A stretch of DNA of 64,000 bases, from assembly GCA_014132315.1 (NCBI GenBank), contig BLZN01000104.1, positions 35,623-99,622 of the forward strand. Direction: 5' to 3'. Below, one piece after another: positions 1 through 64,000 of this stretch (position 1 is the first letter of the stretch; each line of letters starts with the position of its first letter). A model generated the notes under the pieces. That model saw only the letters and a program-made list of their open reading frames with translations. It ran no database searches and was not told where the DNA came from. Source of the stretch: Rickettsiales bacterium (GTDB lineage Bacteria > Pseudomonadota > Alphaproteobacteria > Rickettsiales > BLZN01). The translations under genes were made by a program, and so were the position numbers.

Positions 1-1206
1 CTGAAAAAATCAAATCCAGTGAAGATATATGATATAGAACAAACCTTAGATTTATCATCTGTATATGAAATAGCCGGGGCATTGCAGGCAAAATTCGTCC
101 GAGGATATTCCTTGCCGGCAAAAACATATAAATGCTTTCAGGGGATAGACTCAAAGGATGTACTTCTGCATCATCCCTACCGAAGTTTTGGATATGTGCT
201 GAATTTTTTGCGTCAGGCAGCAGAAGACCCTGAAGTTATCTCGATAAAGCAAACCATATACAGAACAGAGAAAAACGCCATTGATGCCGCTGCATATGCG
301 GCGCAGCTGGGCAAAGAAGTTACGGTCATAATCGAATCAAGGGCCAGATTTGATGAGCTCAACAATATCAAACTAGCCGAATATCTGAGAAAAGCAGGAG
401 CAAAAGTGATACTCAACACCTCAGGAATCAAGATACACAGCAAGTTTTGCCTCATCACAAAAAAACACAAAAATTCTATAAAATATTATCTGCACTACTC
501 CACCGGCAACTATAACGCCATCACCGCTACTACATATCAAGACCTATCAGTGCTTACCGCCAACCAAGAACTGTGTCAGGATATAGAAAAAATATTTAGC
601 TATTTAACAAAAGAATCACAGACTTGCGAGCTGAATAAAATATATATATCTCCTTTTAACTTGCGTGATAAATTAATTAGCCTAATCGAGCAAGAAATAA
701 ACTATGCTAAATCTGGAATATCAGGCAGCATCTGGATAAAATGCAATGCAATCACAGATCGTAAAATAATTAATCTGCTATGCCAGGCATCGCAAAACGG
801 GGTCAAAATTCACGTGGTGGCGCGAGGAATATGCCTGCTGAAACCTAGCATGCCTGGCTTATCAGAAAATATTAAAATTAGGTCCATCATCGGCGATGTT
901 CTTGAGCATTCTAGGATATATTGCGTTGGCAACGGCAGCAAAATTCCTTCTGAGCAAACAAAAATATATATTTCCTCAGCTGATTTGATGGAACGAAACT
1001 TCGAGGAGCGCATAGAAACTTTGATACCCATCGAGGACAAAAAAATACATCACCATATATTGTATGAAATCATGGCGAGGAATATTTCATCAAGCAAAAA
1101 ATGCTGGGAGCTGAGCCAGGACGGTACGTACAGCAGACTATCCTGCATCGGCCAATCCATACATGAATATTTTTTTGCTAGATATAGAGAGCAAAAAATG
1201 CAATAA
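1..1206 (+). CDS. ppk: polyphosphate kinase 1, C-terminal ~400 aa (5' end lies upstream of the window)
   Basis: The reading frame is open from base 1; the listed ORF 19..1206 begins at an internal GTG. Both PLD-like C-terminal PPK1 domains are recognisable (IKIHSKFCLI..., VLEHSRIYCVGNG, SSADLMERN). Confidence 0.85.
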   Translation: MKKSNPVKIYDIEQTLDLSSVYEIAGALQAKFVRGYSLPAKTYKCFQGIDSKDVLLHHPYRSFGYVLNFLRQAAEDPEVISIKQTIYRTEKNAIDAAAYAAQLGKEVTVIIESRARFDELNNIKLAEYLRKAGAKVILNTSGIKIHSKFCLITKKHKNSIKYYLHYSTGNYNAITATTYQDLSVLTANQELCQDIEKIFSYLTKESQTCELNKIYISPFNLRDKLISLIEQEINYAKSGISGSIWIKCNAITDRKIINLLCQASQNGVKIHVVARGICLLKPSMPGLSENIKIRSIIGDVLEHSRIYCVGNGSKIPSEQTKIYISSADLMERNFEERIETLIPIEDKKIHHHILYEIMARNISSSKKCWELSQDGTYSRLSCIGQSIHEYFFARYREQKMQ

Positions 1207-1260
1207 AGAAATATTAAGATACTGTGTGATATCCTCCGATTAAGAAAATTTTGCAAGATC

Positions 1261-3819
1261 ATGCAAGCCTTGCTAAAAAAAATATTAATTATTCTAATAT
1301 CTATCGCTATAATTGGCGCAGCAGCTCTGTTTATTGCTCTGAGAACTATTGATCCAGCAAAATATACAGATGTAATCAACCAAGCGATAGAATCCAGCCT
1401 TGATGCAAAAATAGCCTCAGTCGGCCTAATACAAAAAAGCATTCTGCGCCCCAAAATTATCATAAATAGCGTTCAAATTAAATACGGCTCCATAGAAGGC
1501 AAGCCTGATGTTGGCAACACGGCAAATATTAAAAAAATAGAAATTATACCCAGAATAGGGAGTGGGTCAAAAATCAAAGAGATATTAATTTATGCACCGG
1601 ATTTTACTTTAAGCCAGCTCAAAAAAGCCCTATACGCACCAAAAGGGAAGATGCCAAAAATCTCTATAGCAGAAGGCAAGCTAAACATCGGAGATAAAAA
1701 ATCAAGACTTGCCATGACAATCTCCGAAATTAATCTCGTTTTGCATCTAGAGGAAAATCACTTAAAAGCAACCGGAAGTTTGGCCACAGGCCGGCAAATC
1801 TATCAGGTATCAAGCGGCTTCCAGACTGCCCAAGGTGTGGCTGAGCAAAAATTTGAGCTCAGCATCAGCTCGCCAGCAAGCAGCCTAAGTTTCAGCGGCT
1901 ATGTGCAAAACAAAAAAGATATAGAGGGGCAGGTGAATATAGAGGGACAGGATCTGCAGGAACTGATCAGCTCACTAGGCGCAACAGAGAAGATAACACA
2001 AGCAGAAAGCAGAAAGCAGCAAGAAAAATTTGAGCTGTATTTCAATATCAAAAACAGCGAAGAAATATTCAAAATAGAAGACTTGCATATCAACTCCACT
2101 GACATAGCTGGCAAAGGATTTATCTCCCAAACAAGCAAAGCAGGTCTGCATGTAGAGTTAGATCTAGATAAGCTAAACCTTGACAATATCGTAGTCCAAG
2201 ATAACTCACAGCACACAAAACATGTGCGAAATTTTGACTTGGAAATACCAGAAAACTTCGTTTCCTTGATACAAATCAACATCAAAGAGGCTATATTTAA
2301 GCAGCAATCGATCAAAGATATCGCGATAAAACTGAATACTCTGCAGGGAAAGCTCAACATATATCCACTGACAGCTACGCTGCCGGGAAACACAGAACTC
2401 GAGGTCAAGGGTCAGTTATCTCACAACAAAGTCAGACCCAAGCTAGAAGGTAAGCTTGAAATTTCTAGCAAAAACCTCGATGCACTTGCCAAGGCCTGGA
2501 CGTCTAAAAATCTCGGCAAAGAACTCAAGCTCAGCAGTAGTTTTGATATCACTACAGGCAATATTATACTCCGGGATATAAAAGCGGATATGGATGAGAC
2601 AACGCTAGCAGGTATGATAAAAATCAAAACCGGACCCTACGATAGATCTTTATCCGGCAAGCTGCATATAGATCGTCTGAAATATGATCATGATGCATTC
2701 ATATCAACATATCTGGAGTGGAAAAAACTAGAAGATCTGTCTTGGCTGCGCTCCATAAAATTAAATACTGATCTGCAAATTGACATTAATGAATTTATTC
2801 TAAAAGAAAAATTATTTAATAAAGCCATAATCGCTATAAACATACTGAATAGCGAAATAAGGATTAATCAGCTGGCGCTATACTCACCAGAAATTAACCT
2901 GCTGGGCAGGGCCATTATTTCTGCAAAAAGTGCTCGTCCCTATATTTCTATTGACCTTGAGTCCAACCAACTTAACTATGACTTACTCATTGTGCCAAGC
3001 AAGAAAAAAGATCCAGCCTGGTCTACTGAAGATTTTGAGCTATCTGCGCTTGAAAATTTTAATGGAGATTTATCAGTAAGGCTGGAAAATTTCACCAAAA
3101 ACAACATAAAATTTGATAAGATAATGCTGCAGGGCAAAATCAAAGACGATCTGCTGATCATCAACCAGCTGCAGGCAAATCTATATAACGGCACGCTCGA
3201 GGCACATGCAAACCTAGGGATCAGCACAAATCCATCCCTCAATGCAGTCTTTGCCATAAATAACTTACAGCTAGATGAAGTGCTAAAAAATAGTTTAGAT
3301 ATAAATCATATCACAGGTTACGGCAGCATGAATGGTAGCATAACAAGCCAGGGTAAAAGCATGTATGAGTGGGCTTCCAACGCCAGCGGAGAGCTTGATC
3401 TAGCCATGAGAGACATAAAAATTCAGAATTTTAATATCAGCTGGCTGGCAGACAACCTAATGCAAGCACAGAATTATTCTGAGTTAATCGGCATTGTGGA
3501 AACAGCGCTATACACGGGAGAAACCACGCTAAATAGCGCAGATGGAAAGGTAAGCCTTCAAGATGGCAAAGGTTCTCTGTCGCTCAAATTTAGAAATAAT
3601 AGGGTCACGGGCGCCGCCGCCGCTAATCTGGTCATGGCAAAGTTCATAATGAGCGGCGTCAGTAGATTTTTATTCATCCCCCTAGAGCACAAAAATAAAG
3701 AAGTGGTAGCAGCGGATCTGCGAATCAAAGGGCCAATATATAAATTAAATAGTAACTTTGACATAGAAAGTCTCAATCAATTCCTGTTCCTGGGTCAGAA
3801 TTCATTGTCTGCAAAATGA
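1261..3819 (+). CDS. AsmA-family outer-membrane biogenesis protein (N-terminal membrane anchor, long beta-rich periplasmic body)
   Basis: 852 aa. N-terminal TM helix (ILIILISIAIIGAAALFIAL). Size and repetitive beta-rich composition are typical of AsmA/TamB-like proteins. It overlaps the next gene by 4 nt (operon). Confidence 0.5.
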   Translation: MQALLKKILIILISIAIIGAAALFIALRTIDPAKYTDVINQAIESSLDAKIASVGLIQKSILRPKIIINSVQIKYGSIEGKPDVGNTANIKKIEIIPRIGSGSKIKEILIYAPDFTLSQLKKALYAPKGKMPKISIAEGKLNIGDKKSRLAMTISEINLVLHLEENHLKATGSLATGRQIYQVSSGFQTAQGVAEQKFELSISSPASSLSFSGYVQNKKDIEGQVNIEGQDLQELISSLGATEKITQAESRKQQEKFELYFNIKNSEEIFKIEDLHINSTDIAGKGFISQTSKAGLHVELDLDKLNLDNIVVQDNSQHTKHVRNFDLEIPENFVSLIQINIKEAIFKQQSIKDIAIKLNTLQGKLNIYPLTATLPGNTELEVKGQLSHNKVRPKLEGKLEISSKNLDALAKAWTSKNLGKELKLSSSFDITTGNIILRDIKADMDETTLAGMIKIKTGPYDRSLSGKLHIDRLKYDHDAFISTYLEWKKLEDLSWLRSIKLNTDLQIDINEFILKEKLFNKAIIAINILNSEIRINQLALYSPEINLLGRAIISAKSARPYISIDLESNQLNYDLLIVPSKKKDPAWSTEDFELSALENFNGDLSVRLENFTKNNIKFDKIMLQGKIKDDLLIINQLQANLYNGTLEAHANLGISTNPSLNAVFAINNLQLDEVLKNSLDINHITGYGSMNGSITSQGKSMYEWASNASGELDLAMRDIKIQNFNISWLADNLMQAQNYSELIGIVETALYTGETTLNSADGKVSLQDGKGSLSLKFRNNRVTGAAAANLVMAKFIMSGVSRFLFIPLEHKNKEVVAADLRIKGPIYKLNSNFDIESLNQFLFLGQNSLSAK

Positions 3820-4622
3820 AATATTTGATTTTAATTATACTAATTCTTAATTTCTTTAATTGCGAGGCTGCATCCAAAAACTTTAGGACTGTTGCAGTAG
3901 TTGAAGATCAATTGATCTCATCCAAGGATCTGGAGGATAGGATCAAGCTCATGTCCCTATTCCAAAGCCAAAAACTCAGCCAAAAAGATGTGCTTGAGAT
4001 ATTGATAGATGAAATTTTGATCACCAAAGCAGCAGCAAAATCATCAATTGTCATAAATGAAGCAGAAATAGCAGGCTACCTGGAATATATCGCCAAACAA
4101 ACCAATATAGAAGATCTGGAGCAGCATGCAAATTCACATGGCATCAGCAGCGAGCATATGGCAAGGCCAATCCAAGCACAGTTTTTATGGCAGAAAATCA
4201 TCGAACAAACCATAATGCCAACAATCCGCATTAGTGACAAAGAAGTACAGCTGCTAGATGAGGCTAGATTAAATTTTAAATATATATCCATAGAAGACAC
4301 GCAGGAAATGCAAGCTCTGGAATTGGCAAAATCATGCGAGGAGATGGAACAAATCATTAAAGAATTAAATCTAGCGGCACCAACTTCATTCGAAAATGCA
4401 AAAACAGGCGAGCTCAATAAAGAACTACGAAGCACCCTAAAAAATATAGATGTCAACCAGATCGGCACACTCCGGAATGAAAAAGGCTCATATCTATTAA
4501 TGAAATGCCCCTCAAAATATGAAGTACTGAGAAATGAGCTATTCCAACAAAAACTCGCATATTATACACAGAGCTATTTACGCAAACTAAGAAAAGAATA
4601 TTTTATCAGCATCAAACAATGA
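3816..4622 (+). CDS. SurA N-terminal-domain-like periplasmic chaperone (no obvious PPIase domain)
   Basis: 268 aa with a signal peptide (MKYLILIILILNFFNCEA). Helical SurA_N-like region (VAVVEDQLISSKDLEDRI...). 4-nt overlaps with both neighbours. Confidence 0.5.
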   Translation: MKYLILIILILNFFNCEAASKNFRTVAVVEDQLISSKDLEDRIKLMSLFQSQKLSQKDVLEILIDEILITKAAAKSSIVINEAEIAGYLEYIAKQTNIEDLEQHANSHGISSEHMARPIQAQFLWQKIIEQTIMPTIRISDKEVQLLDEARLNFKYISIEDTQEMQALELAKSCEEMEQIIKELNLAAPTSFENAKTGELNKELRSTLKNIDVNQIGTLRNEKGSYLLMKCPSKYEVLRNELFQQKLAYYTQSYLRKLRKEYFISIKQ

Positions 4623-6106
4623 AACATGACAAAATTAGGGACCTGGGCATTGCCCTAGCGCAGCTAAATCTAGTGTCACCAAACTATAATAAAATCAATT
4701 ATGAATATCAATATGCAGTAAAAAGGAAAATAGATCTCTTGATTTTGCCTGACTCGACTTTCTCCAACAAACAAGACATAGAAGCTTTTGCTGCAAAGAC
4801 CGCAAGCCAAAGAACTGCAACCATAGCAGGGGGCCGTGGAAAAATCTTGGTAATATATCAGGGCACAACACAAGAAAAAGAGTTTGCTCAGCAGCATCGA
4901 TATATATCAGCTGAGATTAATAATTTAAGATTGCTAATTTTAGCAGACATACTGCAAACAGAAATCTGCGGCGCAGAGAGAAAATATGATTTTGTAATCT
5001 CACTACAAAATATACCTCACATAAAAGCAAGTAGCGCGGTTAAGCTAAAAGCAGCGCAGGAGATATCAAGGAAGCTAAAAACCCCCCTGATACATCTCAA
5101 CAAATTGGACATTCAGGAAGAGCTGATCTTTGGCGGTCATTCCTTCATAATTTCAGGAGCAGGCAAACTGGTTGCAGACATATCAGAGTGGCAGGAAAAA
5201 ACCATTAATACCAAATGGCAATATCAGGAAAACAAATATGAGCTTATCAGTGAAGTCAGCCTCTCCAAGCCCTATTCCAAAGAAGAATCTGTCTATCAAG
5301 CACTGATGATGGGGCTCAGAAGCTATGCCAAAAAGCATGGCTTTAAGTCTGCAGTGTTGGGCCTCTCAGGGGGCATAGATTCTGCCTTGACCTTAGCTGT
5401 TGCCGCTGATGCAATCGGCAAGGACAGGGTTTATGCGGTTCTTATGCCCTCGCTTTATACCAAGGAATCTAGCATCCAGGATGCAAAAAAATATGCCGAG
5501 AATCTGGAGATAGAGCACAGCATCGTTCCAATAGATAAAATTTTTAGTAGCACCAAGGAGAGCCTCGGATCTATATTCGCCGACATGCCAGAGGACATAA
5601 CAGAGGAGAATATGCAGGCCCGCATCAGGGGGATGATCTTGATGTCAATCAGCAATAAATTTGGCCATCTTATGCTCTGCACGGGCAATAAATCAGAGAT
5701 CGCAGTGGGCTACTGCACCTTATATGGCGACACTTGCGGAGGATATGCCCCGATTGCCGACCTATATAAAACAGAAGTATATAAGCTCAGCAATTGGCGT
5801 AACCAAAATGTACCTTTCAGCGGGCTCATCAACCAAACCGACATTATTCCTGAGAGCATTATCAGCAGAGCACCCTCAGCAGAACTCAAGCCAAACCAGC
5901 AAGACCAAGACGATCTTCCGCCTTACTCAGAACTGGATAAAATTCTACAAAGCTTGATAGAGGAGCAAAAAGCACCGGACAAACTACCAAACTATGATAA
6001 GATAACAGTAGCAAAAATTGTTAGTTTATGGGAAAAAGCAGCATTTAAACGCCATCAGCTCCCTCCTACTATCAAAATACCCAAAATATTGATGAGCAAA
6101 AAATAA
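4619..6106 (+). CDS. nadE: NAD+ synthase with a degenerate N-terminal CN-hydrolase (glutaminase-like) domain
   Basis: PP-loop ATP pyrophosphatase motif LGLSGGIDSALT and the NadE C-terminal region (GNKSEIAVGYCTLYGD, APSAELKPNQ.DQD.LPPY). The N-terminal ~210 aa align to the nitrilase-like domain, but the catalytic positions look substituted. Confidence 0.85.
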   Translation: MKHDKIRDLGIALAQLNLVSPNYNKINYEYQYAVKRKIDLLILPDSTFSNKQDIEAFAAKTASQRTATIAGGRGKILVIYQGTTQEKEFAQQHRYISAEINNLRLLILADILQTEICGAERKYDFVISLQNIPHIKASSAVKLKAAQEISRKLKTPLIHLNKLDIQEELIFGGHSFIISGAGKLVADISEWQEKTINTKWQYQENKYELISEVSLSKPYSKEESVYQALMMGLRSYAKKHGFKSAVLGLSGGIDSALTLAVAADAIGKDRVYAVLMPSLYTKESSIQDAKKYAENLEIEHSIVPIDKIFSSTKESLGSIFADMPEDITEENMQARIRGMILMSISNKFGHLMLCTGNKSEIAVGYCTLYGDTCGGYAPIADLYKTEVYKLSNWRNQNVPFSGLINQTDIIPESIISRAPSAELKPNQQDQDDLPPYSELDKILQSLIEEQKAPDKLPNYDKITVAKIVSLWEKAAFKRHQLPPTIKIPKILMSKK

Positions 6107-6192
6107 GCCAGCTGAATCAAAGTGGCTAAGTGTTGTATAAGGCAAAAAAATACTGTATTATTTGGCACAGGTTTAACTAAAGGCTAGACAAA

Positions 6193-7095
6193 ATGAAGAT
6201 AGCTAAAATTTTTATTCTCTTGTTAGCAATCGTGCCCCTTGAATGCTACTGCATGCCTAGCTTCATGAAGCCGAAAGAACAAGTAGTAATCAGAGATGCT
6301 TTCTGTAGAGAATTATCAGAGAATTACTCAAGATATGCGAAAGAAAGAGCAGCAGAATATGACTGGAAAAGTGCTAAGCATTTCGCTAGAAAGAGTTTAT
6401 ATGCAGCTTTGGGCAGACCAGTGGCATTAGAAACTTTCCATAGTTGTACGGCTTGTACATCCTATTCTTGTTATCCAATTTCTTTTCTTACAGCAGAAAT
6501 AAGAGAAATCAAAAAGATTGTAGAAGATTGTCTGCTTACTAAGCACGCCAAAGAAGTTTACCCCAAGTTAGCCGCTGACGTACAGCTTTTCTATGATTGC
6601 TGGATATCGCAGAGGGCAAAACGCTATGCTGCCGAGGCTGTATCAAAATGTCGCGCGGAATTTTATAAGTCAGCAGCCAAGCTGGCACAGAAGACAGGGC
6701 AGGAGCTGCCCTCTATAACTGCAAGAACTCCGGGTGTTTTCTTTGCCGCAGTGGCCGTTCCTTTCGAAAACGCAAGTAGCACCTTAAGCGAAGCCGCTAA
6801 AAAAGTCATTCATAATCTGCTGGATAAAATAGATGCAATCGCAGAAAACAAGCACTACAAGATAGCACTAATAGGGCATGCCGACGAAGAAATGGAGACA
6901 GATCGCGACCAAGAAATCTCAGAAGAAAGGGTGCATGAGGTAAAGAAATATCTAATAAGCAAAGGCGTCAGCGCAGAGAGAATAATCGCTACCGAGATGG
7001 GCAACAGCATACCACTTACATGGCATAAAGAAGGGCGACATAAAAACCGTCGTTTGGAGATATTTGTCGTCACGGGACAAGAAGATCAAAGTTAG
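6193..7095 (+). CDS. OmpA-family (peptidoglycan-associated) protein
   Basis: Signal peptide, then a C-terminal OmpA-like domain (ALIGHADEE...EISEERVHEVKKYLISKGVSAERI...NRRLEIFV). Confidence 0.75.
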   Translation: MKIAKIFILLLAIVPLECYCMPSFMKPKEQVVIRDAFCRELSENYSRYAKERAAEYDWKSAKHFARKSLYAALGRPVALETFHSCTACTSYSCYPISFLTAEIREIKKIVEDCLLTKHAKEVYPKLAADVQLFYDCWISQRAKRYAAEAVSKCRAEFYKSAAKLAQKTGQELPSITARTPGVFFAAVAVPFENASSTLSEAAKKVIHNLLDKIDAIAENKHYKIALIGHADEEMETDRDQEISEERVHEVKKYLISKGVSAERIIATEMGNSIPLTWHKEGRHKNRRLEIFVVTGQEDQS

Positions 7096-8072
7096 TGTCT
7101 ATATCTTCTATATTAGTTCTAGGGGCAGGAGCTTGGGGCACAGCGCTTGCCTCTCTAGCTGCCCCTAATGTTAATAATGTTAGGCTGTGGTCCCGCAATC
7201 AAAAAATTATAAAATCCATAGCAGAGCAAAAAGAGAATAGCTTTTATCTTCCGGCAATCAAATTGGCAGAAAACATATTGCCAACAAGGCATCTGCAAGG
7301 ACTTAGCTCTAATCAGGCTATTATTCTGGCCGTTCCTAGCCATGCGGTTAGGGAGATATGCCAAAAGCTTTCGGGGCTGGGCCTCGATGAAGAAATTCCG
7401 ATCATAATCTGCAGTAAAGGCATGGAGGCCGGCACGGGGCTGATGATGAGCGAGGTTGTGAGCTCTCTGCTGCAGAATCCAATCGCAGTTCTGTCTGGGC
7501 CTAACTTTGCCAAAGAAGTGGCACTAGGTCTTCCCGGCGGCGCTAGCTTGGCCTGCAAAGACAACAAAATAGCAGAAAATTTGCGCAAGATCTTAAGCAG
7601 CAAAAATTTCATCACCAACATAAATCATGATATTATCGGCACGCAAGCAGCAGGTATAATCAAAAATATCACCGCAATTGCCTGCGGAGCGAGCATAAAT
7701 CTGGGACAAAACGCTCGAGCTTTTATCATAACCCTGGGGTTCAAGGAAATGAACATGCTTTGCAAGGCTTTGGGCGGCAAAACAGAGACCCTGAATGAAA
7801 GCTGCGGTATAGGAGACCTGATTTTAACATGCACCTCCGAAATATCTCGCAACATGTCGCTGGGACTTGAGCTCAGCAAGGGGCAGGGACTAGCAAGAGA
7901 TGTAAAAATGCCTGAGGGTTTTTATGCAGCAGAAGCATTGCATAAACTTTCGCAAAAGCTGGGCATATATCTGCCTTTGTGTGAGGCGGTGTATCGTCTA
8001 ATATTCTGCGGCGAGACAGCCGAAGAAGCAATCTTGGGCTTATTTACAGAACAGATGCATACAACAAGCTAA
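7095..8072 (+). CDS. gpsA: NAD(P)H-dependent glycerol-3-phosphate dehydrogenase
   Basis: Rossmann motif VLGAGAWGTALA and GpsA-typical SGPNFAKEVA. GTG start overlaps the upstream stop by 1 nt. Confidence 0.9.
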   Translation: MSISSILVLGAGAWGTALASLAAPNVNNVRLWSRNQKIIKSIAEQKENSFYLPAIKLAENILPTRHLQGLSSNQAIILAVPSHAVREICQKLSGLGLDEEIPIIICSKGMEAGTGLMMSEVVSSLLQNPIAVLSGPNFAKEVALGLPGGASLACKDNKIAENLRKILSSKNFITNINHDIIGTQAAGIIKNITAIACGASINLGQNARAFIITLGFKEMNMLCKALGGKTETLNESCGIGDLILTCTSEISRNMSLGLELSKGQGLARDVKMPEGFYAAEALHKLSQKLGIYLPLCEAVYRLIFCGETAEEAILGLFTEQMHTTS

Positions 8073-8283
8073 ATTATCTATTTTTTATCAGCGTAAATTT
8101 TAAGTTAACATATTAGTCATAGTAACTGACAAATATAGCTATTTTGTTTAGTATATTAATTATTAGCAATAACTCAAAAACTATCAGTAAAATTTAATAA
8201 AATAAAAGTTCATCCCAGAAAAAGCGCAACGGCATATTAAACAATAATACTAAGATATTCATCAATTTAGCTAGTAAAAAGAC

Positions 8284-8604
8284 TTATTTAGAATAAAATA
8301 TAAATTCAGTTTGCAAATCCTCAGTGGTTCCGTGCCATAGCCCCAAGATAAAAGCATATGCCGCATAATTTGAGAGAAGAATAGAAGATAATATAAATCT
8401 TATCAAATCTATAAAACGCAAAACAATATTAATGAATAAAAATGAAGCTAAACAAATAGATAATAAGAAGAGCAATTTAGGTAAAATACTAGCAATAATG
8501 CATATATATAAAGCAAAAGAGCGGGCTATATCTAAGGTCTTCAAGGTGCTAGCCATAAATCCATGGTGTCGGCATATGATGTTTTCCCACCAAGAGCTCA
8601 GCAA
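8284..8604 (-). pseudogene. possible relic of a polytopic membrane-protein gene
   Basis: The 106-aa ORF is very hydrophobic. A further hydrophobic fragment (MFIPYVGMLIYYCLASGVIFIKLLSI*) sits just upstream on the same strand near 8640-8720. There is no intact long ORF in the 8073-9020 gap. Confidence 0.3.
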
Positions 8605-9020
8605 AAACTTTTAGTATGCTGCGCTGCTTAGCAATGTTATCAAATGGATAATAATTTAATAAAGATAACTCCACTGGCCAAGCAATAATATATTAGCATG
8701 CCGACATAAGGTATAAACATAGCTTGCGACAGCTTCTCAAAATAAATCCGAGCTTTCTCAGCTACAGCGCAGCAAAACACAGCTGCGTAGCTCCGGACAC
8801 AACCTCAGGCAAGAGTCGCCCACTCCAAGAAATTATTCCTAAGCAAATGAGGCAATTCCGGTTATTGATCAAGGCGCCTTAAAGAATCATATAGCAAATG
8901 AATCATCAGATAACAAACAACAGCAAGAGGGACATGAAGATTTGACAATTAAAGCTCGGAAGCAGGACAAAATGGATAGATGCGGAAAATTGGTGATTAG
9001 AATAAATCAAGACAGCATGT

Positions 9021-10004
9021 TTAGCGCTCCGCAGCAAAGGAGCAAAACATTAATTTATCCGAGACATCAGCTATATTAAGCACAGAGAATTGAGCGGCGT
9101 TCGCGACTTTAGCTAGATAAGCCGTAGAATAAGAAAACTTATCTCGATAGGGCATGAATTGCAGATATCCCTGGGCTTTGCTGACAAAAAACACTAGGAT
9201 TCCCTGTGGTCTCAATGCCTCATGACACAAACGCAGAATCCGCTCGGACAGGCCTAGATAGCCAAATGCACCCTTTGAAACAATGATATCATATTGAATC
9301 TTGCGATTTTGCAAAAATTCACCAATCTCAGCCTGGGATAGATTATTATACACCAGCTCACCTTCGATCTTTAGGTTGCCTGCCCGTTTTACCATGCCCG
9401 CAGATATATCCACCCCCTCGAGATAGCAATGGGCGATATACTGTCGCAGAGCTTTGCCCAAAACACCCGGGCCACACCCCAACTCCAGCACACTCAGGGG
9501 CGAATTATTAAAATAAGGCTTGATAGAATTTAGCAAGAGATTTTGCGACTTTTCGTCAAAGACCTCATCCTTTGGATCCGAAAAATCAAACCGCTCCGCA
9601 ACCAAAGTGCTGGGTACAGAGCTTATCGAAGTCGGATCATCGATCTTTTGCAAAAAATATTTACTTTCAGCCAGGCCATCTTTTGCTGCAAGGGATTTCC
9701 GCAGATACTTGGCAGCTTTTCCCTCCCTTCCCAACATGTAATAGCAGCGCCCCAGATTATAATTGGTCCTGGCAGCACTGGACCTGAACCAAGAAAGCAG
9801 AACAAATCTCATCGCTGCATCGTTAAAATGACCACCATAATAGTGATGCAAACCCAGATTCATATTGGTCTCTGGTAGATTTTTGGCCTTTTGAGCAGCC
9901 TCTTTGAGAAAAACTAAAGACTTGCTCCATGTGTTTTTGAGAAAATCCCCAAAGTCCACGAAAGAACCAGAAATATTCCTTGCTTTTCTTTTAAGAAACA
10001 TCAC
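9021..10004 (-). CDS. TPR-repeat / class I SAM-dependent methyltransferase fusion protein
   Basis: N-terminal TPR-like helices (NLGLHHYYGGHFNDAAMRF...NYNLGRCYYMLGREGKAAKYLRKSL). C-terminal SAM-binding motif I VLELGCGPGVLG. Confidence 0.7.
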   Translation of the reverse strand: MMFLKRKARNISGSFVDFGDFLKNTWSKSLVFLKEAAQKAKNLPETNMNLGLHHYYGGHFNDAAMRFVLLSWFRSSAARTNYNLGRCYYMLGREGKAAKYLRKSLAAKDGLAESKYFLQKIDDPTSISSVPSTLVAERFDFSDPKDEVFDEKSQNLLLNSIKPYFNNSPLSVLELGCGPGVLGKALRQYIAHCYLEGVDISAGMVKRAGNLKIEGELVYNNLSQAEIGEFLQNRKIQYDIIVSKGAFGYLGLSERILRLCHEALRPQGILVFFVSKAQGYLQFMPYRDKFSYSTAYLAKVANAAQFSVLNIADVSDKLMFCSFAAER

Positions 10005-10080
10005 GGTTATTTATAAGTACTAAACATATAAAGCACTAAAACATAGTGCCATAAAGCTAATAAAACGTTAAGACAGACCT

Positions 10081-10710
10081 TCATTCAGATTTGAACATAT
10101 TTTCCACAAAATCCCACAAGCCCTGCTGCCTGGTGCGCCGTGCGCGCTCAGCATGCAGAATGCTGAGTACGCTGTCTAAGGTCTCATCTATGTTATTATT
10201 AACAATTACATAATCGTATCCATACCAGTGGCTGATCTCGTGCTTTGCTCTGCGCATTCTCTCGTCTATAACCTCCTGACTATCAAGCCCCCTTGTCAAA
10301 AGACGCTCCCTGAGCGCAGCTAAAGAAGGCGGCAGCATAAAAACACTCACAACGTCGCTCCTGGCATTCTGAATCAGCTGTATATTGCCCTGCCAGTCAA
10401 TATCGAGCAGAATATCCCTGCCATTCTCCAGTTTTTGCTCCACAGAAGCCCTCAAAGTGCCATAATAATTGCCAAAAACTTTCGCATGCTCAAGAAATTC
10501 ATTGTTAGATCTGCTTTGCTTAAACTCCTCAGGCGTCATAAAAAAATAGTCTTTGCCGTGGATCTCCCCATCACGAGGAGGACGCGTGGTTGCAGAAACA
10601 GAAACCACGATGCCGCTATCTTGCTGCATCAGCAGCTTCGAGACAGTGGTCTTGCCAGCTCCAGAGGGAGAAGACAAAACTAAAATAAAGCCTCTACGTC
10701 TATTATCCAT
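10081..10710 (-). CDS. gmk: guanylate kinase
   Basis: P-loop SSPSGAGKTT and TTRPPRDGE..G.DYFF, typical of Gmk. Confidence 0.92.
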   Translation of the reverse strand: MDNRRRGFILVLSSPSGAGKTTVSKLLMQQDSGIVVSVSATTRPPRDGEIHGKDYFFMTPEEFKQSRSNNEFLEHAKVFGNYYGTLRASVEQKLENGRDILLDIDWQGNIQLIQNARSDVVSVFMLPPSLAALRERLLTRGLDSQEVIDERMRRAKHEISHWYGYDYVIVNNNIDETLDSVLSILHAERARRTRQQGLWDFVENMFKSE

Positions 10711-10999
10711 CCTGCTAAAACACTACCATTTTTGATAATAATAAGTCATAAATTATAAATAGCTAAATAAAAATATAAACCGCTTCTGATCTGCAGGCAA
10801 ATATAATAAATCCTATCATAAATCATAAAAATCCGTCTAGGAAATCAGCGTAGCCTGATTTAAAAAACATCAATAAGGCTTATTGCTGCAAATCTTCTTT
10901 TATCCTCTGGAAGCATCATGCATAAAGCAGATAAAATAGCATCAGGACTATTAATAAGAACTGCATAGCTTGCACAAAAGCACCCTAAAGGACCCATAA

Positions 11000-12001
11000 C
11001 TAAAGAGCCTCGTCAAACACGCCGCTATTGGTTGAATATTCAAAATTTAATATATTATCCGGGTGCACCAGGCTATAGATGCTGCGGCAGGCCATCGCAG
11101 CTTCTGCAAAGGCACTCAATATCAATTTTAGCTTACCTGGGTAAGTAACCACATCGCCTATAGCATAGATTCCAGGTGTGCTGGTAACGAGAGTTTCCGG
11201 GCTAACCTTGATGCGTTTGCGCTCGATGTCAAGCCCCCAGCCGGCAATAGGACCCAGATCCATCGATAAACCAAAAAAAGGCAACAAAATATCCGCTTCT
11301 ATCTCTTTCATAGATCCGGCAAGGCTCCTCAGAATGACCTTATTTATCATTCCACCGCTGCCCGAGATATCATGCAGATGATAAGGCGTGACGATTTCCA
11401 ACGAGCCTACATCGGCCATTTGCCTGAGTTTTAGCGTACTACTCGCAGTGCAACGAAATTTATCGCGCCTGTGCACCAGATAAACGTTTTTGGCCACCCC
11501 GGCAAGAGCAATAGCCCAGTCTGCAGCAGAATCGCCACCGCCGGCAATCACTACCTTTTTGCCGGCAAAATCTTCTGGTCTGTGCACCAGATAAAAAACT
11601 GTTTTGCCCTCATATTGCTCTATTCCTTCTATCCTCGGCCTGTTAGGCCCAAAAGCACCGCAGCCGGCAGCTATTATGATCGCCTTAGCTTCAATAATAT
11701 TACCCACAGAAGTGACCAGCTGCCACTGGCTGGCTCTGCCACTGATTTTTTCCACCCTCTGACCAAGATGATAAATCGGAGCGAATCTCCCCGCTTGGGT
11801 TTTTAAGTTCGTTATTAGATCCTTTGCTAAAATAGCAGGACATGCAGGAATATCATAAATAGGCTTCTCGGGATAAAGTGCAATGCATTGACCGCCTATA
11901 AAATCCAGTGCATCAATTATACAGCTGCTCAGGCCCAGGCGCCCAGCCTCAAAAGCAGCAAATAAGCCCGCAGGCCCAGCACCTATAATTGCGATATCCA
12001 T
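11000..12001 (-). CDS. thioredoxin-reductase-type ferredoxin--NADP+ reductase
   Basis: FAD motif IIGAGPAGLFAA, then GGQCIALYPEKPIYDIP (typical of YumC-type FNR) and an NADPH motif IAGGGDSAADWA. The likely true start is the internal ATG at 12001 (MDIAIIGAGPAG); the track ORF extends to 12145. Confidence 0.8.
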   Translation of the reverse strand: MDIAIIGAGPAGLFAAFEAGRLGLSSCIIDALDFIGGQCIALYPEKPIYDIPACPAILAKDLITNLKTQAGRFAPIYHLGQRVEKISGRASQWQLVTSVGNIIEAKAIIIAAGCGAFGPNRPRIEGIEQYEGKTVFYLVHRPEDFAGKKVVIAGGGDSAADWAIALAGVAKNVYLVHRRDKFRCTASSTLKLRQMADVGSLEIVTPYHLHDISGSGGMINKVILRSLAGSMKEIEADILLPFFGLSMDLGPIAGWGLDIERKRIKVSPETLVTSTPGIYAIGDVVTYPGKLKLILSAFAEAAMACRSIYSLVHPDNILNFEYSTNSGVFDEAL

Positions 12002-12338
12002 AATCCGTATGCAGATGTTTAAAAAATAACCTAGTATGACTAGTATACAGCAGAAAGCCCAGGATGCAAAAACTGGACAGGCATTGCAGCTGCCAACATA
12101 TCCCGCAAAGAGATAAAGAAGGTAAGATTTAAGATAAAACTGCAATAATGCTAGTGAAAATAATCATTGCGGATCATTTCTAGTTTAGACAAAATTGCTT
12201 AAAGCATTCTCATTTCAACCAAAAAATAATTTTAAGTAAAATAACCTAAAAAGATATATTTATTATACTATTAACCTATAATATATCTAGAACTTAAGTC
12301 AGCTACTATACTTTCATTTTTCATTGCTCCTTTTTGGG

Positions 12339-12644
12339 TTATAGGTAGTAATTATCAAATTCTACAACGAATACCATAGTATTTGGTGTTTCGTTGTATT
12401 CAGTAACAATTGCCGTGAACTTGTACGGAAGATCATTATCTACAGCATGCATTAAATCATCAGCAATCATCTCATAGGTAGTGGTATTCCTGTAACTTGC
12501 AGTACTATTTTGATGATATCCATCAGCATCGAATGATCTGAAATATCCAGTTCTCATATCATTATACCTACTATCGTAATATAATGAGTTAGGTTCGCCC
12601 ATGTCCCATTTAATAGTAAATCTATCATTAGTCATATTAGTCAT
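12339..12644 (-). CDS. small acidic Tyr/Asn/Thr-rich orphan protein (101 aa)
   Basis: Isolated ORF in an AT-rich spacer. Upstream carries the same TTAATATAATATT motif found before the small ORFs at 20.7-21.2 kb. Starts MTNMTN, like the MTDM and MTSK starts of the other small ORFs. Confidence 0.45.
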   Translation of the reverse strand: MTNMTNDRFTIKWDMGEPNSLYYDSRYNDMRTGYFRSFDADGYHQNSTASYRNTTTYEMIADDLMHAVDNDLPYKFTAIVTEYNETPNTMVFVVEFDNYYL

Positions 12645-12669
12645 TGTTCGTCTCTTTTCTTATTTTGTT

Positions 12670-12682
12670 AATATTATATTAA
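12670..12682 (-). promoter_or_regulatory. TTAATATAATATT promoter-like motif (contains a TATAAT -10) upstream of the 101-aa ORF
   Basis: The minus strand reads GTTAATATAATATTAAC, with TATAAT 28 nt before the ATG. The same 13-mer core occurs at 20980-20992 and 21138-21150. Confidence 0.4.
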
Positions 12683-12793
12683 CATAAATTGGTCAAGATG
12701 TTAAGGGATTATTTAAAATATTTTTTCCTATATATTCTTGCTGTGAAGCAAGAGACTCGAGTTCTCTGGTATGCTTGTAGTAATCTTCACCTT

Positions 12794-13097
12794 TTAGTCT
12801 ACGAGTATTAATAGAAAATCAGAAGCTGAAAGCAATATCCACTCAAATAAGCAAGAGAAGCAGCTGTGCAGAGGAATAACAAGGGCTATTAGTATATGCA
12901 ATGCACGAAGGAGAGGTAATTTTAATGCTATTATATATAGCAATATTAAAATTATAGATAATGAACATAGAATCTTGTGCATATGCACAGCCTATAACAT
13001 ATGCAAACGCACTGTCTTTATTTGCAAATAATGCTAGTCTAAAGGAAATTCCGGAAGACACAGCCCAATAAAAACTAAAAATCCTCCAGAGATGCAA
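12794..13097 (-). pseudogene. frameshifted relic of a membrane-protein gene
   Basis: Two overlapping hydrophobic ORFs (64 and 84 aa) lie in different frames on the same strand. No intact gene occupies the 12645-13519 gap. Confidence 0.3.
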
Positions 13098-13519
13098 AAT
13101 ATTCCTTATATTCCACCATCAATCAGCAGCAAAACTCAACAAGAAACTATTACAGGTTGCCATGAGAAAAGAGCAACGAGGGATTTGCTATTAAAACTAC
13201 AAACAAGGTGCCGGTCAAGAATGAATATGGGTCTATACTGCCATTTCTCATAAGCCCTGGCTATCTAACATGCTCAAAGCGGACAAACAAGATTGCCCAA
13301 GAAGAACGCAAAGCATGCAATATAAGGCACGGAGCAACTCGCTGTGCTTTGAGTCAGATCGCTTCTGGGCAGAGCAGGCCTGGTTCTGGGCAAAATCTCT
13401 AATTGTACATAACTAATTGCGCACATAAACTCAGAATAATTGCAATAAACCTGCCAAAACATTGCGATAAGGCTATATTAGTTATTATAATGAGTTCGCA
13501 CGTCATCAGTCCTTAACTA

Positions 13520-14518
13520 ATGAAAATCACGCCTGCTAAGATAGAAAATTTTCTAGATGATCCAAAGATAGCCCATGCAGCGCTTCTGTATGGCAATGAT
13601 CATGGCAAGATCAGTCTATATGCTGAAAAGCTGAGCAATAATCTCAAGCTAGAGTCTGCTAATGCAATCACTAATATAATAAATTTGCCCCCTGCTAGCC
13701 TCAAACAAGGGGCACTAATAAACGAGATTAACTCTATAAGCATGCTGGGAGACAAAAAAATAATCATAATCAAAGAGGTCAACGAAAGTGCATTTAGCGA
13801 TATCCAACAAGCTCTGCTCCGGCCGCCACAAGATTGCTATATCATCGTTACGTCACATAAATTATCAGTAAAATCAAAGCTCAATCAGCTCTTTGAAAAA
13901 TCAGAGAGCATGGCGTCAATCGGCTGCTGGCAGGAAAGCGGTAAGGAACTGGAGCAGTTCATTAGAAAAAATCTGGGCCAATACCGCCTAGATAATAGCT
14001 TGGTAAAAAAATTAGCGGAATATCTACAAGGGGATACCTTATTCGCTTTGTCTGAGCTCAACAAACTTTCGCTATACCTAGTAAACAAGCCAAATGCAAC
14101 AGAAGAAGAAATAATAAACTGCATCGTAGATTCAGGCGAAAAAACACTGGATAGTTTGTGCTTGGCAACAGCAGACAGAGACATAGCAAAATTCATGGCG
14201 CTCAGCGAAGAACTCCTCTCCTCTATCAGCCCTATTTCTGCCATCCGTGTGCTCTATAATTATTTCTATCGCCTAGAAAAAACTCTGAGCTTAGTCCAGC
14301 AAGGACTAAATATGCAGCAGGCAATTTCTCGCTTGAAGCCACCGGTTTTTTTTAAGAATATGCACCATTTTAAGCGCCATCTGACAGAATGGAGGGTAGA
14401 AAGCCTTCGAGAAATGTTAAAAAATATGCTAGAATTAGAAATAAATTGTAAACAGAATGCAAATCCTAAACACATTTTTAAGCAATCTATGGTTATAACA
14501 ATTTTGGAATCAAAATAG
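13520..14518 (+). CDS. holA: DNA polymerase III subunit delta
   Basis: 332 aa. N-terminal LLYGNDHGKI-type motif, with length and helical C-terminal half typical of HolA. Confidence 0.7.
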   Translation: MKITPAKIENFLDDPKIAHAALLYGNDHGKISLYAEKLSNNLKLESANAITNIINLPPASLKQGALINEINSISMLGDKKIIIIKEVNESAFSDIQQALLRPPQDCYIIVTSHKLSVKSKLNQLFEKSESMASIGCWQESGKELEQFIRKNLGQYRLDNSLVKKLAEYLQGDTLFALSELNKLSLYLVNKPNATEEEIINCIVDSGEKTLDSLCLATADRDIAKFMALSEELLSSISPISAIRVLYNYFYRLEKTLSLVQQGLNMQQAISRLKPPVFFKNMHHFKRHLTEWRVESLREMLKNMLELEINCKQNANPKHIFKQSMVITILESK

Positions 14519-14534
14519 CATAAGTTTAAAAACA

Positions 14535-14849
14535 ATGGAAAAAAATATAGTGGAAGATACACTAAAAAATATAAGAAGGATGATAAACAGCAAGGAACAG
14601 GAACAAGTTGCACATTTGCTTCCTCATTTGTCAACTTACACCCGCACAGATGTTCTGCTGCTAACTGAGGCAATAGAAGAAAATCAAGATATCAATGAAG
14701 TTTTTATAGCTAGGGAAGCTAAGCAAGCGGAAAATTTAGGTGCATTGAAAGCAGAATTTTCTGAATGGCTAGACCAAAACCTCCCCTCATTAATCAGAAA
14801 AACAATAAGACAGGAAATAGGCAAGGCGCTCAAAAAAATGCTGCCTTGA
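14535..14849 (+). CDS. popZ: miniature PopZ-like (DUF2497) protein
   Basis: Three PopZ signatures are present: N-terminal EDTLKNIRRMI (cf. Caulobacter MEEILASIRRII), a central VLLLTE motif, and C-terminal EWLDQNLPSLIRKTIRQEI (cf. KEWLDQNLPRIVE). Confidence 0.65.
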   Translation: MEKNIVEDTLKNIRRMINSKEQEQVAHLLPHLSTYTRTDVLLLTEAIEENQDINEVFIAREAKQAENLGALKAEFSEWLDQNLPSLIRKTIRQEIGKALKKMLP

Positions 14850-16730
14850 GGCATAATCCATGAATGCAAATAGCGTCTGGTTTCGGTGAATCTTGCAATT
14901 TTTTGGCCAAATTTGTCCAAGCTGTGTACGTAATCATAACAGTAGCTGAAATAGATTTGCGGCCAAGAATGGCGCGTAGGGCACAACAAAGAGTGGCAAA
15001 TGCATCAATAAAGCCTAGTATATGCCCTGGGATTTCTAGGGCCCTTTTTTATTGCTCAATTATTGTTCACAAATCCATAAAAGATGTCGCCCCTCGTGAG
15101 CAAAGATAATGCAGAGGGAATTATACTTCTTCTGATATTGAGCATAACCCTATTATGCACAATGCTCTTGAACATGCACAAAAGCGACCTTCATCCACAA
15201 AAAAGCAAGATAAATCAGCCCATATATCTCAACATGTATGTAGATACATGGGGCCATAAACAGTCCCGAGATGCAGGTACATATCCGCAAACCATCCGTA
15301 ATAATTGAGTCTATGAAAATGCAAATTTGCAGAATGGACACACAAACTCACCATTATTTATAATGTATTATTAGAAACCCGGAGCCTTTGCGAAAGACTA
15401 GGAGAAATGGCAATGCGCAAACGGGAGAGGAAAAATACTCCGGACTATTTTACCAAAGAGGACTGATATTTATGGCGATGACAGCAGAAAAAAATCAATA
15501 AAGACAGGGCATTAGAAGCCTCAAAGGTTGATCTAAAAAATTAATTTTGTGCCCATACTGCCCAAGAGCTATGCCCTAGAAATATAACAATTAAGTTAAG
15601 ATAGCGCTCGACGCAACCAAAATTTAAAGATAGAAAACATGAAGAGCCATAAAGAGGAAATATAAGGGGCATATAATCTTAAATATAATAGCAAGGTCGA
15701 GCCCCGCATAAAGAACATCTTTTATATGGTTTGCCGGCCGGAGCAGCGCCATATCTATGCATATAGCGCAGCAAACGCGCGCATAAAAGCAATGAGGCTC
15801 GACAATCTGTGTTTTTATTTTGATTCTAGCCTACAAACCTTCAAAGCAGAAGGCATCAAGGGCAACATATAAGCAAGCGGGACAAAGAAGCATCGACACA
15901 ATAATTAAAATTAGTAAGGTCCATACAACGCTGCAAAAAATATGTAAACTAAGAACACAGAGGCCATGGGGGCACATCCAGTGCATATAATGAATATTTT
16001 GTTGGACTCCTGGCAAAAATTACGAATGGCAAAAATATGATGCGATCTTGATGAAAATAATACAAAGCTCTGCATGCACAACCCAGGATAATGCCTATAT
16101 ACATAAAAAAGCAACAAAGGGAATTCAAGAGGGGATGGACAGAAGGAAGCGGAGGATAAGCCACATGAAAGCCGCATGTGCAGAGCCCTGATGGGCAGAT
16201 TATCCAAGACGCACCCCTAAATATGAAATGGTCCACCTATCAAGAACATTATCAGAGGAGATATTATGAGATTACGCCGGAGAGGTCGGATTATTAATCT
16301 GGAGTTGGGGCGACAGATGCGGCGCAGGCTGATTCAAGAGTTGAGAAGTAATCTTATTTACTAAAATATTAATTAGTAATATATCTATTAGGCTTAAAAT
16401 TATTATATATTTTGTATATTAATTATGTATATAATATATGCTATGCAATAGAAACAAAAGGCTATAAGGTAAATTAATGATAATGCCGCCACAAAATTTA
16501 GGAATGAAAAATGAGCGGAAGAATCCTGCATTCAAGCTGAGCGAAATTAAAGCAAAACAGAGGCAAGATATCCGCACAAAGCGAGAGCCAAAGGGATCAC
16601 AAAGAGCCAATAATGAGAGGCACGCATGAATCATGCTCATATTCAGGGCCAGGAAGCCTTAAAAGCAAAGAGTCGACATCTGTGCTTTGCGCTAAAATAA
16701 CAGATTAAGTATACACTAGTAGAATTACAG

Positions 16731-16760
16731 TATAGCTATGACTTAAAAGTCATAGCTATA
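16731..16760. repeat. perfect 13-bp inverted repeat with a 4-nt loop, immediately 3' of the capsid gene
   Basis: tatagctatgact-taaa-agtcatagctata. It lies 14 nt downstream of the capsid stop on the minus strand. There is no U-tract, so it is not a canonical intrinsic terminator. Confidence 0.6.
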
Positions 16761-16773
16761 CAAAACCGAAATT

Positions 16774-17997
16774 TTAGGCAGAAAGCTGCAATAACCTTAG
16801 CGCCTCACCGCACACTACCGCACCACCAACTCTTTTTGTAATGTAAAAGGTAACCATAGGCTTAGATGTATAAGGATCCCGCAAGACGCTCACACCAGAT
16901 CTGTCAACAATCATATATCCCCGTTTAAAATCACCCAAAACAACCGAGAGCGAATTAGTTGCAGGAGCCATCATATCAGCAGCCTGATAAACCGGGAGAC
17001 CAAGTATAGTGTCAGTAGTGCCCATAGTCATGTTAGGCTGCCATATATAAGTGTTACTGGTAGGGTGCTTAAGTGTTCTTATAAGTTGCGTAGTGGCACG
17101 ATTCATTAAAAATGCAGCACCGGATATATAATCTTCTTTGAGATCGTAGTACATCTTGATGAGATTATCAACGGTAATGCTGCCATTGGTGCCAGATTTT
17201 ATCCTTTTGATATAATCAGAAGATCTGGAATTAGTACGAGTTAAGATGCCTTCGGGTTTCAGCGCTCCATCTCCTTTGATGAATCCCTCGCTTTCCTTTG
17301 CTGCAAATGCCTGCCCAACCTTCTTAATCAGCCATTCCTCAACATCAACAGATGCATCATCTAGCAGCTGCTGTGTTATCTTAGGATTAGCATAAAGTTC
17401 ATTTACTGTGATAGTCTTACGATTAATCCTAGGAGTGTTAGTATTTCCGCTGATTACGACATCAGTGGCGCCAGACCAGTCAACCGTAGGACTAGTATAA
17501 TCTTCGAGCACCTCCAAAGATGCGGTAGAAATATTCTGCACTGTTGCCAGCTGCCTTATGGGAGAACCTTCCAAAGCCGCCTTGCTCATCTCTTCTGCAG
17601 CAGCAGGATCAACGAAATAACCCCCATCCGCATCCCTCTCATTAGAGAGAGTCTTGGTTTGCAATCTGCGCAACGGCCCTTCTGTACCACTACGCAAATA
17701 TGAGCGAAAAGCACTCTTATATTCTGCCATATCTTCATCAAGCACATGATAATCACTGTCAGACGGGCCAAATCCTGGTCTTTGCATGGAAAGCTCAATC
17801 TTTCTAACCCTTTCCTTGCATTTATCAATGTTATCATTTATCCTTTTTAATTGGGTAATGGTTAGTGTGTCTGCAGAGCCTCTTTCTCCAATTTCACGCA
17901 ATCTCCTTTCGTTCACTTGCTTAAATTGCTCCCATGCAGAGCATAATTCATTCACTTTGCGTGTAGCATCAGGTATAGACATAATATATCCCTCCAT
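16774..17997 (-). CDS. HK97-family phage major capsid protein
   Basis: 407 aa. Coiled-coil N-terminal delta-domain-like region followed by an HK97-fold-like body (...GGYFVDP..., ...FLMNRATTQLIRTLK..., ...LGLPVY...). Sits directly after the prohead protease. Confidence 0.85.
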   Translation of the reverse strand: MEGYIMSIPDATRKVNELCSAWEQFKQVNERRLREIGERGSADTLTITQLKRINDNIDKCKERVRKIELSMQRPGFGPSDSDYHVLDEDMAEYKSAFRSYLRSGTEGPLRRLQTKTLSNERDADGGYFVDPAAAEEMSKAALEGSPIRQLATVQNISTASLEVLEDYTSPTVDWSGATDVVISGNTNTPRINRKTITVNELYANPKITQQLLDDASVDVEEWLIKKVGQAFAAKESEGFIKGDGALKPEGILTRTNSRSSDYIKRIKSGTNGSITVDNLIKMYYDLKEDYISGAAFLMNRATTQLIRTLKHPTSNTYIWQPNMTMGTTDTILGLPVYQAADMMAPATNSLSVVLGDFKRGYMIVDRSGVSVLRDPYTSKPMVTFYITKRVGGAVVCGEALRLLQLSA

Positions 17998-18035
17998 ATT
18001 ATAATTTATATTAAGCTTTTAGAAATGTACTAAAA

Positions 18036-18590
18036 TTAGCTAGCCAGTATCCTTAGAGCTCTATCTATAGCTCCAAATAAATCTGGATCATTGTTTATCC
18101 CTCCAGATTCATGCTTGACCTGAGTCACGCGCGCTTTTTCATTCGCAGGATTAACAGCCAAACTTATTTCAAAGACATAGCCTGTGGCAACATGGGTAAT
18201 GCCAGTTTCCGGGTCTATATAGTACCTAAGGGGAGCCCAGCCAATAGACACGCCGTTAAATACACCCTCTTTCATCATCTCATAAACCTCACGTGCACGC
18301 TGCACATCAAGGCAAAGCTGCGCCTCAAAATACAATCCTTTTTTATCTTCTTTGGCATCTAGTATTTTGCCTATCGGCTCCCGGGCTATGTGACTCCAAA
18401 GTAGAGTTATGCGGTCAGGGTCCAGATACTCAAAAGCACCTGGATACGTGATATCATTATGCAAATCCAAGTAATTAAAAACACTTGCATACCCAACAAT
18501 CTTGCCAGTTTCCTCAACTGACTTTATCCCCAAGATAGGCTCGGTTTTAAAAGTTTGGAAATTATGAGAAGCTCGTGCAACTGCCGCCAT
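18036..18590 (-). CDS. HK97-family prohead serine protease (S78)
   Basis: 184 aa. GYASVFN..D.HNDITYPGAF, LLWSH....PIG (His) and GVSIGW (Ser) match the S78 signature. Confidence 0.85.
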   Translation of the reverse strand: MAAVARASHNFQTFKTEPILGIKSVEETGKIVGYASVFNYLDLHNDITYPGAFEYLDPDRITLLWSHIAREPIGKILDAKEDKKGLYFEAQLCLDVQRAREVYEMMKEGVFNGVSIGWAPLRYYIDPETGITHVATGYVFEISLAVNPANEKARVTQVKHESGGINNDPDLFGAIDRALRILAS

Positions 18591-18677
18591 ATTACCCCCT
18601 AAAAGTATTTAATTGGTTAAATATTAAATATCTTTTGTTGCTATAAAATTTAAAATTTTAAGATTTATTGCAGAATG

Positions 18678-19205
18678 CTATTCGTTGTAGTATAAGGCGG
18701 TAACTGGATCTGCATACATTAGAGGAACAGCACTTATACTAACCCCCATGATCCACAGTGTACTATAAACTTTTATTCCTTCCTCTACACTGCGCTCTTG
18801 GTCTATTATGCTCTTAGCCTCCATATAGTAAACTGAAGAGTTCATAGACACTCCAAACCTCAGCATCGCATAAATCTCTCTAGCCTTCTGCACCTTCAAG
18901 ATAAGCTTAGCTTTATAATACAGACCTTTTTCGGGATCTTCATAGAGACTCAGTACTTTGCCTATCGGTTCTGCCTGATTAATATTCCACACAACCGTGT
19001 GGTCAACGAAATCTATATTCTTAAAAGCACCAGGCAATGCTCTACCACCGGCACCGGGAGTGCCAAAGGGCAGAGAATTAAGGGGACCATCATAACCGGC
19101 TGCATAGCCATAAATTATGCCATCACCTTCCACTCCACTGGACTCAAACCCCGCGACGTTATCATTTCTCACTATTTCAAGAGAATTAGAACTGATTCTT
19201 CTCAT
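18678..19205 (-). CDS. prohead-protease paralog lacking the catalytic His (probable pseudo-protease)
   Basis: 175 aa, alignable to the neighbouring protease (GYAAGY...LPGAF...VVWNINQAEPIGKVL..EDPEKGLYYKAKL..VQKAREIY). The SH of LLWSH is replaced by NI, and the N-terminal region carries a Gly-rich insertion. Confidence 0.7.
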   Translation of the reverse strand: MRRISSNSLEIVRNDNVAGFESSGVEGDGIIYGYAAGYDGPLNSLPFGTPGAGGRALPGAFKNIDFVDHTVVWNINQAEPIGKVLSLYEDPEKGLYYKAKLILKVQKAREIYAMLRFGVSMNSSVYYMEAKSIIDQERSVEEGIKVYSTLWIMGVSISAVPLMYADPVTALYYNE

Positions 19206-19254
19206 AATTACTCCTCATAAAACAAGTCAAAAATAGTTCGCAAATCTAGCATAC

Positions 19255-20481
19255 TCACTCAAGCTCATCTCCCCCAGCCACAGGACCAAGACCCACTGCT
19301 TCTCTTTTTTCATTTGTGGTCATAAAATCTGCAACTCTCACTCTATCCCATACCTTATCCTGCTTTGCACTAATTGCGCCTATTGAATCTATGTCATAGG
19401 CCAGCCTTAAATTATCGGCAAAAACACAGGAGATGGAATTATTCATACCTTCAATTATCTTATCCAAAAGAGGCAAAACAGTTTGCTCCCATAGGGCTAG
19501 GCGAGCTTCAATTAGATTACTGTAGGTATTGTCTCCCGGTATGCCCAGAAGCTGTGGAGGCACCCCAAAAGCAAGCGCAATATCGCGTGCAGCGCTATAT
19601 TTGACATTTACGTAATCCATGTCCTTAGGGTTTATGCTCATCTCTTTCCAGTCCAGTCCACCCTCAAGCAACATCGGTCTGCCTGCATTTCCGCTGCCCA
19701 TATATAATTCTTCTATTTGCTTCTTGATGCGCTGATATTGATCTTCGGCCAAAATTCCGCCACTCCCATCCGTAGCAGGCTTGACCACCAGAGCTCCGCT
19801 AGGTCTAGCGCCATTTTGCAGCAAGGCCTGGTTCCAGGCGGCAGCCTGATTATGCTGATCTATGCTATAGGCCGCAGCTTCAACTGGAGAAAGACCGTAG
19901 CGGTCATCAGTGGGATGAAAAGTTTTTAAGTGCAGGATATCGGATTTTCCACTAAATTTATTAACCCGAAAATTCTTGACCTTATCACCTACCTTATATT
20001 CATAACTCATCAGGCCTTTTTCAGTAGCTACAATCTTGATGCGATCAGGTCTTAGCAGATATAATTCTTCGGGATATTGTCTGGAGCTAGAATAGGCCTT
20101 AACTACATATGCATTGCCGCTGATCAACAAATATTCAATAATATTTTCAATAAAATCCACCCCAGACATAAAAGGATTGGGCTTCTGCAGCAAATTTAGC
20201 AAAGGGTGAGTGTTTAGCTCCGCCTGATTCTCAGCATTATATAGCTTAATGGAGACAGAGGACGCTGCAGCCGCTATCATGTTAATACATCTGTGGACTA
20301 TAACATTTTTAATGTAGCCCTCTCTGGCAAACTGCACATAACCCCTACCGGTCCATGCCGGATCACCCATGGAATAAACAAAAGATCTCTGCGCAAAAAG
20401 ATCGTGTCTCAAGTTAGAGCCATTAATACTTTTTGTATGTTTATTGCGTAGTCTTTTTGTTAACTTCTTTACAATACTCAT
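19255..20481 (-). CDS. HK97-family phage portal protein
   Basis: 408 aa. Size, position upstream of protease and capsid, and portal-like conserved stretches (...GNAY..., ...YGLSPVEAA..., ...LAFGVPPQLLG...). Confidence 0.85.
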   Translation of the reverse strand: MSIVKKLTKRLRNKHTKSINGSNLRHDLFAQRSFVYSMGDPAWTGRGYVQFAREGYIKNVIVHRCINMIAAAASSVSIKLYNAENQAELNTHPLLNLLQKPNPFMSGVDFIENIIEYLLISGNAYVVKAYSSSRQYPEELYLLRPDRIKIVATEKGLMSYEYKVGDKVKNFRVNKFSGKSDILHLKTFHPTDDRYGLSPVEAAAYSIDQHNQAAAWNQALLQNGARPSGALVVKPATDGSGGILAEDQYQRIKKQIEELYMGSGNAGRPMLLEGGLDWKEMSINPKDMDYVNVKYSAARDIALAFGVPPQLLGIPGDNTYSNLIEARLALWEQTVLPLLDKIIEGMNNSISCVFADNLRLAYDIDSIGAISAKQDKVWDRVRVADFMTTNEKREAVGLGPVAGGDELE

Positions 20482-20739
20482 ATGCCTCTGATTCCATCTA
20501 TTAGAAAATTAAAGCCACAACAAGCTTATAATTGCATTATAAATGCCGCGCGAAAGTGGCGGAAGCAAATATTTAGCAATCCTAAGCTTATAGATTATTG
20601 CAAGCTTACAAAGATGAGAAAAAGAGGCTCTACTTATAAAGTAGTCTGTCTTAAGTAGAAAAACATAGGTAATTACAAAAGACTATCTTAAATAAATCTC
20701 TTAATAATCGCCCTATCCCTCTGCTGTATAATGACATCC

Positions 20740-20961
20740 CTACACGTCATAATTGCTATAATGATCATATTCATCGTAAGTAGTATACACCACTGGCTGA
20801 TATTCCACATAATAGGGCGTATTATAAGGATATCCGTATTCTACAAATACAACTTCCTGTTGATAATGTTGGGAAACATAGTAATAACCCAGTCCAAAGG
20901 CGGCTCCAACCGCGAGGCCAAATAATATTTCTAAAGCAAGCATACCAACAACAAAACACAT
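20740..20961 (-). CDS. 73-aa membrane-anchored Tyr-rich acidic mini-protein
   Basis: N-terminal TM-like segment (FVVGMLALEILFGLAVGAAFGLG), then a tail with 15 Tyr. SD AAGGA and a TATAAT-containing promoter-like motif lie upstream. Confidence 0.55.
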   Translation of the reverse strand: MCFVVGMLALEILFGLAVGAAFGLGYYYVSQHYQQEVVFVEYGYPYNTPYYVEYQPVVYTTYDEYDHYSNYDV

Positions 20962-20979
20962 AAACTTTCCTTATAAATA

Positions 20980-20992
20980 AATATTATATCAA
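20980..20992 (-). promoter_or_regulatory. TTGATATAATATT promoter-like motif for the 73-aa ORF
   Basis: The minus strand reads GTATAATATCTTGATATAATATTTATTTATAAGGAAAGTTTATG. About 48 nt of this leader are duplicated at 21119-21163. Confidence 0.45.
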
Positions 20993-21034
20993 GATATTAT
21001 ACATAATAGATCGTATCATAAACATATACGTATT

Positions 21035-21118
21035 CTACTTGAGGGGGGGCGTGTATGTAAGTTCGTGAACTACTAGGCCGGCAGCGACCGTATATAAAAA
21101 AGGTATCAAAAAAGGCAT
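21035..21118 (-). pseudogene. truncated or frameshifted tandem paralog of the 73-aa Tyr-rich gene (27 codons as read)
   Basis: Same leader, a perfect AGGAGG SD, and a hydrophobic N-terminus (MPFLIPFLYTVAAGLVV). The frame terminates just after a C7 tract. One extra C would give ...PPPQVEYVYVYDTIYYV* (40 aa, Tyr-rich like its neighbour). Confidence 0.45.
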
Positions 21119-21137
21119 AAATTCCTCCTATAAATAA

Positions 21138-21150
21138 AATATTATATTAA
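21138..21150 (-). promoter_or_regulatory. TTAATATAATATT promoter-like motif for the 27-codon ORF
   Basis: The minus strand reads GTATAATATCTTAATATAATATTTTATTTATAGGAGGAATTTATG. Confidence 0.45.
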
Positions 21151-21220
21151 GATATTATACAATAATGTCCAAAAACTAAAGTTTGTTAAATTGTTATTTA
21201 TGACAAAAAGTACATATTAA

Positions 21221-21439
21221 CTATAATACTAAAGGCATAGAATCAGTTATCCAGACCCAACCAGCAAAAGGATCCCAAGCCAAAGTTTGACAATAATAGT
21301 TGGTTACGCAATAATAGTTGGTTTCACATAGATATGTTCCAAAAAACCAATAACAGTCTTGAACTGGGTAACAATCTTCATATGCAACTACTCTGTCGCA
21401 AGTAGGGACATAGTAATCAACTACTATCATATCAGTCAT
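21221..21439 (-). CDS. 72-aa Cys/Tyr/Trp-rich orphan peptide
   Basis: Perfect SD (AGGAGG, 5-nt spacer). Six Cys with spacing C-x8-C-x5-C-x8-C-x5-C-x5-C. Internal TNYYC duplication encoded by an 18-nt tandem repeat (21291-21326). Confidence 0.5.
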   Translation of the reverse strand: MTDMIVVDYYVPTCDRVVAYEDCYPVQDCYWFFGTYLCETNYYCVTNYYCQTLAWDPFAGWVWITDSMPLVL

Positions 21440-21593
21440 ATCATCCTCCTAAAAAGTTAAATCATTATTAATTATAAACACAAAAATATATCTAATTTCA
21501 AGTACTTTAAATAAAAAAATTGCTTTTTTTAAAAGATTAATGCAATGGGCTTATCCATTCCGGATATCCATTCTAATTATAGCAATATATTCA

Positions 21594-21863
21594 TTATCCC
21601 AAAAAAGAGTCATAATCAAGGACATCACGGTCATATACATTAAACAGGCCTTGAGTAGCTATATTATCTCCTGCCAATGTACCAGTCAAATCAACACTAC
21701 TAGGTAGCCACCAAGGTTTATAAGAATAGCCCTCACTAACTACAGCACTATCATACCAATATTCTTGTCGGACATGTATTATGCCAGGCTCATAAGTATA
21801 TATAAATTTTGCATAATCAGCAACAGATTCAGATCCACAACCAGTAATAGCTTTAGATGTCAT
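21594..21863 (-). CDS. 89-aa aromatic-rich acidic orphan protein
   Basis: Isolated ORF in an AT-rich spacer, co-oriented with the other small ORFs. Composition is rich in Y, W and D. SD-like AGGT upstream. Confidence 0.4.
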   Translation of the reverse strand: MTSKAITGCGSESVADYAKFIYTYEPGIIHVRQEYWYDSAVVSEGYSYKPWWLPSSVDLTGTLAGDNIATQGLFNVYDRDVLDYDSFLG

Positions 21864-21950
21864 ACTTACCTAATTAATAATATGTTCATTTTTGATATTA
21901 ACATAAAATGTTAATATATCGCAATATAATTAATATAAATTTTTATGATA

Positions 21951-23228
21951 TTAAGCAATTGCCTTGATTCTAGCAATGCATTCCTCTTTGCCCAGAGAAA
22001 TCATAACTTCAAAAATATTAGGAGATCTCATAGTGCCGGTCAAGACAGCACGTAAAGACTGCATTACCTTTTTAAACTCCCAAGAATTATCCTTAGCAAA
22101 AGTTTTTAATGATCTGCCCAAGCAATCAGAGCTCCAATCTTCCTCTCGCAGCTGCTCGAGGGTTGGCAAAATCAAACTGAGAATATCGCTGCCGAAGTTA
22201 TCCATTATCTCAGCAGCAGCAGAATCGTATTCCACCTCCTCCAAATAAAATCTCCCTGCTCTTATAATGTCTATTAAGGTAGCGGCCCTCTCTTTAAGTC
22301 CTGATATTCCCATAGCTAGAGGCTTTCTCTGCGCCATATCAGGCATAAAGCCGAGTTCCTTTTTGATAAACGGCTCAATCATTTCGAGTAAAACGCTAGA
22401 ATCAGTGTTTGCTATATAATATTTATTAATGTTCTTTAGCTTTGTGATATCAAAGCAGGCAGGAGATTTCCCTATATCCTGAAGCTTGAACCAGCTTTTG
22501 GCTTGCTCATCAGAAATAATTTCGTCGTCACCGTGGCTCCAGCCCAGTCTCAGCAAGTAATTTCTCATAGCAGCAGGCAAAAAACCCATATTCTGATATT
22601 CATCCAGGCCTAAAGCACCATGACGCTTGGAGAGCTTAGCGCCATCTTCACCATGAATCAGCGGTATATGGGCAAATTTCGGCACCTCCCAACCCAAATA
22701 ACTATATAAAATCACTTGTAAAGTCGTGTTAGTTAGGTGATCAGCACCCCGAATCACGTGCGATATCCCTTCATCATGGTCATCCACGACCACAGCCAGC
22801 ATGTAAGTCGGTGCACCATCGCTACGCGTGATCACTACATCATGCAGCTCTGCATTGCTCACCTCGATTCTGCCATAAACCTCATCATCAAAAGCTGTTA
22901 TGCCCTCTTTCGGCGCTTTCAAACGCACCGCCCCATCGTCCAAGTAAGCCTTACCGCTCTGCAACAAAAATTCTGTGATCTGCTTATGTCTAGGGATATT
23001 GTCAGTCTGGAATATGAGCTCATCATAATCAAGGCCCAGCCACTGCATACCATTCATAATAGCATCTGTCGCCTGTTTGGTAGAGCGCGCACGGTCAGTG
23101 TCTTCCACCCGCAAAATGAACTTGCCATTGCCAGCGCGGGCATATAACAAATTAAATAAGGCAGTTCTAGCCCCACCAATATGCAAAAAACCGGTCGGCG
23201 AAGGGGCAAATCTAGTTACTATTTGCAT
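21951..23228 (-). CDS. gltX: glutamyl-tRNA synthetase (short alphaproteobacterial form)
   Basis: HIGH motif PSPTGFLHIGGART and KMSKS motif KLSKRH. Confidence 0.92.
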   Translation of the reverse strand: MQIVTRFAPSPTGFLHIGGARTALFNLLYARAGNGKFILRVEDTDRARSTKQATDAIMNGMQWLGLDYDELIFQTDNIPRHKQITEFLLQSGKAYLDDGAVRLKAPKEGITAFDDEVYGRIEVSNAELHDVVITRSDGAPTYMLAVVVDDHDEGISHVIRGADHLTNTTLQVILYSYLGWEVPKFAHIPLIHGEDGAKLSKRHGALGLDEYQNMGFLPAAMRNYLLRLGWSHGDDEIISDEQAKSWFKLQDIGKSPACFDITKLKNINKYYIANTDSSVLLEMIEPFIKKELGFMPDMAQRKPLAMGISGLKERAATLIDIIRAGRFYLEEVEYDSAAAEIMDNFGSDILSLILPTLEQLREEDWSSDCLGRSLKTFAKDNSWEFKKVMQSLRAVLTGTMRSPNIFEVMISLGKEECIARIKAIA

Positions 23229-23231
23229 TAT

Positions 23232-24473
23232 TTACTCATTGAAAATTTCTCTTAGTTTCATAATCAGACCTTCATTCTCAACGCTTTCTTGATATCCACT
23301 TTGCAGCAGCTTCAGTGTGTAAGTATTATTACTAATCTCATCCTCACCAAATATTAGCGCTGCTTTAGCTCCATGTTTGTCTACCCTCTTCATTCTCTTA
23401 CTCAAGCTGCCATTATAGTCTAAAGACACCGTAAAACCCAGATTTCTTAGCTCATAAGCCAGAGAAAATGCATGCTTTTCCGCTTGGCTACCGATCGGCA
23501 CCAAAGCTAAAAAAGCATATGATTTGGGGTGATATTCAATCAGTTCAATTATCCTCTCAATGCCGGCTGCAAAGCCAACCGCATCTAGCGCTCTGTTGCA
23601 AATAAATGAGCAATCATATCTGCCGCCACCCAGAACCGTGGATTGTGCCCCTAAATCATCACTGATAAATTCAAATGCAGTATGCACGTAATAGTCCAAG
23701 CCTCTTACCAAATGAGGATTTATCTTATATTGGATTCCAAGATCCTGCAGGAGCGTCCGTACTTGCTCAAAAAAAGCCTGAGCCTGACTGGTATAAAAAT
23801 CACCAATCTTAGGCACATTACTCAGAATCTGCCTATCTTTTTCATCCTTTGAGTCTAGAATCCGCAGCGGATTTTTGCTGAATCTCGCTCTGCTATTAGC
23901 CGATAAATCATCATAATAAGGACGCAGGTAATCAAGCAGAGCCTGACGATAATTCTGTCTGGTCTTTTGGTCTCCCAAAGAATTAATCTCCAGTCTCAAC
24001 CTATCCAGCAGACCAATCTTGCGCAGGAAAGCTGCAGCTAAAGCAACAATTTCAGCATCTGCATAAGGCTCAGACAAGCCCAGAACCTCACAGTTAATCT
24101 GATGAAACTGCCTGTGACGGCCTCTTTGCGGCCTATCATATCTAAAGACAGGCCCAGAAGCAAAAAAACGCAAAGGCAAATCATTCCAAAGACCGGCATT
24201 ATTGAGCATCCGAACAATAGAGGCGGTATATTCCGGCCTCAAGGTCAAGCTATTGCCGCTTTTATCCTCAAAGCTATACATCTCCTTCGAAACAACATCC
24301 GAGCTGCCGCCCAAGGCTCTGGCAAACAGCTCGGTATGCTCAAAAATTGGTGTATCAACTCGCTTGAATCCATGTAGCCTTGCAATATCAAATGCAGCAC
24401 TCTGGACATGATGAAAAATCTCATGGTAATCAGGCAGCAGATCCTTAGTCCCACGGGGAGGTCTTTCTAACAT
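23232..24473 (-). CDS. hisS: histidyl-tRNA synthetase
   Basis: Class II aaRS motifs (RGTKDLLP, FRYDRPQRGRHRQFHQ, GGGRYD). Likely start is the ATG at 24473 (MLERPPRG); the track ORF extends to 24515. Confidence 0.92.
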   Translation of the reverse strand: MLERPPRGTKDLLPDYHEIFHHVQSAAFDIARLHGFKRVDTPIFEHTELFARALGGSSDVVSKEMYSFEDKSGNSLTLRPEYTASIVRMLNNAGLWNDLPLRFFASGPVFRYDRPQRGRHRQFHQINCEVLGLSEPYADAEIVALAAAFLRKIGLLDRLRLEINSLGDQKTRQNYRQALLDYLRPYYDDLSANSRARFSKNPLRILDSKDEKDRQILSNVPKIGDFYTSQAQAFFEQVRTLLQDLGIQYKINPHLVRGLDYYVHTAFEFISDDLGAQSTVLGGGRYDCSFICNRALDAVGFAAGIERIIELIEYHPKSYAFLALVPIGSQAEKHAFSLAYELRNLGFTVSLDYNGSLSKRMKRVDKHGAKAALIFGEDEISNNTYTLKLLQSGYQESVENEGLIMKLREIFNE

Positions 24474-24573
24474 AAGCTCAGGTCCGATAAAATCACAGAA
24501 TAGACAAGCAAACAATATAGCTAGACAAATGCCTAGCTAAAGCATAGCATAATATTTTATCTAATATAGTTCT

Positions 24574-25335
24574 ATGTCATGGATTACAATCAGAACACTC
24601 TACATCAAAGAAGTAAAACGTTTTATTAAAGTATATAATCAAACGATTCTGGCGCCAATAATCAATTCTCTATTATTTCTATTGGTATTTAACGTTGCAC
24701 TTAAAAATAGGACCTCTATATCAGCAGAAATAAGCTATGCAGAATTTGTCGCAGCGGGCCTGATAATTATGGCCGCAACCCAGGGCTCCTATGCTAATAC
24801 ATCTTCAACCATCATCATGGCAAAAGTCCTTGGAACTATTGCGGATTATTTGATACCCCCTTTCAAAAACTGGGAATTAATCGCCATTAGCATCACAGCG
24901 GCCGTTACGCGGAGTTTTATTGTTGCAACTCTAACCGCAATATGCATGGGATTACTTACAGGGATAAAAATTTATAGCATAACCATAGTGCTAATATATA
25001 TAACTTTAGCCTCGATCCTCACGGCGCTGCTTGGCATGATATCATCATTTTTATCAAACAGTTTTGATCAAGCTGCCGTTTTCAATAACTATGTAATCTC
25101 TCCGCTCACCTTCCTATCCGGAACTTTTTATTCAGTGCACGATCTGCCGGCTTTCTGGTATAAAATTAGCCAGGTCAATCCTTTCTTCTATTTCATAGAC
25201 GGATTCCGATTCGGCTTAACAGGTCACCATGAGTCAAATTTATATATCGGGATCATATCACTGTGCACAGCCAACATGCTGCTGTGGGCCATAGCCCACA
25301 TTATACTTACCTCCGGCTATAAAATTAAGACCTGA
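24574..25335 (+). CDS. ABC-2 type transporter permease
   Basis: 253 aa with about 6 TM segments and ABC-2 family-like topology. No ATPase partner is adjacent. Confidence 0.6.
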   Translation: MSWITIRTLYIKEVKRFIKVYNQTILAPIINSLLFLLVFNVALKNRTSISAEISYAEFVAAGLIIMAATQGSYANTSSTIIMAKVLGTIADYLIPPFKNWELIAISITAAVTRSFIVATLTAICMGLLTGIKIYSITIVLIYITLASILTALLGMISSFLSNSFDQAAVFNNYVISPLTFLSGTFYSVHDLPAFWYKISQVNPFFYFIDGFRFGLTGHHESNLYIGIISLCTANMLLWAIAHIILTSGYKIKT

Positions 25336-25426
25336 GAGTGTTAACAAAATACTAATATTCTATTTAGGTTTTAATTGATAGCTAAATATAGTATTATGGT
25401 ATTAAGAATAACAAAAAGAGAAAAAA

Positions 25427-26551
25427 ATGGCACCACCAAATCATCCACCTAAGACCAATGAGGTAAAAGGGCAACAAAGCAAAGTCGGAGGAGATTCTGA
25501 ACCCGGAGAGCAGCCTGTCAAGCTGCCGTTTAGTGCAGAAGAATTGCAAAAAGCCAAGAAAACTCTAAAACACGTAGAAATCATAAAGCAGAAGGAGGAA
25601 AGGCCGAATCAAGATACCGAGCGAGCTGAAGGGTTTAGGCCTAAAATAGCACCAAAGCCAAGATACCTTAAACGCAATTCTCCTCCAGAGAAGCGCGGAG
25701 AACAGGTTCAGGAAAGTGACCCTTTTAATATTTTAGACATCAAGCCCACAGTTTTCAGATCAGTAGCATACTTAAGCCCAATCGTAGATTTGGAAGGAGC
25801 GCAGGCGAAATACACAAATAAAAGAAAAGAAAAGAACGACAGTGCCAAGTTGCTTAAAAAGAAAAAAGAAGAGCTGCGCGGTACAAGATGGTTTAAAATA
25901 TTCAAGCGAATAAAGTTAAGCATAGAAATAAGGCAAAGAAAGAAAGAATATGAAGCAGCAAAAAACGCAAGTTCCTCAGCAGCTCGTGAACTCCAATGTG
26001 CCCTAGGAAATACAGCAGATGCGCAAGATTTTATTCCAATAAAATTGGATGAATTAGAAAAATTCTTAGAACAAGACAATGAAATCGCACAAGAAATCTC
26101 GAATTTTTGTGCGGAGCGCGATCTCAAGATAGAAACATTTGTACCAAATGAGCGTAGTATTCAAACAGCACATCAAAATATTAAATGCTTAGATATAAAA
26201 GCCATTTTATATCACGTATTATTAGAAGACACTGCTGCCACTACTGACAGCAAGAGGATGAGATGCATTAGAATAGTTGAAAAATGCATTGAGGAAATCG
26301 AAAAATGTCCAACATTTGATCGGGAAGAACACGAGCCTATATATTTTCAGAAAGAGGAAATAAAAAGACTAAGAGGAAATGTACTTAATCTTCAGGAGCT
26401 TAAAAGCCTCGTCGGAGATTTCAAACAATCTCTCGAAGAGAAAATGGAAAGAGAATTAAAGGAGGAGCACAAAAAAGACAAGGTGCAAGGCCAAGAAGAC
26501 AGCAAAACGCCACCAAAAACTGAAAGCAGAAGCGCATCATTAGGCCGCTAG
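25427..26551 (+). CDS. orphan Lys/Glu-rich protein with a Pro-rich N-terminus (candidate secreted effector)
   Basis: 374 aa with no recognisable catalytic motif. The N-terminus is Pro-rich and contains a WH2-like LPFSAEELQKAKKTLKHV stretch; the rest is predicted helical and charged. Confidence 0.55.
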   Translation: MAPPNHPPKTNEVKGQQSKVGGDSEPGEQPVKLPFSAEELQKAKKTLKHVEIIKQKEERPNQDTERAEGFRPKIAPKPRYLKRNSPPEKRGEQVQESDPFNILDIKPTVFRSVAYLSPIVDLEGAQAKYTNKRKEKNDSAKLLKKKKEELRGTRWFKIFKRIKLSIEIRQRKKEYEAAKNASSSAARELQCALGNTADAQDFIPIKLDELEKFLEQDNEIAQEISNFCAERDLKIETFVPNERSIQTAHQNIKCLDIKAILYHVLLEDTAATTDSKRMRCIRIVEKCIEEIEKCPTFDREEHEPIYFQKEEIKRLRGNVLNLQELKSLVGDFKQSLEEKMERELKEEHKKDKVQGQEDSKTPPKTESRSASLGR

Positions 26552-26601
26552 GCTTGAATAAAAACTAATTTGGAGGTCTCTTTTACCATTTTCTATAGAA
26601 T

Positions 26602-27132
26602 ATGCTAATAAAACATCACATAGCTTTGGTGGGTTTTATGGCTAGCGGAAAATCCACTATAGGCAAGATGCTAGCGGAAAAAATCAATGCTGATTTCTGT
26701 GACCTAGATGAGATAATCGCATCTGAGGAGAAAAAGAGTATTGAGAGAATTTTTGCTGTCAAGGGGGAGCACTATTTCCGCCTTGTTGAGTCAAAAGCAC
26801 TCAAAAACCTGTTAAGCAAAAAACCTGCAGTCATGGCGTTAGGAGGAGGTGCATTCATAGCGCCTCAGGCAAGGCACTTACTATTCGGTCGAGCCACAAC
26901 AATCTGGATCCAAGCAAATTTTAATATATTATATAAGAGATTAGATAGTACCAATAGACCCCTAGTGCCACGCAAAGGGAGATATAGCGCCCTGGGCAAG
27001 CTAAACAACAAAAGACAAAGCATATATAGAAAAGCAGATCTGCATGTCGCATCTCATCAGCTGAACGCTGAAGAAGTGGCAGATAAAGTTATCAAAGAGC
27101 TAAAAACCAGTCGATTTGTCCTTTCTGATTAA
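26602..27132 (+). CDS. aroK: shikimate kinase
   Basis: P-loop GFMASGKSTIGK, D..IE motif and GGG(A) motif ALGGGAF. Confidence 0.88.
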   Translation: MLIKHHIALVGFMASGKSTIGKMLAEKINADFCDLDEIIASEEKKSIERIFAVKGEHYFRLVESKALKNLLSKKPAVMALGGGAFIAPQARHLLFGRATTIWIQANFNILYKRLDSTNRPLVPRKGRYSALGKLNNKRQSIYRKADLHVASHQLNAEEVADKVIKELKTSRFVLSD

Positions 27133-27615
27133 GACATAAAAAGCTCCATCGCCGCCATGTTTTCTGCTAGCAGGACCAAAATATAAAATATAGCTGCGCA
27201 TTTTTTGGTTGTTCAACCAAAGTGGTATTTGCTCTCTAATTGTTCTGTTGCCATTTTCTGCGCCACTTTTGCCCTTGCCGCTTATCACCAAAACACAGCG
27301 CTTTCCGCCGTAAAAACTGGCACTGATAAACTCATTTAGCTTATTGTAAGCCTCATCCAGGGTGCAGCCATGCAGATCTAAAATATCACTGATTGCTCGC
27401 TTGCCCTGTCTGATTTTTTTGATCGAGCCCTTATCCGCAGAGATAATCTGTCCGGCAGACAAATCTGGTAGCTCTTTAAGCTGCGGTTTTCTAATATGGG
27501 TTTTCTTTTTCGTGACCACTAGTTCTGTGTCGGATTGAATATTCAGCTGTTTTCTTTTTTTGATAGGCCTTATAGGCCCAATAAAACTATCCCAGCAATC
27601 CTTGTCAGACACCAA
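27100..27615 (-). CDS. Smr-domain protein
   Basis: C-terminal Smr domain: ILDLHGCTLDEAYNKLNEFI...VLVISGKG...LNN....Y. The 3' end overlaps aroK convergently by 33 nt. Confidence 0.75.
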   Translation of the reverse strand: MVSDKDCWDSFIGPIRPIKKRKQLNIQSDTELVVTKKKTHIRKPQLKELPDLSAGQIISADKGSIKKIRQGKRAISDILDLHGCTLDEAYNKLNEFISASFYGGKRCVLVISGKGKSGAENGNRTIREQIPLWLNNQKMRSYILYFGPASRKHGGDGAFYVLIRKDKSTGF

Positions 27616-27685
27616 ATCCCATAAATACTAATGGTTTTTCTCGATATTTTATACTAGCATAAGCATAAACAAATTTTAAAAAGCC

Positions 27686-28726
27686 ATGCAAAAAATAATA
27701 TGGTGGGGCGCAGTTTCTGCTTTGCTTGCTGCATTTATATTCATAGTCAAGCCAATCCTCACTCCTTTTGTGCTGTCATTTGCTTTTGCATATTTCCTAA
27801 ATCCGGCGGTCATGGCGCTAGAAAAACTGAAAATACGCAGAAGCATCGCGACATTATTCATCCTAGTCAGCTTTTTAGCGGTAATTATTCTTGCCATCTC
27901 TGCCCTGATACCCATCCTATTTGCAGAAGGCACAAAATTACTAAAATCTTTTAAAAATATAGATATAATCAACAATGAGATACTGGCAAAACTTTTAAGT
28001 GCAGTCGATAAGCTTCAGCTGAAAGATCTCAGGAGCATGGAAAAAAGCATGGGCAGTAGTTCTGAGCTGATAATAAGCGCTGCCAAAAATGGCTTGGCAA
28101 TTATCTGGCATTCCGGCGTTACATTCGTCGGCATCATTTCCTTTATCCTGATTACGCCGGTAGTAACATTTTATGTATTAAGAGACTGGAAAAAAATCAC
28201 CGCCAGTATACTCGGTCTAATTCCTAGAAAACAAATAGGGATAATCACTGAGCATCTCAGTAAAATCAACCACATACTTGCTGCTTATATCAGGGGACAG
28301 GTGAGCATTTGTTTGATATTAGGCGGTTTTTATGCCACTGCACTTACCATAGCGGGGCTGGAGCTGGCAATACTGACTGGCTCCATTATAGGCATATTAG
28401 CCTTCATACCTTATATCGGCGGTATAGCTGGCTTCCTAATGAGCCTTATTCTAGCACTGAAGCAATTCGACTCATGGATCCATATCGGCATTATCATATT
28501 CATCTTCACTAGCGGACAAATCTTTGAGAGCCTCTTTTTAACGCCCAAGCTGATAGGGAAAAAAGTAGACCTACACCCGGTTTGGGTGATATTCAGCATG
28601 CTTGTCGGGGGCGCAGTATATGGATTTCTTGGCGTATTAATCGCAGTGCCGACCGCAGCCACAATTGGGGTCATAATGCGCTCTATAATCCAGAAATATC
28701 GTCAAAGCCCAATCTACAGCGCCTAA
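27686..28726 (+). CDS. AI-2E family (PerM/YdiK-like) transporter
   Basis: 346 aa with about 8 TM segments. Family-typical C-terminal region (...GFYATALTIAGLELAILTG...IPYIG...LTPKLIGKKVDLHPV...). Confidence 0.8.
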   Translation: MQKIIWWGAVSALLAAFIFIVKPILTPFVLSFAFAYFLNPAVMALEKLKIRRSIATLFILVSFLAVIILAISALIPILFAEGTKLLKSFKNIDIINNEILAKLLSAVDKLQLKDLRSMEKSMGSSSELIISAAKNGLAIIWHSGVTFVGIISFILITPVVTFYVLRDWKKITASILGLIPRKQIGIITEHLSKINHILAAYIRGQVSICLILGGFYATALTIAGLELAILTGSIIGILAFIPYIGGIAGFLMSLILALKQFDSWIHIGIIIFIFTSGQIFESLFLTPKLIGKKVDLHPVWVIFSMLVGGAVYGFLGVLIAVPTAATIGVIMRSIIQKYRQSPIYSA

Positions 28727-28850
28727 AGGAAAATTAAGCCGGATCTGGGCAATATAAGTTTAATACTTTTTTATAGAAAATTTATAAATAACTTGTAACT
28801 TTAACAAGTTAATAATACAATAAATATTAGATTAACAATAATGAGAAAAA

Positions 28851-29747
28851 ATGAAAAATCAAGAAAAGCTTAACAAAGAGATGAAAAATCCGCCATCTTC
28901 AGAATTACAGGAACCCTCCTCTTATGAATTAGGACCAGAAGCTTTGAAAGACCTCGAAGAGGCTTCTGAGGATTGCCCTAATTGGAGGAGTAAAAAAGAT
29001 CCAGAAAGCAAGTTCGAAAAGGAATACAAATATTACAAGGCATACAAGGAGAGCGTTGAAGGTCTAAAGATGCACAATGACATACTTCTTTTTTTTGGAG
29101 AACGTCGCATCAAGACAATTAAATCTCCAGAAGCATTAGAAGGTGCTATTCAAGATGCAATTAACAATGCAGAGGCAAATAACATCAAAATACTTTTTGA
29201 GTGCAAAAATCCTTCTGGAACACTAACATGGGAAGCTGCAAAAAAGAAGGATGCAAAAGGGAATATATTTTCAAAATATGAAAATAGTATTAGAATATTT
29301 ACCAATGATGTCGGATATATAAAGGAAATTAAACTTAATGGAGTGTTAGAAGATTGCAAAAAAGATGAAGATCCAAAGCGACAGTTCTTATGTCAGCTCC
29401 TTATAAGGGAAATATTGCAAAACCTTGAATCAAAGGATGAATATAAGACTTTGCAGAAACTAATGAATTTGAAGGAGCAGTATAACTCGGAGAATGGAGC
29501 ACCAGTACATCTTGAGAGAGAAATAGTCTTATCCGGTCCATCACAAGCACTTTATGCAGGAAGCTTATCTAATGAACACAAAGGTATGTCCTGCAAAGGG
29601 CTCAAGGAAAAGTATATCACTCTTATTGATGATGATTTAGCAGAATCACTAGACGCGAAATATCAGGAAGAGAAGAGCAAAGAAGCACAAGGGGCCGAGA
29701 AGGTCTTCGATATTGATAAAGAGAAAGATGGATTTGTAATTGTTTAG
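28851..29747 (+). CDS. orphan charged protein (298 aa) carried on an insertion
   Basis: Long ORF preceded by a purine-rich stretch (aatgagaaaaa) rather than a clear SD. No recognisable domain. Lies between two copies of the transporter gene's 3' end. Confidence 0.5.
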   Translation: MKNQEKLNKEMKNPPSSELQEPSSYELGPEALKDLEEASEDCPNWRSKKDPESKFEKEYKYYKAYKESVEGLKMHNDILLFFGERRIKTIKSPEALEGAIQDAINNAEANNIKILFECKNPSGTLTWEAAKKKDAKGNIFSKYENSIRIFTNDVGYIKEIKLNGVLEDCKKDEDPKRQFLCQLLIREILQNLESKDEYKTLQKLMNLKEQYNSENGAPVHLEREIVLSGPSQALYAGSLSNEHKGMSCKGLKEKYITLIDDDLAESLDAKYQEEKSKEAQGAEKVFDIDKEKDGFVIV

Positions 29748-29763
29748 CAAGCTATGGGTAGGT

Positions 29764-29779
29764 AGGGGTTAACACCCCT
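29764..29779 (+). terminator. candidate stem-loop terminator after the 298-aa ORF
   Basis: aggggt-taac-acccct, 17 nt after the stop. The downstream T-tract is poor (cttgcctctg). Confidence 0.3.
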
Positions 29780-29833
29780 CTTGCCTCTGCGCAAAACAGC
29801 AAGTTGCCCGGATATCGCTCATAATAAGGAGAT

Positions 29834-29878
29834 ATAATCCAGAAATATCGTCAAGGCCCTATCCGCCTGATCTCTAGT
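29834..29878 (+). repeat. relic second copy of the 3' end of the AI-2E transporter gene
   Basis: ataatccagaaatatcgtcaa is identical to 28685-28705, and the surrounding sequence is similar. It would encode IIQKYRQGPIRLISSA*, versus IIQKYRQSPIYSA* in the live gene. Confidence 0.7.
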
Positions 29879-29974
29879 GCCTAAGAACAAGTCATGAATT
29901 ATATCTGAATAATTTAAGTTAGTAACTTGACTATATAATGGTATAATTGTTTATGTGATATATATAAAACTTCA

Positions 29975-30810
29975 ATGATGAAATCACCAAAAGACATGAG
30001 CCTTGCTGAAATGAAGCAATATCTTACCAGCAAATATATAACAGCAGGAGAAAGGGAAAAATATTTACGGGAAGTAATTTCTCTTAATCTATCAATGTAT
30101 TTAGATCCAATATACCCCCTCATAAATGATTACGCACCTAGAGGCCATATCTCATCATAGGCTAGCAAATTTGTGCGAGAAGATCTCATAGGCATGTTTT
30201 ACAAGCAATGTAGACAGAAATTTTATCCTCTGCCCAAAGCCAGAACTGAAAAAAGTATGGCAGGAAAAGTTGGGGAGGAAGGCGAATACTTGTTCATTCA
30301 CTTTGATGATGAAAGAATACGCATAAGCATTAAAGAAGAAGCCTTAAGGCAAATCCAGCGGTTCAGCTGCCAAGTTTGGAAAACAATAATTCCTTGTATG
30401 CTTTTGCAAGACATCCTCAACATCATCACAGCTCATGAAGAATATAAAAATATCACAAATTCCATAAAGAATTGTTGAGCTCTCTAAAAAGAATGAATGA
30501 TGTTGATAGTGACGACAAGCAAGAGATTATAGATTATATAGTAAAGGGCCGTGTAATGATAAATGAAGATATTAAAATGGCATCTTGTAACCATGCACTC
30601 AAACGTTACTAGCTAGGTGATGAAGTCTATCAATATTTGCATGATATAAGGCTTCAAGCGTCCAAGATAAGGCATAACACTCTGCATCACCAACCTTCTA
30701 GTAAGTTGGAGGAGACAAGCGCCAATGATCAAGCTGAAAAATTAGAGGCAGATAATAGCTCTCCCTCTGATCCTTCTCTTCCTGATTTACAAAAGCCAAG
30801 ATTACGTTAA
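29975..30810 (+). pseudogene. fragmented orphan gene (~278 codons) broken by in-frame stops and a frameshift
   Basis: ORFs 29975..30160 and 30173..30478 are in the same frame, separated by a single TAG. A third piece (30493..30612) continues after another TAG, in one frame, to 30810. Confidence 0.5.
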
Positions 30811-30898
30811 TTATAATTAATACATATCTCGCTTAATATCATAGCTATATTAAGCGAGATCTTAATATTTAAACAGCTATGGAACTACTCATAATAAA

Positions 30899-32308
30899 TT
30901 AATCAATGTTATTATACTCATCAGTATAATTTCTAAATACAGTAGTGTTGTAGTCAAAAAATAACTTCGCGCTGCCAACGGGGCCGTTTCTCTGCTTGGC
31001 AACGATAATTTCAGACTGGTTGCGTATTTGTTCCATCCTAGCCTGCCATCTGTCATGCTGTTCAGTACCTTCAGGAGGCTGCTTTCTTCTTTCGTAATAT
31101 TCCTCCCGATAAATGAACATCACCACATCCGCATCCTGCTCAATACTGCCTGACTCACGCAAATCAGCCAGCTGGGGCCTTTTATCGTCCCTCAGCTCAA
31201 CTGCCCTGGAAAGCTGGGACAGCGCTACCACCGGAATGTTCATCTCTTTGGCAATAGCTTTCAAGCCTTGAGTTATCTCTGAGACCTCATTCACTCTATT
31301 ATCTGCACTAGACCTAGCCACACCACGGACTAACTGCAGATAGTCCACAAACAATATTGCCATATCATGCTGCCTGCATAGCTTTCTCGCCCTAGTGCGC
31401 AGACTGGAAATAGATATAGCCGGCGTGTCATCAACGTAAAAATCAAGCTTATCCAATACCCGTCTAGCTTTCACTACCTGTCCAAACTCGTCTTCATGCA
31501 GCGTACCCATTCTGAGCTTATTAGAGTTGAAACCTGACTCCATCGCCAGCATTCTGGTAGCAATTTGCTCAGCAGACATCTCAAGAGAAAAAACACCAAC
31601 TGACTTACCAGAATCAAGGTGCTTGCAGGCATTAACTGCTAGATTGATGGCAAATGCCGATTTGCCCATAGCCGGACGGCCTGCGACAATCAGCAAATCA
31701 GACTTCTGAAAACCGCCAAGCAACCTATTCAGATCAAAAAATCCAGTATCTATGCCAATCAGGTTACCTTTGTTGCTATAAGCCGTCTCAATGCTCTTGA
31801 GTGAAGCTGCAGTAAGATCAGCCAGGGAGGTAAAGGAGCGCTCACTGAAGCTTGAGGTGGCAAGATTAAAAATTTTTTGTTCTGCTGCCTCTATCCGGTC
31901 ATTTATCGTGGACTCTTCTTCTCCTTTGCCGGCATTATTGTATATATCCTCACCAATCCTCATCAGCTCACGCCTCAGAGCTAGCTCATATATAAGGCGC
32001 GCTAACTGTTCCACATTAACAATGGTGGTGGCAGCTTCAGCCATTGCAGCGAGATAATCGTCGATATCCTGCGGATCTTTTTCGTCTTTAAGAGCAGACT
32101 TTAGAAGCATAGGGGTCGTGGCGAGACCACATTCATTATGCTGCGCTATTTTAGCAAAAATACGCTGATGTATGGGGTCATAAAAATGCTTGAAGTTTAG
32201 CTTGTCCTCTATCTTCTCATAAAAATCATTGTTCATCATCAAAGCGCCTAAAAGCGCTTGCTCTGCTTCAACATTATGGGGATACTGCATTGCTTCTATT
32301 AACAACAA
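30899..32308 (-). CDS. dnaB: replicative DNA helicase
   Basis: PHNVEAEQALLGALM N-terminus, Walker A GRPAMGKSAFA, and LVDYLQL / SQLSR motifs. Confidence 0.95.
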   Translation of the reverse strand: MLLIEAMQYPHNVEAEQALLGALMMNNDFYEKIEDKLNFKHFYDPIHQRIFAKIAQHNECGLATTPMLLKSALKDEKDPQDIDDYLAAMAEAATTIVNVEQLARLIYELALRRELMRIGEDIYNNAGKGEEESTINDRIEAAEQKIFNLATSSFSERSFTSLADLTAASLKSIETAYSNKGNLIGIDTGFFDLNRLLGGFQKSDLLIVAGRPAMGKSAFAINLAVNACKHLDSGKSVGVFSLEMSAEQIATRMLAMESGFNSNKLRMGTLHEDEFGQVVKARRVLDKLDFYVDDTPAISISSLRTRARKLCRQHDMAILFVDYLQLVRGVARSSADNRVNEVSEITQGLKAIAKEMNIPVVALSQLSRAVELRDDKRPQLADLRESGSIEQDADVVMFIYREEYYERRKQPPEGTEQHDRWQARMEQIRNQSEIIVAKQRNGPVGSAKLFFDYNTTVFRNYTDEYNNID

Positions 32309-32329
32309 AAAACAAAAATATTAGTAAAA

Positions 32330-34042
32330 TTATCCTAACAGGCTTCTGATCCACTTCTTTGTTAGCATGTGAAAATTTATCTCACTCCCGTCAAAATCAT
32401 TGCCTCCCACGCCATCAAGCACATTATCATTGCAGCTATCATGCTCCTCCTGCGGAATGATTCTAAACTCCTCTGCTCCCAAACTAGAGTCTATAAACAC
32501 AGCAACAAAAACATTATATTTTTTTTCTAGGGCAAAAATATCCGAGCGCATATCATTCAACAGAAATACCGCCGCCTCCTGATTTGCAAATACATCAAAT
32601 TTAGCAGCTTTTTTGAGCGCGATATTGCCCTCCAGCGCCTTGAACAAGGTACCTGTAACTGATTCCGTTGTGCGCAGAATACCGCTGCCTTCACACAGGC
32701 TGCAGGGCCTGGCACTAATCTCAAAAAAGCTGGGCCCCATGCGCTGCCTTGACATTACCAGCAAACCAAGGGAATCTATCCGGCCGAGCTGCGTTTTTGC
32801 CTTATCCAGCTGCACCGCATTTCTCAGGGCATCCTCCACTGCATAGCGATGTTTATATTCTCGCATGCCAATAAAATCAATCACTATCAGGCCAGATAAG
32901 CCCCTAAGGCAGATCTGCCTGGCAATTTCTTCTGCAGCCTCTAAATTAGTTTTAAGCGCGGTTTCCTCAACGTTCTGCTCTTTTGTCATGCGACCAGAAT
33001 TAATATCTATGGCTATCAAAGCTTCTGTACGATTAATCACCAGATATCCACCAGACGCAAGCTCCGCCCTGTTAGAATACAAAGCTGTGATCTGCTCCTC
33101 AATCGCATATTGGGTAAATATCGGCACTTTACCATTATATCTTTTCACCTGTGAAATGGAATTTGGCACATATGATTTCACAAGATCCTTCGCCGTTTTG
33201 TGAGCTTCTTTGCCGCTTATCACCATCTTAGAGACGCTATCGTCAAATAGATCAAGCACTGTTCTTCTGATCAAGCTATTACCCTCGTATATCAAAGCAG
33301 AGGCAGTATTCGTTTCTAATTTTATTCTTTTTTCTGCTTTTATTTTAACTTCTTGCCATAGATTCATCAGATGATCATAATCTCTTTTAACTTCGACTGC
33401 GCTTCTTTTTAAGCCCGCGCTCCTGATGATAGCGCTCATGCCATCAGGAACACCCAAGCCATCCAGCACTGCTCTTAGAGCTCGTCTGCTTGCAGAGTTA
33501 GAAATTCTTCTGGATATGCCGCTTTGGTGTTCTGTGTTCGGCAGCAGCACACAACACCTGCCTACTAAAGATATATAGGTAGAGAATGTAACGCCCTTGT
33601 TGCCTCGCTGATCCTTTACAACCTGTACTATTACAGCCTGATCGCGTTTTATAAAATCTTGGATTCTTTCATGTATAGCACTCTTCTCATAGCTATAACC
33701 TCTCTCATCTTCATTATTCCAAGCAGTAGAATGCTCTGAATCCGCAGCTCTTCTCTCACCGCAGCTCTTCTCCAGAAATCTCTGACTATCAGCGTCAGAC
33801 ATCTGAAAGTAATCAACATGTATCTCTGAAAACGGCAGGAAACCTTGCTTCTCGGCGCCATAATCAACAAAGGCAGCTTGCAGAGAAGGCTCAATCCTAG
33901 TGATGTGACCCAGATAAATATTGCCTTTGAGCTGCAATTGTGACTGACTCTCATAATCAAAAGTGGTGATTTTACCATCCATTACAATCGCCACTCTTAT
34001 TTCACTTAAACGGGTCGCATCTACTAATATTTTTTTACTCAT
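32330..34042 (-). CDS. rne: ribonuclease E/G family endoribonuclease (catalytic domain only)
   Basis: S1 domain (GNIYLGHITRIEPSLQAAFVDYG), DNase-I-like region (ALIAIDINSG) and a Zn-link-like CSLCEGSG. Likely start is the ATG at 34042 (MSKKILVD). Confidence 0.88.
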   Translation of the reverse strand: MSKKILVDATRLSEIRVAIVMDGKITTFDYESQSQLQLKGNIYLGHITRIEPSLQAAFVDYGAEKQGFLPFSEIHVDYFQMSDADSQRFLEKSCGERRAADSEHSTAWNNEDERGYSYEKSAIHERIQDFIKRDQAVIVQVVKDQRGNKGVTFSTYISLVGRCCVLLPNTEHQSGISRRISNSASRRALRAVLDGLGVPDGMSAIIRSAGLKRSAVEVKRDYDHLMNLWQEVKIKAEKRIKLETNTASALIYEGNSLIRRTVLDLFDDSVSKMVISGKEAHKTAKDLVKSYVPNSISQVKRYNGKVPIFTQYAIEEQITALYSNRAELASGGYLVINRTEALIAIDINSGRMTKEQNVEETALKTNLEAAEEIARQICLRGLSGLIVIDFIGMREYKHRYAVEDALRNAVQLDKAKTQLGRIDSLGLLVMSRQRMGPSFFEISARPCSLCEGSGILRTTESVTGTLFKALEGNIALKKAAKFDVFANQEAAVFLLNDMRSDIFALEKKYNVFVAVFIDSSLGAEEFRIIPQEEHDSCNDNVLDGVGGNDFDGSEINFHMLTKKWIRSLLG

Positions 34043-34248
34043 ATTCGCATTCATCACTATCAGGGAATGCATGCACACAAAACATAAAGCCTCACCAAAA
34101 TTTATAAACAAATTTTATCAGCACAATATTAGTAGAATATTGCGGATAAATCAAAAATACATTGATCCTCTTAAAAGATTTTAAGAAAATAACTTTACAA
34201 GATAGCCCAATCGAACATAACATAAAAAATAATCAACATTGCACACAA

Positions 34249-35409
34249 ATGCTCAATATAAATATATTAACTGGGCTTATAAGCATGGCTATAGAGGCAT
34301 ATAATATTGCACTATATCCCTTCCTGGCGCCGCACCTGGCAGGTTTACTGTTCATCAACAAGTCAAATATTGCTGCTTATGGACTGCTTTTTCTGGGCTC
34401 ATTCCTTGCTGCTCCAGCCAGCGCAATATATTATGGCAGCCTGGGGGACACAAAAGGCAGGAGAAGGTCCTGCATAATTGCCTGCATAGGCCTCGCCGCT
34501 ACAACCGCAGCAATGGGGCTAGTACCGATCTTTAAGTTTTCCTGGCTGATATTTTTATTCCTAATTGGCCTGCAAAAATTTTTTTCTATGGGCGAATACT
34601 ACATCTCGGCAGTATTTTCCATAGAACACGGCAAAAAAAAAGGATCTATAAGTGGGCTTGGTTGTCTATTTTCAGTGCTAGGGATAATGCTGAGCAAAAT
34701 ATTAGCAGAATCAGCGATCTCATGGCGGATTTTATTTCTAACAGGCGCCATAGGCAGCCTAATCAGCTATATCTTCAAATATTATTGCCAAGAAACCCCG
34801 ACCTTCCTGAGAACAGAAAGGGACGTTGCTCTAGGGGCATTTATTCGAAGAGAATTCTGCAGAATCACAAAAACAGTGCTGGTTATCAGTTTTTTTGGCA
34901 CTATCTATGCATTTCTTTTTTTCTTCCTGCCGCTTGTCACTACAGGTAATATTGCAGGTACCCTCCTTTCTCTAGCACTATATGGAGTGATGTTGTTTAT
35001 ATCTGGTGTATTAGCAGACAAAATATCAATAGAAAAAACCATGACCTTAGGGTTGCTTTGCATAATTTTATTTATATTCCCTATCATGGTGCTGGCAAAA
35101 TCCCAGCCAATACCCGCAATGATCATCATCACCATATTTGCTTGTATTTTTATCGGGCCGCTCAACGCATGGATGACAAAACAATTCACACCGGAAATAA
35201 GATGCAGAGGAGTGATGATCAGCTCTGCGATTAAAAAATTATTATCCTCGCACATCACCACACCGCTGTGCCTGATAATCTATGAAAACAGCAACTCACT
35301 AGTGCTATGTGGTCTATATCCATTCCTGATGGCAATACTAGCACTGGCTGCGATGTATTCTGCTAAGATATTCAAATTAATCATGAATCAACAATACAAA
35401 TGCCTTTAG
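34249..35409 (+). CDS. MFS transporter
   Basis: About 12 TM segments and an MFS loop motif GSLGDTKGRRRS. Likely start is the ATG at 34249; the track ORF starts at 34162. Confidence 0.75.
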   Translation: MLNINILTGLISMAIEAYNIALYPFLAPHLAGLLFINKSNIAAYGLLFLGSFLAAPASAIYYGSLGDTKGRRRSCIIACIGLAATTAAMGLVPIFKFSWLIFLFLIGLQKFFSMGEYYISAVFSIEHGKKKGSISGLGCLFSVLGIMLSKILAESAISWRILFLTGAIGSLISYIFKYYCQETPTFLRTERDVALGAFIRREFCRITKTVLVISFFGTIYAFLFFFLPLVTTGNIAGTLLSLALYGVMLFISGVLADKISIEKTMTLGLLCIILFIFPIMVLAKSQPIPAMIIITIFACIFIGPLNAWMTKQFTPEIRCRGVMISSAIKKLLSSHITTPLCLIIYENSNSLVLCGLYPFLMAILALAAMYSAKIFKLIMNQQYKCL

Positions 35410-35417
35410 TAGATGAT

Positions 35418-36467
35418 TTATGGTGATGCAAATTTCGGGTCTTGCCTAGAAATAGCAGGATCCAACGCACTATCATCTATTGTTGTTGTCTCTTTCTTAT
35501 CTTGCTCTTTTTGCCTCTCTTGATATTCAAGTATATAATCAAGCTTTTGTCTTAAATCATCAAATTTGTTTTCTTTTATCTGACGCTTAGAATATTCAGT
35601 TAATTCTAGCTGCTTTGTTCCAAAACACAGAGGTGGAAGTAGGCCTATAGGTGTACGTTTCATTTCGTTATTACAAAGAGGCATCATCTCCTCTGCAACA
35701 AAATTAGCATCCCGCATTCTTTCTAACAAGAGCATAGCCAGCAATTTATGCAACCCTTTATTATAATATGGCTCTAGGATTTTTCCTTCTGCATCATTGT
35801 GAGTTGCTTTAAACAAGAGATCTTTTTGTGCCTTATCCAGAAGCTTTCCCTTCCTAGCTATATCTTCCGAATCTTTAAGAACTTTATCAAGGTCAGGAAC
35901 TTCTCTGTAAAGTTCTTTAAGATTTCGTAAATTAACTTGTTTAGATTCTAAGTCTTCTCCATTAAAAAGATACAATATACTTTGCCTAGGGTCTCTCTCA
36001 TTGCCATGATACAACTCTACATTACCATTAATATAACTCTCCATAATATCTAATAATACACTGAACAACGACCAACATTCCATATCAGCAGATTCACGCC
36101 TCTCTACAAATGAAACTTCAAGTAAGAATAAGTTTTGTAGGCCATAGATTTTGCATTCTCCGATGTCTAGAGTATTAGAAATGAATTGAGCAATATCTTC
36201 TAATCCTTCTGCGAGGATTACCTTATTACAAATGCCTTGAGTCATGCATGATGGTCGCTTTCTTTTACTCGGTATTCTTCTGTCTTTTCTTTCTTCGAAG
36301 TTTAGATCCTTATAAATGAATTCAATAATATTTTGTACTTTAAGGTATTCTTCTTTTCCGAGGATTGCCCTCCTACCAATGAATTTATCTAAATGCTGTG
36401 TTAAGTCCGAGAATTCCAGAAATGTATTACTAACATACCTGTTATTGGGAATTGGCTCCCTCATCAT
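35418..36467 (-). CDS. orphan 349-aa protein (candidate effector)
   Basis: Long intact ORF with no recognisable motif. Its start ATGATG overlaps the stop of the upstream 60-codon ORF. Confidence 0.55.
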   Translation of the reverse strand: MMREPIPNNRYVSNTFLEFSDLTQHLDKFIGRRAILGKEEYLKVQNIIEFIYKDLNFEERKDRRIPSKRKRPSCMTQGICNKVILAEGLEDIAQFISNTLDIGECKIYGLQNLFLLEVSFVERRESADMECWSLFSVLLDIMESYINGNVELYHGNERDPRQSILYLFNGEDLESKQVNLRNLKELYREVPDLDKVLKDSEDIARKGKLLDKAQKDLLFKATHNDAEGKILEPYYNKGLHKLLAMLLLERMRDANFVAEEMMPLCNNEMKRTPIGLLPPLCFGTKQLELTEYSKRQIKENKFDDLRQKLDYILEYQERQKEQDKKETTTIDDSALDPAISRQDPKFASP

Positions 36468-36646
36468 TGTTTTTGGATTACGATTTTCGCAGTATGATTC
36501 ATTTTTAACTCTAAATCTTCATCAAGCAAGGAGCTCATTTCATCATATAATGAAGTGATTTGCTGAATTAATTCCACAATGATGGCTGAGTTATCGTCAG
36601 GACTCTTCTGAGACCGCTGGATCAATGCATAGCATTTTTCCACCAA
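36464..36646 (-). CDS. 60-codon acidic helical ORF translationally coupled to the 349-aa ORF
   Basis: Non-ATG (TTG/GTG) start. The stop overlaps the downstream start (cAATGATGAgg). A TATAAT lies about 50 nt upstream on the minus strand. Confidence 0.35.
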   Translation of the reverse strand: MVEKCYALIQRSQKSPDDNSAIIVELIQQITSLYDEMSSLLDEDLELKMNHTAKIVIQKQ

Positions 36647-36844
36647 ATCCTCAAAAGTCCCGTGAATCTCGTGATGTTCTATCTCTAATGGTATAGTGTA
36701 TTATATAATGGTTACTACTTTAATAATATCTTACAAATATCAAAAATTCCTAAACCATTTTAGGCCTAAGATATGAATAAGTTAATAGTCTAATAATGAA
36801 CAATACACTTCCAAAATGCTATACCTAGTTCCAGATATATAAAT

Positions 36845-38776
36845 TTAAGACAATTCTGCTTTTATTTTCTTTTTTATCTTATCTCTCAGCTTTGCTGCCT
36901 TTTCAAAATTCAGTGCATCTGCTGCTGCAATCATCTGCTGCCTCAAGCTCTCTATGCTCGTCTCTTCCTCCGCTTCTTCTACCTCAGTAAAGGCATCAGA
37001 AATAGGCTTAAATATAGTCACAGGTAGGATATTATGTCGCTGATTGTGGGCGATTTGTTTCTCTCTCCTCCTTGCAGTCTCCGCCAAGGCATTCTTCAAA
37101 GATCCGGTCATCGCATCTGCATATAAAATTACCCTACCTTCCACATTACGTGCCGCTCTACCAATAGTCTGGATCAGGGAAATCTCAGAACGCAAAAAAC
37201 CTTCCTTGTCTGCATCCAGAATCGCCACCAGGCCGCACTCCGGGATGTCCAGACCCTCTCTCAGCAAATTCACCCCCACCAAAACGTCATAAGTGCCGCG
37301 GCGCAAATCATTGATGATTTCCACCCGCTCCAGGGTCTTGATATCAGAATGCAAATAAACCGCCTTGATATCTGCCTCCTGCATATATTCGGTCAGGTTT
37401 TCTGCCATCCGCTTAGTCAGCGTGGTCACTAGGACTCTCCTGTCTTTTTGCTGTTCCGCTTTGCATTGCTTCAGCAGATCTTCAACCTGCGTCTGGGCAG
37501 GCCTGACTAGACACTCAGGATCAACTATGCCAGTTGGCCTGATCACCTGCTCAACAAACTCTTCACCAGTTGCTGCGAGCTCATATTTACCAGGAGTAGC
37601 GGAAACAAAAATAGTTTGGGGACGCATCCCCTCCCACTCAGAAAATTTGAGCGGACGATTATCCAGAGCAGAAGGCAGGCGAAAACCATGCTCCACCAAT
37701 ATATTTTTTCTTGCCTGATCTCCATTATACATGCCGTTTACCTGCGGTACCGTAACGTGAGATTCGTCGATAAAAAGCAATGCATCCTTTGGCAAATATT
37801 CAAATAAGGTCGGTGGTGGCTGACCGGCACCTCTGCCTGAGAGATAACGAGAATAATTCTCAATGCCTTTGCAAGAGCCGGTTTCATGGATCATTTCCAG
37901 GTCAAAAGTCACGCGCTGCTCTATGCGCTGCTGCTCAATTAATTTATTCTGCTGAGAAAAATATTCCGTGCGTGCTTTTAGCTCCTGCTTAACTAGCTCG
38001 ACCGCCTGGTTCAGAGTAGGACGGGGAGTAACGTAGTGGCTATTAGCAAACACGGTAATTTCCTCCAGATCGAGCAGCTTCTGGCCAGTGAGCGCATCAA
38101 ATTCATGAATAGACTCCAGATTATCATCAAAAAAAGACAGCCTCCAGGCGACATTTTCATAATGAGAAGGAAATATATCCAAAATATCTCCTCTAATCCT
38201 AAATTGGCCGCGCTCGAAATCACCATCCTTATGCTTATATTGCAGCTCAGTCAGTCTCTTAGAAAGCTTGGTAATGTCAATTTGCATGCCGCGTCTCAAG
38301 GATATGGTCATCTGCAGATATAGCTCAGGCGCACCCAGGCCATATATGCAAGAAACGCTCGAAATCACCACCACATCTCTTCTCTCAAGCAGAGCACGAG
38401 TTGCAGAATGACGCAGCAGATCTATGTTTTTATTAACCAGCGCATCCTTATCAATAAAAGTATCGGTCCGCGGTATATAGGCCTCTGGCTGGTAGTAATC
38501 ATAATAAGAAACAAAGTATTCCACCGCATTTTCAGGAAAAAATGATTTCATTTCCATATAAAGCTGTGCAGCCAGAGTTTTGTTATGCGCCATGATTAGG
38601 GTTGGCCTTGAAAAAGCAGCAATGACATGTGCCATGGTAAAGGTCTTGCCAGATCCGGTGACTCCAAGCAGCACCTGGTCTTTTTTATTGCCTTGCACTC
38701 CTGCTATCAACTTTTTTATTGCCCGCGGCTGATCACCAGCAGGCTCAAAAGCTACTTTTAATTTGAAAATACTCAT
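36845..38776 (-). CDS. uvrB: excinuclease ABC subunit B
   Basis: Walker [11 protein letters not shown], helicase motifs ([14 protein letters not shown]) and a C-terminal UVR domain ([18 protein letters not shown]). Likely start is the ATG at 38776. Confidence 0.95.
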
Positions 38777-40634
38777 ATCAAAGATATTATGCCACAATGA
38801 AGGAAAAATAATAAGTTGCACATCAGGCATAAAAGGGGCAATAATTTATGTTCAGAATGCTTTAAAATCTAGCTTACTATCTAATTATATCGACTAGATA
38901 AATTAATCCTGATCATTATAGTTAATAAATAAATTCTATACCAGAAATACCTAGCCCCGGATTTGCTGCAACTCGGCCAGACTCATATTAATCACAAAAG
39001 GGATTCTCGAGACAGATTCTGTGGCAATAACGCTGAGTTCTGCCTAGAAATCTGATAACATACCATCAAAAACTATCAAGCTCATCAAAATGCCAGCTTC
39101 CACCAGCAGAATTCAGGTTGTGCAAAACGTCATGATAGAAGCAACCACAGGCAAAATAAGAGGATATCTGAGTAGAGCAAATATTGCTATTCTTCTGAAA
39201 ATTTAGATGGTTCAAGGCCAATCTTCAAGGCAGGATTTGCAATCAGTATATTAGTCTGTAAAGATGCATATTTTCCAGCAATACCTTATTAACAGAAAAA
39301 GAACCGGCGCTTATCCTTCAAGAATGAGCTGCATATAAACTTCAAGTCATCATGCTTTCTTTGGCCGAGACAGCTGAGTTTTGATCCGGAGTGTTATCAC
39401 AGTATATTTTCGATGATATTTTGACCTACAGGCCGACGCATACTGACTAAGACCTAAAAAGGAGGGAAATTTATTGCTAGCTTTTCTCAAGGATATATCA
39501 TAGTTCCTCGCAACAGATCTAACAGATCCATCAAGAGCACATAGATTAGGTCTTTGCCAAAACGCACGAAAAGCCTGCAATACTTAGCATCAGCCAACAA
39601 TAATCTGTTGCTCAGAAATGACATAGCAGTGTAACAAGCAACATTTATGACCATCCCGCAGTACGCAGCAAAAGCACTATAACACGGCTATATAACTGTA
39701 AAGACACAAAAACCTGCTAGAAAATCCCAGAGAAGAACAAAGCTGGCTTATAAGAAAAAATTATTATTTATTGCCCGAAGCCACAAAAACCGGGAGAAAA
39801 AATTAACCTCCGATCTCACAAAAAAATGTCAATTCAGCCTCCGCATAAACCCAAATAATGTAGGTACGCCTTATTTATCATCCTTATTTATAATATAATT
39901 AAAGAAGATCATGGCAGCATAGACATGCCTAGGCAGATATTATTGACATGGTAACGAAGGCAGGTTGGTGTATATTCTTATCACTAAAGAGACCGAAATC
40001 TGCCACAGTGCTTGGATTCTGAAAAATAACGACAATATCAGAGAATAGAATTAAGCAAGCCTAGGGTTGGAAAATAAGGGTTTGGAAGGCTTAATTTTTA
40101 GCTAAATAAGCAATAGCAATCAGATAAAAGAAGGTACGGGCTGTGGATTACACCCAACCCTGAAAAAATACCACCAGGAAATAACAGCCGGATATGACAA
40201 TATAGCACCATGATTTCATGTAATTTGGGATATTTGCTAACGAAATGATATCGATCTTTGCCGATTATCTTTGCTTTAATAAGCAGGCAGCAAAAAACTC
40301 AGATTAAAGCAAGCTCCAATACCCTGCAATGGAATTCAGGGCTCTGCAGTGCCAATCAGAGAAGGATTGATAATTAGGCATTATCGATTCCTGAAAAGGA
40401 TTAAGCAAAACAAAGTTAGGACCAATACCCGAGCAAACTGGCAATCTATTGAACAATTTATCCTAAACGGCAAAGGCTACAAATGCAAATCTATTATCTA
40501 TAGCGCAGAGCAATTCCCAGAGAGCTGAAATACTAGAAGCAAAGCTGGATAAAGAGCAAGCAAAGTAACATTAAGATGCTAGGAATATTCCCTGAGTTGC
40601 TGCAAGATTTATAAGGATTTATAACACAAAACAT

Positions 40635-41063
40635 TTATCTTGCGGTACTTGTAAAAATCTCAAAATCAGCAAAGAAAAAACTAATCTCAAAATCAGCATT
40701 TTCCTCGCTATCAGAACCATGCACGGTGTTTTCTTCGATACTTAGACCGAATTCCGCCCTTATTGTCCCTTGTGCAGCATCTTTAGGGTCAGTTGCACCC
40801 ATAATCTTACGATATTCATAAATAGCATTGTCGCCTGCAAGCACCTGAACAACAACTGGCCCAGAAATCATATATTGCACCAGGCTCTCAAAAAAATTTC
40901 GATCTTTATGCACATAATAAAAATCTCTCGCTTGGTTTGCGCTCAAATGCAACATTTTTTGAGCAACCACCTTCAGCTTCGCCTGCTCGATTTTGGCAAT
41001 AACCTGTCCCAAAATATTGCGCTTGACCGCATCTGGCTTTAATATTGACAAAGTTTTCTGCAT
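40635..41063 (-). CDS. ndk: nucleoside diphosphate kinase
   Basis: [10 protein letters not shown] and NTVHGSDS (active-site His) motifs. GGAGA SD before the ATG at 41063. Confidence 0.92.
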
Positions 41064-41064
41064 A

Positions 41065-41694
41065 TTATTCTCCACTTAAATTAGCAAATTTCATAAAATA
41101 AAGAGGCTCTACCTTGGCTGCTAAGCCAAGCCTAATCTTGTGGTAAGCCATCATTCCGGCAAATACTGCCAGGGGCCTATCAGGACAAACAACGGCAAAG
41201 TCATGTGCAAAATCCTTGCAATCCCCGCCCACCAAGCAATTCTTAGGCATGAGGGACGGTAACTCGGCTGCACTGCACAAAGCAGGGCCACGCATGGAAT
41301 TCAATTTATGATCAAAAATCTGCCCACATAGCTGATCGCGATGAGCCTTGAGTATAACCAATATAGGCAGATTATCTTTGTTGGCAAGACTTACATAAAA
41401 TGCATGTGCCTCAAAATTCGTAATCCCCAATACTCGCTTTTTAGTGACCAATCTCATACCTAAAACAGCAGCCATGCCGACACGTATGCCCGTAAAGCTA
41501 CCAGGTCCGGTCACAACTGCATATGCATCTATATTGCTATGACTATAGCCAGTTTTTCTAAACAATTCATTTAGTAGAGAGAACAAACAATCAGAATGCT
41601 TAGAGTGATCATTCTGGTATCCAATGCAATCAGCAGGGCTGACAAGCGCAACAGAAGAGCCCTCACCAGTGGCATCAACAGAGAGTATATTCAT
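41065..41694 (-). CDS. tsaB: tRNA t6A37 biosynthesis protein TsaB
   Basis: [13 protein letters not shown] and [15 protein letters not shown] motifs of the inactive M22 peptidase homolog. Confidence 0.85.
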
Positions 41695-43427
41695 GCGTAG
41701 CGCCTATTGCTCTCCTGCACAGGCACCGACTCCATACTGGGCTCAGCTGCTGCCTCGCCCACCTTATGGTCAGCAGACTTTTCTTTATCAGATCCAAGAT
41801 TATGCGGGATACCAGATTCATAAACTTGCTTTGATCTGCTCTTGGGCCTGGCGAAATATTCAATAACTAGATAAACCACTAAAACTGGGGCAAGAGCTGC
41901 CCCAACCAAGAAAAATAAGAAGAGCTGGATAAATTCCCATGCTCCCTTGCCGCTGGAACGCTTAGGCACCAACACGCGACCAGGCGGCAGCACCGCAGTA
42001 CCTTCTTGCACACCTAGGGCCTGTTTGTCTGCGCCCCTTGCATCATTATCCTCAGCATTCGTATTACCGCTGCTTCCATTAACTTCATTTGGAGCAATTT
42101 CACCTGATGACTCCTCGGTGCTTGGCTGGGGCCCATTTGCAACTAACTCACAACCTGAATCATCTAGCTGATCATCTGACTCATAGCCTGTCTCAAAGCA
42201 ATTTATATCACCTATATTTTTCGTAGTCTTCGTAGTCTTCGTGCCTTTAGAAGCACGAGATAAGAACTGGGGCTTTTGTTGTGATTGAGTAGAGGTAGGA
42301 TGGGCAGAATTCCTGGAAGGTCTCTGTTTGCTTGTTTTGCCTTCCACATCTTCAGCTTCAGTTAGCAAACTAACTCTGCTTTCATCCTGCTTATCTCCAC
42401 CAAAAATCTTTACTCCTTTGGTGCGCTCCACCAAATTAGACAGCTTACCAGATATCTTTTGCCACCAGCGTTTTAAAAAACCGGGTTTCTCAGCGCCTGC
42501 ATCGTCTGTGCTGACAGAATTTAGGTGGGCTTTACAAATTTTATATCTTTCAAGAAGTGCAGCATAAAGCTTATCAATACGCTCAGCAGGGCAACCTGGT
42601 GCTTTTAGCAGAAATGCCTTAGGAGAACCCGTATTACTCGAACTGCTGGTCTCATAAATCAAATCACCAAGAAAACTCTCACATTCTTTTACTGTCTCTT
42701 TAGCAAGCTTAGAAAGGAGAAAAGCTAAGCAATTGGAATGGGGTCTAAGACGCCATCTGATAATTAGTCGAAATGGATCTCGTCCGGTAATGTCAGCTAG
42801 ATAACGATTAAGCTCTTGATCACAAACAATTTTAGCAAATGACTCAGCAGCTTCCTCTCCAGAGAAAAACTGGCTGTGTAATAGCTGACAACGGATCAGC
42901 TCATCATGAACATGATAAATGCATTCATAATAATAAAGTGTATCAGCTTCGCCACTTAACCATTTTTCTCTGAGAGAAGCCAAGCTGGGCAACTTCAGAA
43001 GCCCTAAATTCTTAACATTCTCATCAAATTCCTTGAATTCATTTCTGAGTGAATCCTCGTCTTTGTGGCCGTCTTTATAAGTTTCCAACAAGCCATGTAA
43101 TTCAGCAAACAATATTTCCTGCAAATAAAATGTCTTGATATCCTCTTGAGATATCCGGTTAATATCATTAATAAAATTCTCTAAATCTTTTTGGGAATTA
43201 AAATCACAAGCAAAACCCCTATTATCACTTTGCAGGTTGGCATGACTATTATATTTAGCTATACACCTAAGAAGTGTGCGAATCATTTCGGTATCTAAAC
43301 TGTCACTGAAGAGAAAACCAAAGCCTGAATAATCATTTTTCTCTGCGTGCTCTTTAAGGCACTCTTTGATATGCTCTACTTCTTTGAGCAATATCTGCAA
43401 TTTCTTCTTTATATCTGAATCGTCCAT
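41691..43427 (-). CDS. orphan 578-aa tail-anchored protein (helical N-terminal domain, long disordered Ser/Thr/Gln/Glu-rich linker, single C-terminal TM)
   Basis: Intact ORF overlapping the tsaB start by 4 nt. TM segment FIQLFLFFLVGAALAPVLVVYLVIEYF is encoded at 41853-41933. A 9-nt tandem repeat (cgtagtctt x2.3, 42222-42242) encodes TKTTKTTK. Confidence 0.55.
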   Translation of the reverse strand: MDDSDIKKKLQILLKEVEHIKECLKEHAEKNDYSGFGFLFSDSLDTEMIRTLLRCIAKYNSHANLQSDNRGFACDFNSQKDLENFINDINRISQEDIKTFYLQEILFAELHGLLETYKDGHKDEDSLRNEFKEFDENVKNLGLLKLPSLASLREKWLSGEADTLYYYECIYHVHDELIRCQLLHSQFFSGEEAAESFAKIVCDQELNRYLADITGRDPFRLIIRWRLRPHSNCLAFLLSKLAKETVKECESFLGDLIYETSSSSNTGSPKAFLLKAPGCPAERIDKLYAALLERYKICKAHLNSVSTDDAGAEKPGFLKRWWQKISGKLSNLVERTKGVKIFGGDKQDESRVSLLTEAEDVEGKTSKQRPSRNSAHPTSTQSQQKPQFLSRASKGTKTTKTTKNIGDINCFETGYESDDQLDDSGCELVANGPQPSTEESSGEIAPNEVNGSSGNTNAEDNDARGADKQALGVQEGTAVLPPGRVLVPKRSSGKGAWEFIQLFLFFLVGAALAPVLVVYLVIEYFARPKSRSKQVYESGIPHNLGSDKEKSADHKVGEAAAEPSMESVPVQESNRRYA

Positions 43428-43548
43428 AATCTTTCTCTCATCTATATGTAAAGATATAAAATGTTATTGATTATAAGTCCAAAATATTATAAAAGGCAAG
43501 AGAAAAATTAAATAAGATTTTGACTTTTTTAAAATAAAGATTGTTTTA

Positions 43549-43577
43549 TTGCAATAAAATAATTAGCGCTGTATATT
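43549..43577 (+). promoter_or_regulatory. sigma70-like promoter candidate for tRNA-Leu (and possibly tig)
   Basis: TTGCAA - 17 nt - TATATT, ending 42 nt upstream of the tRNA 5' end. Confidence 0.4.
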
Positions 43578-43618
43578 ACAAATTGTTTATTTCCCGCTGT
43601 GTAAGTTAACACGTATAG

Positions 43619-43703
43619 GCGGATGTGGCGGAATTGGTAGACGCGCTAGGTTTAGGTCCTAGTGAGGCGACTCTTGGGGGTTCGAGTCCCTTCATCCGCA
43701 CCA
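43619..43703 (+). tRNA. tRNA-Leu (anticodon UAG), class II with a long variable arm and encoded CCA
   Basis: Acceptor GCGGATG/CATCCGC; D arm GCGG-AATTGGTAGA-CGC; anticodon stem CTAGG/CCTAG with loop TTTAGGT (anticodon TAG); T loop TTCGAGT; 3' ACCA. Confidence 0.93.
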
Positions 43704-43716
43704 AAAATGGTATGTT

Positions 43717-44997
43717 ATGAGCACAAATTTTGAAGAGATCACCAGCCAAGGGCTAAAACGCGAATATAAAATCGTAGTAGCATCCGAGGTGATAAAAAAG
43801 GAGGTTGACGAGAACCTGAACAAGGCGCTTAAATCCTTCAATCCGCCTGGATTCCGCTCAGGTAAAGCACCGATTAGCCTGATAGAAAAAATGGATAAAA
43901 ATAGCATTGTGGCCATTAGAGAGAAAGTGGTGGAGAAGGCGGTGAGAGATGGCTTTAAAAAACTGGTTGATGAATCTAACTTAGAGCCGGTAGATGCACC
44001 AAAAATAGAGCTAAGCCCCGCTTACAAAAACCTGGAAAAAGACCTGCCAAAGGAAGATCTGGAGTTCACTGCCAAATTCGAAGTAATGCCCAATATTGAT
44101 GACTATAATTGGTCAGATTTAACCATGGAGGATTTTATCTCAGATATTTCTGATGAGGAAATCAAAGAAAAAATAGCAGAGGTAATGCAGAACCATAAAA
44201 ATTTTGTTAGAAAAAAAGATAAAATCTCAGCAATGGGAGATATGCTCAAAATTAATTTTGAAGGGAGAATCAAAAATAAATTGGTTCCCGGCTGCAAGGG
44301 AGAAAATGTTTCGGTGGAGCTCCTGCCCGGTAAGTTGCTACCAGAATTCGAGGAAAAACTAATTGGCAGAAAAGAAGGAGATAAGCTAACCTTTGGCGTG
44401 ATACTTCCGCCAAGCCATCCTACTCTGGCAGGCAAAAGCACCGATTTCGCAGTAGAAATAATCGAAATATATGAAGATGAAAAAATATCAGATACCGATT
44501 CCTTCTGTAAAAAGCTAGGATATAAAAATGAAGATGAGCTCAAAAAACGCATAGAAGGGGATCTGCAAAGAGAATGCAAGCAAATTTCTAGAACGCTAAA
44601 GGAAAAACGTATCATAAAAACAATAGAAGAGAATTTTAACTTCGAGTTGCCGGCTGTCTTCTTAAAAAATGAATCTTTAGAAGAAAATCAGGAGCAGGAT
44701 GAGAAGAATAAGAACAAAATCAGATTGTCAATGGTTTTGGATAAAATCAGCAGAGATAACGGAATAACCGTCACGGCAGAAGATCTAAAAGTTTTCATCG
44801 CTGGGCAAGCCATAAGCAGCGGCAGCGACATCAAGCAGCTTGCTAATTTTTACAAGAAAAATCCTAACTCTGTAGCGGAAACAAAAAATTTATTACTGGA
44901 AAGAAAAATATTTGACTTTATAATGAGCAAAGTCAAAAAAATGGAAAAGAAAATAAGCTACAAAGAGCTAAAGGCAATGCTTAACACAGAAATTTAA
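43717..44997 (+). CDS. tig: trigger factor
   Basis: 426 aa. N-terminal ribosome-binding signature GFRSGKAP. Conserved position upstream of clpP-clpX. Confidence 0.9.
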
Positions 44998-45020
44998 ATT
45001 CATATAAAAAGGAATCTCTA

Positions 45021-45623
45021 ATGAGTCTAGTACCGATAGTAATTGAGCAAACTAACAAAGGAGAGCGCTCCTACGACATATATTCTCGCCTCCTAAAGGA
45101 CAGAATAGTTCTGCTTGTTGGGCCAATTGAAGATCATATGGCCAGCTTAATTGTGGCACAGCTACTATACCTGGAATCAGAAGATTGCGAAAAAGACATA
45201 CATATGTATATAAATTCTCCTGGTGGGGTTATAACATCTGGTCTCTCGATATATGATACTATGCAGTACATAAAACCCAAAGTATCTACTCTCTGCATAG
45301 GCCAAGCAGCATCTATGGGGTCGCTGCTGCTTGCTGGGGGGGCACCTGGCAAAAGAGGGGCCCTGCCTAACGCACGCATAATGATCCACCAACCTCACGG
45401 AGGGGCACAAGGGCAGGCGAGTGACATTGAGATACAGGCTCAGGAAATTATATATCAGAAGCGCAAATTAAGCGAAATATATGCAAAACACACAGGTAAA
45501 TCAGTAAAATCTATCGAAAAGGATATAGATCGTGATAATTTTATGAGACCGGCAGATGCAAAAGATTACGGCTTAATTGATAAAGTAATAGAAGTAAGAC
45601 ACACAGATAGCAAAGCAAAATAA
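45021..45623 (+). CDS. clpP: ATP-dependent Clp protease proteolytic subunit
   Basis: [15 protein letters not shown], active-site GQAASMGS and MIHQP motifs. Confidence 0.96.
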
Positions 45624-45632
45624 TCAGGAATA

Positions 45633-46871
45633 ATGAGTAAATCCAAAAATCCAGGGACAGAAAAAATGCTTAATTGCTCATTTTGCGGCAAAAATCAAAA
45701 TGAAGTAATTAGGCTAGTCGCGGGCCCTACCGTGTTTATATGCAATGAGTGTATTGAATTCTGTTATGACATAATCAAAGAGGATAATAGAAAGCAAAGC
45801 GACGACAAAGACATAATCGTTCCTAAGCCTAAAGCAATAACTGAAGCACTGAACGAATATATAATTGGCCAGGAAAAAGCAAAACGCATACTGTCTGTTG
45901 CTGTTTATAATCATTACAAGCGCATACTGAATAAACACAATGCAGATGGGGTTGAGCTATTCAAGTCCAATATATTGCTTATCGGGCCCACTGGCTGCGG
46001 AAAAACCTTATTTGCCCAGACACTCGCAAAGATACTGAATGTTCCATTTGCCATTGCTGATGCCACCTCCTTAACTGAGGCGGGATATGTGGGAGAAGAT
46101 GTAGAAAATGTAATATTAAGACTACTGCAAGCAGCAGACAATAAAGTTGAAGCTGCGCAAAAAGGTATAATATATATAGATGAAATAGATAAAATTGCCC
46201 GCAAATCAGAAAGTCCTTCTATTACGCGCGATGTCTCGGGAGAGGGTGTGCAACAGGCTCTGCTTAAGCTCATTGAAGGCACAGTTGCCATGGTACCTCA
46301 GCAAAGTGGACGTAAATATCCGCAGCAAGACTTCATTCAAGTCGACACGACTGACATATTGTTCATATGCAGTGGCGCTTTTTCTGGGCTAGAAGAAATT
46401 ATATCCGCCAGAATACGAGGCAGGACCATTGGTTTCGGCGCAAATGTAGAGAAAAATCAGCGTTTGCAAAACGACAATATTCGGCAATATATCCAGCCAG
46501 AAGACCTGGTAAAATATGGCTTAATCCCGGAATTCGTTGGCAGACTGCCAGTAATATCAATTTTGGATAGCCTTGATAAGGCAAGCCTGATAAGCATCTT
46601 AACAGAGCCAAAAAACGCTCTCATTAAACAATATCAATTCCTATTCAAAATAGATGGCACAGAATTAAAATTTTTAGATCAGGCGCTTGATTTAATCGCT
46701 GAGGAGGCCCTAAAAAGAGGAACCGGCGCACGCGCCTTAAGATCCATGATGGAGGATATATTACTGGATTTCATGTTTGATATACCCAGTCATTGCAATC
46801 CAATCGCAATAACAGGAAAAATTGTAAAAGATAAGATCAGCAAAAAAATCAAAAAACTAGCAAATACCTAG
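45633..46871 (+). CDS. clpX: ATP-dependent Clp protease ATP-binding subunit ClpX
   Basis: Zn-finger CSFCGK...CNEC, Walker A GPTGCGKT and IYIDEIDK motifs. Confidence 0.96.
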
Positions 46872-46996
46872 CAAATACTGCTTTTGCTGTTCCGAATTAT
46901 ACCTTATATACACAAGGTTTGCTCTTTAATCTTGAAAACAGACTATTTCATCGATAAATATAATAATAACTCCTTATAACCAATCAAAGAACCTGC

Positions 46997-49378
46997 ATGA
47001 AGGATATTTCACATACACAATCTTACCCAGCATTGCCACTAAGAGACATGGTTGCCTTTCCAGGCATGGTTGTACCTCTATTTATATGTAGGGAGAAATC
47101 GATCAATGCACTCGAGGCAGCAACGAAAAATGACAATAAAATACTATTAGTGGCACAAAAAGATCCTGCAATAGAAAGCTATCCTGCTGCTCAAGATTTG
47201 TATGAAGTAGGGTCATTAGCAACTATACTCTCTTTGCTGAAGCTGCCTGATGGCACTGCAAAAGCTCTGCTTGAAGGCACCAACAGAGCTAAAATCATTA
47301 ACTATACTGAGGGCGAGGACTATCACAGCGCCTTCATTGAAGTAATAGAAGAAAACACAGAAGATTCGGAGGATTTAGAGAAATTAAAAAAATCAGTAGC
47401 AGAAAAATTTAGTAGCTGCGCGAAACTTAACAACAGAATATCGGCAGAAGTGCTAAGCGCAGTAATGCAAATAGAACATCCAGGGAAGCTATCTGATACG
47501 ATCGCGCTGCATCTTGCACTAAAAAATAGTGAAAAACAAAAGATACTAGGGACCTTTGATATAGCGGAAAGGCTAGAAAATATTTATGAATTAATGAAAT
47601 CAGAAATTAATGCGCTAGATACCGAAAAACACATACGCAATCGCGTTAAGCTGCAAATGGAAAAAACGCAAAAAGAATATTATCTAAATGAGCAGCTAAA
47701 AGCAATCCAAAGGGAGCTGGGCGAGAGCGATAATGGAGCCTCAAGCGAGATCCAGGAAATAGAGCAAAAAATCAATGCAAAGCCTTTGTCAGCCGAAGCA
47801 AAGGAAAAAGCTCTAGCTGAGCTCAAAAAGCTGCAGGCTATGAGCCCCATGTCAGCCGAAGCAACGGTTGTGCGTAACTATCTAGATTGGATCCTATCGA
47901 TCCCCTGGGAAGAAAAAACACCTATTAGAAAGAATCTTGGCACTGCTCAAAAAATTTTAGATAAGGGCCACTATGGCATGAAAAAAGCCAAGGAACGCAT
48001 AATAGAATATCTGGCTGTGCAACAAAAATCCAAAAAAATCAAGGGTTCTATTTTATGCCTGGTAGGACCCCCGGGAGTCGGCAAGACCTCGCTGGCTAAG
48101 TCTATGGCAGCTGCTACGGGCAGAAAATTCGTCCGTATGTCGCTAGGCGGTGTCAAAGATGAATCTGAAATCAGAGGACATAGAAGAACCTACATAGGGT
48201 CAATGCCGGGGAAAATCATCCAATGCATGAAAAAAGCCAAGTCCATAAATCCGCTGTTCCTGCTGGATGAAATCGACAAGATGGGCGCGGATTTCAGGGG
48301 AGATCCAGCGGCTGCGCTGCTTGAGGTGCTAGACCCCGAGCATAATAAACACTTTGTAGATCATCATCTTGAGGTTGAATATGATTTGTCGCATATCATG
48401 TTTGTTGCCACTGCGAATACTATAGTTGGCTTAGCCAGACCTTTGCTAGACCGCATGGAAATAATCAATATATCCGGCTATACAGAAGATGAAAAAATAA
48501 AAATCGCTAATTTGCATTTAATAGATAAACAAAAGAAACTCCACGGACTCAAAAAAAAGGAATGGGAAATATCAGGAAGTGCGATACGTTCGTTAATACG
48601 TCTCTATACTCGTGAGAGCGGGGTTAGGGGCCTAGAAAGAGAGCTGGCAAATTTAACCAGAAAAGCAACAAAAGAAATTCTCACATCTAAAAAAACAGAA
48701 TCAATAAAGGTCACAACAAAAAATTTGGGCAAATATTCAGGCTTACCTAAATTTTCATATGGCACTGCAGAAAAAAAAGATCTGGTCGGGGTAGTTTCAG
48801 GGCTTGCATATACAGAAGCAGGAGGTGACTTACTATATATAGAGGCAGTATCAATCCCTGGAGAAAGGGGAATAAAATATACGGGCAAACTAGGCGAGGT
48901 GATGCAAGAATCAGTGAAGGCAGCATATAGCTATGCCTGCTCCAGATGCTTTGATTTTGGCTTTACGACTGAAGATTTTCAAAATAAAGAGATACATGTG
49001 CATGTGCCAGAAGGGGCAACTCCTAAGGATGGACCGTCAGCAGGCGTTGCAATGTGCGTTACTATAGTTTCAGTGCTTAATTCTATACCAATTCGTTGTT
49101 CGGTGGCGATGACAGGCGAAATTACTCTGCGTGGGCGGATTTTGGCAATAGGGGGCTTGAAAGAAAAATTGCTGGCTGCATTGAGAGGAGGAATAGAAAC
49201 AGTGCTGATCCCTAAAGAAAATGAGAAGGATCTGTCTGAGATGCCACAAAATATCATAAAGGCTTTGAAGATTATCCCAGTTTCGAATGTGGATGATGCC
49301 CTAAAGCTCGCTCTACAAAAAGCATCAAAACCTCTAGCAAAAAGAAATGTCAGCTCTAAGACACCAAAAGAAGAATAA
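46997..49378 (+). CDS. lon: Lon protease
   Basis: LON N-terminal domain, Walker A GPPGVGKTS, and proteolytic PKDGPSAG with the catalytic Ser. Confidence 0.96.
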   Translation: MKDISHTQSYPALPLRDMVAFPGMVVPLFICREKSINALEAATKNDNKILLVAQKDPAIESYPAAQDLYEVGSLATILSLLKLPDGTAKALLEGTNRAKIINYTEGEDYHSAFIEVIEENTEDSEDLEKLKKSVAEKFSSCAKLNNRISAEVLSAVMQIEHPGKLSDTIALHLALKNSEKQKILGTFDIAERLENIYELMKSEINALDTEKHIRNRVKLQMEKTQKEYYLNEQLKAIQRELGESDNGASSEIQEIEQKINAKPLSAEAKEKALAELKKLQAMSPMSAEATVVRNYLDWILSIPWEEKTPIRKNLGTAQKILDKGHYGMKKAKERIIEYLAVQQKSKKIKGSILCLVGPPGVGKTSLAKSMAAATGRKFVRMSLGGVKDESEIRGHRRTYIGSMPGKIIQCMKKAKSINPLFLLDEIDKMGADFRGDPAAALLEVLDPEHNKHFVDHHLEVEYDLSHIMFVATANTIVGLARPLLDRMEIINISGYTEDEKIKIANLHLIDKQKKLHGLKKKEWEISGSAIRSLIRLYTRESGVRGLERELANLTRKATKEILTSKKTESIKVTTKNLGKYSGLPKFSYGTAEKKDLVGVVSGLAYTEAGGDLLYIEAVSIPGERGIKYTGKLGEVMQESVKAAYSYACSRCFDFGFTTEDFQNKEIHVHVPEGATPKDGPSAGVAMCVTIVSVLNSIPIRCSVAMTGEITLRGRILAIGGLKEKLLAALRGGIETVLIPKENEKDLSEMPQNIIKALKIIPVSNVDDALKLALQKASKPLAKRNVSSKTPKEE

Positions 49379-49508
49379 AATATTTACCCTGTGTTATAAA
49401 AGACACAATTAGAAATATACACTTCGATATCTCAATAACTAGTTAATTTACCTTGATTTTATATCTAGAGTATGCTTACTTGATTTAGGCTATGTCTTTG
49501 AGGTAATA

Positions 49509-49784
49509 ATGAACAAAAGTGAGCTAATTAACGCAATAGCAGCACGCTCTGGGGTATCTAGGAAAATTGTTGAGCAAGTTTTTTCCGCACTTATAGAAGT
49601 AATAAAGGATACTCTCAGAAGAGGAGAGAAGATACGTCTGGTTGGAATACTGTTGATAGAGGTAGTGCAAAGAGCAGCAAAAAAAGGGCGCAACCCAAGA
49701 ACAGGAGTAGAAATAAATATCCCTGCTACAAAACAAATAAGGTTTAAGTCAGGGAAACAGCTGAAAGATGCAGTAAATCAATAG
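49509..49784 (+). CDS. hupB: HU-family DNA-binding protein (divergent core motif)
   Basis: MNKSELI..., GRNPRTG.EI.IPA and F..GK.LKDAV motifs. The usual VGFG(T/S)F is replaced by VGILLI. Confidence 0.88.
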   Translation: MNKSELINAIAARSGVSRKIVEQVFSALIEVIKDTLRRGEKIRLVGILLIEVVQRAAKKGRNPRTGVEINIPATKQIRFKSGKQLKDAVNQ

Positions 49785-49792
49785 CAAGATTT

Positions 49793-51097
49793 ATGCAAAA
49801 AGAAAAGTGTGCTTATGTTAACGCAAGGTTAATAGACCCAGAATCAAATTTTGATATGCAGGGCAGTCTACTAACCGAGGGTGAGCATATAGTAGATTTT
49901 GGCACATCGCTATTTAGATCAGGGGTGCCAGATAGCATAAGCAAGGTTATTGACTGTAGGGGTATGGCGCTGATTCCTGGTATCGTGGATATTCACACGC
50001 ACCTTCGCGAGCCTGGTCAAGAGCATAAAGAAACAATCAAAACAGGCACAAAGGCGGCGGCGGCAGGCGGTGTTACTACAATTGCCTGCCAGCCAAACAC
50101 ATATCCTCCGGTTGATAATCTAGGCACTCTCAGCATTCTGCAAGAAAAAGCCAGGCTGCATTCTTGCGTTAATCTTCGCACCTATGCCGCAATAACCAAG
50201 GGGCTGAAAGGCGAGGAACTAACGGACATGCATAGCCTGAAAGAGGCAGGAGTGATCGGATTTAGCGATGATGGAATGCCGGTCAGCAATCCGGCGGTGA
50301 TGCGTTTTGCTCTCAGCTACGGCTCAATGCTGGATGTGCCTATCGCACAGCACGCAGAAGATCATGCGCTCACAGCTGGAGGCTGCATAAATGAGGGGCA
50401 TGTGTCAGAGAAGCTGGGGGTTGTTGGAATACCGAATTCTTCGGAAGCCGCAATAGTCGCACGAGATATAATGCTCTGCAAGGAAACCGACAGCTATTAT
50501 CACGCTCTACATCTTTCTACCAAAGAAGCATTAGCAGCGGTGGCGCAGGCAAAGGAACAGGGCCTGAATGTTACCTGCGAGGTAACCCCGCATCATTTCA
50601 TCTTAAACGAAGAAGAGGTGCTTAAAAGCGGCACTCTTGCGAAGATGAACCCCCCCCTGCGTAGCGAAGAAGACAGAAAAGCCCTGATAGAGGGGCTAAG
50701 GACAGGGATAATCGACTGCATTGCTAGCGACCACGCGCCGCATGAACCATCTGCTAAAAATTTGCCCTTGTCGCAGGCGGCATTCGGCATAGTAGGCTTA
50801 GAAACGCTGCTGCCTCTTTCGCTCAAGTTATACCACGAAGGTATTATGCCCCTGCGCGATGTGCTTACTAAGCTGACTTATAAGCCGGCAGACATAATAA
50901 AAGAACGAGCTGGGCGCATTAAGCGCAACTACAGAGCAGATCTAGCCTTGGTTGATTTAGACCGTGAATGGACAATTAATACTGCCAAGTTTGCCAGTAA
51001 ATCGAAAAATTCTCCTTTTGATGGATATAAAGTTAGAGGCAAAGTGCTCAGAACGGTAGTGCGTGGCAAAACTGTATATGAAGATTGCGACGCTTAG
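49793..51097 (+). CDS. pyrC: dihydroorotase
   Basis: Amidohydrolase metal-binding motifs DIHTHLREPG and ASDHAPH; 434 aa. Confidence 0.88.
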   Translation: MQKEKCAYVNARLIDPESNFDMQGSLLTEGEHIVDFGTSLFRSGVPDSISKVIDCRGMALIPGIVDIHTHLREPGQEHKETIKTGTKAAAAGGVTTIACQPNTYPPVDNLGTLSILQEKARLHSCVNLRTYAAITKGLKGEELTDMHSLKEAGVIGFSDDGMPVSNPAVMRFALSYGSMLDVPIAQHAEDHALTAGGCINEGHVSEKLGVVGIPNSSEAAIVARDIMLCKETDSYYHALHLSTKEALAAVAQAKEQGLNVTCEVTPHHFILNEEEVLKSGTLAKMNPPLRSEEDRKALIEGLRTGIIDCIASDHAPHEPSAKNLPLSQAAFGIVGLETLLPLSLKLYHEGIMPLRDVLTKLTYKPADIIKERAGRIKRNYRADLALVDLDREWTINTAKFASKSKNSPFDGYKVRGKVLRTVVRGKTVYEDCDA

Positions 51098-51171
51098 AAA
51101 GTTTCAAGATTTGACATTGCATAATATTTATATTATGTATCCGGCAAAACAATCTGAAGGAACTCCGGACA

Positions 51172-51783
51172 TTAATTTGAGTTAAGGAACTCCTCCCTAA
51201 CCTTAGTATCTTCACGAAATACGCCCAGCATACAGCTAGTTCTCATGATTGTTTCTTTTTTGCGCGTACCCCTATAAGACATACAATGATGGGTCGCATT
51301 GATGAGCACTCCTACGCCCCTGGGCTTGAGCACTCTATATATCGTCTCAGCTATCTGAGCTGTTAATCTCTCCTGTATCTGCAGCCTCCTTGCATAAGCA
51401 TCAACCAAACGCGCAATCTTGCTGATTCCCACGATCCTGCCTGCTGGAATATAAGCAACGCTTACTTTGCCAATTATAGGTAATACATGGTGCTCGCAGC
51501 AGGACTCAAAACCTATATCACGCAAAACTATCATTTCATCGTATCCATCAGCCTCATAGGAAGCCTGCTTGAGCAGCATCTCAGGCTCAATATCGTAGCC
51601 AGAAAAAGCCTCCAAATAATAATCTAGCACTCTTCTGGGAGTCTCAAGCAGACCCTTGCGATAAGGATCATCACCCGCCCAGCTGATTAGGGTTTTGACT
51701 GCATTTTCTGCCTCTAATCTAGAGGGCTTGGTTTTCAATTTATTATCTATCTTTAAAACAGCCATAACCTGATAACTGCACAA
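51172..51783 (-). CDS. folE: GTP cyclohydrolase I
   Basis: TPRRV, CEHHVLP and the HHC motif (ATHHCM) of FolE. An alternative start lies at the ATG 18 nt downstream. Confidence 0.92.
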
Positions 51784-51926
51784 TCAACTAACAATTTACT
51801 TAAAAAATGTAAACAACGCAACTGCGTAAATATTGCCTCAAATCACTCAAACATTATCCGGGGCATAAGTTGACAACAAAATAAGAGATTGTATTATTAA
51901 ACTTATAAAGTCTAATGTAGAACCAA

Positions 51927-52766
51927 ATGTCCGGGATATCTAACATAATGCAAGGCAAGCGCGGCCTAGTGATGGGCGTTGCCAACAATAGATCAATTGC
52001 ATGGGGTATTGCCAAATCATTAATTCAGCAAGGGGCAGAAATAGCACTTTCTTATCCGAGCGAACCATTCAAAAAAAGAGTATCTTCTCTAGGAGAATCC
52101 ATAGGCTCCAAGCTCTTAATACAATGCGATGTAACGGAATCAGCAGACATAGACAGTATGCTCAGCTTGCTCGAAGAAAAATGGGGAACAATAGATTTTG
52201 TGGTGCATGCCGTTGCCTTCTGCGACAAAAATGAATTGAAAGGTAAATATATAAACACCAGCCTGGATAATTTCCTAAATGCCATGCATATTTCCTGCTA
52301 CTCATTCACCGAAATAACCAGAAAAGCATCGAATATCATGAAGGCAGGCAGCAACGTAATTACCCTCACATATTACGGCGCGAAAAAAGTAATACCGCAT
52401 TATAACGTAATGGGAGTATGCAAAGCTGCACTGGAAGCAAGCATAAGCTACCTGGCCTACGACCTAGGACCCAAGGGCATAAGAGTTAACGGCATCTCTG
52501 CCGGGCCAGTAAAAACCCTTGCTGCTTCTGCCATAGGAGATTTCAATTATATGTTGGAATGGAACAGGCAGAACGCCCCTCTAAGAAGAAATATAACCAT
52601 AGATGAGGTTGGCAACACGGCATTGTTCCTCCTGAGCAACTTAAGCAGCGGCATAACCGGAGAAATTATCTATGCTGACTGTGGATATCACGTAATCGGC
52701 ATGAAGTCAGAAGACACACCGGAGCCGGCGCTGCCAAAAAGATTGCAGAAAGTCACAGAAGCATAG
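51927..52766 (+). CDS. fabI: enoyl-[acyl-carrier-protein] reductase (NADH)
   Basis: GKRGLVMGVANNRSIAWGIAK, and Y...K catalytic spacing in YNVMGVCKAALEA. Confidence 0.92.
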   Translation: MSGISNIMQGKRGLVMGVANNRSIAWGIAKSLIQQGAEIALSYPSEPFKKRVSSLGESIGSKLLIQCDVTESADIDSMLSLLEEKWGTIDFVVHAVAFCDKNELKGKYINTSLDNFLNAMHISCYSFTEITRKASNIMKAGSNVITLTYYGAKKVIPHYNVMGVCKAALEASISYLAYDLGPKGIRVNGISAGPVKTLAASAIGDFNYMLEWNRQNAPLRRNITIDEVGNTALFLLSNLSSGITGEIIYADCGYHVIGMKSEDTPEPALPKRLQKVTEA

Positions 52767-52777
52767 AAAGAGAGCTG

Positions 52778-54226
52778 CTAGAGATCAAGATCTGAAGTTA
52801 TTGAAAATTCGCCAACCAAATTCAATGATGTAGCTAGAGCGCTTAATTTCTTCTGCACTGCTTCTCCCAGAAGATCCTGTATTTCTGGCTTCAGCTTTAA
52901 TACCAACGAGCCATCTTGGGTAGCCAATTTAGAGCTGGCTAGAACCTCTTCCGAGCCAGCGCTTAAAGCATAAGCAAGCCTCATCGCCAGCCCCAGAACC
53001 CTGGCTAAATGCACATCCTTAGTATCAAGCAAAGATACAATATTAGCAAGCTCAGAGCCTATGTTAGCCTGATAACGATGAAACAGAGCCAGTGCTAAAA
53101 AAATTCTGGAGTCATGGTCGATACAAAGCAGAGGCAGTTCCGCGACGCTATAAAAAGCATACTGAGCCTTGTACTTGTCATGATGCTTACAAGCAATCTC
53201 ACTTAAGTAGCAGGCAGCTAAGGAAATTCTCTTTTTTGTCTGCGAAGTATCTTTTAAAAAAATATCAAGCCAGGAATGTAAACATTCACTATATTCGATC
53301 CGCTCTCTGCCAACAGTATCCAGGCAGCCCGCCAGAAGTAAATCGCTTTTGTTAGGGCTGATAGAAAGACTATCGAATAATATCCCCTGCCTGATGCCAT
53401 AATTGGAAAATACCACTCCACTTGGCTCACCGGCCTCAATTAAAGCAGCTAAAATAGCAGCAGCTGCCGGAATCATACTGGCTCTTTTGGAGCTAACCCC
53501 AGCTATTTTAATAGGCGAGGACATCATGCGACTCAAGCTCGCTAGCAATTCCTCAGCAGGAACTCTATAGTTATGCAATATTTTTATGGGATAGGAGACA
53601 CATTCAATATGTGCCTTGGCAAGGACACGAAATCCTCCGCCTACTGCATAAAAGTTAGCACCTCTGAGCTTTTTAACCAAGTCTGACTGATCAAAAAATC
53701 CATGCAGCAAGTCGCTTAGGCTCTGGTGATTGCTATATTTTTGAAACCTCAAAGAGCCAATGGGAAAGGAGCAGGTTGACATAACCTCGCCTTGCAATAT
53801 TTCTGCTAGCTCTAAGCTGCCACCACCTAAATCTCCCACAATCCCAGCAGCGTCCATAACTGCAGATGCAACTCCCAAAGCGCTGAAGCGGGCCTCTTCC
53901 TCAGCCGTAAGAACACTAACCTTCACTCCATGGCTATCTTCTATATACTTTGCAAAATTTTTACCGTCTTTAGCCTCCCTGACTGCAGAAGTAGCAAATA
54001 TTTTTATCTCGTCACATTTCCTGGCAATAGCGATAAATCTTCTCAGGGCATATTTTGCGAGCTCCAGCCCCTCAAGGCTCAGATTACCAGTGCTCTCCAA
54101 ATCTGCACCCAAGGCACATAAAGCTCGCTCATTGAAAATAATAGCTGGGATGAAGCAGGTACAGTCATAAACCACCAAGCGCACAGAATTAGATCCTATA
54201 TCTATTAGGGCAATTTTATTGCTCAT
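52778..54226 (-). CDS. ppx: Ppx/GppA-family exopolyphosphatase
   Basis: ASKHA-fold N-terminus (IALIDIGSNSVRLVVY, GDLGGGSLE) plus a C-terminal HD-like helical domain. Confidence 0.85.
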   Translation of the reverse strand: MSNKIALIDIGSNSVRLVVYDCTCFIPAIIFNERALCALGADLESTGNLSLEGLELAKYALRRFIAIARKCDEIKIFATSAVREAKDGKNFAKYIEDSHGVKVSVLTAEEEARFSALGVASAVMDAAGIVGDLGGGSLELAEILQGEVMSTCSFPIGSLRFQKYSNHQSLSDLLHGFFDQSDLVKKLRGANFYAVGGGFRVLAKAHIECVSYPIKILHNYRVPAEELLASLSRMMSSPIKIAGVSSKRASMIPAAAAILAALIEAGEPSGVVFSNYGIRQGILFDSLSISPNKSDLLLAGCLDTVGRERIEYSECLHSWLDIFLKDTSQTKKRISLAACYLSEIACKHHDKYKAQYAFYSVAELPLLCIDHDSRIFLALALFHRYQANIGSELANIVSLLDTKDVHLARVLGLAMRLAYALSAGSEEVLASSKLATQDGSLVLKLKPEIQDLLGEAVQKKLSALATSLNLVGEFSITSDLDL

Positions 54227-54425
54227 ATGCTTTAAACTAAAATACTATCAAGATATTAATTATTCTACTCTAGGCTTCCTATTAGTGCAAGAAAACGACC
54301 AAAAACAGCATTAAAATTGTCTTACTTCTGCAGAGTGCATTTATAAGGAATTTTGCTTTCAATATTGTAAAATTTCAGAGTCATGCTTATAATATCCAAA
54401 CCTGCCAAAGATTGAAGCCAAAAAT

Positions 54426-54680
54426 ATGAAGATATCCGAATCAATCAGAATCAAGCTTGAAAAAGAGCTATCACCTAGCCTTCTAAGCATCAAGGATGAA
54501 ACTAATGAGCATATAGGTCATCACCACATATCACCCGGAGCAGAAGAAACTCATATTAAAATAATAATAAAATCACCCAAATTCGCAGATCTTAAACTGA
54601 TAGAAATACATAGGATGATATATAAAATACTTGAAGAAGAAATGCGACAGATACATGCACTCTCCATAGAAACAAAATAA
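54426..54680 (+). CDS. bolA: BolA-family protein
   Basis: 84 aa with BolA-like ...L.I.DES..H.GH... and ...HR.IY..L....IHALSI. Confidence 0.8.
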   Translation: MKISESIRIKLEKELSPSLLSIKDETNEHIGHHHISPGAEETHIKIIIKSPKFADLKLIEIHRMIYKILEEEMRQIHALSIETK

Positions 54681-54714
54681 TTTGGCTATTAGGCTCAGCT
54701 GCTAAATTTAGCCC

Positions 54715-55377
54715 CTATTCAGGTTTAAGCTTATCTTGCAATGCCCACTCAGCCTCCTGGCGCAAACCAAAAAGCTTGTATATCTCTGCTATATAATAAA
54801 CTGCATTGGGATAATATACAGTATCCTGATATTGCTCAACCAAATTAATCAGGCGTGTGAGTGCGGAAACATATTGTTTTCTTTCTAGATAGAAATTAGC
54901 TATATAGAGCTCCTTAGCTGAGAGCAAATCACGGATTTTTCTATAATGCGTTTTAATATCCGCAGTATATTCAGAACCAGGAAAAGCAACACAAAATTCA
55001 TTCAGCTCTTCCAATGCTCTGGCGCTGAAGCGCTGATCATGCTCAACTGATAAGGCGCTATGATAGCGAGATAGAGCCTTCAAATAATAAGCATGGTCAA
55101 GATCCTGAGCACCCGGATGCAGCCTGATATAATTTTCAGCTGCTGCAATAGCATCATCATAGCTACCTAGACGATAGTTTATCTCAGATATCTTGAGCTC
55201 AGCTGACATAGCAGCCCCTGAAAGCGGATAATTAACTTGCAGCTGGTGGAACTTAGCTAGAGCGAGCTTATACTTACCAGAATCAAGAAAGCGCAAAGCA
55301 TTCTCATATTCAGCATCAGCATCAGCAAACAGTCGGAACGAAAAAAATAAAAATAAAATAAAATAAAACCTAATCAT
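54715..55377 (-). CDS. bamD: outer membrane protein assembly factor BamD (YfiO-like TPR protein)
   Basis: Signal peptide, then BamD-type TPR helices (ALRFLDSGKYKLALAKFHQLQVNYPLS...YRLGSYDDAIAAAENYIRLHPG...LDHAYYLKALS). Confidence 0.75.
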   Translation of the reverse strand: MIRFYFILFLFFSFRLFADADAEYENALRFLDSGKYKLALAKFHQLQVNYPLSGAAMSAELKISEINYRLGSYDDAIAAAENYIRLHPGAQDLDHAYYLKALSRYHSALSVEHDQRFSARALEELNEFCVAFPGSEYTADIKTHYRKIRDLLSAKELYIANFYLERKQYVSALTRLINLVEQYQDTVYYPNAVYYIAEIYKLFGLRQEAEWALQDKLKPE

Positions 55378-55433
55378 ATCTCAAATTATACATCCAGAAG
55401 TACATTCTGCATAACATAATACTCCAAAGATAT

Positions 55434-56093
55434 TCAAGCAGCGCATCTAAGCTGCGAAATAGCCTTGCTATATCCATCTTTTCCTGCGCAGAAAACAGCA
55501 GAGCCCGCCACAAGCACATTAGCTCCGGCACTGATTATTTGCGCCGCATTGCTCAAATTAACCCCCCCATCCACAGATAAATCAATTTCTTTATCCAAAG
55601 AATCTATCATCGAGCGAATCTTTTCAATCTTGCACAGCTGCGAGAGCAAAAACTTCTGTCCGCCAAAACCAGGATTGACTGACATAACCAAAACCAGATC
55701 AATCTCTGGCAATATATAATCCAAGACACTAGCAGGAGTTGTGGGAACCAAAGCTACTCCCGCTTTTTTATTCAGGCTTTTGATCTTCTGCACCATTCTC
55801 TCCAAATGCACCACAGATTCATAGTGCACAGTTATGATATCAGCCCCTGCATCAACAAAAGATTCAACCAGGAGCTCATTGACGCTAGTCATCAGATGGA
55901 CATCAAAAATCACATCAGTATAACGCCTAATACTTTTGATCACTACCGGCCCAATAGTTAGATTGGGAACAAAATGTCCATCCATCACATCTATGTGGAT
56001 ATAATCAGCATCAGCTGCTGCCAAATCCCTTATTTCCTGACCCAGAATTGCAAAATCCGCTGATAATATAGAAGGTGCAACCTTCATCCGCAT
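55434..56093 (-). CDS. rpe: ribulose-phosphate 3-epimerase
   Basis: [21 protein letters not shown] and [10 protein letters not shown] motifs. Confidence 0.94.
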
Positions 56094-56102
56094 AGCTTAT
56101 TC

Positions 56103-56636
56103 CTAATTATGGTGCCTGCGCTGCATCTGCAAATATTCAGCAGCTAACTCCGCATATTTTTTAGCAGAAATTTTAATTTCTGTCTCTATCTCTCTATTAG
56201 TGAGGCTACGGAAAAGCTTAGCAGGCAGCCCTGCCCAGAGCTCTCCGGTTTTGACCACCTTCCCCGCAGTCAGCAAAGACCCGGCTGCAAGCATGCCGCC
56301 AGATTCGATCACTGCACCGTCCATAACAATCGAGCCCATGCCTACAAAAGCGTGGTCTTCTATCCTGCAAGCATGCAACAAACACTTGTGACCAATCGTG
56401 ACACCATCACCTATGATGGTCGGACCATCCCCGCTGGCCACATGAATAACTGTACCATCCTGAATATTAGTTCCTTTACCAATTCTGATGTAATCAACAT
56501 CAGCGCGAATAACGCAATTGAACCAAACGCTAGATCTTCCTCCAATTACCACATCGCCAATTATACAAGTGCCTGGCGCTATAAAAACATCCCCGGCTAT
56601 CTCAGGTTTCACCTTATTATAAGCAACTATATTCAT
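56103..56636 (-). CDS. gamma-carbonic-anhydrase-family / hexapeptide-repeat protein
   Basis: 177 aa with left-handed beta-helix hexapeptide repeats and YrdA/PaaY-like His positions (IRADV..I.IG..TNIQDG.V.H). Confidence 0.8.
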   Translation of the reverse strand: MNIVAYNKVKPEIAGDVFIAPGTCIIGDVVIGGRSSVWFNCVIRADVDYIRIGKGTNIQDGTVIHVASGDGPTIIGDGVTIGHKCLLHACRIEDHAFVGMGSIVMDGAVIESGGMLAAGSLLTAGKVVKTGELWAGLPAKLFRSLTNREIETEIKISAKKYAELAAEYLQMQRRHHN

Positions 56637-56771
56637 ATAACCTAAAAAGAAATGTTGATGCTATATTTTACTCATTCAAACAAAATCTAGCAAGTAATTT
56701 AAGTTTGACTGATTGTAAAGAGAAATAAAAAAATATAAAACATATGCTATCTAGGGATTATTCAAGAAAAA

Positions 56772-58007
56772 ATGAGCAAAATAAAAAGAGTGGATGGACG
56801 TGAAATCTTTGACAGCCGCGGCTGGCCAACCATAGAAACAGAAATAGAGCTAGCAGACGGAACAGTTGCCTATGCCTCAGTTCCTGCAGGAGCTTCTGTG
56901 GGCTCCTTAGAGGCAATAGAGATGCGCGATTCTGATAGATGCTTTGGTAGAGGAGCGCTGAAGGCAGTTGAGCTAACCAGAAATCAGATATCCAGGGCAA
57001 TCTGTGGAATGGAGGTGGATAACCAGAGGGCAATAGATCAGAGGCTAATTGAGCTAGACGGCACAGATAATAAATCCAGGCTTGGCAGCAATGCAATCCT
57101 GGGTGCTTCTCTTGCCAGCGCCAGGGCAGCTGCTCAGAGTCTAGAAATACCGCTTTATGCACATCTGAATAGCTTCTGCGAAAATCCATGCTCCATGCCG
57201 GCCCCAATGATGAACATCATAAACGGCGGGATGCACGCTAATAATTCAATTGACATACAGGAATTTATGATCATTCCCAGAGCAAATTCCATACATCAGG
57301 CCCTTTGCATGGCGGCAGAAATTTTTCAATGTCTCAAAAAAATCCTCATAAAAAATCGGCATAAAACTAGCGTTGGTGACGAAGGAGGTTTTGCACCTGA
57401 TCTGCAAAACTCAGAAGAAGCAATAAAATTAATCATGGAGGCCATAGAAAAAGCAGAATATAAACCAGGAGAAGAAATTTTCCTAGCACTCGACGCAGCT
57501 GCATCGGTATTTTACCAAAATAATCTATATGAGCTCGAGAAGCAAAATAAAGACCATAAGGAGCTAATAAAATACTATGGATCCCTGATCAGTAAATATC
57601 CTATAGTCTCAATAGAAGATGGCATGGCAGAGCAAGATGAGGCAGGCTGGAGGGAGATGACAGAAAAGCTAGGTAGCAAAATCCAGCTGGTGGGAGATGA
57701 TCTTTTTGTCACCAATAGCAAAATTCTTGCCGCAGGAATTGAAAAAAAACTTGCCAATGCAATATTAATCAAGCCGAATCAGATCGGGACAGTCACCGAA
57801 ACTTTAGAAACAATCAGAGTGGCACGAAAAAGTGGCTACAAAACCATTATCTCGCACCGCTCGGGCGAAACCGAAGATACATTTATCTCTCATTTAGCGG
57901 TAGCAACCGGCAGCAGCCAAATTAAATCGGGTTCCATATGTCGTTCTGAAAGAACAGCTAAATATAATGAGTTGATAAGAATCGGAGAAAAACTAAGTAA
58001 AATGTAA
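56772..58007 (+). CDS. eno: enolase
   Basis: SRGWPTIE, SVPAGASVGS.EA.E.RD, IKPNQIGTVTET and SHRSGETED motifs. Confidence 0.95.
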   Translation: MSKIKRVDGREIFDSRGWPTIETEIELADGTVAYASVPAGASVGSLEAIEMRDSDRCFGRGALKAVELTRNQISRAICGMEVDNQRAIDQRLIELDGTDNKSRLGSNAILGASLASARAAAQSLEIPLYAHLNSFCENPCSMPAPMMNIINGGMHANNSIDIQEFMIIPRANSIHQALCMAAEIFQCLKKILIKNRHKTSVGDEGGFAPDLQNSEEAIKLIMEAIEKAEYKPGEEIFLALDAAASVFYQNNLYELEKQNKDHKELIKYYGSLISKYPIVSIEDGMAEQDEAGWREMTEKLGSKIQLVGDDLFVTNSKILAAGIEKKLANAILIKPNQIGTVTETLETIRVARKSGYKTIISHRSGETEDTFISHLAVATGSSQIKSGSICRSERTAKYNELIRIGEKLSKM

Positions 58008-58442
58008 ACAGCAGCACATTATTAGAATAAATATCAGATAATTCATAGATAGGATCTAATCTGAAGCCTATAGAAAATTAAGATTTGAATACTTAATAAT
58101 TTATATTAGTATAATTATTATATTAATTTAGTTGCTAGCTTTATGTCTGGAGATTTTAAAATAAATTATTTAAGACTAATGCCATTTTAAAAAACTTTCT
58201 CTGCTCTCTAATTTGCTAATTTACTTTCTGATAAACTCATAAGACCCATAAAAAAACCTAAGGTCTTTTAATTAGCGACAGAAGTTCTTTGTGCCTAACT
58301 AAGTCTTAATCTGTTCTCAGAGCATAATTAGCATAAAGAGGTGTAGCAGGTCCTCTATTCAAGTTTAGCCTCTTGATTTGCCTAAAGGTGCCAACAATAA
58401 ATATAATGCTTAGTATATCTAGATGGCTAAACAATCGCTAAT

Positions 58443-59177
58443 CTAAAGATCCTTGAAAGCAACATGAAAGGCTACAATTCCGCAAGCCATATTACTAAAA
58501 CTTACCGAGCTAAATCCTGCTTTTTTAATTAGATGCACGAGCTCCTCCTGAGTATAAAACTGCTCTATGCTTTCTGCTAAATATTCATAGGCAGAATAAT
58601 TACCAGTAACCAGCTTGCCAATCTTCGGAATAACATTGTTTAAATAAGCGGAATATAAACGCTTAAAGACACTAATATGCGAAAATTCAAGGCAAACAAA
58701 TTTGCCTCCTGGCTTTAAAACTCGCCAAGCTTCTTTCAGCGCCAAACTAGGACTAGAAAAATTACGCAGCCCAAAAGAAACAGTATAATAATCAAAATAA
58801 TCATCATCAAAAGGCAGCGATTCCGCAGCACAACACACCCAATTCAGATTATCCAAGATGTTCCGATCAATGAGTTTATACCTCCCCTGACTCAGCATGC
58901 TATAGCTGGCATCGCAAACAGTAACCTTGCTACTGCTGCTATTGACTAAAAGAGCAGCAATATCAGCCGTTCCTCCTGCCATATCAATAATATTTGCATT
59001 TTTCTTAGGGTTAAGAACACTGATCATTCTCTGCTTCCAGAGACGATGCAGACCAAGGCTCATCAGATCATTCATCAGATCATAGTGAGAATAAACAGAA
59101 TCAAAAATTCCACGCACTAATGAATATTTCTTGTGTTTGTTAAATTTATCAAATCCATCAAATTTTGATTTCGGCAT
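58443..59177 (-). CDS. ubiE: ubiquinone/menaquinone biosynthesis C-methyltransferase UbiE
   Basis: YDLMNDLMSLGLHRLWK and SAM motif I (IIDMAGGTADIA); FGLRN motif. Confidence 0.9.
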   Translation of the reverse strand: MPKSKFDGFDKFNKHKKYSLVRGIFDSVYSHYDLMNDLMSLGLHRLWKQRMISVLNPKKNANIIDMAGGTADIAALLVNSSSSKVTVCDASYSMLSQGRYKLIDRNILDNLNWVCCAAESLPFDDDYFDYYTVSFGLRNFSSPSLALKEAWRVLKPGGKFVCLEFSHISVFKRLYSAYLNNVIPKIGKLVTGNYSAYEYLAESIEQFYTQEELVHLIKKAGFSSVSFSNMACGIVAFHVAFKDL

Positions 59178-59236
59178 TAATCCACATTAAAGGCAAAAGT
59201 TATTGCAAATAGCACAAAGCTTAGCTCCTGAAAATC

Positions 59237-60610
59237 TCATACCATGGCTTCTAGCTTCACCCAATCATCAAATTCCTCTGCTGTGCATAGATTAAGAGCG
59301 ATCGCGGCACTTTTAAGGCTTATATTTTCCTCATAGGCTTTCTTGGCAACTTTGGCAGCATTATCATAGCCTATATGAGGATTCAGAGCAGTGACCAACA
59401 TCAGGGACTTATCAAGATTTTCTTCAATCTGCTGCGTATTGACCAATATGCCTGATATGCATCTTTCAGCAAAACTAACAGATGCATCAGCCAGCAGGCG
59501 AATTGAGTGAAGGGCATTATAAGCCATCATGGGCTTGAAGGCGTTGAGCTCCATGTGTCCGCTTGCCCCTCCTAAGGTAACTGCCAGGTGGTTGCCCATA
59601 ACCTGTGCACAAACCATAACTGCCGCTTCGCACTGTGTGGGATTGACCTTACCAGGCATAATGGAGGATCCTGGTTCATTTGCCGGCAAGATTAATTCGC
59701 CCAGACCGCAGCGCGGACCAGAGGCCAAAAGCCTAATATCATTGGCAATTTTCATCAAGCTGCACGCCACAACGTTCAACGCACCACTCAGTTCAACCAC
59801 TGCGTCATGCGCCGCTATTACCTCAAATTTATTAGGCGCAGTGACAAAAGGAAAATCGGTAAAGCCTGCCACCTCCTGAGCAAACATTATGGCAAATCTT
59901 TGGCTAGAATTTAGCCCCGTGCCAACGGCAGTACCTCCCTGAGCCAGCTCATGTAAATTATCCACCGTGCCGCTGATCCGCTTTATACCCTTGGTAATCT
60001 GCTCAGTATAGGCAGAAAATTCCTGCCCCAAAGTGATGGGGGTAGCATCTTGCAGATGAGTTCGGCCAATTTTGATTATGCTCTTAAATTCTTCAGATTT
60101 TTTAAGCAAAATTTTTCTTAATTTATCAAGTGCAGGAAGAAGCAATTTATGCAACTCACACACTATGGCAATATGCATCGCAGCAGGAAAACTATCATTA
60201 GAAGACTGACCCAGATTTACGTGATCATTCGGATGAACAGGTTTTTTGCTGCCAAGGACCCCGCCCATTATCTCGATCGCTCGATTGGCTATCACCTCAT
60301 TCATGTTCATATTAGACTGAGTTCCAGAGCCAGTTTGCCAGACCACTAGGGGGAAACTATCCGCATATTTGCCATCTATAACCTCCATTGCTGCTTGCTC
60401 TATGGCATGACCCAGATCATCAGGGAGCAAACCAAGCTTAACATTAACCCTCGCGGCGCATAGCTTAACAACTGCCAGAGCAGATATCAAGGGCCCGGGC
60501 ATCAGGTCAGAGCCAATACGAAAATTTTCCAGCGATCTTTGAGTCTGTGCGCCCCAATATTTATCCTCAGGGACCTCAACTTTGCCCAAGCTATCTGTCT
60601 CAATCCTCAT
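59237..60610 (-). CDS. fumC: class II fumarate hydratase
   Basis: MRIETDSLG start and the [15 protein letters not shown] signature loop. Likely start is the ATG at 60610; the track ORF extends to 60673. Confidence 0.95.
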
Positions 60611-60683
60611 TCTGCAACCTATTGAAAAAAACAGAATAGTAGTATATATTAACCTTGGTAGATAAACAATCATGCAATAAAAT

Positions 60684-61478
60684 ATGACCTATATAGTGGC
60701 AGCACTCAACATCACCCCTGACTCCTTTTCTGGAGACGGTGAGCTCAAAAATACAACAGAAAAAGCCAAGAAGCTTATTGAGGATGGCGCGGACATAATA
60801 GACATCGGAGCTGAATCCACCAGGCCTGGTGCAACACCCCTGAGCGCGGAGGAAGAATGGCAAAGGCTGGAAAGAACTTTGCCAGAAATCATTAATCTGG
60901 CACACAAAAATAATGTCAAGGCTAGCATAGACACAAGACATCACCAGACGGCCAGCAAAGCAATCACAATGGGGGTTGACTTTATCAATGATGTTGAAGG
61001 TTTCCATAGTGAAGAAATGATCAATGTGGTGAGGCAAAGCGAAGCATCACTAATAATGATGCACAGCTTAACAGTGCCTGCGGACAGAGATGTAACTATC
61101 CCGGAAGACAAAGACATCATACCGGAAATAACCAAATGGGCAGAAAACACCAAGCAAAAGTTGCTCAATGCCGGCATAAAACAAGAAAGAATAATATTTG
61201 ACCCAGGAATAGGGTTCGGCAAAACCGCAGATCAATCTTGGTATTTGATTAAAAACATACAACAGTTTTTCAGCTTAAACTTGGATATATTAGTCGGCCA
61301 CTCCCGCAAGTCTTTTTTAAATAAAATAACCGCTCTTCCTTTTGCAAAAAGGGATATAGAATCTTTAGCAATCTCTATTTATTGCTTGCAAAAAGGAGTG
61401 AAATATATAAGGGTACATGATGTTGCGATTCACAAACGTGCATTTAGCACGATTGGAGAGCTAGATGTCTGTTCATAG
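60684..61478 (+). CDS. folP: dihydropteroate synthase
   Basis: [36 protein letters not shown] and RVHDV motifs. Confidence 0.92.
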
Positions 61479-61491
61479 AGTTACTTAGCTC

Positions 61492-62088
61492 TCAAGCATT
61501 AATCAACGAAGGCTTTGCTGTTTTTGTTAGCTTGGCTATATATTTATTAACCGAACTGTCATAAAAGTAAAATTTTTGCACCTGCTCCTTGGCCTTATCT
61601 GAAAGGCGTCTATATTCCCACATACAGCGTTCAGTTGTAGTTTTTTCATCATTATGTTTACAATAGAAAAACAAACCGACATCCAAGAAAGACGTAGCGT
61701 CAGCATTGCCCAAGATATAAGCACGTTCATCAGAGGGGTTATTATCATTTATATGCTTAATCAAATAGCAAACTTCTTTTATTACTGCGTCATCGGCTTC
61801 ACATCTTTGCATAATGCTTTTCATAAGCTTGGCACTTTCTACTGCCACTGCATCTCTATAAGCAGAATAACCTGAATAGTCCTTGGGCTGAAGTCTATGT
61901 TGTAGAGCGCACTCAAGGTCGTGGCCTAATGCGGCAATCTTCATAGTATCATCTACATCTTGGCAAAAAGACTCGGTCCACTGTAAGGTATTACGAGCAT
62001 GAAGAAAATTTTCTTTTAAATTCTCAGAGTTACTTAAATTTTGAATAATTGCTCTTATAACACTATCATAGAGTTTTGCATCTACCAT
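61492..62088 (-). CDS. uncharacterised helical protein, possibly HD-like
   Basis: About 198 aa from the ATG at 62088. Contains AALGHDLE and HINDNNPSDE stretches. Function not recognisable from sequence alone. Confidence 0.45.
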   Translation of the reverse strand: MVDAKLYDSVIRAIIQNLSNSENLKENFLHARNTLQWTESFCQDVDDTMKIAALGHDLECALQHRLQPKDYSGYSAYRDAVAVESAKLMKSIMQRCEADDAVIKEVCYLIKHINDNNPSDERAYILGNADATSFLDVGLFFYCKHNDEKTTTERCMWEYRRLSDKAKEQVQKFYFYDSSVNKYIAKLTKTAKPSLINA

Positions 62089-62167
62089 AAATACCTCAGC
62101 GATAAAAAACAATAATAACATTCATTATATCAGCGGCTACCAGGTCTTTCAAGGACTTTTGAAAAGA

Positions 62168-62205
62168 TTTAAATCTTGTGGATAGTTTTAAATCTTGTGG
62201 ATAGT
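62168..62205. repeat. perfect 19-nt tandem direct repeat (2 copies)
   Basis: tttaaatcttgtggatagt repeated at 62168-62186 and 62187-62205. It lies in the spacer upstream of the HD-like gene and downstream of the 155-aa ORF. Confidence 0.85.
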
Positions 62206-62269
62206 AATTAGACATCCAAAGGAACGGCGAAATATAAATTAAGATGCAAACAAACCCTTGGGTAAGCTA

Positions 62270-62737
62270 TTAGTGAACTTCCATAGAACCGGACTGACCG
62301 TGAGATATATCGCGCCCTGAGGAAGGACCCTGGAAATCAGGAGAAAGGCCACCTAAAGTTGCAAGATCCAGGTCTTCTTTCATGCCTATCATGCCGCCGC
62401 TATGCTCAACAAGCCCGGCGCCGATTTTTCCAATCTCATCAGCACCGGGCGCTTGGATATCTACTGAATTCAAAAGCCCTTCTAGCTTGTCAAATCCTCC
62501 AACCGCAAGAGGAACATTGCCGGTAACAGTAGCTACTGCTTGTAACATGGCATCTCCGCTTTTCATAAAAGCACCGCACGCCTCAAACATGCTATCCACA
62601 GAAGGCGCGCCTTTCATGGAGCTCATCTTAAAAAGAACTTCAAGAATTGCCTCCTCTGTCTTGTTAGCCTCCGCTGCATCGTGCTGACTTTTTATTGCAG
62701 CCATATTAGGGCCTTGCGGCATTTGATCTGCGGACAT
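62270..62737 (-). CDS. orphan 155-aa Gly/Ala/Met-rich acidic protein
   Basis: Intact ORF with visibly higher GC than its surroundings. No recognisable motif. A 101-aa antisense shadow ORF is also present. Confidence 0.45.
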   Translation of the reverse strand: MSADQMPQGPNMAAIKSQHDAAEANKTEEAILEVLFKMSSMKGAPSVDSMFEACGAFMKSGDAMLQAVATVTGNVPLAVGGFDKLEGLLNSVDIQAPGADEIGKIGAGLVEHSGGMIGMKEDLDLATLGGLSPDFQGPSSGRDISHGQSGSMEVH

Positions 62738-62924
62738 CTTGAATTCTCCTATTGACCAAGACTCAGCTTACAATAAAAATATTAACCTAGGATTAAAATG
62801 CGCAGAGCAGTTTTTCAAAAAGTTACCGATATATGAATAATCTAGTTGAAATAAGCAAATCTAGTTGTTAAAATGCTGCCCTAGCATGTTCTTTATATAA
62901 ACCTTATTGTAGATGGGATTTAGT

Positions 62925-64000
62925 ATGCAAGTATTCAACAAACTATTAGCCGGTATTCTGCTGGTTGTTATTTCGATAGCAAAGATTGCACTGGCAGAAA
63001 TTAATTTGGAAGTAGGGGGTTTTGATCTAATTAAGCTTACATTGGAAGGCTCATACAAAACAACCTATGGCATAGCGAATAATGAAAGTAATTTTAGAAT
63101 AGGGGAATTCAAAGATACAGGTAGGTTTTATAGTACCTACGAAATAGCTCTATCTATGATGAGAGAAAATGAAAACGGCTCAGAATACGGGGCTGTTTTC
63201 AAGATTACTCCGACTTTGGACAAAAGATATATTATTGACTTTGCAAGCGCCGACGCTAAGGGGTTAACTACCAGTGCACCGGCTTATACCGGAGACGATA
63301 GAATAATAGGTGTAGTTGATCAATATAGGTCTTATGCTCCTACAGGCCCTGATGAATACCTCAATGCTGGAAGTGGCCAAGCTTCGATTACCCTAGGTAG
63401 TGAAGTTAAAATATGGAGTGAAACAGCACACTCCCCCACACCTGAAGAACGAGACAGGATAACCTTCAAAGATCTGCGAGAAATGGGCGTAGCAGGTAGC
63501 GTTACAGGGGGACAAGTTGAGCTGGAAAAGCCACTCATCCAGGCTGCATATTTAGTTTTTAAAACCAGGGGAGAAATCACCTCTCTTGTTACTGAGATAG
63601 GCCGAGTATCCTCGGTCTCATCCAAACTAAGGATAGATGCCAGTGACATAAGCTATGGCAGCGGAGGAATCGGTGGATATTGGCACTATTACGCTAATTT
63701 AAAAGGCGACCAAAACCTAACATTCACCGGCGGTTCGCTAAAAGACTCAAAGAATAAGACAAAATTCATCTCAAAACCGGGATCTTGGAGCAGCCTCAAC
63801 AGCAAAGATAAATCTAGTTTAAGCTCAAATCTCTTGGTAGAACTTGCAGATAACCTAATGCTCGGATTCAGCTACACAGCAAATCAAGGAGATCTAAATT
63901 CTGAGAGATTTGCCAGTGACATGAGAAATTATAAAGATGTTGTCGCTGCCGGACTGACTTACGAAAATGTATCGGATAGTATCCATTTCATAGCTTCAGC
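62925..64000 (+). CDS. outer-membrane beta-barrel (porin-like) protein, 3' end beyond the window
   Basis: Absent from the ORF track, presumably because it has no stop inside the window. Hand translation gives 358 stop-free codons from the ATG at 62925. Signal peptide MQVFNKLLAGILLVVISIAKIALA, then alternating beta-strand-like segments rich in G, Y, S and T. Confidence 0.6.
   Translation, partial: MQVFNKLLAGILLVVISIAKIALAEINLEVGGFDLIKLTLEGSYKTTYGIANNESNFRIGEFKDTGRFYSTYEIALSMMRENENGSEYGAVFKITPTLDKRYIIDFASADAKGLTTSAPAYTGDDRIIGVVDQYRSYAPTGPDEYLNAGSGQASITLGSEVKIWSETAHSPTPEERDRITFKDLREMGVAGSVTGGQVELEKPLIQAAYLVFKTRGEITSLVTEIGRVSSVSSKLRIDASDISYGSGGIGGYWHYYANLKGDQNLTFTGGSLKDSKNKTKFISKPGSWSSLNSKDKSSLSSNLLVELADNLMLGFSYTANQGDLNSERFASDMRNYKDVVAAGLTYENVSDSIHFIAS

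Follow-up and report, generated by a model that had tools for sequence, protein, structure and literature searches.

An HK97/GTA-type head-gene module with a predicted inactive protease paralogue in the reduced genome of a coral-associated Rickettsiales bacterium

Virus-derived head genes in reduced genomes

George et al. 2022 (PMC9254644) described, across the Rickettsiales and the Holosporaceae, head and portal genes of GTA type that lack tails, lie in dispersed loci and evolve with dN/dS below 1. These systems often have their GTA genes scattered across several loci, the terminase being a singleton, and the clusters of Holosporaceae are located downstream of ybgF. Transcripts of such genes were recorded in related symbionts, and transmission electron microscopy of more than 850 endosymbiont cells revealed no particles. 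The same paper raised repurposing as an open possibility and named the two hypotheses that are also weighed here, a GTA encoded at split loci and a repurposed particle; for earlier work on reduced GTA clusters it cites Lang & Beatty 2007 and Christensen & Serbus 2020.

Two further groups of systems are relevant for comparison. Shakya, Soucy & Zhaxybayeva 2017 (PMC5721377) separate small clusters, those with fewer than nine homologues of the genes of RcGTA from Rhodobacter capsulatus, from large ones (at least nine head-tail genes per locus), and argue that small clusters outside 'Clade 1' could represent viral elements with no relation to RcGTA. HK97-like temperate phages, Azospirillum phage Cd among them, carry a cassette of portal, S78 protease and HK97-fold capsid, adjoined by terminase, connector, tail and lysogeny genes.

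The DNA considered here comes from Rickettsiales bacterium SESOKO1, a single-cell genome of 1.08 Mb in 199 contigs obtained from the coral Acropora tenuis, whose 16S sequence has its closest RefSeq match in Anaplasma at only 86% identity (PMC7686419). The stretch that was analysed, further called the window, is 64 kb long.

The module and its surroundings

An earlier note on this DNA had pointed to intact portal, prohead protease and capsid genes standing among housekeeping genes. The profile searches that it proposed return full-length family matches for all three genes (Table 1). The portal matches PF04860 (E 1.2e-87, 3-320 of 321 matched) and TIGR01537 portal_HK97 (E 1.3e-68), both end to end, and its gene is preceded by an AGAGG Shine-Dalgarno motif 5 nt before the ATG. 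The protease, protA, matches PF04586 (E 9.7e-25) and TIGR01543 (E 2e-25), and ends in a C-terminal IDRAxxxL motif common to the proteases of full GTA-like clusters. The capsid protein matches PF05065 (E 4.8e-71) and TIGR01554 (E 1.9e-91) and carries an N-terminal scaffolding (delta) region. The deposited capsid, GFZ83659.1, starts 5 codons further in than the open reading frame; a start at 17982, giving 402 aa, is likely. What the note overlooked is a fourth gene, protB, so that its three-gene head module is in fact one of four genes.

Table 1. Features of the head-gene module and of its upstream side (positions within the window)
Feature	Position	Strand	Size and state	Basis or remark
HK97-fold major capsid protein (g5-like)	16774-17997	minus	407 aa ORF	PF05065, TIGR01554
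protA, active-type HK97 prohead serine protease (g4-like)	18036-18590	minus	184 aa	PF04586, TIGR01543
protB, prohead protease paralogue, predicted catalytically dead	18678-19205	minus	175 aa	homology to protA; phrog_80
portal (g3-like)	19255-20481	minus	408 aa, intact	PF04860, TIGR01537
putative promoter / 5' leader of the module, conserved non-coding	20482-20680	minus		adjoins portal gene upstream
small ORF, module neighbour	20740-20961	minus	73 aa	one transmembrane helix and Tyr-rich tail
small ORF, upstream of module	21221-21439	minus	72 aa	Cys/Tyr/Trp-rich; strong AGGAGG Shine-Dalgarno

Homologues of g3, g4 and g5 are thus recognised by Pfam and NCBIfam in the order known from RcGTA (structures 6TB9 and 6TBA), and with similar sizes, as the note had said: the portal has 408 aa (396 in RcGTA) and the capsid 402 aa (about 386-398 in RcGTA). 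The RcGTA proteins are also by far the best matches of solved structure, Rcc01684 for the portal (E 4.5e-92; the next match has 3.9e-18) and Rcc01687 for the capsid (E 3.1e-59). Unlike RcGTA, the locus holds 3 of roughly 17 gene families, without g2 terminase and without g6-g15. With three gene families and four genes it is a 'small cluster', below the nine head-tail genes of a large one.

The flanks agree with the picture drawn before. Upstream, small ORFs fill positions 20482-21950, with gltX and hisS beyond; downstream lies a tract of 1.9 kb (14850-16773) in which the longest ORF does not exceed 101 aa and which has neither a Pfam nor an Rfam match. None of the ORFs of at least 50 aa in 14684-16640, all of them scanned, matches Pfam. 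This tract is one of several non-coding tracts of 1.4-1.9 kb, among them 12146-13519 and 38831-40634. All other recognisable genes of the window are housekeeping genes, and Pfam and PHROGs scans of the remaining ORFs give housekeeping families or no match.

Genes for terminase, adaptor, tail, lysis, integrase or repressor were not found in the 64 kb, nor were replication or regulatory genes of the kind that mobile elements carry, or att-like repeats flanking the module. When the window was compared by tblastn with the complete protein sets of two full GTA-type clusters (L004 and L006), only portal, protease and capsid were matched, and homologues of their g2 and g6-g15 genes gave nothing. Remnants of tail or terminase genes in the flanking tracts were sought by tblastn at E values up to 10, with matches at chance level only. 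The set of contiguous genes and sites that makes a functional HK97-type prophage (integrase, att, repressor, terminase, connector, tail, lysis) is accordingly absent within 64 kb, and the absence of such genes on either side, as stated in the note, holds for the whole window. An encapsulin is likewise not what the module encodes: Phage_capsid PF05065 is the one family matched by its shell protein, and portal and protease genes stand beside it.

As for descent, the capsid shares 48-53% identity with a clade of chromosomal capsids some 398 aa long, and groups with it in a neighbour-joining tree at 76% bootstrap (values computed as splits). Among the members of the clade are L004, a full GTA-like cluster in which g6-g15 homologues and GTA_TIM are present, L005, where a capsid gene stands alone by ftsA, and L006, a cluster of a Rickettsiales MAG. 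Identity to RcGTA g5 is 37% and identity to true phages 37-44%, reaching 44% over 76% of the length for the temperate phages named above, and neither these values nor the tree place the clade with RcGTA g5 rather than with phages. The designation RcGTA-type, used in the note, applies broadly and not strictly: the clade includes a full GTA-like cluster with GTA_TIM, and the capsid is no closer to g5 than to some true phages. Two of the best matches among supposed phage records, MW462191 and MW091529, do not count as phage relatives, since both proved to hold GTA-like clusters and one of the contigs is evidently bacterial.

A scan of contigs from other genomes returned 5 distant loci. Dispersed head genes occur on contigs of other Rickettsiales and related endosymbionts as pairs of portal and terminase (L007, L009, L020), a lone portal (L011) and a singleton terminase (L023). 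The terminase profile gave 6845 matches at E<=1e-20, and no SESOKO1 protein surfaced among the best 120 of these 6845. Three candidates for the SESOKO1 terminase (P0199, P0239, P0170) were rejected because their contigs come from other samples.

Selection on the module and the second protease

A sister species carries the four-gene module at the same chromosomal site, between hisS-gltX and DUF2497-holA. Amino acid identity is 86% for the portal and 80% for the capsid. The DNA of the module is 80% identical, while the tract downstream of the capsid gene has diverged beyond alignment. A split F-box-like gene adjoins the module in the sister species.

Synonymous divergence between the two species is unsaturated, with dS of 0.6-0.9 at the shared site and of 0.60-0.75 across the four module genes, and dN/dS is 0.12 for the portal, 0.21 for the capsid, 0.26 for protA and 0.36 for protB. 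All 1000 bootstrap replicates gave values below 1 for each of the four genes, and 1 lies outside every confidence interval. The portal, the most strongly constrained gene of the module, equals flanking housekeeping genes (0.114 for seven of these), and the N-terminal 105 residues of the capsid have a dN/dS of 0.18. Neutral decay, for which the earlier note had expected a ratio near 1, is thus contradicted by every gene. GC and GC3 of the module genes equal those of host genes. From the shared chromosomal site, the low dN/dS and the host-like GC it follows that the module is old, vertically inherited and selected, and is neither a fresh nor a decaying prophage; retention by selection, as the note had suggested, also accords with the missing att-like repeats and adjoining phage genes.

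Conservation extends to the upstream side. The putative leader is about 80-84% identical between the two species over some 200 bp, in comparison with synonymous sites that differ at 41-53%. A plus-strand ORF at 20482-20658 was rejected as a gene, since stop codons interrupt it in the sister species and third codon positions show no excess of substitutions. For the 73-aa ORF the sister species has, at the corresponding position, a counterpart of 72 aa that shares its layout but is only weakly similar (36%, E 0.036). The DNA of the 72-aa ORF is 79% identical and its protein has a dN/dS of 0.25 (CI 0.11-0.60). Neither of these two ORFs matches a Pfam or PHROG family.

The additional gene, protB, is 33% identical to protA (E 1e-20) and matches phrog_80 (E 4.7e-9). 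Catalytic columns of the S78 family were set by invariance across 148 diverse proteases, where they hold His in 147, Ser in 148, Glu in 135 and Asn in 126. All four residues are present in protA (His67, Ser115, Glu141 and Asn150), which thereby falls among Peptidase S78 proteins. Two further lineages have an orthologue of protB, the sister species (65% identity) and a TARA-type lineage from a marine metagenome (48%), with the order portal-protB-protA in all. In the three lineages protB has I, M and L in the His column, S, A and A in the Ser column, G, L and S in the Glu column, and M, A and Y in the Asn column; hence only the protB of the window keeps the catalytic Ser, and His, Glu and Asn are gone. 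The C-terminal IDRAxxxL tail is missing as well. Judged by these residues, protB is an S78 homologue and, as predicted, not an active member of the family.

The gene is nevertheless kept: the confidence interval of its dN/dS is 0.23-0.56, and under simulated neutral evolution its 175-codon ORF remains open in just 0.2% of runs. Its place between portal and protease recalls 'g3.5' of two GTA-like clusters, but g3.5 genes code for small membrane proteins and show no similarity to protB. An AlphaFold2 model, based on an alignment of 3 sequences, had a mean pLDDT of 45.7 and was unusable. We regard protB as a lineage-specific accessory under selection; our best guess is that it is either a partner or regulator of protA or an internal core protein.

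What the module may do

The locus resembles the clusters of George et al. 2022 (PMC9254644) in host, gene content and selection: the host is a symbiont with reduced genome from the Rickettsiales, portal, protease and capsid are kept outside any prophage context while tails are missing, and selection is purifying, lowest in dN/dS for head genes (0.04-0.60 in that paper, 0.12-0.36 here). It differs from them by the new host lineage, by the lack of an adaptor gene at the locus, by the position between gltX and holA and not, as in the Holosporaceae, downstream of ybgF, and by the extra, apparently dead protease paralogue. The small clusters of PMC5721377 share with it the low number of RcGTA homologues, the occurrence in Rickettsiales and the host-like GC; in SESOKO1, by contrast, the flanks are conserved between species, an integrase is absent, the portal is under housekeeping-like selection, and the nearest capsid clade includes a large cluster with GTA_TIM.

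We propose, with a probability of about 0.8, that the module constitutes the head-assembly core of a GTA-type (HK97-like) element that is old and domesticated, vertically inherited and kept by purifying selection in this reduced-genome, coral-associated member of the Rickettsiales. By analogy to the established biology of HK97 and RcGTA, assembly would be nucleated by a portal dodecamer, and the capsid protein would co-assemble through its N-terminal scaffolding region. The protease protA would be built into the head, possibly by means of its conserved C-terminal tail, and cleave the scaffold to yield the mature shell, with protB perhaps assisting as accessory in one of the roles guessed above. 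There is about an even chance that other loci of the 1.08 Mb genome supply the terminase that completes such heads, perhaps together with leftover neck or tail genes, a split-locus layout as in other Rickettsiales. Several points count against the proposal. Neither the window nor, for terminase, the best 120 of 6845 profile matches yielded a terminase, adaptor, stopper or tail gene of SESOKO1, and by analogy with tailed phages a DNA-filled head without adaptor or stopper would not be expected to retain its DNA. The capsid by itself sides no more with RcGTA than with phages, small clusters outside 'Clade 1' have been argued to be possibly viral (PMC5721377), and microscopy of other endosymbionts showed no particles (PMC9254644).

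A first alternative is a repurposed, tail-less particle which would no longer transfer DNA and would serve as nanocompartment or as carrier of protein or nucleic acid towards the host, with protB as its new internal or regulatory component. The locus holds head genes only, and its capsid gene has no adjoining adaptor, unlike the full clusters L004 and L006; a catalytically dead paralogue has been conserved and selected in three lineages; and the possibility had been raised before (PMC9254644). Yet the most constrained gene is the portal. To our knowledge, its only role is that of DNA channel and docking site for terminase and tail. Encapsulins, the known compartments built of capsid-like protein, have as far as we know neither portal nor protease, and this module has both. 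Packaging of protB, which is devoid of the tail of protA, is also doubtful. We therefore regard a repurposed particle as unlikely. A more specific form of it is more speculative still: that in the marine clade formed by SESOKO1, its sister species and the TARA-type lineage, a GTA-derived head gained a dedicated dead paralogue which alters particle build or content, and so ceased to transfer DNA and became a tail-less shell of protein that serves the symbiosis.

A functionless remnant of a prophage or GTA, awaiting deletion, could be suspected in a reduced genome with several long non-coding tracts, at a locus where tail, terminase and adaptor genes are missing and, in the sister species, a split F-box-like gene stands beside the module. 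Such a remnant is very improbable, as four ORFs remain intact in two species under dN/dS values that exclude neutrality, protB has stayed free of stop codons against the neutral simulation, gene order is kept in a third lineage, and the neighbouring tract has become unalignable while the module has not. Capsid-forming satellites have HK97-type portal, protease and capsid genes and no tail genes. That shared content notwithstanding, a mobile element, be it a recent prophage fragment or a cf-PICI-like satellite with its own heads and the tails of a helper phage, is hardly credible in view of the lack of integrase, terminase, regulatory or replication genes and flanking direct repeats in the window, the host-like composition, the same chromosomal site in a species with 80% capsid identity, and the conservation of the portal at the level of housekeeping genes.

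The SESOKO1 module is thus a further case of the pattern described by George et al. 2022 (PMC9254644), and the idea is not new; the current picture of GTA head genes in endosymbionts is unchanged, and the module fits it. It is a well-supported added case, built on the single-cell genome of a coral symbiont, on synteny with a sister species and on dN/dS free of saturation, for the view that reduced endosymbiont genomes actively keep virus-derived head-assembly machinery. The only new detail is protB, as the head-gene pattern itself was already published for such symbionts; a word search of the main text of PMC9254644 found no mention of duplication or paralogues. Should the reading as a protein shell be true, the module would represent a new kind of domesticated viral compartment. 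The conserved protB offers a small but concrete handle on the purpose of the head machinery, and may reveal in what way domestication was followed by changes to the particle.

Head genes and their chromosomal setting

Four consecutive ORFs on the minus strand of the window, all intact, form the head-gene module (see table). Portal, prohead protease (protA) and capsid each match their named family over full length, as the earlier note had proposed; the note overlooked the fourth gene, protB, a diverged paralogue of protA. GFZ83659.1, "phage capsid protein [Rickettsiales bacterium]", is identical to the window capsid, which also occurs in read set DRR235466; its neighbouring gene carries locus tag RLOatenuis_3840. 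The source, Rickettsiales bacterium SESOKO1, was recovered from the coral Acropora tenuis as a single-cell genome of 1.08 Mb in 199 contigs, with 41.3% GC and 95% completeness; its 16S rRNA is 86% identical to the closest RefSeq match, Anaplasma phagocytophilum (PMC7686419).

Positions of the module genes and other features in the window and in comparison loci L002 (sister-species contig) and L005
Feature	Position (nt)	Strand	Properties
Portal	19255-20481	minus	408 aa; PF04860 Phage_portal (E 1.2e-87), TIGR01537 portal_HK97, full-length matches
protB, protease paralogue	18678-19205	minus	175 aa; 33% identity to protA (E 1e-20); phrog_80
protA, prohead protease	18036-18590	minus	184 aa; PF04586 Peptidase_S78 (E 9.7e-25), TIGR01543, full-length matches
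Major capsid protein	16774-17997	minus	407 aa; PF05065 Phage_capsid (E 4.8e-71), TIGR01554, full-length matches
ORF with marginal PHROG match	8284-8604		106 aa; family of unknown function, E 0.0069
TrxB-like flavoprotein	11000-12145	minus	131 bits; thioredoxin reductase cut-off 343
Non-coding tract	12146-13519		
Capsid-adjacent tract	14850-16773		1.9 kb; GC 38.8%
Region with duplicated segment	20740-21170	minus	
36-nt segment, two copies	20968-21003, 21126-21161		158 bp apart, 83% identity
Small ORF upstream of module	21221-21439	minus	72 aa; no family match
ORF between ABC-2 permease and shikimate kinase genes	25427-26551	plus	374 aa; no family match
Non-coding tract	38831-40634		
Split F-box-like gene	L002 11354-12288		133 aa and 169 aa
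F-box-like protein gene	L002 2296-3159		287 aa
Lone capsid gene	L005 10001-11209		53% identical to window capsid

Outside the module, all family-matching ORFs of the 64 kb are cellular genes, mostly housekeeping. To the left are found ppk, an AsmA-like gene, nadE, an OmpA-family gene, gpsA, gmk, a TrxB-like reductase gene, holA and a DUF2497/PopZ-like gene. To the right follow gltX, hisS, an ABC-2 permease gene, shikimate kinase, Smr, dnaB, RNase E/G, uvrB, ndk, tsaB, tRNA-Leu, tig, clpP, clpX, lon, a dihydroorotase-like amidohydrolase gene, folE, fabI, ppx, bamD, rpe, eno, ubiE, fumC and folP. The product of the TrxB-like gene scores far below the family cut-off and may be another pyridine-nucleotide disulfide oxidoreductase, for example of the ferredoxin-NADP reductase type.

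Eleven larger ORFs (101-578 aa) match no Pfam family and no PHROG significantly, the sole marginal match among them being that of the 106-aa ORF. The window was further searched by tblastn (E up to 10) with all proteins of two full GTA-like reference clusters: L004, which runs from portal to g15 and includes GTA_TIM, and L006, which extends from terminase to tail. Only portal, the two protease copies and capsid were recovered. The capsid-adjacent tract has no Pfam or Rfam match and no similarity to tail genes, and a repeat search of the window found no att-like direct repeats flanking the module. For these reasons the description of a head-only module stranded among housekeeping genes is right for this window.

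Conservation and selection

In the sister species (L002, from an ENA metagenome), whose capsid is 80% identical to the window capsid, the same four genes occupy the same chromosomal context, in the order hisS-gltX-[small ORFs]-portal-protB-protA-capsid ... DUF2497-holA-trxB-gmk. The module DNA is 80% identical between the two species and the capsid-adjacent tract is essentially unalignable. Nei-Gojobori dN/dS between window and L002, with bootstrap 95% CI and unsaturated dS (0.57-0.92), is 0.12 for portal (0.08-0.17), 0.21 for capsid (0.15-0.30), 0.26 for protA (0.16-0.40) and 0.36 for protB (0.23-0.56); seven flanking housekeeping genes, pooled, give 0.114 (0.097-0.132). For the capsid's scaffolding region, the N-terminal 105 residues, the ratio is 0.18. 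For every gene, the ratio reached 1 in none of 1000 bootstraps. GC content (42-44%) and GC3 (38-41%) of the module lie inside the range of host genes.

Retention by selection, suggested earlier in preference to a fresh prophage, is borne out by these ratios together with the shared site and host-like GC. Neither of the two contrary findings that had been named, contiguous phage genes and dN/dS near 1, was obtained: no phage genes adjoin the module within the 64 kb window, and the values remain at 0.12-0.36. The module is therefore an old element of vertical descent, kept under selection.

Several small features accompany the module. The 72-aa ORF upstream, on the same strand, is rich in Cys, Tyr and Trp and preceded by a strong AGGAGG ribosome-binding site; its DNA is 79% identical in the sister species, with dN/dS of 0.25, and it is a real small gene. 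The duplicated 36-nt segment is AT-rich and looks like a putative promoter plus Shine-Dalgarno site. Each copy is followed by a short membrane-peptide ORF, one of about 27 aa and one of 73 aa that comprises a transmembrane helix and a tail rich in Tyr. Only a single copy of the segment is present in the sister species.

GC content of the capsid-adjacent tract is near the coding level, compared with 31-34% in two other long non-coding tracts, and its slot in L002 holds the split F-box-like gene; the tract resembles a locus of gain and later decay of eukaryote-like effector genes. A second variable slot is the interval between ABC-2 permease and shikimate kinase genes, where L002 encodes an F-box-like protein unrelated to the 374-aa ORF. 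The two remaining non-coding tracts (1.4-1.8 kb), in an otherwise compact, housekeeping-only region, fit ongoing pseudogene decay in a genome of 1.08 Mb.

The protease paralogue protB

Relationship of protB to proteases is indicated by its match to phrog_80 "head maturation protease" (E 4.7e-9), and the duplication is visible in DNA too (repeat search, family D1). In an alignment of 148 diverse S78 proteases, taken from a full HMMER search across 1.84 billion representative proteins, near-invariance is seen in four columns: His (147/148), Ser (148/148), Glu (135/148) and Asn (126/148). ProtA keeps all four catalytic columns (His67, Ser115, Glu141, Asn150), as well as the C-terminal IDRAxxxL motif common to proteases of full clusters. 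At these columns the window protB reads Ile, Ser, Gly and Met, and it lacks the C-terminal tail found in protA. Its orthologues have Met, Ala, Leu and Ala (L002) and Leu, Ala, Ser and Tyr (P0243, a third lineage from marine metagenomes, 32% GC, 48% identical to the window protB). ProtB is thus predicted to be a catalytically dead protease paralogue. P0243 lies, on short contigs, between the C-terminus of a portal and a protA-like gene with the His kept; the place of the dead paralogue between portal and protA is therefore held in three lineages. The ORF stays free of stops in only 0.2% of neutral substitution simulations, and protB is under purifying selection.

In two GTA-like clusters, the slot that separates portal from protease encodes a small membrane protein; this was considered as a counterpart of protB and rejected as unrelated. 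An AlphaFold2 model of protB (pLDDT 46) was too poor for use. Limited literature checks found no earlier description of a dead protease paralogue, which we regard as a modest new detail.

Affiliation and possible function

By far the best matches among solved structures are RcGTA portal (E 4.5e-92) and RcGTA capsid (E 3.1e-59). Over 100 chromosomally encoded capsids of some 398 aa share 45-53% identity with that of the window, among them those of L004, L005 and L006, the last a Rickettsiales MAG cluster with a terminase. In a neighbour-joining tree, window and sister form a long branch inside the clade of these chromosomal capsids (76% bootstrap). RcGTA g5 itself is 37% identical to the window capsid and 44% to that of L004, a full GTA-like cluster with adaptor, head-closure, tail-completion and major-tail genes, DUF2460, BR0599, peptidase and a GTA_TIM protein of 1242 aa. 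Among phages, the window capsid shares 44% identity with Azospirillum phage Cd, 41% with ctOK67, 40% with a Bradyrhizobium phage and 37% with Pseudomonas phage vB_PaeS-D14E. As tree and identities do not place the clade with RcGTA g5 rather than with true phages, the "RcGTA-type" affiliation previously assigned is justified only in the broad sense of the symbiont literature.

Two of the top "phage" database matches (MW462191.1 and MW091529.1) are RcGTA-like head-tail clusters filed as "Bacteriophage sp.", and their presence in the phage collection inflates the apparent similarity of GTAs to phages in database searches. One of them, on a 103-kb contig, has genes for a penicillin-binding protein and a LysE transporter as neighbours. 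In the planctomycete Tundrisphaera lichenicola (7.4 Mb chromosome), genes for portal, protease, capsid and adaptor stand together, and the portal is 47% identical to that of the window; the head-gene family is therefore not restricted to Alphaproteobacteria.

George et al. 2022 (PMC9254644) reported such head genes outside intact prophages, with dN/dS of 0.04-0.60 for head domains and terminases often present as singletons elsewhere in the genome. The same dispersal is seen in our comparison loci from other Rickettsiales and related endosymbionts, in which portal and terminase occur as pairs, in one case portal by itself, and in another a single terminase gene amid housekeeping genes. The module is thus of this published kind. 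An extreme case of scattered GTA head genes is L005, a 2.1 Mb contig whose lone capsid gene has ftsA on one side and a rhodanese gene on the other; neither portal nor protease occurs within 10 kb of it.

George et al. detected transcripts, saw no particles by TEM, and left both gene-transfer and repurposed roles open (PMC9254644). We favour a split-locus GTA, whose terminase, and perhaps neck or tail genes, would lie on other contigs, with probability of about 0.5. A repurposed shell is ranked below it, as an unlikely alternative, because a portal under such strong constraint speaks for a particle onto which a packaging motor or neck still docks. Shakya et al. 2017 regarded such loci as "small clusters", many of them suspected unrelated viral remnants (PMC5721377); here conserved flanks, lack of integrase and housekeeping-level selection argue against that view. 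A functionless remnant is close to excluded, and a mobile element or satellite still more nearly so.

We propose, from HK97 and RcGTA biology, that portal would nucleate the shell, with the capsid N-terminal region as scaffold, and that protA would be built into the shell and cleave this scaffold. ProtB may pair with protA or regulate it, or may be an internal core protein of the particle.

Follow-up and report, generated by a model that had tools for sequence, protein, structure and literature searches.

A probable pseudo-protease of the S78 prohead protease family in a gene-transfer-agent-like head module of one Rickettsiales lineage

INTRODUCTION

In the textbook scheme of HK97-type capsid assembly, the scaffold is removed by a single protease after that protease has been packaged. 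The C-terminal tail of the HK97 protease is said, from work of Duda, Oh, and Hendrix in 2013, to carry the protease into the prohead. A second copy of a head protease is known from giant phages: gp117 of SPN3US and its counterparts in phiKZ-like phages have diverged from the S80 prohead protease gp245, of which they are paralogs, and gp117 has neither an aligned catalytic His nor the C-terminal prohead-targeting region, a situation that its authors called “unprecedented” in 2017 (Ali et al. 2017, PMC5694885). Outside capsid maturation, dead paralogs with a function are described in reports on the Clostridioides difficile pseudoproteases CspA and CspC, which control their active paralog CspB (PMC7200643, PMC6636752), and on the trypanosome AdoMetDC prozyme, an activator that is itself a dead paralog (PMC5201418).

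Small, head-only clusters of gene transfer agent (GTA) genes under purifying selection are reported from Rickettsiales and Holosporaceae endosymbionts in two papers (George et al. 2022, PMC9254644; Shakya et al. 2017, PMC5721377), and a term search of both found no second, inactive protease gene. A literature search for an S78 or GTA pseudo-protease, of incomplete coverage, likewise found none. Here we describe a candidate in a 64-kb stretch of DNA (the window) whose source record names a Rickettsiales bacterium with the locus tag RLOatenuis_3840.

RESULTS

Gene order and signals of the head module

All coordinates refer to the 64-kb window. The head genes lie on the minus strand and form a tight four-gene module in the order portal, psi, protease, and major capsid, where psi is our label for the 175-aa open reading frame (ORF) upstream of the 184-aa protease ORF. 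The genes and their start signals are as follows.

19255..20481, minus strand: portal gene, 408 aa, first in the head module (PF04860, E 1e-87; TIGR01537, E 1e-68)
19211..19216, minus strand: Shine-Dalgarno GAGGAG, 5 nt 5' of the psi ATG (sequence reading)
18678..19205, minus strand: psi, 175 aa, likely dead paralog of an S78 prohead protease
18595..18600, minus strand: Shine-Dalgarno AGGGGG, 4 nt 5' of the protease ATG (sequence reading)
18036..18590, minus strand: HK97/S78 prohead protease, predicted active type, 184 aa (PF04586, E 1e-24)
16774..17997, minus strand: HK97-fold major capsid gene, 407 aa as listed (PF05065, E 5e-71; TIGR01554, E 2e-91)

The intergenic gaps are 49, 87, and 38 nt, the 87-nt gap being the one between psi and the protease, and a scan of the minus strand between 16000 and 22000 gave no terminator-like site. 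Purine-rich motifs stand at the psi Shine-Dalgarno site in contigs L001 and L005/L006 as well, that is, in all three lineages described below, and the L001 protease has the Shine-Dalgarno sequence AGGAGG in the same place. The spacing is operon-like, with a predicted ribosome-binding site before each gene, and psi and the protease are thus apparently placed for coexpression. A frameshift or a fusion of the psi and protease ORFs was considered and dropped, given their separate starts and ribosome-binding sites and the 87 nt between them.

In the capsid protein, the PF05065 match covers residues 125 to 404, and the stretch N-terminal of this domain is probably the counterpart of the HK97-type delta (scaffold) domain. 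The listed start of the capsid ORF is the ATG at 17997, and a second ATG lies at 17982 with a GGAGGG motif just upstream. Because this motif falls inside the first codons of the listed ORF, directly before 17982, the second ATG is probably the true start (402 aa); both variants occur among the start calls on the related contigs L001 and L002.

Between gltX and the portal gene, the strand of the head genes carries two further small ORFs, each of which has a counterpart in the second species.

21221-21439, minus strand: 72-aa ORF (L001 5938-6150)
20740-20961, minus strand: 73-aa ORF (L001 6247-6465)

The 72-aa ORF has six Cys residues, is rich in Tyr and Trp, and, compared by eye, shares about three-quarters of its residues with the L001 counterpart; the 73-aa ORF has a hydrophobic N-terminal stretch and an acidic, Tyr-rich tail. 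Neither had a PHROG match, nor did the L001 copy of the 73-aa ORF have a Pfam match, and they may both be part of the head operon. L001 has no counterpart of a third Tyr-rich ORF (21594-21863). At the other end of the module, no long ORF is present in the ~1.9 kb that separate DUF2497 from the capsid gene (14850-16770); in L001, the syntenic stretch (10555-11489) has two opposite-strand ORFs, of 169 and 133 aa, and gene decay in the window genome may account for the difference.

The active-type protease

The 184-aa protein scores 88 bits on PF04586 (cutoff, 21; E 1e-24) and 89.6 bits on TIGR01543 (cutoff, 59), and in alignments the HK97 gp4 columns H65, S114, and E141 correspond to its H67, S115, and E141. 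The codons of the first two are as follows.

18390-18392, minus strand: H67 codon of the 184-aa protease, aligned to HK97 gp4 His65
18246-18248, minus strand: S115 codon of the 184-aa protease, aligned to HK97 gp4 Ser114

By these profile and alignment matches, it is a normal HK97-type S78 prohead protease of the active type, as the sequence-only reading had it from the catalytic context LLWSH and GVSIGW. The public NCBI record names the protein “primosomal replication protein N,” a label that is a misannotation judging from its scores on PF04586 and TIGR01543. Its AlphaFold2 model (pLDDT 82.3) has a C-terminal helix predicted at residues 169 to 183, and Foldseek matched the model to T4 gp21 and herpesvirus proteases. 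Such structural relatives were recovered by fold searches only: among solved structures, a sequence search with the S78 profile gave no match, and one with the 184-aa protein gave only a chance-level glycerol dehydrogenase (E 0.5).

Homology and catalytic columns of psi

That the two ORFs are homologous, as first read from their shared motifs, is borne out by BLASTP (33% identity over 159 columns, E 1e-20) and by hhalign of a psi-family profile against 49 active S78 proteins (probability 99.8%, E 2e-27, 131 columns). All of the motifs quoted in that reading are present (GYA, PGAF, EPIGK, KGLY, VQ(K/R)ARE, LLWSH, GVSIGW, and VVWNINQAEPIG). Psi itself had no family match in Pfam (PF04586 not matched at E<=1) or NCBIfam, and its homology is therefore drawn from BLASTP, PHROGs, and hhalign. 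PHROG 80 (head maturation protease) matches psi with E 5e-9, over residues 23 to 119 only, and all three known members of the psi family (see below) with E 5e-9 to 6e-12. One of these members, P0123, reaches 29.9 bits on the NCBIfam S78 model (cutoff, 59).

Both catalytic residues of HK97 gp4, His65 and Ser114, are present in the phage HK97 sequence that we retrieved, and they align to I75 and S124 of psi.

18981-18983, minus strand: psi I75 codon, catalytic His column (MAFFT and hhalign against HK97 gp4)
18834-18836, minus strand: psi S124 codon, catalytic Ser column (MAFFT and hhalign against HK97 gp4)

The replacement of the catalytic His by Ile, the central claim of the sequence-only reading, thus holds. 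The loss is wider than first noted and extends to the acid, the Gly of SxG, two near-invariant Asp residues, and the Asn of PAN, as seen when 264 aligned active-type S78 proteins are compared with the three psi proteins (in the order window, P0002, P0123).

Catalytic His (H65, HK97 numbering): active S78, 264/264; psi, I / M / L
Catalytic Ser (S114): active S78, 262/262 nongap; psi, S / A / A
Gly of SxG (G116): active S78, 259/264; psi, Y / L / L
Acid (E141): active S78, E or D in 257/257 nongap; psi, G / L / S
Asp (D37): active S78, 258/264; psi, P / P / Y
Asp (D41): active S78, 243/264; psi, G / G / S
Asn of PAN (N150): active S78, 240/264; psi, D / D / D

The catalytic Ser is kept in the window psi only. 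The acidic column is conserved in active S78 proteins about 27 residues past the Ser. Going by this spacing, it is probably equivalent to the Asp in the His-Ser-Asp triad of T4 gp21-type proteases, a triad that has been described for SPN3US gp245 (PMC5694885). Another His at the catalytic position, which would have refuted the sequence-only reading, is not indicated by the alignments: the two relatives have Leu in place of H69, the sole His of the window psi, and the three proteins share no His or Cys column.

Psi also differs in architecture. A Gly-rich insertion (residues ~40 to 55) takes the place of the D.HNDIT segment, as had been noticed, and all three psi proteins stop short of the conserved Lys and C-terminal helix seen in the active proteins, so that the tail is absent. 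About 70 positions are invariant among the three, the very N and C termini included. They comprise the structural motifs GYA, PGAF, W, EPIGK, ED, GL, and VQxARE as well as conserved private termini that the protease does not have (NSLEIVRNDN at the N terminus and ADPxTxxYYNE at the C terminus). The former active-site columns differ among the psi members, while the structural core motifs stay invariant.

Confidence in the AlphaFold2 model of psi is low, at a pLDDT of 59.5 overall and of less than 50 in the C-terminal third. With this model, Foldseek found T4 gp21 (probability 0.99, TM 0.41) and BFVD prohead proteases (probability 1.00, TM up to 0.56), and the PDB matches were T4 gp21 and herpesvirus proteases. 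Both models match T4 gp21 and herpesvirus proteases, so that the fold tentatively assigned to psi is in keeping with what the sequences indicate.

Distribution, retention, and selection

A word-based search yielded one psi relative, P0002 (65% identity), and HMMER over 1.84 billion representatives yielded one more, P0123 (164 aa, 48% identity, E 2e-45), the next scores being those of ordinary S78 proteases at E 1e-11 and worse. The family thus has three members (window, P0002, and P0123) of 175, 175, and 164 aa. A metagenome scan with the psi alignment gave no match, and one with the portal gave a single short, unrelated-looking contig. The metagenome contig of P0002 is 112 kb long and encodes hisS, gltX, portal, psi, protease, capsid, DUF2497, and holA; gene order and flanks are those of the window, and the contig represents a second species at 65 to 86% amino acid identity. 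P0123, from a third lineage, lies on short contigs, where psi is preceded by the C terminus of a portal and followed by an S78 protein bearing the LWSH motif. Hence, the order portal-psi-protease recurs across three diverged lineages.

Outside this clade, the closest active relative, locus L014 (portal, 48% identical; protease, 47% identical), has the order portal, one protease, capsid, with nothing between them, and the other close relatives are single genes. This suggests that psi is specific to one Rickettsiales clade. Duplicated head proteases, which the sequence-only reading had called unusual, are indeed rare in phages: the 184-aa protein matches 871 phage records, and only 2 of them have two matching places. 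Two is the maximum number of records with two detectable copies, because the 871 records give only 873 matching places.

Between the window and the second species, psi has a dN/dS of 0.36 (Nei-Gojobori; bootstrap 95% confidence interval, 0.22 to 0.56); the protease (0.26), the capsid (0.22), the portal (0.12), and neighboring housekeeping genes (0.11 to 0.16) have lower values. Against the third lineage, the psi values are 0.25 to 0.30. These estimates come from few comparisons among three family members. The psi frame is intact across the three lineages, over dS values from 0.6 to about 1.6. By these measures, psi is maintained under purifying selection and is not decaying. Together with the Shine-Dalgarno motifs, a dN/dS of 0.36 and a frame intact in three lineages make it unlikely that the 175-aa ORF is not expressed, the outcome that would have undone the first interpretation.

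Origin of psi

In a neighbor-joining tree, the three psi proteins form one clade and the two active neighbors form another (200/200 bootstraps each), and the two clades are sisters in only 111/200 bootstraps. Psi and the neighboring protease share no rare residues (count, zero). Relative-rate counts, which presume that psi and the protease are sisters and vary with the outgroup, give psi more unique changes than the active copy (e.g., 27 versus 8 and 29 versus 7). Psi arose most simply by tandem duplication in place and rapid divergence thereafter, an origin that is plausible but unproven; because of the 111/200 bootstraps and the zero count of shared rare residues, we do not claim duplication in place, and acquisition of a second S78 gene is a possible alternative.

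Gene-transfer-agent context

In a comparison confined to solved structures, the best match of the portal is Rcc01684 of the Rhodobacter capsulatus GTA (RcGTA; E 4.5e-92; the next, “portal protein gp1,” has E 4e-18), and that of the capsid is RcGTA Rcc01687 (E 3e-59; next, 4e-37). The flanks hisS-gltX and DUF2497-holA are common to the window and the second species, and beyond the head genes, all long window ORFs with a Pfam family are housekeeping genes. No integrase, terminase, adaptor, or tail gene and no prophage border was found within the 64-kb window, which has only the four head genes; its RNA genes amount to one tRNA-Leu. A prophage was rejected on two grounds, namely, that there are no phage genes beyond these four and that the host flanks are conserved. 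Judged from gene content and profile matches, the four genes form a phage-derived, RcGTA-like head cluster in the chromosome of a Rickettsiales bacterium, a context that was missed at first reading, and the cluster fits the head-only GTA clusters of endosymbionts.

A genome scan with the portal gave five loci. Three of them (L007, L009, and L011, from Rickettsia/Rickettsiaceae) have a portal homolog of 37 to 49% identity with no protease or capsid gene within ~6 kb. These lone portals are therefore uninformative on psi, and the head module is thus scattered in other Rickettsiaceae and kept together in the window lineage. Another locus, L008, on the chromosome of the planctomycete Tundrisphaera lichenicola, has a portal 47% identical to that of the window, followed ~1.3 kb downstream by one S78 protease and a capsid gene; this match is unexpectedly close for an organism outside the Alphaproteobacteria.

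DISCUSSION

Taken together, psi is likely a pseudoenzyme, a homolog of the S78 protease that is without the catalytic residues and is kept by purifying selection; its inactivity we infer from the lost residues. We favor, with reasonable though not full confidence, the reading that psi is a maintained, translated, dead S78 pseudo-protease, encoded in an RcGTA-like head module that one Rickettsiales lineage carries in its chromosome and passes on vertically. In this proposal, psi would be made together with the active protease and would act without catalysis in procapsid assembly or maturation. It would most likely bind the active protease, in a heterodimer that could tune the amount or the timing of cleavage; the N-terminal scaffold domain of the capsid protein is an alternative partner. 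Since psi is tail-less, it would need a partner for encapsidation or would act outside the shell.

A more specific version, which we hold only tentatively and think has perhaps one chance among several, makes psi an obligate noncatalytic partner of the protease, either as a prozyme-like activator or as a brake on the timing and extent of scaffold cleavage. If this were true, psi would be the first pseudoenzyme that regulates an HK97-type capsid maturation protease, and it would have evolved within a domesticated GTA head module of an intracellular bacterium.

Somewhat less probable, and in our view unlikely, is that psi is itself a structural part (scaffold-like, an internal head protein, or cargo of a domesticated shell) that does not work through the active protease. 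The conserved private termini, absent in the protease, speak for such a role, and with no terminase or tail gene in the 64-kb window, the shell may serve another purpose; head-only GTA remnants are also under selection in endosymbionts, according to one study (PMC9254644). On the other hand, the capsid ORF already has ~120 residues N-terminal of its Pfam domain, like the HK97 delta scaffold domain, so that a separate scaffold is not obviously needed. Psi also has no tail of the kind that reportedly targets HK97-type proteases into proheads.

We give little credence to psi being a functionless, decaying relic of a duplication whose ORF happens to be unbroken yet. Selection on it is the most relaxed within the module (dN/dS, 0.36 versus 0.12 to 0.26), it has more lineage-specific changes than the active copy, and it falls below the Pfam and NCBIfam thresholds. 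However, its frame has stayed intact in three lineages over dS values between 0.6 and about 1.6, its dN/dS stays well under 1 even at the upper confidence limit (0.56), and ~70 positions, extreme termini included, are invariant, with the Shine-Dalgarno motifs kept. Useless DNA is usually deleted from reduced endosymbiont genomes, which also argues against a relic.

Least probable of all, and in our estimation barely credible, is that psi is still a protease with relocated or noncanonical residues, e.g., a Ser-Lys dyad of S123 and K83: S123 (beside the canonical Ser column), K83, and several Lys and Glu residues are invariant in the three psi proteins, and migration of catalytic residues is known in some “pseudoenzymes” (PMC10211241), but psi has no conserved His or Cys, the acid, the SxG Gly, and both Asp residues are lost, the former catalytic columns vary among the psi proteins in a pattern of released constraint, and K83 is not a new feature, because it is part of the EPIGK motif, which active S78 proteins keep too.

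If psi is, as we favor, a maintained pseudo-protease, a conserved dead copy beside its enzyme would add a regulatory or structural layer that is undescribed for the S78 family or for gene transfer agents, and it would bear on the reason for which head-only GTA remnants are retained under selection by obligate intracellular bacteria. Psi is not widespread (three lineages among 1.84 billion representatives), and its importance is that of a mechanistic curiosity and a tractable four-gene test case.

Compared with HK97 gp4 and the MEROPS S78 family, the 184-aa protein is a regular member, likewise encoded between the portal and capsid genes. Psi shares the core motifs GYA, PGAF, EPIGK, GL, and VQxARE with this family and differs from it in having no catalytic His, acid, SxG Gly, or tail and, in two of the three members, no catalytic Ser. 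The nearest precedent for psi is SPN3US gp117, which is also a second, diverged protease copy lacking the aligned His and the C-terminal region. There are four differences between them: (i) gp117 belongs to the S80/T4 gp21-like family and psi to S78, (ii) gp117 is found in lytic giant phages, whereas psi lies in a chromosomal GTA-like module of an intracellular bacterium, (iii) the gp117 and gp245 genes are not adjacent, whereas those of psi and the protease are, and (iv) gp117 keeps the aligned Ser and Asp, whereas the loss of the triad is more complete in psi. The Csp pseudoproteases and the AdoMetDC prozyme resemble psi as dead paralogs under selection beside an active enzyme of the same family; their folds and pathways are unrelated to those of psi, and the comparison is one of analogy only.

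As for the module, its portal and capsid are, among solved entries, closest to RcGTA, in which the corresponding genes are g3-g4-g5 (Rcc01684, Rcc01686, and Rcc01687), and the nearest single-copy relative differs from the window in having one protease directly after the portal. Like the GTA head clusters of endosymbionts, the window cluster is small, head-only, set among host genes, and apparently under purifying selection.

Follow-up and report, generated by a model that had tools for sequence, protein, structure and literature searches.

Pseudogenised tandem duplicates and split genes are an ordinary part of genome decay in the Rickettsiales. The reduced genomes of endosymbionts also contain frameshifted genes at homopolymers, and some of these are rescued by transcriptional slippage. 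For example, Tamas and colleagues reportedly described in 2008 frameshifted genes with poly(A) tracts in Buchnera and Blochmannia that are rescued in this way. Homopolymers also underlie the poly-G/C contingency loci of Campylobacter, Neisseria and Haemophilus. A G/C run of at least 7 is the lowest cut-off for phase-variable tracts even in Campylobacter (PhasomeIt, PMC6321876). In Helicobacter canadensis, switching of the C-terminal sequence by homopolymeric tracts near the 3' end of the ORF is described (PMC2823697).

The locus described here is a Tyr-rich mini-gene on the minus strand of a 64-kb stretch of Rickettsiales DNA (the window, meaning the whole stretch that was analysed). The preliminary description had proposed that the gene may be a contingency locus and not simply dead. 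The locus resembles the poly-G/C contingency loci in that a G/C run of 7 lies inside a reading frame and one unit more or less decides whether the product is truncated or longer; it also belongs to a small, probably membrane-associated and fast-evolving gene family. However, the tract is here only a candidate of minimal length, and it is absent in the nearest relative, whose gene has another disabling mutation. No excess of tracts is seen, the other tracts lie in housekeeping genes, and the organism is a symbiont of the Rickettsiales. As in the Helicobacter canadensis case, the tract is close to the 3' end, at codons 24-26 of 40 and thus within the last third of the restored ORF, and the three frames would give three alternative C-termini and not a clean null. 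The alternative tails here are 2, 9 and 14 residues long and belong to only part of a duplicated gene, and their switching is putative. The rescued frameshifts of Buchnera and Blochmannia share with this locus an intracellular bacterium, a small genome, and a homopolymer frameshift in an otherwise translatable gene. The known cases are long A/T runs in conserved and needed genes; whereas here a C7 run lies in a redundant partial duplicate, at a site that is not conserved. With the pseudogenised duplicates of the Rickettsiales, the locus shares a paralogue beside its parent, truncation at the junction, lineage-specific frameshifts and near-neutral substitutions. There is no difference of substance from these; the parent is a member of an unstudied orphan family, and the translation signals are intact in the window strain. 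The mini-gene fits this ordinary class of pseudogenised tandem duplicates in reduced intracellular genomes.

The mini-gene, its signals and the C7 run

The source genome is that of strain SESOKO1, a coral-associated Rickettsiales bacterium from the host coral Acropora tenuis (PMC7686419). The genome is small (1.08 Mb draft). The assembly is a single-amplified genome, obtained from one cell by two MDA rounds, MiSeq 2x75 reads and SPAdes, with a mean coverage of 876x (PMC7686419). The accession of the reads is DRR235466. Since one MDA-amplified cell was assembled, the letters of the window represent the state of one cell and not a population mix. The other long homopolymers of the window (A/T of at least 8, G/C of at least 6) were all found in frame within long intact ORFs (12 of 12), and a systematic homopolymer error in the assembly is therefore unlikely.

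The mini-ORF as it stands (21035..21118, minus strand) extends from the ATG at 21118-21116 to the TAG at 21037-21035, and encodes 27 aa (MPFLIPFLYTVAAGLVVHELTYTPPLK). This ORF forms the 5' part of the duplicate described below, and its paralogy is seen in the DNA alignment A2. The perfect Shine-Dalgarno (SD) sequence and duplicated leader of the preliminary description were both recovered. The AGGAGG (21129-21124) lies 5 nt before the ATG; its counterpart in the related contig L006 is GAAGGA. The 25-nt leader TGTATAATATCTTRATATAATATTT has exactly two copies in the 64-kb window (21161-21137 and 21003-20979), whereas none is expected by chance. Leader copy 1 (TGTATAATATCTTAATATAATATTT; 21137..21161, minus strand) is promoter-like, with two TATAAT boxes. 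Leader copy 2 (TGTATAATATCTTGATATAATATTT; 20979..21003, minus strand) lies upstream of the 73-aa neighbouring gene, and contains the extended -10-like motif TGATATAAT (20982-20990). The corresponding sequence in leader copy 1 is TAATATAAT (21140-21148), without TG. Because this TG of the extended -10-like motif is missing, the putative promoter of the mini-gene may be weaker than that of the 73-aa gene.

The N-terminal 17 residues of the mini-ORF are hydrophobic (best 15-residue Kyte-Doolittle mean 2.25), and codons 7-8 contain a T6 run (21096..21101, minus strand). The C7 run (21043..21049, minus strand; G7 on the plus strand) is directly followed by the stop, as had been stated. The Tyr-rich tail (QVEYVYVYDTIYYV and a stop; 20997..21041, minus strand) is out of frame, in the -1 frame relative to the ATG, and its last 7 nt overlap leader copy 2. 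The addition of one C to C7 gives an ORF ending in TPPPQVEYVYVYDTIYYV, with the TAA at 20999-20997 within leader copy 2. The statement that eight C would continue the frame into a tail like that of the 73-aa neighbour holds, and this tail is homologous at the DNA level in A2. It is also correct that the restored frame (C8) would end within the leader of the 73-aa gene, 7 nt into it; this leader would be the promoter of that gene. Different tract lengths correspond to different products. C8 leads to 40 aa and C5 to 39 aa, both with the paralogue-homologous tail; whereas C6 or C9 would give a third C-terminus, TPPSSRIRICL followed by a stop.

The expected number of G/C runs was simulated with first- and third-order Markov models. 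In the 1.47-kb small-gene block with 31.5% GC, 0.009 runs of at least 7 are expected; in the whole 64-kb window, 4 were observed and 1.6-2.0 are expected (P 0.07-0.2). The C7 run is conspicuous locally but not across the window, where G/C runs of at least 7 are not enriched; the earlier remark that it stands out is thus valid for the block only. The three other runs of at least 7 are all in frame in housekeeping genes: G7 in ClpP (45336-45342), C8 in a dihydroorotase-like gene (50650-50657), and C7 in Rpe (55562-55568). A C6 run also lies in frame in NadE (5082-5087). Essential genes of this genome (NadE, ClpP, the dihydroorotase-like gene and Rpe) tolerate G/C runs of 6-8.

Descent from a Tyr-rich gene family and loss of frame

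In the searched collections only one close relative was found, the 145-kb ENA metagenome contig L006, which shares synteny with the window and about 97% identity in the housekeeping genes. The outgroup clade (L008-L011) has gltX, a Cys-rich gene (Cys70), a single Tyr-rich gene (Tyr72) and the portal gene, without the mini-gene and without the 89-aa gene of the window. More distant Rickettsiaceae with a related portal (L001 and L003) have no such small genes upstream. The portal protein search revealed only relatives of 37-50% in genome contigs and one relative of 44% in metagenome contigs. Homology searches with the 73-aa, 72-aa and repaired 40-aa proteins gave nothing closer than L006 and the L008-L011 clade. 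Exact look-ups of six window-encoded proteins (two by database id) found none on record, and three DNA patterns compared with viral contigs revealed no further strain.

The mini-gene was aligned at the DNA level (alignment A2) with the family copies, which are the 73-aa and 85-aa genes and the 72-aa Tyr72 gene of the outgroup. The leader, the start codon, the hydrophobic segment, the Pro-Gln site and the VEY(V)YVYDT.YY tail are homologous to these copies. Homology stops at TATTAT, where leader copy 2 begins, and the duplication junction lies between TATTAT and GTATAATATC. After TATTAT, the mini-gene continues with GTATAATATC (leader copy 2), whereas the full-length gene reads GTGGAATATC; the sequence upstream of leader copy 1 is ATTATTGTATAATATC. 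Given the position of this junction, the upstream copy continues into the downstream leader and ends within it. The mini-gene thus duplicates part of the Tyr-rich gene in tandem, with the leader and about 40 codons in a head-to-tail unit of about 158 nt. The paralogy includes the upstream non-coding sequence, the junction can be defined, and the outgroup has a single copy. With a single copy in the outgroup and a pair in each of the two close strains, the duplication would have taken place in the common ancestor of the window strain and L006.

The homologous C site differs among the copies. In the outgroup it reads GTG CCC CCT CAG (VPPQ), and this in-frame C5 run in the Pro-Pro codons is the ancestral state. 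The mini-gene of L006 reads ACA CAC CCT CAA (T H P Q) and then GTA, with C3 and open into the tail; whereas the window reads ACA TAC ACG CCC CCC C/TC AAG. The spacer from GGCCTAGTAGTT to TCAA in A2 measures 17 nt in two of the four in-frame copies and 20 nt in the other two; only the window has 25 nt, and its allele thus carries a net +8 nt relative to L006. A C run sits at this site because the gene family has an older Pro-Pro C5 run; the run is, by this alignment, descended from the Pro-Pro codons of the family and not a newly acquired repeat. Some outgroup contigs also end at C runs. L010 (end 3219) and L011 (end 1036), from different assemblies, stop at an identical position, right after the Tyr72 C5 run (GTGCCCCCT), and L009 ends (3362) inside another C run, 140 nt downstream of the Tyr72 C5 site. 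Either a technical loss of coverage at C runs or a strain polymorphism that begins at this point could explain these ends.

The frame of the mini-gene is broken in both strains, and differently. In L006 a T7 run replaces the T6 run of the window (21101-21096), which puts the ATG out of frame and gives the product MPFLIPFFIYGRCRPSS; only the first 7 residues are common to the two products. This T7 allele stands on a contig (ERZ26168041) with 4.3x coverage. The SD of L006 (GAAGGA) is also weaker than the AGGAGG of the window. In the 9.4-kb alignment of the window with L006, the indels in real genes are all multiples of three (6, 15, 3 and 3 nt in the Tyr-rich 73-aa gene; 3 nt in the Cys-rich 72-aa gene), and the housekeeping and head genes have no indels. 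The mini-gene is the only ORF with other indels (1 and 8 nt). The disabling mutations thus differ between the two lineages: net +8 nt leaving C7 in the window and +1 in the T run in L006. Since the searched collections contain one close relative, independent loss rests on two lineages.

The repaired mini-gene alleles differ by 8 substitutions in 6 codons, all non-synonymous (8 of 8), and the repaired frames show no sign of purifying selection, although the numbers are small. The mini-gene is about 93% identical in the window and L006, similar to the flanking intergenic DNA. Such all-non-synonymous change alone can't separate a dead gene from a fast-evolving one, because intact neighbours also have dN/dS of at least 1. 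In A2, deletions of 27 and 15 nt, both in frame, set the mini-copy apart from its parent gene. Moreover, the 45-nt tail is 100% identical in the window and L006, although neutral divergence is about 8-12%. On account of these deletions and the identical tail, the mini-copy may have remained a working coding gene for some time after the duplication.

The mini-gene is probably a decaying relic of this partial tandem duplication, with its frame lost independently in the two lineages. In the ancestor, a single small gene would have stood between a small Cys-rich gene and the phage-type portal gene; it would have encoded a membrane anchor followed by a tail that was acidic and Tyr-rich, and its Pro-Pro codons would have been CCC CCT. 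In the common ancestor with L006, about 158 nt (promoter-like leader, SD and the first ~40 codons) would then have been duplicated head to tail as one unit, with its junction at a short similarity (TATTAT GTnnAATATC) between the coding sequence and the leader. The truncated copy would afterwards have been lost separately in the two lineages. In the window lineage, a net +8 nt around the Pro codons would have produced C7 and the stop after 27 codons; in the L006 lineage, +1 in the T6 run at codon 8 and a weakened SD would have disabled the copy. The residual effect today would be at most a 27-aa hydrophobic peptide and read-through transcription into the 73-aa gene.

Weighing the explanations of the broken frame

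Several observations run against simple decay. Independent loss rests on two lineages, as the searched collections contain one close relative, the window copy retains its perfect SD, ATG and leader, and the two in-frame deletions and the identical 45-nt tail suggest a coding phase after the duplication. The intact neighbours evolve with dN/dS of at least 1 too, and both disruptions lie in homopolymers, as a slippage switch would also look. A switch of this kind would be slipped-strand phase variation, in which the C run gains or loses units at high frequency during replication. It would alternate among the 27-aa form (C7), the Tyr-tailed 39/40-aa forms (C5/C8) and a third C-terminus (C6/C9), as on/off or C-terminal switching. 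The tract reaches the G/C cut-off of at least 7 used by PhasomeIt, although at the bottom of the range, where tracts may mutate at <1e-5 according to its authors (PMC6321876). The hypermutable-length tract in the ORF is thus present only at its minimum (C7), while a change of repeat number does restore a meaningful ORF (C8/C5, 40/39 aa) with a paralogue-like tail. The tract is locally very unexpected (0.009 in the block), the translation signals and leader are intact in the window, and the family is a fast-evolving, probably membrane-exposed orphan, a type of gene in which phase variation is frequent. The homologous site also has runs of different length in three lineages (C5, C3 and C7). However, the window and L006 differ by the 8-nt indel and substitutions and not by a pure change in repeat number, and L006 is without the tract and disabled elsewhere. 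The other G/C runs of at least 7 are in frame in ClpP, Rpe and the dihydroorotase-like gene, in a number not above expectation, and the 64-kb window shows no excess of tracts in accessory or surface genes. A literature search combining phase variation, homopolymeric tract and Rickettsiales found no report. Variation of repeat number with the rest of the gene intact was not seen in L006, the only close relative, and the mini-gene is for this reason not filed as a contingency locus. Phase variation is accordingly a quite unlikely explanation. A working slipped-strand switch that toggles the C-terminus of a small membrane-anchored Tyr-rich peptide, with the T-run shift of L006 as an equivalent switch, is doubtful as well. 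Equally doubtful is its wider form, a switching peptide that belongs to a rapidly diversifying block of orphan genes beside GTA-like head genes in an uncultured coral-associated Rickettsiales symbiont. If the C run did switch, it would count among the early cases of SSR phase variation in the Rickettsiales, and would offer a way to study how symbiont surfaces vary in corals.

The proposal of a contingency locus in place of a dead gene is not supported, in view of the relative without the tract (C3, with an 8-nt difference), its T7 frameshift and weakened SD, the only non-3n indels in 9.4 kb, the lack of purifying selection, a C7 at the lowest cut-off, and other tracts in frame in housekeeping genes. 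The preliminary description had itself named further disabling mutations as evidence against a switch, and essentially such mutations are found in L006 (the T7 frameshift and the weakened SD). What remains of that description is a frameshift-truncated Tyr-rich paralogue, with the shift at or next to the C run and a tail that C8 or C5 restores. A non-switching use of the locus might also be considered, with a fixed C7 and a 27-aa product, or transcription and translation of the mini-ORF itself, that matters now. This is unlikely, both as a small hydrophobic peptide and as an upstream promoter with a uORF feeding read-through into the 73-aa gene. The AGGAGG-N5-ATG is perfect, the leader is retained, the N-terminal 17 residues are hydrophobic, and high conservation extends from the tail to the leader that follows. 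No terminator-like site separates the mini-ORF from the 73-aa gene, so that read-through is possible. However, the hydrophobic segment is rather short to span a membrane, L006 does not conserve the product and has a weakened SD, and RNA structure gives no hint of attenuation (z = +0.94). An attenuator with a leader peptide (a Tyr-rich uORF sensing Tyr-tRNA) was rejected, as there is neither a terminator-like site nor structure, and the Tyr codons are inherited from the paralogue. Rescue at the level of expression is very unlikely. RNA polymerase slippage on C7 or a -1 ribosomal frameshift on CCC CCC C would then yield some 40-aa protein; the tail does lie in the -1 frame, so that one extra C in the mRNA or a -1 slip gives it, it is perfectly conserved in L006, and rescue is known at homopolymers in insect endosymbionts. 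By contrast, the C run is out of the X XXY YYZ phase (zero-frame codons ACG CCC CCC CTC), no downstream structure is found (z = +0.94), and the site is absent in L006, where CAC CCT needs no shift and the defect is elsewhere. None of motif phase, stimulatory element or site conservation in relatives is thus found as for a programmed frameshift or slippage site. Insertions by transcriptional slippage are also described as favouring A and T runs and not G/C runs (PMC5574713). Least probable of all is an artefact, in which the true tract would be C8 or C5 and C7 would have arisen by early-cycle phi29 slippage in MDA or by an Illumina or assembly error. The DNA of one cell went through two MDA rounds, 2x75 MiSeq sequencing and SPAdes assembly, so that a slip early in the amplification could prevail in all reads. 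Against this, the 12 other long homopolymers of the window are all in frame in intact genes, and the mean coverage is 876x. Moreover, L006, an independent assembly, also carries a broken copy, so that an intact mini-gene is not the expected state.

The orphan small-gene block and its meaning

On the minus strand the gene order is hisS, gltX, the 89-aa ORF, the 72-aa Cys/Tyr-rich ORF, the mini-ORF and the 73-aa ORF. These are followed by the head genes, which encode in order an HK97-type portal, a 175-aa protease-like protein (matching PHROG 80), an S78 prohead protease and the major capsid protein. The stretch 14850-20481 of the window comprises this phage-type head module (portal, 175-aa protease-like protein, S78 protease and capsid), without an adjacent terminase, and about 1.9 kb without a long ORF (14850-16770) that follow it; the layout is the same in L006 and L008. 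The module resembles either a GTA-like cluster or what is left of a decayed prophage.

The 73-aa full-length paralogue (20740..20961, minus strand) has a hydrophobic N-terminal segment and an acidic Tyr-rich tail, with 21% Tyr. It is identical to RLOatenuis_3860 of 'Rickettsiales bacterium', which is annotated as a hypothetical protein. The upstream neighbour, the 72-aa Cys/Tyr-rich orphan (21221..21439, minus strand), is identical to RLOatenuis_3870 of 'Rickettsiales bacterium', and is conserved in L006 and the outgroup clade. In Pfam, NCBIfam and PHROGs, no significant match was found for any small protein of the block; a holin PHROG match (E = 0.067) was rejected, since the hydrophobic segment would account for it as noise. 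The Tyr-rich protein profile, searched against 1.8 billion representatives, found only the query and two low-complexity, multi-stretch matches. The repaired 40-aa product has no similar protein among 5.8 billion clusters.

The small-gene block (20740-21863, minus strand; 5104-6258 in L006) is a hot spot of divergence, with a nucleotide identity of 71-94% compared with about 97% in the flanks. Between the window and L006, dN/dS is 1.3 for the 89-aa gene, 0.67 for the Cys-rich 72-aa gene and 1.8 for the Tyr-rich 73-aa gene; it is 0.09-0.17 for hisS, gltX, the portal, the proteases and the capsid. Since their indels are all in frame despite the fast divergence, the 89-aa, Cys-rich 72-aa and Tyr-rich 73-aa genes look like real, clade-restricted and rapidly diversifying mini-proteins. 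The Tyr-rich orthologue of L006 has an in-frame expansion of 15 nt (6150-6200; window ~20797), by which AATCCAGTGGCG is repeated in tandem (NPVANPVA). The C-terminus of this orthologue is also different and longer (85 compared with 73 aa), and the tail is thus variable in length.

As a decaying duplicate the mini-gene matters little, but it is a neat and datable case, in a small symbiont genome, of microhomology-mediated tandem duplication and separate later losses by frameshift. It also advises caution, because an isolated G/C run in AT-rich DNA can be what remains of Pro-Pro codons. The genes of the small block are each preceded by an SD and an AT-rich promoter-like sequence, and encode Tyr- and Cys-rich orphans with dN/dS around or above 1. 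These orphan mini-proteins may be host-facing factors of the coral symbiont. The whole block of orphan, fast-diverging mini-protein genes is the part of most further interest.

Follow-up and report, generated by a model that had tools for sequence, protein, structure and literature searches.

The window analysed here is a 64 kb stretch of DNA from Rickettsiales bacterium SESOKO1, a coral-associated bacterium from Acropora tenuis. The locus of interest (Table 1) begins with an intact gene for an AI-2E family transporter, perM, which is 98% identical to its counterpart in a sister strain and 85% identical to that of the next relative, here called species B. perM is followed by an intergenic region, an open reading frame for a protein of 298 aa (ORF298) with a stem-loop behind it, a second copy of the perM 3′ end, the remains of a further gene termed geneX, and the convergent gene dnaB. 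ORF298 and a second orphan gene, ORF374, lie on either side of the block formed by shikimate kinase, Smr and perM. A tRNA scan detected none near the locus.

Table 1. Features of the perM-dnaB region of SESOKO1; positions are those of the 64 kb window.
Feature	Position	Strand	Basis
perM, AI-2E family transporter, intact, 346 aa	27686..28726	+	Pfam PF01594, E 8e-52
Repeat copy 1, live perM 3′ end, ...IIQKYRQSPIYSA and stop	28684..28726	+	same tail type as species B (...SPIYSF and stop)
Intergenic region, promoter-like site TTGTAA-17-TACAAT 5′ of ORF298	28727..28850	+	promoter scan; the species B intergenic region is its orthologue
ORF298, lineage-restricted fast-evolving protein, apparent ancestral occupant of the slot	28851..29747	+	homology with the gene in this slot of species B
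Stem-loop 3′ of ORF298, possible terminator, no T tract	29756..29786	+	fold; whole 91-nt stretch z −1.15, weak
Ancestral ORF298-dnaB spacer, first part	29778..29815	+	local alignment to species B contig L147, 26/31 matches and a 3-nt gap
Extra block of ~1.05 kb, in SESOKO1 and the sister strain, absent from species B	29816..30864	+	comparison with species B
Repeat copy 2, non-coding perM 3′-end relic, IIQKYRQGPIRLISSA and stop, 52 nt	29833..29884	+	sequence comparison
geneX, decayed, ~280 codons; in-frame TAG 30158, frameshift near 30470, TAG 30610	29975..30810	+	three-frame translation
Perfect 14-bp hairpin, terminator-like, between geneX and convergent dnaB	30826..30860	.	−16.5 kcal/mol, z −5.0
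Ancestral spacer, second part	30865..30898	+	33/42 matches to L147 11423-11382; directly adjoins the first part in species B
dnaB, replicative helicase, conserved right-hand flank	30899..32308	−	gene call

An initial annotation of this DNA had described a duplicated perM 3′ end enclosing nothing but ORF298 and a stem-loop, and both observations hold. Positions 28684-28714 and 29833-29863 agree at 29 of 31 nucleotides and share an exact core of 22 nt, TATAATCCAGAAATATCGTCAA. In a self-BLAST of the 64 kb, this pair was the sole repeat with 16-nt words and ranked second among 16 with 11-nt words. With up to three mismatches allowed, a 21-nt core occurred exactly twice in the window, versus no match in 100 shuffles, and a third copy of the perM tail is absent from the 64 kb. 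The repeat is, therefore, not part of a dispersed repeat family, the possibility named by the initial annotation as speaking against its reading. Two details had to be corrected. The peptide tails had been interchanged, since it is the live gene that ends in IIQKYRQSPIYSA and the downstream copy that ends in IIQKYRQGPIRLISSA. Further, the second copy does not end at 29878; a 9-nt in-frame insertion carries it on to its stop codon TAA at 29882-29884.

The downstream copy has no start codon and two in-frame stops immediately upstream. RNA structure was not detected in it (z 0.19), and an Rfam search gave no match to the relic, the sole hit being a spurious miRNA far under the gathering score. 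Translated, it reads ...QGPIRLISSA before the stop, versus ...QSPIYSA in intact perM, and the live tail, not the relic, is of the type common to species B. The relic differs from the live tail by two synonymous changes, one amino-acid change and the 9-nt in-frame insertion, with the stop codon kept; when its ancestral state is inferred with the help of the sister strain, 39 of 42 positions match copy 1 in addition to the insertion. As the changes are mostly synonymous, the insertion is in frame and the stop is retained, this pattern suggests that the relic was formerly the terminus of a functional perM allele. We conclude that the second perM tail is a dead recombination scar of an ordinary kind and not a new mobile element.

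The clade is represented in databases by three lineages only, and the polarity of changes is read against a single outgroup. The sister strain, a metagenome contig (L022) with flanks ~98% identical to SESOKO1, is laid out in the same way, with the relic and the disruptions of geneX in place. Because this contig is independent, the layout is real and not an artefact of single-cell assembly. In species B (contigs L147 and L148), perM, the intergenic region, an ORF298 orthologue, a 75-nt spacer and dnaB follow each other in this order, and relic and geneX are both absent from the locus in the two ENA assemblies and the JGI contigs covering this species. Neutral divergence to species B amounts to a dS of about 0.7 (0.64-0.74), versus 0.01-0.13 between the sister strains. 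The perM end and the intergenic region (28658-28844) are collinear with L147 12558-12383 (blastn, E 1e-22). The empty site sought by the initial annotation thus exists in species B, but what it is empty of is the relic and the pseudogene, whereas ORF298 is kept. A scan of a genome collection with perM added only relatives of at most 39% identity, without synteny information.

Databases contain just two relatives of the ORF298 protein, namely itself and a sister-strain protein of 55% identity, and when ORF298 and P0002 were used for a profile search of 1.84 billion representatives, ORF298 alone was recovered. An AlphaFold model of ORF298 had a mean pLDDT of 49, too low for meaningful fold matches. 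The slot gene of species B (310 codons) is homologous, with 21% identity over 241 aa (E 1e-9), and matches ORF298 at the DNA level at 29609-29684 (E 1e-6). These searches, proposed by the initial annotation, do not bear out its view of ORF298 as orphan cargo of unknown origin, as a homologue sits at the same position in species B. Since the otherwise collinear species B holds this orthologue without the extra block, ORF298 is, by comparison of the loci, to be regarded as the ancestral gene of the slot and not as the inserted DNA.

The extra block comprises the perM-tail fragment, a short intergenic stretch (29885-29974) that is promoter-like, decayed geneX and the hairpin, with ATAT bordering it at 29812-29815 and at 30865-30868. 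It interrupts a spacer that is continuous in species B: the 75 nt align with 29778-29809 and then straight on to 30865-30907, and the score of the first part was reached by none of 2000 shuffles. At the left joint, 17 nt (29816-29832, CGCTCATAATAAGGAGA) resemble neither spacer nor perM, save for TCATAAT. The disruptions of geneX are common to SESOKO1 and the sister strain, between which one additional 1-nt indel is found. No family match to geneX was obtained in Pfam, PHROGs or NCBIfam, and exact-sequence look-ups with a geneX fragment returned the SESOKO1 record alone. The motif F-x-C-Q...IL...EEYK, shared with the ORF298 family, points weakly to geneX as a possible member (blastp E 0.003, HMM rank 4 of 1001, hhalign P 0.006). 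The hairpin is absent from species B, and as a dispersed repeat its motif occurs at chance level in the 64 kb.

Taken as a whole, these features are best explained, with moderate confidence, if a single illegitimate recombination event joined the block to the locus, the partner being a second, diverged version of this perM-gene-dnaB locus. The joining would have been facilitated by microhomology or homology, with donor DNA most likely from a related strain; ATAT is present at both joints, with the 17 extra nt at the left one. The position of the 52-nt perM tail, at the head of the stacked module, is as expected for such an event and for stacking by displacement of a 3′ end. The join would lie ~50 nt ahead of the foreign perM stop codon, so that a second slot unit came to be stacked behind the resident one. 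The event would postdate the split from species B and predate that of the two sister strains, with the extra gene decaying afterwards. This history presupposes that strains of an intracellular bacterium take up DNA from one another. A donor haplotype, in which perM ends in ...CLISSA and is directly followed by intact geneX, was found in none of the clade's three database lineages, which is weak evidence. ORF374 has no similarity to the slot-1 gene of species B, which shows that slot genes can become unrecognisable at this distance. The initial annotation had read the repeat as a footprint of integration; what stands is that recombination duplicated the perM 3′ end without an integrase or IS, but ORF298 would not be the incoming cargo.

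Another origin would be a tandem duplication within the genome, in which unequal crossing-over copied perM tail, intergenic region, ORF298 and spacer and the second reading frame then diverged and decayed. The two units are indeed of like length (1149 and about 1070 nt), each carries CTCATAATAA close to its right end, geneX has the weak family motif, and ORF298 evolves extremely fast. However, similarity between unit 1 (28684-29832) and unit 2 (29833-30905) is limited to 31 nt, which rules out a plain tandem copy, and even non-coding parts, expected to be ~93% alike as the relic is, lack DNA similarity; the intergenic regions of the units are no more similar than shuffles (491 of 2000). Nor can rapid change of the protein account for a loss of DNA similarity, since synonymous divergence of ORF298 is at the ordinary background level. 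Such a duplication is, thus, highly improbable.

The mirror image of the recombination favoured above yields the same end product: the ORF298 unit, made up of the perM 3′ part, the intergenic region, ORF298 and the spacer, would have come in from a relative by homologous recombination inside perM and an illegitimate joint at the far end, supplying a new perM terminus and pushing the old relic-type tail and geneX downstream, where geneX decayed. This displacement predicts the exact topology (intact gene, new unit, old tail fragment, decayed old unit), it agrees with a relic that resembles a former coding end with in-frame indel and kept stop, and analogous arrays are described at Rhs, CDI and T6SS loci (PMC5361080). 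On the other hand, species B has the live-type tail, intergenic region, ORF298 orthologue and both halves of the spacer in one uninterrupted stretch, which makes the ORF298 unit ancestral for the clade. Displacement would also require a prior replacement by geneX, and the illegitimate joint in the donor spacer would have to coincide exactly, by chance, with the ATAT at which homology of recipient and species B resumes. Further, perM diverges evenly from species B over its whole length, without a visible breakpoint or other mark of a crossover. We consider this less parsimonious history unlikely. Alternatively, relic and geneX could have been present in the common ancestor of SESOKO1 and species B and been cleanly deleted in the latter, and with one outgroup insertion and deletion are formally inseparable. 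Over a distance of dS about 0.7, however, a neutral relic should have diverged, yet it agrees with the live tail at 39 of 42 positions, more than the constrained tail of species B does (37 of 42); a deletion would also have to restore the continuous spacer exactly. An ancestral relic is, hence, very unlikely.

A mobile element could in principle have carried or created the repeat, which would then be attL/attR or a target duplication; candidates would be an islet driven by an integrase and an element of IS or MITE type with repeats at its ends. The identical 22-nt core within 29 of 31 matching positions, unique in the window, resembles an att core, ATAT flanks the block, and the block ends in an imperfect inverted match, GATATCGCTCATAAT versus ATTAAGCGAGATC (11 of 15 positions, by eye). 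In contrast, integrase, transposase and other known domains are absent from the block. The initial annotation had seen no integrase or IS, and no integrase or transposase domain is found in ORF298, in the pieces of geneX or in the genes called within 10 kb on each side. Block, hairpin motif and repeat have no further copies in the 64 kb, and searches of phage and plasmid DNA collections left the locus unmatched. A metagenome scan with the 17-mer ATARTCCAGAAATATCG, a pattern too short for that collection, gave at least 120 unrelated matches, none of those listed aligning to the locus. Above all, the repeat fails to bracket the truly extra DNA: species B retains the bracketed gene as an orthologue, and what it lacks is the second repeat together with the DNA that follows on the right. 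Of a mobile element we, thus, see scarcely any prospect.

The slot genes themselves evolve conspicuously. Between SESOKO1 and the sister strain, dN/dS is 2.9 for ORF298 (p 1.5e-5) and 2.2 for ORF374, with ~40% of residues changed versus ~4% change at synonymous sites, which places both among the fastest-evolving proteins measurable. In species B, both slot genes contain an F-box above the Pfam cut-off (for the positional orthologue of ORF298, 22.7 bits versus 20.5), while ORF298 and P0002 gave no F-box match in Pfam. Owing to this extreme protein evolution and to the F-box counterparts in species B, ORF298 and ORF374 are prime effector candidates in the interaction of coral and Rickettsiales. 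The relic dates and delimits one event of gene gain in a lineage usually thought only to lose genes, and it hints at a capture of related-strain DNA without mobile-element machinery. In a more far-reaching and rather doubtful reading, the perM relic would be the first visible trace of cassette-stacking in an obligate intracellular coral symbiont, with diverged host-interaction genes of related strains captured in a fixed slot behind perM, much like the displacement arrays of Rhs, CDI and T6SS loci. Capture could then proceed via homology-anchored illegitimate recombination, with slot genes under extreme positive selection (dN/dS 2-3). If true, this would imply continuing DNA exchange among strains in a common coral host.

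Among known processes, the favoured history is closest to homology-facilitated illegitimate recombination (de Vries and Wackernagel, 2002; Prudhomme et al., 2002), as it is summarised in PMC3240628 and PMC5361080. In these summaries, diverged or foreign DNA is added beside a conserved anchor with one illegitimate joint at a microhomology of few bases, no integrase is necessary, and the outcome is an insertion together with a partial duplicate of the neighbouring gene. However, the process as summarised there was demonstrated in free-living bacteria that conjugate or are naturally transformable, whereas in the present, intracellular Rickettsiales it is only inferred from a scar. A second parallel are the C-terminal or 3′-end displacement arrays at Rhs, CDI and T6SS effector-immunity loci (Jackson, 2009; Kirchberger, 2017, PMC5361080), in which, likewise, a conserved coding sequence is followed by a fixed slot, a short piece of that sequence is retained ahead of the stacked or displaced module, the older module decays and the slot genes are highly variable. 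In our case, the conserved gene is a housekeeping-type membrane transporter rather than a toxin gene, only one unit is stacked, and the comparison favours the unit adjoining the intact gene as the older one; toxin or immunity domains were not found in the variable modules using Pfam, PHROGs and NCBIfam. Integrative islands at the 3′ ends of genes or tRNAs share the direct repeat of a gene 3′ end with an identical core, but at perM an integrase is missing, the repeat does not delimit the extra DNA, and the bracketed gene is ancestral.

F-box effectors are known from bacteria, e.g., AnkB/LegU1 of Legionella and VirF of Agrobacterium. The species B orthologue of ORF298 and its gene in the ORF374 slot resemble them in having an N-terminal F-box, and ORF298 and ORF374 evolve like host-interaction proteins, although ORF298 itself differs in having no detectable F-box. 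Finally, reductive Rickettsiales genomes, e.g., of Rickettsia, carry gene remnants in the form of split and decaying genes. The perM relic and the adjoining pseudogene fit this picture of a short non-coding fragment under neutral drift in a small endosymbiont genome. In contrast to such remains of lost genes, however, the relic duplicates a gene that is still intact.

SESOKO1 is a single-cell genome of 1.08 Mb and 41% GC, obtained from the coral Acropora tenuis (PMC7686419). ORF298, the 298-aa ORF downstream of the AI-2E family transporter gene perM, has the same sequence as RLOatenuis_3950 of "Rickettsiales bacterium". Besides SESOKO1, the clade was represented in the searched collections by two lineages only, a sister strain known from an ENA contig of 145 kb (L022; perM 98% identical, flanks approx. 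98% DNA identity) and the next relative, species B (L024-L026, L147-L150; perM 85% and DnaB 90% identical, dS to the window 0.64-0.74); perM relatives beyond these are at most 44% identical. The layout of the sister strain matches the window base for base, i.e., perM, intergenic region, ORF (312 aa in this strain), a non-coding second copy of the perM 3′ end (the relic), broken downstream ORFs and dnaB. In species B, two independent ENA assemblies and JGI contigs have only about 1.1 kb between the stop codons of perM and dnaB, containing a single 310-codon frame followed by a 75-nt spacer. This frame and ORF298 align over 241 residues (21% amino acid identity, E 1e-9), the perM tail is of the live type and not that of the relic, and collinearity with the window comprises four pieces in all (see table). 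Judged by this comparison, ORF298 is the presumed ancestral occupant of the slot and not the inserted cargo that the initial annotation took it for, since species B holds a homologous ORF at the same place. The DNA additional to species B, common to SESOKO1 and its sister strain, is a block of approx. 1.05 kb with ATAT on either side. Species B indeed provides an empty site, but one empty of this block and with the ORF298 orthologue present; of the integration footprint proposed at first, recombination without an integrase stands, whereas the cargo was wrongly named. The species B orthologue is interrupted once, by an in-frame TGA at codon 141 (L147 ~11974, L148 ~6026; same in two assemblies), which could reflect a recent pseudogene or read-through.

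Window positions of the slot genes, of the pieces collinear with species B and of the components of the additional block
Feature	Position	Remarks
ORF374	25427-26551	orphan gene of the other variable slot
perM (live)	27686-28726	AI-2E family transporter
Collinear: perM end and intergenic region	28658-28844	match to species B, E 1e-22
ORF298	28851-29747	298 aa
Collinear: 3′ part of ORF	29609-29684	match to species B, E 1e-6
Collinear: first half of spacer	29778-29809	26/31 to species B; 0/2000 shuffles as good
Additional block	29816-30864
Left-joint bases	29816-29832	17 nt, CGC TCATAAT AAGGAGA
Relic	29833/29834-29884	52 nt of perM tail, inside block
AT-rich stretch after relic		90 nt; promoter-like hexamers
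geneX (decayed gene)	29975-30810	~280 codons; disruptions: two stops, one frameshift
Hairpin	30826-30860	perfect 14 bp, z -5.0; between geneX and convergent dnaB
Collinear: dnaB-proximal half of spacer	30865-30907	directly next to first half in species B

The duplication of the perM 3′ end was confirmed. A repeat finder aligned 28684-28714 with 29833-29863 (29/31 identical, 22-nt exact core), and self-BLAST showed the window to be very repeat-poor and this repeat to be unique. A dispersed repeat family is not indicated, as the 64-kb window has just two occurrences of the core with up to three mismatches (0 in 100 shuffles). The live gene ends with ATAATCCAGAAATATCGTCAAAGCCCAATCTACAGCGCCTAA (SPIYSA*) and the relic reads ATAATCCAGAAATATCGTCAAGGCCCTATCCGCCTGATCTCTAGTGCCTAA (GPIRLISSA*); these peptide tails had been assigned the wrong way round, and the second copy reaches 29884 rather than 29878 due to a 9-nt in-frame insertion. 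Upstream of the relic are two in-frame stops and no start codon; neither RNA structure (z 0.19) nor an Rfam match was found for it. The best repeat of the window is a 59-nt direct repeat (20953-21007/21110-21166, 85% identical, 157 nt apart) among small ORFs adjoining a phage-portal-like gene. Two adjacent stretches, 18272-18380 and 18860-18971, are weakly similar (112 nt, 69%); their species B equivalents are two Peptidase_S78 (prohead protease) genes by portal and capsid genes, and the region represents a head module resembling that of a GTA or prophage.

Polarised with the sister strain, the ancestral relic differs from the live tail by three substitutions in 42 positions plus the insertion. 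Its sequence suggests the former end of a functional perM allele, with two of the three substitutions silent (CCA to CCT, AGC to AGT), an insertion that preserves the frame, and the stop codon still in place. The window relic gained two further changes after the strains split, which dates the block-forming event, as reconstructed here, before that split. dS is 0.01-0.13 between the sister strains and about 0.7 to species B. An ancient duplication later lost in species B is quite improbable; a late insertion appears more likely, because over such a distance 93% identity could not have persisted in a relic that is non-coding.

We tend to the view that relic and geneX arose by one illegitimate recombination with a diverged second version of this locus, most probably on DNA from a related strain. 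A single illegitimate join would have linked the resident spacer to a site some 50 nt upstream of the perM stop in this second copy, and the other end would have been resolved within the conserved dnaB-proximal sequence, as in homology-facilitated illegitimate recombination (PMC3240628, PMC5361080). Constraint on the perM tail is evident from species B, where only 5 of 42 positions differ at a dS of 0.7. The slot genes and the intergenic regions beside them change very rapidly: at this distance the intergenic region keeps 57-70% identity, the ORF 21% at the amino acid level, and slot-1 genes no similarity. With a donor at the distance of species B or a little farther, exactly this pattern would result, namely a tail still recognisable and then DNA that cannot be aligned. 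A plain tandem duplication of the perM tail-intergenic-ORF-spacer unit, by comparison, predicts two alignable units, but nothing aligns beyond 31 nt, non-coding parts included, and fast protein evolution cannot have erased the similarity, given that synonymous divergence of ORF298 is at background; we regard it as very improbable. Insertion by an integrase or transposon is hardly credible: the repeat itself is the sole component present, and the genes within 10 kb on either side, together with the 64 kb screened for further copies, yielded none of the others, as the initial annotation had stated for integrase and IS.

The disruption of geneX predates the divergence of the two strains, and indels are still accruing. 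geneX has the best-conserved motif of the ORF298 family (F-x-C-Q...IL...EEYK) and may correspond to ORF298 in the donor, with weak statistics (E 0.003; HMM rank 4/1001; hhalign P 0.006). The species B spacer lacks the hairpin, which did not prove to be a dispersed motif. Among the left-joint bases are AAGGAG, a perfect Shine-Dalgarno-like sequence, and the heptamer TCATAAT, which recurs next to the dnaB stop and, within perM, 10 nt ahead of the repeat.

The relic adds one more case to a known kind of scar and is by itself of modest interest. What merits further work is the slot genes under positive selection. ORF298 is an orphan outside the clade (two hits among 5.8 billion clusters, itself alone among 1.84 billion representatives), though with the species B homolog described; it matched no known family, and its structure model is poor (pLDDT 49). 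Between the strains, its dN is 0.29 and its dS 0.10 (dN/dS = 2.9, Fisher p 1.5e-5), 43% of codons have an amino acid change, and synonymous change affects 3.6% of amino acid-conserved codons, as in neighbouring genes. Together with a frame that is open in both strains, these substitution patterns show ORF298 to be a real gene under strong positive selection. ORF374 behaves alike (dN/dS 2.2, p 3.9e-4; 36% of codons changed, synonymous change at background), and neighbouring genes range from 0.09 to 0.26, the shikimate kinase gene excepted. The latter (26602-27132) has 12 non-synonymous changes versus one synonymous change between strains (dN/dS ~3.5, small numbers), and it shares 33 nt at its 3′ end with the convergent Smr gene. 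The species B counterparts in both slots (L147 11464-12396 and 15013-15876, both minus strand), of which the slot-1 gene lacks similarity to ORF374 and the slot-2 gene is the distant ORF298 homolog, carry an N-terminal F-box above Pfam cut-offs, which points to the slot genes being candidate eukaryote-directed effectors; no F-box was detected in ORF298 itself. The low GC of ORF298 (36%, perM 42%) was rejected as a sign of recent import and is a property of slot genes, as ORF374 and geneX share it.

The same final sequence would also result from the mirror-image history, in which an incoming ORF298 unit displaced an older tail and geneX. It calls for more events and for a coincidence of position within the spacer, and no breakpoint was seen in perM, so that we consider it unlikely; such a history would resemble the displacement arrays of Rhs, CDI and T6SS.
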